The position numbers and the translations under genes are program-made. A DNA stretch of 20,000 nucleotides from Chiloscyllium plagiosum. Taxonomy: Eukaryota. The stretch covers positions 10,285,500 to 10,305,499 of the forward strand of contig NC_057749.1 in NCBI RefSeq assembly GCF_004010195.1. The letters are read 5' to 3'. This document shows, one piece after another, positions 1 through 20,000 of the stretch; the first letter of the stretch is position 1, and every line of letters starts with the position of its first letter. The notes beneath the pieces are model-generated. The model was not told the DNA's origin. It ran no database searches and was given only the letters and a program-made list of their open reading frames with translations.

Positions 1-225
1 TTAGTGAAGTTAGATCACATGGGATTCAGGGAGAGGTTGCCAATTGGAGATAAAGTTAGCTTAATGATAGAGGGTTGTTTTTCAGACTGGAGGCCTGTGA
101 CCAACAGTGTTCTGCAGGGATCAGTGCTGGGTTTACTTTTGTTTGTAATTTACATAAACAATTTGGGATGAGAAGTTAGTATGTATGGTTAGTAAGTTTG
201 TGGATGATACCAAACTTGGAGGTAT

Positions 226-458
226 TCAAGATTCACAAATTCAATCAATAAGCACATCGACCTGGACCCAATATACCGACCACTGCAACAGACAGCTGGA
301 ACTGACACCCGGAAGCGGCAGATTCAAACCACTATAAATGCCGGAGGAAACAACACCGAAACGTTTCACAGGAGGCTCCCAAGCACTGAGGATGTCACCT
401 AGACAGGGGACGAAACGTCTGCAACACAAATTCCCAGCTCGGCGAACAGAACCACAAC
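226..458 (+). mobile_element. Penelope-like element 3' terminal fragment with 13-bp TSD
   Basis: TSD aacttggaggtat at 213-225 and 459-471. Frame 226-402 encodes ...NSINKHIDLDPIYRPL..., resembling the C-terminus of PLE GIY-YIG proteins. Contains a hammerhead motif. Confidence 0.8.
383..422 (+). ncRNA. Minimal type I hammerhead ribozyme motif
   Basis: gca-CUGAGGA-u-GUC(A)CCU-agac-AGG(G)GAC-GAAA-cg-UC|ugc. Intact core, stem II, palindromic stem III (ACGU) and a 3-bp stem I. Predicted cleavage after C419. Confidence 0.72.
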
Positions 459-1396
459 AACTTGGAGGTATAGTTGACAATGAAGAAGATTATCTGAGGC
501 CTTGATTAATTGAGCCAATGGGCTGAGGAGTGGCAGATGGAGTTGGATTTGGACAAATGTGAGGCATTGCATTTTGGTAAAACAAACGAGGGCAGGACAT
601 ATACAGTTAATGGTAGGGCCCTGGATAATGTTGTAAAATAGTGACCTTGGAGTTCAGGTACACAGTTCTTTGAAAGTTGCATCATAGGTAGACAGGGTAG
701 TTAAGAAAGACCATTTAGCATGCATGCCTTCATTGCTCAGACCACTGAGTGTAGGATTGGGAAGTCATGCTAAGGCTGTATAGGGATTGGTGAGATCACT
801 TCTGGAGCACTGTGTCCAGTTCTGGTCGCATTGCTATAGGAGGGATATTATAAAGCTGGAGAGGGTTCAGAAAAGACTGACCAGGATGTTGCTGGGACTG
901 GAAGAGTTGACTTATAAGGATAGGCTGGGAGTTTTTTCACTGGAGTGCAGGAGGTTGAAGGGTGACCTTACAAAGCTTTATAGAATTATGAGGGGCACAG
1001 ATAAGGTGACTAGCAAATGTCTTTTCCTGAGGGTGGGTGAGTTCAAAAGTAGGGGGGGGGGGGCATATTTGAAGGTAGAGAAGAAAGATTTAAAGGGACT
1101 TGAGGGGCAACTTTTTCACATGGTGGGTGGTTCATGTGTGGAATCAACTGCCAGAGGAAGTGGTAGATGCAGGTACAGTTACAACATTTAAAAAACATTT
1201 GGACATGTACATGAATAAGAAAGGTTTAGATGGCCAAATGGAGGCAATTGGGACTGGTTTAGTTTGGGAAACTGGTCGGCATGGATGAATTGGACGAAAG
1301 GGTCTGTTTCCATGCTGTATGTCTCTATGACTAACCTCTCACAAGGTAACTAAACTGGTTAGAGTGTTACTGAGAAACCTAACATCTTAACATCGT

Positions 1397-1726
1397 GGGC
1401 GGCACGGTGGCACAGTGGTTAGCACTGCTGCCTCACAGCGCCAGAGACCCGGGTTCAATTCCCGCCTCAGGCGACTGACTGTGTGGAGTTTGCACATTCT
1501 CCCCGTGTCTGCGTGGGTTTCCTCCGGGTGCTCCGGTTTCCTCCCACAGTCCAAAGATGTGCAGGTCAGGTGAATTGGCCATGCTAAATTGCCCGTAGTG
1601 TTAGGTAAGGGGTAAATGTAGGGGTATGGGTGGGTTGCGCTTCGGCGGGTCGGTGTGGACTTGTTGGGCCGAAGGGCCTGTTTCCACACTGTAAGTAATC
1701 TAATCTAATCTAATCTAATCTAATCT
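1397..1726 (+). mobile_element. HE1-type tRNA-derived SINE (V-SINE), full length, young
   Basis: A box TGGCACAGTGG 1408-1418, B box GGTTCAATTCC 1452-1462, V-domain core (ctccccgtgtctgcgtgggtttcctccgggtgctccggtttcctccca), CR1-like tail, and (TAATC)6 at 1696-1725. Confidence 0.92.
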
Positions 1727-2445
1727 TAAGAAAATGGGAAAATGATTATTAAATGGTAAAACCATCATGGAATAAGACATGGGTGCCATTTTTCTCATTG
1801 AGCTTTTGAACTCAGCTCATCATTGTTCGACAAGGCGAAATTTGGAAACCAACTGTTCTACTGCGTGGAAAGGTAAAACTAACAGGAGAGGCATTTCCAT
1901 TGTGTCTCTATCTATTCCCATGAAATAACCTTACAGGAGGCTTGGGGAAAAAATGCATTCACTTCCTATCTCACCCACAATTATTTAATATCTGTGGGAG
2001 ATGAAGACCAGGAGAAGAATATGACTTTCTGCACCCCCAGATCTGATTGCGTATTGGTGCCAATTAAATCCCTGACACCTGAGGCTTCCTTGGGCCGTCC
2101 AACTATCCATGTCACATGACCAAACACAGGCTTTGCCAAGTTCTAATAGTAGCAAAATCCAGAGTCTGTAGTGAAGAGAGCTAGAAAATCCAACAGTACT
2201 GTCCATTTTCTGTAGCATCTTCAGATTTGTGACTTATCAACTTTGCCAATCCTACAGTACACTATGGGGGGGCGGGGGGCATACAACTTCTCAACAGCCC
2301 TCTTCACATTTTATGTTTTGGGGGACAAAGAGGGGAAAGAAGAGAAGACATGAACATTGTTAGCTTTATTTGATCAACTACATAGAAAGAGGTTTCTTAA
2401 TGAGGATATAATTGTAGATACGTTCTCACCAACCTGTTCAGAGAT

Positions 2446-2676
2446 AAAAATCACACAACACCAGGTCATAGTCCAACAGGTTTAATTGGAAGCACACTAG
2501 CTTTCGGAGCGACCCTCTTTCATCAGGTGAGTGTCAATACTTCACAATCACATGATGAAGGAGCGTCGCTCCGAAAGCTAGTGTGCTTCCAATTAAACCT
2601 GTTGGACTATGACCTGGTGTGATGTGATTTTTAACTTTGTACACCCCAGTCCAACACCGGCATCTCCGAATCATGA
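2446..2676. mobile_element. Palindromic non-autonomous PLE derivative with 12-bp TSD
   Basis: Inverted arms ~2445-2534 and ~2544-2633, then a ~43-bp unpaired tail. TSD ctgttcagagat at 2434-2445 and 2677-2688. The arm is near-identical to 8803-8887, and each arm has a hammerhead-like motif. Confidence 0.88.
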
Positions 2677-2885
2677 CTGTTCAGAGATGTTATTGTACAC
2701 CTCTGGAGTAGGTATGACCTTAATACAGGTTACCTAGTCTAGAATTAGGGACACAACCACTGCATCACAGAACCTTCAAGGGTATAATTGTATTCTGGTG
2801 CAAATTCTCTGCAAGGAAATAGAATAAACAAAAACTCCAGTGAGCCTCTGGCAATTGTTGAATGAAGGTACCAATTCTGTTCTAG

Positions 2886-3052
2886 ATTTTGGAAATGCAG
2901 CAGCCAATGAAAGCCCATTCATCATGGCAGAGAGCGTCATTTGGTTCCGCTATCACAATTACCTGGCTTCTCAGTTTGAAGCTCAGAACTCCTCATGGTC
3001 GGATGAAGATATATTCCAGCACGCCAGAAAGTGGGTGATTGCCTCGTTCCAG
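2886..3052 (+). CDS. DUOX: Dual oxidase coding exon (peroxidase-homology domain), 167 bp, phase 1->0
   Basis: ttctag|AT TTT GGA...TTC CAG|gtaatt. Translates (D)FGNAAANESPFIMAESVIWFRYHNYLASQFEAQNSSWSDEDIFQHARKWVIASFQ, matching the DUOX motif WFRYHN...W.DEELFQHARKRVIATYQ. DUOX1 vs DUOX2 is not resolvable here. Confidence 0.96.
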
Positions 3053-3124
3053 GTAATTTGGTGAAAACACAAATTTACAATCAATGCTATATATAAACCA
3101 CACTGTTAACATCAGCCTTTGTTT

Positions 3125-3350
3125 CAAATCTCATCGTCACCTTACTTTGTAGCCCCCACCCACTCAACAACCTCCGAGGTCTCTATATCCTCCCACTCTG
3201 GCCTCTTATCCACCCCGATTTTAATTATTCCAGTATTGGCAAACATACCCTCACCCACCAAGATGCAGGATCTAGAGTTCCTTTTACAAACCTCTTGTCC
3301 CCTTCTGAAAATCAACCACTTCAACTGAAGTCACCATTCCTCAATATCTC
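3125..3350 (+). mobile_element. Degraded L2-like LINE 3' fragment
   Basis: caacctccgaggtctct..tcctcccactctggcctctt..ccccgattttaat resembles shark L2 3' regions (from recall). Highly diverged; boundaries approximate. Confidence 0.4.
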
Positions 3351-3487
3351 TACATGTACCAAATGTTGCTGATTCCAGTCTTGAGTTGTTTTAAAGACAT
3401 TATTTATTCAGATGCCAAGCTGGTGTTCCATGCCAAGTATAAACTCAACCTGTACTTCTCCTCTAACCATTAACTTCATCTTTGCAG

Positions 3488-3548
3488 AACATTGTACTTT
3501 ATGAGTGGTTACCAAAATACCTGGGAACAAACATATCTGATTATACTG
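3488..3548 (+). CDS. DUOX: DUOX coding exon, 61 bp, phase 0->1
   Basis: tttgcag|AAC ATT GTA CTT TAT GAG TGG TTA CCA...TAT ACT G|gtaaga. Translates NIVLYEWLPKYLGTNISDYT(G); cf. DUOX NIAVYEWLPSFL. Confidence 0.95.
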
Positions 3549-3664
3549 GTAAGATGCCTGAAATGTGATTATCTCAGATGCAAAAAGTTAAAAGGAAAAC
3601 TTTCTGTGCTGGTTCAGTTCAGTTTCTCTCTTCAAGACTGTAAATCTTTTCCTGGGTTTCACAG

Positions 3665-3761
3665 GGTACAAGACGTTTGTTGATCCTGGCATCTCGCCCG
3701 AGTTTCAAGCTGCTGCCATCAGATTTAGTGCCAGTCTGGTACCTCCAGGGGTTTACATGAG
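3665..3761 (+). CDS. DUOX: DUOX coding exon, 97 bp, phase 1->2
   Basis: tttcacag|GG TAC AAG...TAC ATG AG|gtaaca. Translates (G)[31 protein letters not shown](R); cf. DUOX DPSISPEF...VPPGVYMR. Confidence 0.96.
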
Positions 3762-3954
3762 GTAACAAGGAGTTGATACGCCATTGTTGTTTGTTTTAGC
3801 ATTATTTGTTTCCTTTATTTTCCAATATGGTATTTATTGGCTCTGATTTCTTAAATTTCCACTTGGACTGTTATCCCTTCCAGATAGATGTCACACCTGA
3901 CCCAGTGGTTGGCTGTCTTGCTTATGAAAGATTGAGGGATTTGAGCTTGTCTTT

Positions 3955-4245
3955 TACTGACTCGAGTGCAGTGCCGAAGGAGTGTTGTACTGTTAACAGT
4001 TCATCTAATAGATGACTCATTGAACTGTTTATCTAACTCTTGGTTTGGACAGATGTAAAATATCAGCACATGGAGAATTCCCTAGCACACTGCTGCCATT
4101 AACCTCTCAACAAAAACAATGAAAATAGATTATTTGATCATTTATCTCATTATTATATTATTTATGGGATCTTACAATGGGCTCCCATGTTTCTTACATC
4201 ATAGCAGTAACAATGCTCCAAAAGCCTGCATTTTGTCTTTAAAGT
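3955..4245 (+). mobile_element. Degraded Deu-domain SINE (SacSINE1/AmnSINE1-like)
   Basis: Diverged matches to the recalled Deu-SINE body: agtgcagtgccgaaggagtgttgtactgt, gatgtaaaa, agattatttgatcatttatctcatt, tgggatctt. Boundaries approximate. Confidence 0.55.
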
Positions 4246-4261
4246 CCCTTTCTTAAAATAA

Positions 4262-4452
4262 ATGTTTCTTCCATGGAATGTGGGTGTCGCTGGCAGGGCC
4301 AACATTATTGCCCACCTCTAATTACCCTGCAGGGGGTGCTGGTGAGCTGCCTTCTTGAACTGCTTGGTCCATGCGGTGTAGAGAGACCCACAATGCTTTT
4401 AGGGAGGGAATTCCAGGATTTCAATCCAATCTCAGTGAAGGAATGGCGATAT
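4262..4452 (-). mobile_element. 3' end of a second LINE family (same as 4460-5165), inverted
   Basis: Reverse complement aligns with 4968-5165 (aaatcctggaattccctccc, ggcagctcacca, gccagcgacacccacat). Confidence 0.8.
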
Positions 4453-4459
4453 AGTTTTT

Positions 4460-5165
4460 AGCTTGGGCTGACAAGTTGGCAAGTATCATTCGAGTCGCTC
4501 AAGTACAAGAGAGAATCTAACCATCACTCCTTGACATTCATTGACATCACCATCACTGAATCCCCCACGACCGACAACCTGGGGGTTATCATTGACCAGA
4601 AACTGAACTGGATTAACTGTAGAAATACCAAAGCTACAAGAGCAGGTCAGAGGCTAGGAATCCTGCAGCGTGTAACTCACCTTCTGACTCCCAAAAGCCT
4701 GTATACCATCCACATAGCACAAGCAAGTGAGAGGATAGAATATTCCCCATTGAGCTGGATGGGTGCAGCTCAAACAACATTCAAGAGGCTTGACACCATC
4801 CAGCCCACCTCATTGGTGCATGAACATTCACTCCTTGCAGCACCGATGCTCAAGAGCAGCAAAGATCCTGAGAAAGCAGCTTCCAAATCTCTGACAATCC
4901 GACTAGAAGGACAAGGGCAGTAGATACGCCTACATGATTCCCTCCATTCACCATCCTACTTGGAAATATATCACTGTTCCTTCATTGTCACTGGGTCAAA
5001 ATCCTGGAATTCCCTCCCCAAAGGCACTGTGAGTCTACCTACAGCACATGGATAGCAGCGGTCCAAGAAGGGGCAGCTCACCACCACCTTCTCAAGGGCA
5101 ACTAGGGATGGGCAATCTCTGCTGGTACAGCCAGCGACACCCACATCCTGTGAATGAATTTTTAG
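4460..5165 (+). mobile_element. LINE 3' fragment (CR1/L2 group, family distinct from HER1-like copies)
   Basis: ORF 4531-4923 contains LGVIIDQKLNW...KATRAGQRLGILQRVTHLL...EYSPLSW, typical of non-LTR RT C-termini. Ends in tail agggcaactagggatgggcaat...catcctgtgaatgaatttt. Confidence 0.85.
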
Positions 5166-5334
5166 ACAAAGCCACTGTGGTGTGTGATCTGGAGGGAACT
5201 CGCAGGGCGTACTGTTCCATCCTCCAGTTGAACAGGGAAGTGCATTCGGTATGTTCTGCCCTCACTGAGGTTCCTTTTGACATCTGATTGGGTCATCATC
5301 CCACTCCCAGGATCTGGTTAACATGATCTGATTT

Positions 5335-5612
5335 GAATTTGGTTTGCTTTATTGTTGTCACACGCACCCAAGTACAGTGAAAAGCTTTGTTTTGCAAGCA
5401 GTACACGCAGATCATAGCAGACAAGGATGTGCAGATAATAGGGTGCCTAGACAGAGGGAAGCAGACAGGTTACACTGGACAGGAGGCGTGCAAAACAAAA
5501 TCAACATTATTTGAAGTTAGAGAGGTTCATTCAGCAGTCTGATCAAAGCAGGGAAGAAGCTGTTCTTGAACCTGTTGGGTACATGTGTTTAGGTTTCTAT
5601 ACCTTCTTCTCT
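5335..5612 (-). mobile_element. Rex1/Babar-like LINE 3' end
   Basis: Minus strand of gggaagaagctgttcttgaacctg reads RFKNSFFP, characteristic of Rex1-type ORF ends. Followed by a 3' UTR with aataaa. Confidence 0.6.
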
Positions 5613-5691
5613 ACAAGCTTTTATATCATAGTTTCAGCAAGTCATCTTTTTACTGATGTCTGGAAGTTTTTTTAATTTCGGTTCATTACAG

Positions 5692-5782
5692 AAACAGGAC
5701 TTGTGCATTCCGTAATGTCACCACCATCGACAACAGGGGGTCTCCTGCACTTCGAGTGTGCAACAACTTCTGGAGAAGACAG
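5692..5782 (+). CDS. DUOX: DUOX coding exon, 91 bp, phase 2->0
   Basis: cattacag|A AAC AGG ACT TGT...AGA AGA CAG|gtacag. Translates (R)NRTCAFRNVTTIDNRGSPALRVCNNFWRRQ; cf. DUOX NASCHFR...ALRVCNNYW with the conserved Cys pair. Confidence 0.95.
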
Positions 5783-5904
5783 GTACAGAATTCAAATAGT
5801 CAAACTCCTAAGCTCATATGCAGTAATGGACTAGGAATGGTGGAGGCAATTGTAATTCTCAACAGCTTTTCTATGCCTCTACTCTTTGATGGCAAAATAT
5901 GATG

Positions 5905-6200
5905 CAAGGACACCATGGCAGACTTTTATAAAACACCAGTTTGATCTCAACTAGAGTATCGTGTCCATTTCTGGGCACTGGATATTCGAGAAAGAGAGAG
6001 AGAGAGCAGCCATGGTTTTAATGTGAGTAATTCCAAGGATCAGGGAGTAAGATTATGAGGATAGTAGAGGGTGCCCCCCTTTTGAGAAGATTGAGAAGAT
6101 ATGTAATACAAAACATGGAAGCATTGTAAACTGTGAGGGGGATGGTGTAGAACTCCAAAGGACATAGACAAGTTGGTGGAGTAGGCAAGTTAGTGTCATG
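5905..6200 (+). mobile_element. Degraded CR1 LINE fragments
   Basis: ctttataaaacaccagtttgatctcaactagagtatcgtgtccatttctgggca (LY..L.RPQLEYCVHFW-like) and gacatagacaagttggtggagtaggca. Confidence 0.55.
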
Positions 6201-6303
6201 TTAGTAGGGAGAGCGTGGACAGAGAGTCCAAATAGGGGGCAATATGATCAGTATGTTCATTCCTAAGTATTTGTGGAATTTGTTAATCTTCAGCTGGGGA
6301 GTT

Positions 6304-6810
6304 GGGAGGTGATAGCCTAGTTGTATTATCACTAGACTATTCATCCAGAGACCTTGGTAATGTCCTGGGGAGAAGAATCCTGAAAGAACTGCAGATGACA
6401 GAAATCAGATACAAAACAGAAGTTGCTAGAAAAGCTGAGCAGGTGTGGCAGCATCTGTGGAAACAAAGCAGAGTTAACATTTCAGGTCCAGTGACCCTTC
6501 AAATTTTCAAGAAACTCTGACTCAAATCTGCCATGGCAGATGGTGGAATTTGAATTCAATTAAAAAAAAATATCTGGGGTTAAGGATCTAATGATGACCA
6601 TGAAGCCATTGCTGATTGTCAAAAAACCCCATGTCTTCACTAATACCCTTCAGGGAAGGAAATCTGCCATCCTTACTTGGTCTGGCCTCCATGTGACTCC
6701 AGCCCCAGAGCAATTTGGTTGACTCTCACCTGCCCCTCTGGGAAGTTAGGGTGGGTAATAAATACTGCCCTGGCCAGCAACATCCACTCCCTGCAAATGA
6801 ATTTGTAAAA
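6304..6810 (+). mobile_element. tRNA-head SINE (non-HE1) carrying the tail of the 4460-5165 LINE family; interrupted at ~6372-6513
   Basis: Degenerate A-box-like head (tagcctagttg), body atggcagatggtggaatttgaattcaat...agggaaggaaatctgccatcc, tail agggtgggtaataaatactgccctggccagcaacatccac. A second, inverted copy lies at ~17800-18455. Confidence 0.7.
6372..6513. mobile_element. Half of a PLE-derived palindromic repeat (family of 13521-13749)
   Basis: ctgcagatgacagaaatcagatacaaaacagaagttgctagaaaagctgagcaggtgtggcagcatctgtg...gttaacatttcaggtcc aligns to 13530-13635. Confidence 0.7.
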
Positions 6811-6829
6811 ATCTAAAGTAATGCGCAGT

Positions 6830-7705
6830 TGTGGGCTCCCCATTCCAGCACGGACATGATTGCTTTGAAGAGAGTGCAGGATAGATTTTGCAAAATTAGT
6901 TCCCAGGATAAGTAACTTCTGTTGTGAAGACAGATTGAAGGATTTGAGACTGTTCTCCTTCAGGAGGAGCAGGCTAACAGGAGATTTGATAGATGTTTTC
7001 AAAGTCATGGGGTTTCTGGATAGAATGGATGGGGAGAGATTGTTCCTGCTCATGAATGAGAAGGCAGACCTTTAAAGTGTTTCACAAGCGCAGCAAATGT
7101 GTTGTGACGAAAATCTTTTTTTAACTCAGCGAGTAATTCGGGTCTGGATCCTCTGCCTGAACGTGTGGTGGAGGCAGATTTAGTTGAGGCATTCAAGAGG
7201 TCATCGATTGATTATTTAATTAGAGACCTTGCCCAAGAGTCCAGGGAAAAGGCAGGAGAATGGCATTTCATCATTCTGCCCAATGGTTTGCTGGTGTAGA
7301 TGCATTTGGCCAATGGCCTCATTTTGTGCTGTGATTGATAGAGCTCTTCAAATCAAGAGAAGCCTGGACAGAGTGTACATTGAAAGATTGTTGCTGGTGG
7401 CGGAAAGTTCCGGAACCCAAGGGCGCTGGTTTAAAGTGATTGACAACAGAACCAGAGATGACATGATGAAACTGTTTTACATGGCAAGTGGAGAGAATCT
7501 GGAATGTTCTGTTTGAGACTGCGGTAGAAGTTGACTTAGTTGTGGCTTTCTAAAGGAAATTGAATAATTATCTATAAGGAGAAAATTGGCGAAGCCATGG
7601 GGGTAAAGATAGGGGAGTGAGATTCACCAAATCATTTTCGCAGAGAGCTGGCATGGATGGGATGGGTTAAATGGCCTTCTTCTGAGTTAGGTCTATTCTG
7701 TGGTT
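6830..7705 (+). mobile_element. Two adjacent degraded CR1 LINE 3' fragments (~6830-7340 and ~7350-7705)
   Basis: ttgaagagagtgcaggatagattt, ggagatttgatagatgttttcaaagtcatg, gtggtggaggcag, and two 3' tails (aatggcctcattttgtgctgtga; aatggccttcttctgag). Confidence 0.7.
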
Positions 7706-8002
7706 GAACAGTGCTCCTGTCACTTACCTTGCTGGTCCTGATGCACTTCACCAAGTGATTGTGTCGCTGGTACATAGGTCATTGTTAAATGTGGCTATCT
7801 GCTTTCAGCAGGTCTTTATAGCCTTTCCGTGTCCTGTTTTCGTATTTTGGGGAGCAAGATTTTCAAACTGAAACTTAATAAAGACTTACGAACTGTCGTC
7901 AGTGATACAACCTGTGTTGGACACAGCCCAATCCCCAAACAGAAGAAGTGTGTCTTCGGTCTTTTAAAAAGAATGTCAGAACCATCCTCTCCGACAGTTG
8001 AA

Positions 8003-8080
8003 CAAGGACAAGTAGGGATGGGCAATAAATGCTGGCCTTGCCAGGGACGCCCACATCCTGTGAATAGATATTTTAAAAAT
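8003..8080 (+). mobile_element. Isolated LINE/SINE 3' tail (family of 5095-5165)
   Basis: aggacaagtagggatgggcaataaatgctggccttgccagggacgcccacatcctgtgaat. Confidence 0.7.
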
Positions 8081-8144
8081 TGCAAGATATTGCTCAACCA
8101 TGAACATTACTTTAGTCAGGCACAAAAACATTCAATGACATAAT

Positions 8145-8268
8145 TGAGGGACAGGTGCCAATTGTTGACAAATGGGACTAGGTTAATTTAGGATATCTGG
8201 TTGGCATGGACGAGTTGGACTGAAGGGTCTGCTTCCGTGCTGTCCAGCTCTGTGATGCTATGACTCTA
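8145..8268 (+). mobile_element. CR1/HER1-like 3' tail fragment
   Basis: aaatgggactaggttaatttaggatatctggttggcatggacgagttggactgaagggtctgcttccgtgctgt matches the tails at ~1245-1332 and ~11790-11890. Confidence 0.8.
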
Positions 8269-8383
8269 AATGAATGATATAAATTTTAATCCTTAGAAGA
8301 TGCTCTCTGCCTTTTCAACAGGTTTTTGTTGAAGTTGTAAAGAGTGCAGAAGGTTGGAAGGTTAATTGAGTTTTTTCTTTCAG

Positions 8384-8486
8384 AAGGCAAATCTTCAAAC
8401 CGGAACTGATATGGAGGAGCTGATTTTTGGGATGGCATCTCAAATCGCTGAGAAAGCAGACAATATTATTGTGGAAGATCTCAGAG
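8384..8486 (+). CDS. DUOX: DUOX coding exon, 103 bp, phase 0->1
   Basis: ttttttctttcag|AAG GCA AAT...CTC AGA G|gtgatc. Translates KANLQTGTDMEELIFGMASQIAEKADNIIVEDLR(D); cf. DUOX LLLGMASQI.E.EDNIVVEDLRD. Confidence 0.96.
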
Positions 8487-8852
8487 GTGATCTGTTTATT
8501 GAGTGTTTTTGTTTACCAAATTCTTTCAAGACAATCCAGTGATAGTCAGTGAGAGATTCTGGGTCAGCCATTGTAATGGAAAGGAACTGCAATTGTACCA
8601 TCAGTATTCAAACCTCTGGACTGCAACATGCGTGTAAAAGTGTATGTTGCCATAACGACTTGAATCCCTGATTGGATTACAGCACACCTCATCAACATTG
8701 CAACAGTGCCATAAATCTAACGGGCAATTATTAAGAACTAATTATAAAATGAATTAGGACATTGTTTTTCTTTCAACAGAACTCATTATATGTGGTTAGA
8801 GTTAAAAATCGCACAACACCAGGTTATAGTCCAACAGGTGTAATTGGAAGCA

Positions 8853-8887
8853 CACTAGCTTTCGGAGCGTCACTCCTTCATCAGGTG
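8853..8887 (-). ncRNA. Minimal type I hammerhead ribozyme motif in the PLE terminal repeat
   Basis: Minus strand reads cac-CUGAUGA-a-GGAGU-gac-GCUCC-GAAA-gc-UA|gug. Intact core, 5-bp stem II (one G-U pair), palindromic stem III (AGCU). Confidence 0.72.
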
Positions 8888-9035
8888 GTAGTGGAGGGCT
8901 CAATCCTAACACACAGAATTTATAGCAAAAATTTACAGTGTGATATAACTGAAATTATACATTGGAAAATTGATTGTCTGTTAAGCCTTTCATCTGTTAG
9001 AATACCGTGATAGTTTCACTTCTTTCATGTGTAAA

Positions 9036-9550
9036 NNNNNNNNNNNNNNNNNNNNNNNNNNNNNNNNNNNNNNNNNNNNNNNNNNNNNNNNNNNNNNNNN
9101 NNNNNNNNNNNNNNNNNNNNNNNNNNNNNNNNNNNNNNNNNNNNNNNNNNNNNNNNNNNNNNNNNNNNNNNNNNNNNNNNNNNNNNNNNNNNNNNNNNNN
9201 NNNNNNNNNNNNNNNNNNNNNNNNNNNNNNNNNNNNNNNNNNNNNNNNNNNNNNNNNNNNNNNNNNNNNNNNNNNNNNNNNNNNNNNNNNNNNNNNNNNN
9301 NNNNNNNNNNNNNNNNNNNNNNNNNNNNNNNNNNNNNNNNNNNNNNNNNNNNNNNNNNNNNNNNNNNNNNNNNNNNNNNNNNNNNNNNNNNNNNNNNNNN
9401 NNNNNNNNNNNNNNNNNNNNNNNNNNNNNNNNNNNNNNNNNNNNNNNNNNNNNNNNNNNNNNNNNNNNNNNNNNNNNNNNNNNNNNNNNNNNNNNNNNNN
9501 NNNNNNNNNNNNNNNNNNNNNNNNNNNNNNNNNNNNNNNNNNNNNNNNNN
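9036..9550. other. Assembly gap (515 N)
   Basis: Run of n directly visible. Confidence 1.
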
Positions 9551-10024
9551 GGTGCCCATTCATCCGTTGGCATAGCCTTTGCTCAGTTTCCCCAATGTAC
9601 CATGCCTCCGGGCATCCCTGCCTGCAACGTATAAGATAGACAATGTTGGCTGAGTCACATGAGTACCTGCCATGTACAAGGTGGGAGGTGTCCCCACGTG
9701 TAATGGTGGTATCTATGTCCACACTCTGACACGTCTTGCAGCATCTACCGTGACAGGATTGTATGGAGTTGTCCTGAGAGCTGGGCAGTTTGCTACGAAC
9801 AATTATCTGTTTGAGGTTTGGCGGTTGTTTAAAGGCAAGTAGTGGAGGTGTGGGGAAGGTCTTGGTGAGGTGCTCATCCTCATTGATAATGTGTTGCAGG
9901 TCACAAAGAACATGGCGTAGTTTTTCAGCTCCTGGGAAATACTGAACAACGAAATCATTATATGTGTTGATCTTTCCACACTCTATACTACGGAGATCAC
10001 AGAGGATGGTGTAAGACAAGAAGT

Positions 10025-10872
10025 AGCCTACTGCCTTTATTGGTTAGGGAACTGAGTTCAAGAGTCAGGATGTCATGTTGCAACTTTATAAGATTTTGGT
10101 TAGATTAGATTAGATTCCCTACAGTGCCCGAAACAGGCCCTTCAGCCCAACCAGTACACACCGACCCTCCGAAGAGTAACCCACCCAGACCTATTTCCCT
10201 CTTACCAATGCACCTAGCACTATGAGCAATTTAGCATGGCCAATTCACCTGACCTGTACATCTTTGGACTGTGGGAGGAAACCGGAGCAAACTCCGCACA
10301 GACAGTCGCCTGAGGCTGGAATTGAACCTGGGACCCTGATGCTGTGAGGCAGCAGTGCTAACCACTGAGCCACCGTGCCGCCCCTTAGACTACACTTACA
10401 TTACTGGGAGGATGTGGATGCTTTGGAGAGGGTACAGAAGAGGTGTACCAGGATGCTGCCTGGATTAGAGCTATAAGGAGAGCTAGAAAAACTCAGTTTA
10501 TTTTCTCTGGAGCGACCAAGGGGAGACTTGATAGAAGTTTGTAAAATGATGAGATGCATAGATAGTCAGAACCTTTTTCCCATGTTGAAATGTCTAAATC
10601 TAAGGGACATGCATTAAGGTGAGAGGGGGAAAATACAAAGGAGATGAGAGGGACAAGTGTTTTACACAGAGTGGTAGGAGTCTGCAATATGCTGCCAGGG
10701 GTGGTGGAGGAGGCAGGTACGATAGGTTTGTTAAGGGACTTTTAGATAAGCACATGAATATGCAAGATGGAGGGATATGGATCAAGGACAGGAAGGGGGA
10801 ATAATCTAATTTGGTATCAGTTTTGGCACAACATCGTGTACCAATGGACCCTTTCCTGTGCTGTACTGTTTA
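10025..10872 (+). mobile_element. Degraded CR1 LINE 3' fragment interrupted by an HE1 SINE
   Basis: gtcatgttgcaactttataagattttggttaga|...|ctacactt (VMLQLYK.LVR.HL), gatgtggatgctttggagagggtacagaagagg, tail cctttcctgtgctgtactgtt. Confidence 0.8.
10105..10384 (-). mobile_element. HE1 SINE, internally deleted, TSD TTAGA
   Basis: Reverse complement of the 1397-1726 family. TTAGA at 10100-10104 and 10385-10389. Confidence 0.88.
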
Positions 10873-10917
10873 TAATATTGCTTACTATTATCGCTCATTT
10901 GTTCCAATTCTTTGTTC

Positions 10918-11889
10918 CTTTTTCATCAATTATATAAAAGATTTGGATGGGAACATAGGAGCTATAGTTAGTAAGTTTGCAGATGACATCAAAGTTGGAG
11001 ATGTAGTGGACAGCGAAGAGGGTTACCTCAGATTACAATGGGGATCTTGATCAGATGGGCCAATGGGCTTAGGAGTGGCAGATGGAGTTTAATTCAGATA
11101 AATGTGAGGTGCTGCATTTTGGAAAAGCAAATCAGGGCAGGACTTATACACTTAATGGTAAGGTCCTGGGGAGTGTTGCTGAACAAAGAGACCTTTGGAT
11201 GCAAGTTCATAGTTCCTTGAAAGTAGAGTTGCAGGTTGACAGGATTGTGAAGAAAGTGTTTGGTATGCTTGCCTTTATTAGTCATTTAATTGAGTATAGG
11301 AGTTGGGAGGTCATGTTGAGGCTGTGCAGGACATTGGTTAGACCACTTTTGGAATACTGTGTGCAGTTCTGGTCTCCTTGCTGTAGAAAGGATGTTGTGA
11401 AACTTGAAACGGTTCAAAAAAGATATACAGGAATGTTGCTAGGTTTGGAGGGCTTGTGCTATAGCGAGAGGCTGAATAGACTGAGGCTATTTTCTCTGGA
11501 GCATTGGAGACTGAGGGGTGACCTTGTAGAGGTTTATAAGACCTTGAGGGGTATGGATAGGGTAAATAAACAAGGTCTTTTCCCTGGGGTGGGAGAGTCC
11601 AAAATTCGAGAGCAGAGGTTTAAGGTGAGAGGAGAAAGATTTAAGAGGGACATAAGGGGCAATATTTTCATGCAGAGGGTGATGTTGTATGGAATGAGCT
11701 GCCAGAGGAAGTGGTGGAGGCTGGTACAATTGCAACATTTAAAAGGCATCTGGATGGGATAGGAAGGGTTTGGAGAGATATGGGCCAAATACTGGCAAAT
11801 GAAATTAGATTAATTTAGGATATCTGTTTGACATGGACAAGTCAGATCGAAGGGTCTGTTTCCATGCTGTACAACTGTATGACTCCAAT
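10918..11889 (+). mobile_element. CR1 (HER1-like) LINE 3' fragment, RT C-terminal part
   Basis: YIKDLD...SKFADDIKVG (RT catalytic FADD). ORF 11082-11762 reads FNSDKCEVLHFG...LVRPLLEYCVQFWSP...RLRGDLVEVYK. 3' tail gggtctgtttccatgctgtacaactgtatgact. Confidence 0.93.
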
Positions 11890-12435
11890 CACTGTATGTT
11901 TGTAATCTCGGTGACTTTGGACTTACCTTTTACTCTCCCTTTGTAAAATTAGTTAATCATGTGGGAATTCAGAACTTAAGTATTACTGAAAAAGGCCACA
12001 TTTTGTCACAGCTTCTTGTCTTGCACTCATCAGGACACTTTCTAAGAATACCAGTTCAAGGAGCAACAATATTTTGTCCATATGAGAGTGCAGCATTTAC
12101 TTCACATGCAGCATTGATGTCATTTCCACTCGACACTGGCTTGCTTTTTTGCAAATTGTTCTGGATGCAAGCCAAAAAGCTTTAACAAAACTTACATTCA
12201 TTGAATAAAATGAGACGAATGAAGACAAAGTGAGATGGAGAGGAGCAGTGGGTGCCATACTACACTGTAGAGGGAATGCTTTCAACCTTTGTGAAGAGAA
12301 TAAGAGTTTTTTTCATTCTAATGCTGCCATGCAGCTCAGTGGTCAGTGCTATGGAGACCAAGTCAACAGTTCCTGAGTTCAGTCTGCAATCCAGCAACTT
12401 GGGGACAAAGTTAGATTGATAGTAACTGCAGCTAA

Positions 12436-12610
12436 CCATAAGACCATATGATGTAGAAGCAGAAGACGTCCATTCAACCCATCGAGGCTGCTCCACCATT
12501 TAATGCGATCATTGGCTAACCTGAGAATCCTCAACTTCACTTCCCTACCTTTTTCCCATATTGTTGATTCCCTCACTAATTAAAAAAATCTATCTATCTC
12601 AGACTTGAAT
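12436..12610 (-). mobile_element. CR1 LINE 3' tail fragment
   Basis: ccataagaccatatgatgtagaagcagaagacgtccattcaacccatcgaggctgctccaccatttaat resembles 15345-15420. Confidence 0.65.
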
Positions 12611-12686
12611 GTGAAGCTGGGGTGAAATATTGGGAGACTTAATACATGCTAAATATTCAGGTGGTCAGGAAATCTTGATGCTGATA

Positions 12687-13032
12687 GGGTGGTGTGATGG
12701 CTCAGTGGTTAGCACTGCTCCACACAGCGCTAGGGACCTGGGTTCAATTCCACTCTCAGGCGACTGTCTGTGTGGGGCTTGTACATTCTCCCCATGTCTG
12801 TGTGGGTTTCCTCTCGGTGCTCTGGTTTCCTCCCACAGTCTGAAGATGTGCAGGTTAGGATGGATTGGCCATGCTAAATTGCCTATGGTGTCCAGGGATG
12901 TGTGGGTTAGGTGGATTGGCCATGGGAAATATAGGAGAATAGCATTTGGAGAGTGGGTCTGAGTGGGGTGCTCTTCGGAGGGTTGGTGTGGACTCAGTGG
13001 GCCGAATGGCCTGGTTCCATACTATAAGACTG
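12687..13032 (+). mobile_element. HE1-type SINE, older subfamily (CpG-decayed)
   Basis: tggctcagtggttagcactgct, gggttcaattcc, V-domain core, and a duplicated ggttagg(a/g)tggattggccatg block. Confidence 0.88.
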
Positions 13033-13132
13033 TGAACAGAAAGAGAGTTATCTAAAACCCACAATCAACAATGTAATGTCGAGTAATTTTCAGAAACAAT
13101 GGTTTATTAACAAATTGTGCAACTGTGTTCAG

Positions 13133-13299
13133 ACTACATGTACGGGCCGCAGAGATTCTCTCGATCTGATCTGATGGCTCTCACCATCCATCGTGCCCGG
13201 GATAATGGTCTCCCAACGTTTAACACTGTGAGACGCGCCTTCCAACTTGCACCAATTAACAACTGGACTGACCTTCAGCCCACAGCCGAGAAACAGGAG
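13133..13299 (+). CDS. DUOX: DUOX coding exon, 167 bp, phase 1->0
   Basis: gtgttcag|AC TAC ATG...CAG GAG|gttagt. Translates (D)YMYGPQRFSRSDLMALTIHRARDNGLPTFNTVRRAFQLAPINNWTDLQPTAEKQE; cf. DUOX GP..FSRTD....IQRGRD.GLP. Confidence 0.95.
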
Positions 13300-13520
13300 G
13301 TTAGTTCATTTCACAGTGATGCCCCCCCAAACTCATGGTACCACTTTGACAACGGCGCTTTGTGGGTGCTGAGAAACCTGAAACAGAAGCAAAACAGTCT
13401 GGTCGTTCCTATTCAGGTCGGGGAGCCTCTGTTCAGAGACAAATGGGGTTATCTTTGCAGGTCTGTACACTTCCATCAGAAGCAGAGGGCTCTTGCTTCA
13501 TGTAACCTGGCCAATAAAGA

Positions 13521-13749
13521 AAAACTGAAAGGACTGCAGATGCTGTAAATCAGAAACCAAAACAGGAGTTGCAGGAAAAGCTCAGCAGGTCTGGCAGCGT
13601 CTGTGAAGAGAAATCAGTGTGAACATTTCGGGTCAGCGGAGTTCTGATGAAGGGCCAGCAGACCTGAAACGTTAACTCTGATTTCTCTTCATAGATGCTG
13701 CCAGACCCCTGCTGAGCTTTTCCAACAACCCCTTTTTTGTTTATGTCCT
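13521..13749. mobile_element. Palindromic PLE-derived element with hammerhead motif
   Basis: Inverted arms ~13558-13634 and ~13661-13738. Probable TSD cc(a/t)ataaaga at 13511-13520 and 13747-13756. Confidence 0.8.
13637..13680 (+). ncRNA. Minimal type I hammerhead ribozyme motif (stem II partly mismatched)
   Basis: cggaguu-CUGAUGA-a-GGGCC-agca-GACCU-GAAA-cg-UU|aacucug. 7-bp stem I and intact core at 13644-13650 and 13666-13669. Predicted cleavage after U13673. Confidence 0.65.
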
Positions 13750-13771
13750 ATAAAGACCTCCTTAAGGGTCA

Positions 13772-14000
13772 GGGCCAAGTGCTGTTCAGTTGGCTGAGCC
13801 ATTGGTTTGCAATGCAGTCTTGCACAAACAGCGTGGGTTCAATTCCTCCATTGGTTATGAAGGTCCCACTTTCTCAACCTCTCCCCTCACCTGAGGTGTG
13901 GTGACCCCCAGATTAAAGCACCACCAGTCGTCTTCCTCTTCCTCTCTTTAATGCGAGAACAGCCCTGTGGTCTGGTAAGACTATGGTGACTTTACCTTTG
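13772..14000 (+). mobile_element. tRNA-head SINE of a third family
   Basis: Box-like ttcagttggctg and gggttcaattcc; body tcaacctctcccctcacctgaggtgtggtgacc...gagaacagccct; tail gactatggtgactttaccttt. Second copy at ~19565-19735. Confidence 0.65.
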
Positions 14001-14178
14001 ACTGGTGTAGGCTTAGTGTAGATTTGGTGATACAGACTCAGTGGGCCGAAAAGCCTTTTCTGTGTTGTATATTTCTATGTGGCTTGTTGTAAGATTATTT
14101 TTGATAACATCTTTGTACTTTGGGATAATTCTACTCTGTTAAAGGTGCTATGTAAATGCAAGCTGTTCTGTGCAGAGT

Positions 14179-14369
14179 CAAAAAGTGTGGTGCTGGAAAA
14201 GCACAGCCAGTCAGGCAGCATCTGAGGAGCAGGGCAGTCAACGTTTTGGACATAAATTAGGTCTCGCACATCGACTCTCCTGCTCCTCAGATGCTGCCTG
14301 ACTGGCTGTGCTTTTCCAACACCACACGGTTTGACTCTGATCTCCAGCAGCTGCAGTCATCACTTTCTC
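14179..14369. mobile_element. Palindromic PLE-derived element, central hammerhead region degraded
   Basis: Inverted arms ~14173-14237 and ~14270-14339, plus a ~30-bp tail. TSD-like ctgttctgtgcagagt 14163-14178 / ctgctctgggcagagt 14370-14385 (2 mismatches). Confidence 0.75.
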
Positions 14370-14510
14370 CTGCTCTGGGCAGAGTTCCTATTAGCACACT
14401 GGCGAGAAATTAGGAAAGAATTGGAATTGATGCTGTGCAATTTTTTTTTTACTCATTCCAAATTGCTGAAACGCTTGGGTTTGGCTCATTTCCTTTTCAC
14501 TGTGCCACAG

Positions 14511-14683
14511 CTCTTCAGTAAGTTGGCCCAGGAATATGGCGACATATCTGAGCTCGAATTGTGGCCAGGTGGACTGCTGGAGAGTGATGGGGCGCCAGGA
14601 GAACTCTTTACTCAAATCATCGTCGAGCAGTTCCAACGCATACGAGACGGAGACAGATACTGGTTCGAAAATCATCAGAATGG
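14511..14683 (+). CDS. DUOX: DUOX coding exon, 173 bp, phase 0->2
   Basis: gccacag|CTC TTC AGT...CAG AAT GG|gtatga. Translates [57 protein letters not shown](G), containing the hallmark [10 protein letters not shown]. Confidence 0.97.
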
Positions 14684-14740
14684 GTATGAGCTCTCTACTG
14701 CCAACACTTGCATTGTTGCTTACTTGCTGCAACAAAAGCA

Positions 14741-14847
14741 CAGAGTCATAGAGATGTACAGCATGGAAACACTCCCTTCGGTCCAACCCGTCCATGCTGA
14801 CCAGATATCCCAACCCAATCTAGTCCCACCTGCCAGCACCCAGCCCA
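14741..14847 (-). mobile_element. CR1/HER1-like 3' tail fragment
   Basis: agagtcatagagatgtacagcatggaaacactcccttcggtccaacccgtccatgc is near-identical to 19798-19900. Confidence 0.85.
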
Positions 14848-15341
14848 GGAATTCTGTTGCATGGTGTTGTTTAGAGTTTATGTAGGGGAAAAGAAAATCC
14901 CTGCTGTTTGAAATGACTGAACTCTGTTTGCTTTCGGAGTCAGTCTCTGGAAGTGAAGGGCGAGATCTGCTCCAAACGTTGCCACAAGGGCTCCCTAACG
15001 CAGGCTGTGGAAGGCAAGGCAAACGAAATGAGGAGGTTAGATAGCTATCTCTGCACAGCGACCATCGAAAGTACGTTACAGACCAGACTGAATACTTTAA
15101 AATGTTTTTTGGCAATTTGACAGGCATTGTAAGGATTACTTGATGGAGGCGAGATGGGAGGATCTGGAGCGTGTCCAGTTAACTGATGAAGGGAGGATTA
15201 TCGTCAACTCCCTGCAAGAACTCAATCAACCACAGCTGACTCTAGTGATTGTTTTGTTCTTTTTAACCTGTCCCGGACTGATAGCTTCCTCCATTGCTCC
15301 ATTTCCAATTCACTCATTCATTGCCTGTCAGTCCCAATTAT

Positions 15342-15992
15342 AAGAAGAACATCAGAAACAGGAGCAGGAGTAGGCCATCTGGCCCCCCCTCCAGCCTGCT
15401 CCACCATTCAATAAGATTGTGGCTGATCTTTTCATGACCTCAGCTCCACTTACCTGCCCGCTTACCATATCCCTTAGTTCCTTTACTGTTCAAAAATCTA
15501 TCTTTGTCTGAAAAATTAAACGAGCTAGCCTCAACTGGGCAGGGAATTCCACAGATTCACAACCCTTTGGGTGAAGAGGTTCCTCCTTAACTCAGTCCTA
15601 AATCTGCGCCCCCTTATTTTGAGGCTATGCCCCCTAGTTCTAGTATCACCTGCCAGTGTTTCAACCTCCCTGCCTCTACCTTATCTATTCCTTTCATAAT
15701 TTTAAGTTTCTATAAATTCGTCCCCAANACCCCCCCCCCCGGCATTCTTCCAAATTCCAATGGGTATAGTCCCAGTCTATGCAGTCTCTCCTCATAAGTC
15801 AACCCTCTGAACTCCAGAATCAACCTAGTGAACCTCCTCTGCAACCCCAGTGCATCCTTTCCCAAAGAAGCCCACAACTGCACGCAGCACTCCAGGTGTG
15901 GCCTCACCAGCTGCAACATAACCTCCTTAAACTCCATCCCTCTAGCAATGAAAGACAATATTCCATTTGCCTTCTTAATTACAGCCTGTGTT
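15342..15992 (-). mobile_element. CR1 LINE 3' fragment
   Basis: Minus ORF reads IKKANGILSFIARGMEFKEVMLQLVRPHLECCVQLWA...QRRFTRLI...YEERLHRLGLYPLEF. Tail agatggcctactcctgctcctgtttct. Confidence 0.88.
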
Positions 15993-16160
15993 CTCATTTA
16001 GTCTTTGTCTGTCACCTTGGAGTGTTTTGGCTGGTATGTTGGTGAAACTGAAAATGAGCAGAGGCTAATAATGAGCAGAATCACAATGGTCCCCAAATGC
16101 ACATGATATGTGGTTTCATTAACAACTGTACATGAACGCTGAACGTGACGGTCATTGACA

Positions 16161-16456
16161 GGGGCGGCACAGTGGCTCTGTGGTTAGCACTGCTGCCTCA
16201 CAGTACCAGGGACCCAGGTTCGATTCCAGCCTCTGTCTGTGTAGCATTTGCACATTCTCCCCGTGTTTGCGTGGGAGAATGGCTTTCCTCCCACAGTCCA
16301 AAGATGTGCAGGTCAGGTGAATTGGCCATTCAAAATTGCCCATAGTGTTAGGTACATTAGTCAGAGAGAAATGGGTCTTGGTGGGTTACTCTTCAGACGA
16401 TCGGTGTGGACTTGTTGGGCCGAAGGGCCTGTTTCCACACTGTAGGGAATCTAATC
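16161..16456 (+). mobile_element. HE1 SINE
   Basis: ggggcggcacagtggctctgtggttagcactgctgcctcac...gggcctgtttccacactgtagggaatctaatc. Confidence 0.9.
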
Positions 16457-16569
16457 AAAACATGGATGCCTCTCCTTTGTGTCACTGTCCAATTTCACCC
16501 CATAAACTCTCCCATTGCTTACTGGAATGAGTGATCCACAGGACTCACAATGTGAATCTATCCAGTTTG

Positions 16570-16820
16570 AGACCAGGTAATCTTAACACATTTCAACCGG
16601 TTAATAAATATAGACCAGATAACACATACAGACCAGTTAATATATATAGACCAGTTAATAAATATAACCCAGTTAACACATATAGATCAGTTAACACAAT
16701 TTGCCAGTTAATATATAGATAGATCAGGTAACACATATAGACCAGTTAATAGACTAGGTAACACATATATATACAGTTAATATATATAGACCAAGTATCA
16801 CATATAGACGAGTTAACACA
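16570..16820. repeat. Degenerate ~18-bp minisatellite (consensus AGACCAGTTAAYAYATAT), about 14 units
   Basis: Visible tandem units agaccagataacacatac, agaccagttaatatatat, agaccagttaataaatat, agatcaggtaacacatat, etc. Confidence 0.85.
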
Positions 16821-17147
16821 GCTGGAAAGCTGTGTTTTGTTTAGGGCAAAAGGCACTACATAAATTTTCTTTCCTCCTGCTTTACCTTAGATGTTTCTTC
16901 TACTGTTTCAGTGTTTTGGACCTTAATAACGCAAACGAAATAGCACAGATAATATTGCACATTTCGAAAGCTGGGGGCCAGCATTGTGCTGGGGAGGTGA
17001 CGGTCATTGTACAAAGCTTCATTAACCTTTCCAGCCAATGCTGAATCCAGTGTCACTATTTTGTTACCAGCAAAGCTATTCTCTTGATCTCACTACATTA
17101 GCAGCAGCAAAGGCCAATGAACTTGTCATCCCATGTTCCTTGTCCAT

Positions 17148-17575
17148 GTTCATTCATGGGATATGGGCATCATTGGCTGGGCCAGCATTTATTGCCTGTT
17201 ACTAACAGCTCTGGAGAAGGGGAGGGAAACTTGCAGACGGTGGTGTTTCTCATCTGCTGCCCTTCTTCCAGACATAATGTTTATTAAAGGTGCTGTCAAA
17301 GGAGCCTTGGTGAGTCGATGCAGTAGATGGTACACACTGAGGCCAAATTGCGTCAGTGGGAAATGGAGTGAATGTAGTCCAAACAAGGGAGCTGCTTTGT
17401 CCCAAATGGTAACAAGCTCCTTCAATGTTATTGGAACAACACTTATTCAGGAAAAAGGAGAGTATTCCGTCACACTCCTGACTCATGGACAGACACTGGG
17501 AAGGCAGGAAGTGACTGCAGAATTCCGAGCCTCTGACCTGTTGTTGTAGCCACAATAGGTATATATCTAAGGGCA
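17148..17575 (-). mobile_element. Degraded copy of the 4460-5165 LINE family
   Basis: ttcattcatgggatatgggcatcattggctgggccagcatttattgcc is the reverse complement of the family tail. ctctgacctgttgttgtagccaca matches aagctacaagagcaggtcagagg. Confidence 0.7.
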
Positions 17576-17799
17576 CAGCCTGATGGAAGGCTGGGATAAT
17601 TATTTTGCATACAAAGTCAAATTCAAGCTTATTTAAGCCCCAGTCCAGACAGTGGTGCAAAATATCCAGGCTGACCCTCCAGTGAATAGTAATCCTGGGC
17701 AGTCAATCCAGTCAGATAAGATGCTCAACCACATCTCTTTTATTTTCATGTGTGTGGCTTCACTAGATCTACTCAAAACTTTTGCTTAAATAAAACATC

Positions 17800-18455
17800 A
17801 TATTTGGAACATAGGCATCATTGGCAGAGCTGAAATGTATTGCCTTTGAGAAAGAGATGGTGAGCTATCATTTGGAGGCCTCCAGCTACATCACTATGGG
17901 TCTGGAGGCACATGTAGGCTAAGTCAGGTAAGGATAGCAGAGGCCTTCCCTAAAGGACATTAGTGAACTAGATGTTCTATTTTTAAAAACAACAATCTTA
18001 CAGTTAATAGAATCCCTACAGTGTGGAAGCAAGTCATTCAAGTTCATGTCAGCCCCTCTGAAGAGAATCCTAGCCAGACCCACCCACCCCCCCCCTACCC
18101 TCAAAGTCTGCATTTCTCATGGCCACTTCACACATCCCTGGACACGACGGGCAATTTAGCCTGACTAATCCACTTAGCCTGCACATCTTTAGACTGTGGG
18201 AGGAAACCATAGCACCTGGAGAAAACCCACATGGACACAGGGAGAATGAGCAAAATCCACGCAGACAGTCACCTGAGGATGGGATTGAACCCATCAGTGC
18301 TAACCACTGAGCCACCGTAGCGCCCCAATAGTTAAATAGCTCCCAATACTAGCACCTGCCTTTTTAATTCCAGATTTATTTACTTAAGTATACTTGAACA
18401 CTGCCGTGGAATTTGACTTCATGCCAAATGGATTATTAGGTCATGTTTACTAATC
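17800..18455 (-). mobile_element. Degraded copy of the 6304-6810 SINE, interrupted by HE1
   Basis: ggtctggaggcacatgtaggctaagtcaggtaaggatagcaga..ttccctaaaggacattagtgaa and ttaattccagattt are reverse complements of parts of 6545-6720. Boundaries approximate. Confidence 0.6.
18011..18326 (-). mobile_element. HE1-type SINE (same subfamily as 12687-13032), TSD-like AATAG
   Basis: aatccctacagtgtggaagc...agactgtgggaggaaacc...gtgctaaccactgagccaccgtagcgcccc. aatag at 18006-18010 and 18327-18331. Confidence 0.85.
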
Positions 18456-18561
18456 CTAAAACCTGGCCATTTTGTCAACATGCCTGTGTAATTCGAAAAG
18501 ATTTTGAGCTGTGATAATGGTAAGTTCACTGGCATTTCTTTTTGTGTGTGTTTCAATTTAG

Positions 18562-18680
18562 ATTATTTACAGCTGAGGAAGTCGATAGCATTCGAAATAT
18601 TACCTTCTTTGATGTCCTGGTGAAAGCCTTAAACACAACAGAGAATGAAATTCAGAAGGATGTGTTTGTACGGAAAGATG
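18562..18680 (+). CDS. DUOX: DUOX coding exon, 119 bp, phase 2->1
   Basis: caatttag|A TTA TTT ACA...AAA GAT G|gtgagt. Translates (G)LFTAEEVDSIRNITFFDVLVKALNTTENEIQKDVFVRKD(G); cf. DUOX LFSKKEIEDIRNTTLRDVL...Q.NVFVW. Confidence 0.95.
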
Positions 18681-18879
18681 GTGAGTTAAATTGTCACAAT
18701 CCAAGTTAGGGTTGTTTGCAGTTTGTTTGGTGACACATTCTGTGCTTTAGCATGGCTTGGAGTTTAACAATTTCAAACACCAGTCAACAGTATGCATTTT
18801 TTAATCATGTTACACCAATAAAACTGGCAGGTGATATGTACGACAGGAGCAAATTACTGCTGGTACTGGAATGTGTACT

Positions 18880-18970
18880 GAAAACGAAAGCTGCTGGAGA
18901 TCACAGCAGGTCAGACAGCATCCACAGGAGAGAGAGCAGGCTAACATTTTGAGTCTAGATGATGAAGAGT
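18880..18970. mobile_element. PLE-derived palindrome arm remnant
   Basis: gctgctggagatcacagcaggtcagacagcatccacaggagagagagcaggctaacattttgagtc resembles the arms at 13570-13635 and 14190-14245. Confidence 0.5.
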
Positions 18971-19171
18971 GGGATAAATCCGTCCGATTCAATTTGTATA
19001 CTTCAAATTGGAGCTTCGATATGACCAGTACATTTATTTCCCAGTATTACTGGTTAATTTTACTGGCTTTTGCCTTTGGGTTATCTCATTATTGTTTGTA
19101 GGAACGTACTATGCACAAATTGGCTGTTACATTCCTGACAAAACAGTGAATGCACTTCAGAAATTACTTGG

Positions 19172-19313
19172 AGGTAGTGAGGACTGCAGATGCTGGAAAT
19201 CAGAGGCAATAAAATACGGAGCTGGTCCTGATGAAGGGTACTCACTCGACTCTTCTGCTCTTCTGATGCTGCCTGACCTGCTGTGTTTTTCCAGCTCCTC
19301 ATTTTATCGACTC
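19172..19313. mobile_element. PLE-derived palindrome remnant with partial hammerhead core
   Basis: gtgaggactgcagatgctggaaatcagag (reverse complement of the 14335-14365 tail), CTGATGAagg at 19228-19237 lacking GAAA, then tcgactcttctgctcttctgatgctgcctgacctgctgtg. Confidence 0.65.
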
Positions 19314-19376
19314 AAAGAGTACATCAGTGTCCTGCTGCAAAGCATTTTTGATTTTAATTGGCAAAAAAAATGGAAT

Positions 19377-19568
19377 TTAGGGAAGTGAGCAAGGGGTAAG
19401 GTACTTCTGTGATTTTCTGGTCTCTCAGAGCCTGAAGCTGATGTTAGGGAAGTGAGCAAGGTGGAGGATACTTCTGTGATTTTCTGATCTCTAAGTGGCT
19501 GTGTGATGCTGATGTTAGAAACGTCAGCAAGGTGTGATTGTCTGATTTCTTAGTGCCTGTGGGATGCT
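19377..19568. repeat. Tandem repeat of a ~67-71-bp unit, about 2.8 copies
   Basis: Units start ttagggaagtgagcaagg at 19377 and 19444, and ttagaaacgtcagcaagg at 19515. They share tgtgatt(t/g)tctg and gctg. Confidence 0.8.
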
Positions 19569-19735
19569 GCCTTTGGCTCAGTTGGCTGGATGTGATACCA
19601 ACAAGACTCTCCTTCGCAACCTCTCTCCTGGCCCGGGGTGTAGTGACTCTCAGGTTAAACCACCATCAGCTATCTCTCTCGAATGGGAGAACAGCCCTAA
19701 GGGTTTTGTAGGACTGCAGCAAATTTACCTTTTAA
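19565..19735 (+). mobile_element. Deleted copy of the 13772-14000 SINE
   Basis: tggctcagttggctgg...caacctctctcctggcccggggtgtagtgactctcaggttaaaccacc...gagaacagccct...tttaccttt. Confidence 0.6.
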
Positions 19736-19788
19736 CTTGCTACTTTTGGCTTGAACTTAACCCCAGGCCCAGTGCACCATCCATAACC

Positions 19789-20000
19789 TTAGAGTCATAG
19801 AGTCATAGAGATATACAGCATGGAAACAGACCCTTCGGTCCAACCCGTCCATGCCGACCAGATATCCCAATCCAATCTTGTCCCACCTGCCAGTACCCAG
19901 CCCATATCCCTCCAAACCCTTCCTATTCATATACCCATCCAAATGCCTCTTAAATGTTACAATTGTACCAGCCTCCACCACATCCTCTGGCAGCTCATTC
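19789..20000 (-). mobile_element. CR1/HER1-like LINE 3' end (continues beyond window)
   Basis: Minus ORF reads VEAGTIVTFKRHLDGYMNRKGLEGYG. Tail repeat tagagtcatagagtcatagag. Confidence 0.9.

Follow-up and report, generated by a model that had tools for sequence, protein, structure and literature searches.

A truncated Penelope-like insertion with a minimal hammerhead motif in an intron of a DUOX-like gene of Chiloscyllium plagiosum

We analysed a 20,000-nucleotide stretch of the Chiloscyllium plagiosum genome (hereafter, the window) in which a 233-bp insert carries a hammerhead ribozyme motif. Both the element, of which the insert is an unremarkable dead copy, and the motif that it carries belong to known kinds. 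We consider it highly probable that a dead-on-arrival, 5'-truncated copy of a Penelope-like element (PLE), whose tail hammerhead is inert at this place, is the whole explanation. The importance for the DUOX-like locus is small: many thousands of such fragments exist, and this one probably leaves the gene unaffected.

The insertion and the element family

The 13-base word aacttggaggtat occurs at 213-225 and again, without a mismatch, at 459-471, and between these duplicates lies the insert (226-458). A 13-bp perfect duplication around a 233-bp insert had been claimed in an earlier note on this DNA, whose description and inference proved right overall; both copies are present, and the length of the insert agrees with an unfilled site elsewhere in the window. 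The length of the duplication needs a qualification. The bases AAC at 459-461, which come first in the right duplicate, also agree with the element's own sequence, as seen in the family copies and in loose read ends at 459-462; the exact repeat of 13 bases stands, and the duplication is therefore 10 to 13 bases long.

The sequence interrupted by the insert is a decayed LINE-like reverse-transcriptase repeat on the + strand, with its left part at 1-225 and its remainder at 472-1330, the latter aligning with 11000-11800. Directly ahead of the left duplicate, 197-208 encodes FVDD, as the earlier note had read. Self-comparison of the window revealed a second copy of this repeat at about 10940-11760, in which 163-221 is matched at 10942-11000 and 501-633 at 11046-11178 (repeat families D20 and D6). 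This paralogous copy carries the duplicated word once, at about 10990, with nothing inserted, and the offset difference between the two copies is 234, which equals 233 + 13 less a 12-base gap in the first copy. The exact duplication and the unfilled paralogous site together establish that the insertion and its target-site duplication are real. The nearest clusters to the 229-aa frame of the paralogous copy are named 'Reverse transcriptase family protein' (score 0.95), a general likeness to reverse transcriptases that leaves the CR1 of the earlier note a candidate assignment, and a Pfam profile search of the LINE-like fragments in the window found no domain. The insert was probably made by target-primed reverse transcription into an older LINE fragment, leaving the duplication of 10-13 bases; it retains the last ~56 codons of the element, its minimal hammerhead and 39 bases past the cut site. 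The target word CAAACTTGGA resembles the end of the family's long tail, CAAACTTTGA, in 9 of 10 bases; we treat this as chance, as four other short-end copies show no such target.

Within the insert, the five bases at the 5' junction (226-230, +) are without counterpart in any family copy, and family matches begin at insert base 6. The rest, 231-458 (+), aligns with the 3' end of a PLE of the short-end type, lacking a tail extension of ~42 bases, and is 91.7% identical to the full unit at locus L047. Its first part, 231-402 (+), is a remnant of the last ~56 codons of the element's frame, with a TAG stop at 400-402, and residues 597-658 of L047 match it at 78% identity (tblastn). The stretch 423-458 (+) lies between the end of the hammerhead's stem I, at 422, and the short 3' end of the element, as placed by the family alignment.

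A search of the insert against its own 3.56-Gb genome returned 1848 first-look candidates, of which 40 were scored, and the other scored copies are 92-96% identical to it over insert bases 6-233. At the protein level, the family returned 111,865 first-look candidates, and the 136 scored were all at 83-100% identity. When the loci were compared with one another, the 3' end was found to be common to all 29 other loci, and the 5' ends stop stepwise, up to ~900 bases or more upstream. One shared 3' end with a staircase of 5' ends identifies a retrotransposon copied from its 3' end. In longer copies, open frames run into the insert sequence (287 residues in L031, 658 in L047). The 658-aa frame scores against RVT_1 at E 8.3e-7 and 29.4 bits, just below the Pfam cut-off of 29.6, and among the nearest Atlas clusters of this protein, RVT_1 is found in 61-70% of members and GIY-YIG in 27% of one cluster. 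The sole Pfam match of its last 123 residues is GIY-YIG, the C-terminal domain of endonuclease-positive PLEs, and it is weak (E 0.067; 13.9 bits where 22.6 are required). For the C-terminal frame of L031 (287 aa), Pfam gave nothing at E up to 0.01, and a sequence search of solved structures with the C-terminal frame returned only chance-level rows; modelling those last 123 residues from the single sequence reached a mean pLDDT of 40, too poor for a fold search. The lengths of the longest apparent frames, those of L045, L046 and L080, were rejected as artefacts, for N runs of ~1.1-2.3 kb sit where the reverse transcriptase should be.

Partial tandems, adjacent inverted truncated partners and a tail of 30-40 bases are the signature of PLEs (PMC8557442, PMC11167929), and all three are present in this family. 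The unit at L047 is ~2.5 kb long; the 74 bases that close it, motif included, also stand at its head, and an inverted 738-base copy abuts this forward unit. A partner copy on the opposite strand, with 5' ends facing, is found at 18 of 29 loci (L002 and L003 being one place), and 12 of 16 displayed copies, a non-random choice from 30, have the ~42-base tail extension. The family alignment, the staircase of 5' ends, the L047 frame and the partial tandem layout thus bear out the claim of a Penelope tail, and sequence comparison supports the reading of the insert as the 5'-truncated 3' end of an abundant Penelope-like family, one that resembles PAc, the Poseidon element of Anolis carolinensis, in layout. 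A short non-autonomous element (a non-LTR retrozyme or a SINE) would suit the ~230-base size and the single hammerhead, and retrozymes are described as deriving from PLE terminal repeats (bioRxiv 10.64898/2026.07.22.740005). Against such an element stand the staircase of 5' ends extending 900 bases or more upstream, the continuity of the insert with the coding frame of the long copies and the absence of a tandem array within the window, and we give it hardly any credence.

The hammerhead motif and its codons

The motif at 383-422 (+) is a minimal type I hammerhead with a predicted cut between 419 and 420. Stem I (383-385/420-422) has 3 pairs only. The core consists of CUGAGGA (386-392), GAAA (412-415) and a cut-site base other than G, C419. 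An extra unpaired U393 stands between positions 9 and 10.1, and G394-C411 forms the pair G10.1-C11.1. Stem II (394-400/405-411) has 7 positions, one of them an A397/G408 mismatch, and is closed by a loop at 401-404. The palindrome A415 C416 G417 U418 (ACGU, positions 15.2-16.2), which C419 follows, replaces stem III. The earlier note had described an intact motif of the minimal type I class with a palindromic stem III. The class is right, for the published features of PLE hammerheads are all there, as are the core, stem II and the palindrome; the mismatch and the 3-pair stem I are corrections to "intact".

A descriptor built on those published features, and written after the motif had been seen, matches the 20-kb window at 386-419 (+) and at 8856-8884 (-). 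It has 0 matches in 3000 dinucleotide shuffles, and on this basis we reject a chance origin of the motif. The covariance-model check that the earlier note proposed came out the other way: the Rfam hammerhead models gave 0 matches at gathering over the 20 kb and, with the limit relaxed to E 10, none on stretches of 401 and 81 bases, so no such model scores the motif at any of these three scales. The second match, at 8856-8884 (-), is a minimal hammerhead of another type, with CUGAUGA, an extra A, a stem II of GGAG../..CUCC and GAAAGCUA. A decayed sibling of this CUGAUGA type occupies 2502-2526 (-), within an almost perfect hairpin whose 103-base arms are 2435-2537 and 2541-2643, and both motifs are antisense to the DUOX-like gene.

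Genome-wide, a pattern for the family's motif type has 14,476 matches versus 28 for a reversed control, and a sister pattern, which differs from it at position 7, has 13,272 versus 170. The copy count that had been proposed thus comes to at least 14,476, and the special interest that the earlier note implied for this motif falls away, as it is one of at least that many alike. A general minimal-hammerhead pattern, which includes other stem II sequences, has 209,335 matches, and its reversed control 1,057. Far fewer, 4,000-9,000, are given for coelacanth and Xenopus in PMC4209133, and this very large genomic load may be useful to PLE researchers. In the motif types that are commonest in the genome, stem II is 4 pairs long (GGGC/GCCC) and the sequence that follows is shared. 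Boxes resembling a hammerhead, and the downstream word (..GATGCTGCCTGAC..) common to these most abundant families, turn up again in other repeats of the window, at 13644-13669 (+), 6406-6461, 13552-13607 and 14173-14228, and do not pass the strict descriptor.

The motif also holds codons. The frame at 208-402 reads ..NSINKHIDLDPIYRPL..STEDVT*, the peptide that the earlier note had attributed to the insert. The family's frame ends in STEDVT, with its TAG at 400-402 in loop 2, and L031, L046 and L047 share this ending. At 392-394 (+), A9, the extra U and G10.1 form an ATG that opens the frame MSPRQGTKRLQHKF.., and in longer copies this frame continues into the element's N-terminal region. At L047, whose motif alone among 53 instances in the compared loci heads a long unit, the frame from the stem II ATG is open for 195 residues into the unit body, and its peptide is found also in L042 (76% over 195 residues) and L039 (85% over 139). 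These three loci suggest that the ATG is a start codon. The preceding and the next frame overlap by 11 bases within the motif, and the unit seems to lack any untranslated spacer and to code over its whole length. In the parent element, the hammerhead would thus be placed where the frame of one unit stops (TAG, loop 2) and that of the next starts (the putative ATG in stem II). The stop and start of successive unit frames inside the hammerhead make the motif part of the element's own RNA biology. In the accessible parts of the literature on PLE hammerheads, we found no description of a preceding frame that stops inside the same motif without a spacer, and a ribozyme in which one frame stops and the next starts may be of use to PLE researchers.

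How the motif varies among copies bears on what keeps it. In an alignment of 74 copies, the window copy carries the majority base at each column from 375 to 458, the motif included; its 8 departures from the majority all lie at 364 or earlier. Site by site, the 73 other copies vary by 4.4% in the coding remnant, compared with 2.4% for the motif and 2.2% for the tail; these figures may be biased, as copies entered the sample for their likeness to the window or to one protein. Variability in the motif is not below that of the tail, and the excess conservation of the hammerhead core that the earlier note named as a test was not found in these 73 copies. Stem covariation, its other comparative test, gave no better result. 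Copies within the family are too alike for it. In sister families, read by eye from the genome pattern listing, the outer and inner pairs of stem II are kept, and some have A-U at the middle position of stem II where the window family has A/G; the listed families show one-sided changes and a lost pair, and no clean compensatory change.

An alternative reading is that the family keeps a hammerhead-like sequence for non-catalytic reasons, namely the overlapping stop and start codons, or protein binding and priming, with the ribozyme likeness functionless. The TAG and ATG inside the motif speak for such retention, as does a motif variability equal to that of the tail. Insertion in vitro is reported to be unaffected by catalytic mutants (PMC11167929), and PLE clades free of hammerheads are described as proliferating well (PMC8557442). 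On the other side, every feature of the published descriptor is kept, other motif families with different stem II sequences number 209,335 matches versus 1,057 for the control, and a C3/G8 double mutant of the PAc hammerhead is reported to restore cleavage in part (PMC11167929). We regard purely non-catalytic retention as unlikely.

Host intron and cleavage of the window copy

The host gene is DUOX-like and lies on the + strand. On that strand, five frames align collinearly with the animal haem peroxidase profile, from its position 206 to 494, one of them below the cut-off, and the best solved relatives of these frames are Dual oxidase 1 chains. The first exon downstream of the insert lies at about 2870-3067, in an open frame at 2828-3061 (+) that matches An_peroxidase positions 206-268 at E 2.1e-19; the best solved match of this frame is Dual oxidase 1, at residues 212-275 or 227-290. 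A further peroxidase exon on the same strand, covering profile positions 143-196, lies ~0.5 kb before the window. With peroxidase exons on both sides, the insert is in an intron, between two peroxidase-domain exons, and in sense orientation, as the earlier note had supposed. At this locus, the motif would be copied into the DUOX-like pre-mRNA in the sense direction, and its intronic sense position means that, if transcribed, it would be in catalytic orientation.

Elsewhere on the contig, at 5693989-5724868 (-) and ~4.6 Mb away, is a second set of peroxidase exons that may represent a paralogous DUOX-like gene. The window contains 516 N, in one run that begins at 9036 and another that begins at 15728. 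A repeat whose head is tRNA-like (GGGCGGCACGGTGGC..GGTTCAATTCC) occurs three times, at 1397-1704, 12687-13041 and 16162-16459, and looks like a SINE family.

Single minimal hammerheads are reported to show no detectable cleavage in vitro, and dimers and trimers to cleave weakly (PMC4209133). The hammerhead of PAc is described as cutting only when the element's protein is present, and no RNA-seq ends are reported at its site (PMC11167929). In the window, we found no second copy of the PLE family and hence no partner in cis for a dimeric hammerhead. The earlier note had stated that no complementary arm sequesters the motif. This is correct in that the window has no inverted partner copy; it does not extend to the local sequence, where a GACG/CGUC hairpin competes. 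In the predicted fold of the monomer, GACG pairs with CGUC and GAAA is hidden; the hammerhead stems are predicted at -7.6 kcal/mol versus a minimum free energy of -11.8 kcal/mol, which corresponds to ~4% of the ensemble. The predicted dimer likewise takes the competing GACG/CGUC duplex and not the hammerhead fold.

Transcription of the family is visible in an RNA run (X21), in which 294 reads aligned to the element part at 90% likeness; a second run, X22, gave no aligned reads and carries no weight. First mates in X21 favour the minus strand over the plus strand by ~9 to 1, which under the convention customary for such libraries points to sense-strand RNA. The reads leave 474-490 uncovered, and the signal is that of family RNA rather than of the window locus; 72 reads extend beyond 461 into the body of the unit. 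Coverage stays level over the cut site (168.6 at 406-422, 171.9 at 423-439). Ends at 419/420, which the earlier note proposed to seek in shark RNA, are not seen among these family reads, nor do read starts or ends pile up anywhere along the stretch, in a single-cell polyA library that is poor at catching cleavage ends and poorly suited to 5'-OH ends. The cut-site base (419) is T in place of C (GUU for GUC) in about 1/4 to 1/3 of family reads and contigs, and both bases fit the rule for this position.

The motif might nevertheless cut the DUOX-like pre-mRNA at C419, acting in trans with family RNA as a dimeric hammerhead or with the aid of the element's protein. It equals the family majority at every core position, it is in sense orientation within the intron, and family RNA with its ~9 to 1 strand bias is present; the weak cleavage of dimers and trimers in vitro (PMC4209133) and the protein-assisted PAc hammerhead (PMC11167929) offer precedents. 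The flat depth across 419/420 and the lack of a pile of read ends, both from family reads of which none is specific to the locus, and the preference of the predicted dimer for the GACG/CGUC duplex argue against it, and we hold such cutting to be decidedly unlikely. Most likely, the window motif does not cut, or cuts very rarely, and would have no effect on the host gene, since it stands alone, has no stem III and is predicted to face a competing local hairpin. It is very improbable, in our estimate, that intronic minimal hammerheads in sense orientation could be cut when element protein or partner RNAs are abundant. If they were, bursts of PLE expression would nick many host pre-mRNAs, the DUOX-like one included, given that the genome has no fewer than 14,476 motifs of this type, besides more than 200,000 of related types.

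Comparison with known systems

A literature search for the window's PLE family in cartilaginous fish found no relevant paper. The closest known systems begin with the min-HHR; these minimal hammerheads of metazoan PLEs, as described by Cervera and de la Pena in 2014 (PMC4209133), have CUGANGA and GAAA boxes, an unpaired base between 9 and 10.1, a G10.1-C11.1 pair, a stem II of 6-8 pairs that is long beside the short stem I, and a palindromic 15.2-16.2 without stem III; they are placed in the element's repeated end, and many are dispersed single copies from truncated elements. The window motif is like them in all these respects. It differs in its stem I, with 3 pairs versus the 4-5 given for metazoan PLEs and the 2 given for Drosophila virilis in the same paper, and in the internal mismatch of its stem II. 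The hammerhead families of Rfam have the same catalytic core letters, whereas the window motif is without stem III and loop contacts and was matched by no model at any threshold tried.

The likeness to PAc, as described in PMC11167929, extends to a start codon at the start of stem II, with the cut site 25 bases after the ATG in the window motif versus 26 in PAc, to a tandem organisation, to a tail at the 3' end of insertions and to the lack of RNA-seq ends at the cut site. PAc is drawn there with non-coding terminal repeats, whereas in the window's family the preceding frame stops in loop 2, with an overlap of 11 bases. Animal non-LTR retrozymes, in the descriptions given in PMC7229834 and bioRxiv 10.64898/2026.07.22.740005, likewise have a type I hammerhead derived from PLE ends and depend on PLE machinery. 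They consist of short non-coding tandem units, whereas the insert in the window is a single truncated piece of a coding element.

Follow-up and report, generated by a model that had tools for sequence, protein, structure and literature searches.

The palindromic unit at positions 2446–2676 of the window (the whole 20,000-nucleotide stretch of DNA analysed) is, in our judgement, most probably one dead insertion, the work of a Neptune-type PLE enzyme whose gene lies elsewhere. On the sequence features tested, it is a truncated EN+ PLE insertion of the Neptune type: it comprises a PLE terminus, an inverted 5′ copy arranged head to head, a tail at one end, a short TSD and a minimal hammerhead motif, and its neighbouring relative carries the linker motif discussed below. 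The unit is an ordinary case of an insertion layout described for PLEs since at least 2013, not a self-copying mini-element. An initial annotation had taken it to be PLE-derived, non-coding and inserted by PLE machinery from elsewhere, which we judge right, and had proposed in addition that the back-to-back unit forms a retrozyme-like mobile family, for which we found no support.

Repeat search and pairwise comparison delimit two inverted arms: a tail-less, inverted PLE-end copy resembling a pLTR (2446–2537, minus strand) and a sense, or direct, PLE-end copy (2541–2632, plus strand). The arms differ at 7 of 92 positions and are separated by a 3-nt loop (2538–2540), a head-to-head junction that, according to the contig depth at 2536–2537, is private to this locus. 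These coordinates exclude the TSD; if it is included, inverted-repeat search gives arms of 103 nt that are 90% complementary (2435–2537 and 2541–2643). The 44-bp PLE tail (2633–2676, plus strand) is attached to the right arm only and would shrink to ~38 bp if its inner border lay 6 bp further out. The direct repeats flanking the unit (2434–2445 and 2677–2688, plus strand) are identical at 12 of 12 positions, a score that none of 400 random position pairs with the same spacing reached (best 10). The left TSD copy overlaps the arm homology, with 8 of its 12 letters also fitting the mirrored start of the tail (binomial P ~0.005, for a single test picked post hoc), so the left border is fuzzy by ~6–11 bp; the right copy shows multi-copy depth, as do the next tens of bases. 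The 231-base unit folds at −149.8 kcal/mol (z −20.6), and none of 200 shuffled sequences was equally stable. The inverted arms of ~90 bp, the asymmetric tail and the perfect 12-bp TSD of the initial annotation are thereby confirmed, and its near-identity between the arm and the PLE terminus at 8803–8887 holds as well (92% over 90 bp, 8798–8887, by blastn; 91% over 95 bp by repeat search).

The same head-to-head copy, one-end tail and short TSD characterize described EN+ PLE insertions (Arkhipova et al, 2013, PMC3846280; Craig et al, 2021, PMC8557442, Fig 2; both cited from extracts). The former extract describes a direct pLTR with an adjacent inverted one, a 31-bp tail at one end, TSDs of 8–10 bp and head-to-head palindromes, and the latter an inverted 5′-truncated copy that adjoins the 5′ end and a tail of 30–40 bp at one end only. 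A curation guide (PMC8969392), in its relevant section, likewise describes the typical PLE structure as having a neighbouring inverted pLTR, a tail on one side and a TSD. Compared with the EN+ PLEs of the two papers, the copies studied here are only ~92 bp long and lack an ORF, the tail measures 44 bp, and the TSD has 12 bp rather than the 8–10 bp of the rotifer elements. Among the papers listed, assessed mainly by title, our literature search retrieved no account of such stumps in sharks; Dfam or Repbase may hold a named entry for the family.

A larger relative within the window is a 5′-truncated Neptune-type PLE copy on the minus strand (8795–9954), which contains the linker with a CX-CxxC motif, the start of a GIY-YIG domain (9552–9956) and a hammerhead (8884–8848). 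It is flanked by an exact 12-bp duplication of its own (8783–8794 and 9955–9966) and has neither a tail nor an RT. Its ORF (9552–9956, minus strand) aligns to residues 435–572 of a 643-amino-acid shark protein with the RT at residues 183–309, and the ORF piece shares 75% identity with a shark protein that has RVT_1; the link from this piece to the terminus crosses an assembly gap of N at 9036–9550. Its closest relatives come from Chiloscyllium punctatum (92% identity) and Hemiscyllium ocellatum (88%), among 51 matches from 77 candidates. Pfam returned no family for the 164-amino-acid ORF piece and a protein atlas search gave GIY-YIG/HTH_animal as a lead only; the identity is taken from the homologues. 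Both the ORF piece and its homologues contain the CX2–5CxxC linker, which, according to the extract of PMC8557442, marks Neptune and Nematis and is absent in Penelope and Poseidon, and we prefer Neptune over Nematis by host group. Of the GIY-YIG-encoding relative 6 kb away that the initial annotation had pointed to, the start of the nuclease domain is indeed present, but the copy is 5′-truncated, without RT and split by the N gap. Because it starts downstream of the RT, it cannot have mobilised anything. We considered its closeness as a meaningful relation and rejected this, given the missing RT and the abundance of the family.

The proposed origin of the unit follows from what the PLE literature suggests for such enzymes. 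The GIY-YIG nuclease would cut the two strands 12 bp apart, and reverse transcription would start at the outer site, corresponding to the tail end at 2676, and stop ~10 nt upstream of the hammerhead core; both arms begin 9–11 nt upstream of core position C3. The same event would lay down a second, inverted copy from the inner start site, hence one that is tail-less. This second copy may be primed from the other nick, perhaps aided by a resemblance between target and template, or by fold-back self-priming, after which the truncated ends would be joined head to head and repair would yield the 12-bp duplication. Two primings 12 bp apart, one per start site, would thus account for one arm with a tail, an inverted one without, and the duplication. 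The RNA copied might be a long PLE transcript or just a short one of the end module. In vitro work on Poseidon of Anolis carolinensis (Frangieh et al, 2024, PMC11167929, cited from an extract) shows both strands being cut and extended and two RT start sites delimiting the tail, which would yield one tailed and one tail-less arm. The present case belongs to a different clade, judged by the Neptune-type linker of its relative, and differs in the 8/12 match at the left TSD, whereas the extract describes no homology between the RT start site and the cleaved DNA. Self-priming is favoured for head-to-head palindromes in the cited part of PMC3846280.

A doubtful but possible alternative is that the stumps, rather than being random truncations, are copies of a dedicated end-module RNA of ~135 nt, which would start shortly before the hammerhead and run through to the tail. 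This RNA would be copied by the Neptune-type enzyme twice per insertion, once per nick and RT start site, the tail-less arm would be primed by pairing between the target overhang and the template, and a few junction forms may spread as small palindromic subfamilies. If this reading were true, the very many shark hairpins would be a record from which the steps of PLE integration could be read statistically.

The ribozymes that the unit carries are very probably inactive. The initial annotation had assigned a hammerhead to each strand, and as motifs these exist: motif scans of the unit found one per strand, at 2490–2526 in the left arm (minus strand) and at 2552–2583 in the right arm (plus strand; stem II at 2560–2572, GAAA at 2573–2576, a palindromic helix III and a predicted cut after 2580). 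Each arm fits the PLE-type minimal hammerhead, with an extra nucleotide after position 9, stem II, GAAA and a loopless palindromic helix III (position numbering and minimal-motif definition as in the extract of PMC4209133). Both motifs, however, are damaged by a core substitution. In the right arm, C3 is replaced by A (2552), a position where the family letter is C in 99% of the summed depth. The left arm has an intact C3, but A stands in place of G10.1 (2518), and a G-G combination breaks the inner pair of stem II (2514). The neighbouring copy retains an intact minimal core (8884–8848), predicted by motif only. In forced folds, the hammerhead stems cost 51 (plus strand) and 56 kcal/mol (minus strand) relative to the hairpin. 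A search of Rfam at E up to 1 gave 15 matches, none of them a hammerhead; the microRNA and snoRNA matches were set aside as products of the hairpin or of chance, all scoring below the gathering score. Minimal motifs act as dimers and need a partner on the same strand, according to the text available from PMC4209133, and changes of C3 abolish cleavage in the Anolis element, according to that from PMC11167929. We base the probable inactivity on the core substitutions, the presence of one motif in each strand's transcript, the sequestration in the hairpin and the lack of a hammerhead match in Rfam.

In metazoan PLEs, minimal hammerheads are themselves known to occur as dual motifs on opposite strands (Cervera and De la Pena, 2014, PMC4209133, cited from an extract). 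Those of the unit share with them the extra nucleotide after position 9, the G10.1–C11.1 pair, the palindromic 15.2–16.2 positions and the absence of a helix III loop. They differ in that the two cores are ~25 bp apart, compared with 100–700 bp in Schistosoma, where the pairs derive from truncated PLEs, in that helix I has just 3 bp (by our own pairing), and in the core substitution in each motif.

The palindrome as a family was assessed by contig depth. Four of 24 listed runs were aligned to positions 2200–3099 at 85% likeness: unassembled single-cell RNA reads for organism A (~2% of its run), plus contigs for organisms A, B and C, with those for organism A stemming from another sample under the same organism label. 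Individual pieces were listed for 24 of ~137,800. Summed contig depth is not a copy number: sequence can go missing from contigs, and too few reads may cover the centres of hairpins. In the arm bins (2440–2649), summed depth ranged from 1.3 × 10^5 to 7.7 × 10^6, and in most bins of the unique flanks from 8 to 31, a contrast of four to six orders of magnitude. In the middle of the palindrome (2536–2537), depth was 11 in organism A, where the flanks have 8.4–8.9, and 0 and 5.3 in organism B, with flanks of ~10. The value of 15.5 in organism C came from one 92-base contig with nine substitutions and five gaps, which probably derives from another locus, since this divergence far exceeds the 3–4% of the flanks. 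Across the family, tail ends pile up at 2667 and 2673–2677, followed by unrelated flanks, and the arm-to-arm joints listed (15 of 509) lead from the left to the right arm at 15 different places, none of which matches the junction of 2446–2676. Family copies therefore have a fixed outer end but head-to-head junctions that vary. The initial annotation had proposed to test whether copies share ends and layout: the outer tail end is indeed common, but the junction differs in all 15 joints listed of 509, and although such variable junctions, which it had named as a refutation, speak against its reading, arm lengths need not be random, as it had supposed for independent truncations.

Some other junction contigs stand well above single-copy depth, with values of 770 and 517 in organism A (compared with 8–9) and 340 in organism C (compared with 21–31). 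Joints at 2507–2575 (770 in organism A), 2483–2546, 2502–2587 and 2466–2623 have 10–90 times single-copy depth, and those at 2465–2631 and 2466–2623 are present in all three organisms. The high-depth joints lie at or near short self-complementary hammerhead spots and so could recur independently; they represent either spots where fold-back happens repeatedly or small palindrome subfamilies that were amplified. Two further signals were dropped: a pile of loose ends at 2445, which might have marked a fixed tail-less terminus, coincides with the point where the window diverges from the family, and alignment starts near 2580–2587, which might have marked truncation at the cut site, look the same as a subfamily with a 2-bp deletion or contig breaks. 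Pattern scans of metagenome and viral contigs gave no matches, a result that is uninformative for a shark repeat.

These observations make it improbable that the whole palindrome is a non-autonomous family that is transcribed and re-inserted in trans in the manner of retrozymes. PLE termini are sufficient in cis for mobilisation in trans (PMC3846280, extract) and non-autonomous PLE derivatives are known (PMC8557442; bioRxiv 10.64898/2026.07.22.740005; extracts); a minority variant common to both arms, the other junctions at 10–90 times single-copy depth and the one organism C contig with a similarly placed centre also speak for such a family. Set against this, the centre has single-copy depth in organism A and is nearly absent in organism B, for which reason the mobile family of the initial annotation is not upheld. 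Moreover, hammerheads on opposite strands, each with a core substitution, cannot dimerise on one RNA, their stems carry the energetic cost given above relative to the hairpin, and a near-perfect hairpin of 92 bp would presumably be a poor template for RT. The non-LTR retrozymes described by Li, Clavereau and Pollet (bioRxiv 10.64898/2026.07.22.740005, cited from an extract) are likewise non-coding, derive from PLE terminal repeats and carry a type I hammerhead. They form head-to-tail tandems with hammerheads on the same strand, whereas 2446–2676 is head-to-head and single-copy with damaged cores. A head-to-tail tandem, same-strand hammerheads and a complete core per unit were all missing from the unit, and the label retrozyme-like does not fit an arrangement of head-to-head arms with damaged motifs on opposite strands.

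The dead insertion that we favour appears to stem from one event. Both arms carry the mirrored variant C2467/G2611, at which 96–97% of the depth shows the other letter, and at further positions the two have letters in common that the 8803 copy lacks. This shared rare variant and the single enclosing TSD point to one insertion from one source lineage. It is correspondingly improbable, to about the same degree as for a mobile palindrome, that a one-armed stump later gained its inverted arm by a template switch during replication, or that two independent stumps came to lie back to back. The 7 differences among 92 arm positions would suit such a history, and in so abundant a family insertions could well land next to each other; yet a single 12-bp TSD surrounds the arms and tail together (0 of 400 random pairs reached 12), the arms share a variant found at 3–4%, and the layout is seen in three other insertions in the window and is described in PMC8557442 and PMC3846280 (extracts). 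A DNA-transposon MITE with long terminal inverted repeats is highly improbable: the unit is short, non-coding, palindromic and flanked by a duplication, and palindromic Harbinger MITEs occur in Xenopus (PMC5625713, extract), but the 44-bp tail separates the right arm from the TSD, which also bears out the initial annotation in setting the unit apart from TIR-bounded MITEs, and the arm equals a PLE 3′ end, the junctions vary and a PLE-type minimal hammerhead is present.

The flanks of the single insertion were also followed in the other two organisms. Left-flank contigs of organisms B and C can be aligned as far as 2445, after which 14 unaligned letters follow, and their right-flank contigs start within the duplication, at 2682 and 2679; no contig spans the site, and the flank contigs fit an empty site in an older repeat. 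The flanks differ at 16 of 664 positions in organism B and 23 of 667 in organism C. If the site is empty in organism B, the 7 of 92 differences between the arms exceed the 2.2 expected (P ~0.008; ~0.04 for organism C). Two different template molecules, or mutation driven by the hairpin, would explain this excess divergence better than a simple fold-back, unless the reading of an empty site is mistaken. Arms of almost equal length are not expected from purely random truncation.

Further repeats are found across the window. A second PLE family has three head-to-head insertions, at 13525–13740, 14173–14370 and ~19170–19313, which differ in their junctions and each have a one-sided extension. The first has a candidate duplication matching at 11 of 13 positions and the second one at 14 of 16, whose last 6 letters fit the mirrored template (8 of 16 overall); for ~19170–19313, no convincing duplication was found. 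An end of the same family at 6380–6501 is single-armed, and an intact minimal hammerhead core of this family is located at 13644. The TSD at the tail-less end resembles the mirrored template at 2434–2445 (8 of 12 letters) and at 14163–14178 (6 contiguous letters), and shows little of this at 13744. A 233-bp insert at 226–458, read by eye, lies inside a CR1-like LINE fragment and contains a hammerhead-like core near 385–420 between 13-bp repeats (213–225 and 459–471); it probably represents a third PLE family. The remaining repeats comprise an 18-bp tandem array (8 copies of a 54-nt reference) with a spaced repeat of 67–71 bp, at 16583–16830 and 19366–19534, and one SINE-like family with five copies in both orientations (1397–1708, 10130–10385, 12687–13041, 16160–16459 and 18142–18293).

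The family is transcribed. In the RNA run, 2281 of 12.96 million records matched, 56 of them at a likeness of at least 99%. No reads fell on the left flank and one to two on the DUOX exon, and with so few flank, exon and high-likeness reads, nearly all of this RNA derives from other family copies. These transcripts use an ATTAAA signal (2592–2597, plus strand) and are polyadenylated 12–13 nt past it, after 2609 (340 reads) and 2610 (397 reads), counts that refer to reads, not molecules. Upstream, 510 reads continue into sequence resembling the 8890 copy in its 3′ untranslated part. Among the rows listed, read starts or ends formed no pile, and a poly(A) single-cell library is not expected to show linear or circular RNAs of unit length. 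Because the poly(A) site precedes the tail and follows the predicted hammerhead cut by ~30 nt, these RNAs could not serve as templates for the complete end of the element. Stumps of this type may supply poly(A) sites to host genes.

The window spans part of a host gene that encodes a dual oxidase, with exons at 2888–3052 (plus strand; matching DUOX1 residues 234–288) and 14508–14684 (residues 474–522). Because residues 1–233 must be encoded further upstream, the hairpin should reside in the preceding DUOX intron, ~200 bp upstream of exon 2888–3052. The right flank (2677–2770) is multi-copy, with a depth of 2 × 10^4 to 4 × 10^4 at 2680–2709 that drops to 1 × 10^2, so the insertion probably struck an older repeat, which may resemble a tRNA-derived SINE.

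The value of 2446–2676 is that of a data point: it is one among very many dead PLE end-stumps in the shark genome and, alone, matters little. Intronic hairpins of this kind are potential double-stranded RNA, and PLEs are heavily A-to-I edited in a lizard (PMC5625713, extract); for 2446–2676, this is a potential only. How PLEs form their inverted ends and one-sided tail is still called undefined in the available part of PMC8557442. Short, clean insertions with a known duplication, a rare variant shared by both arms and a template-like target could, over thousands of loci, separate twin priming from fold-back.
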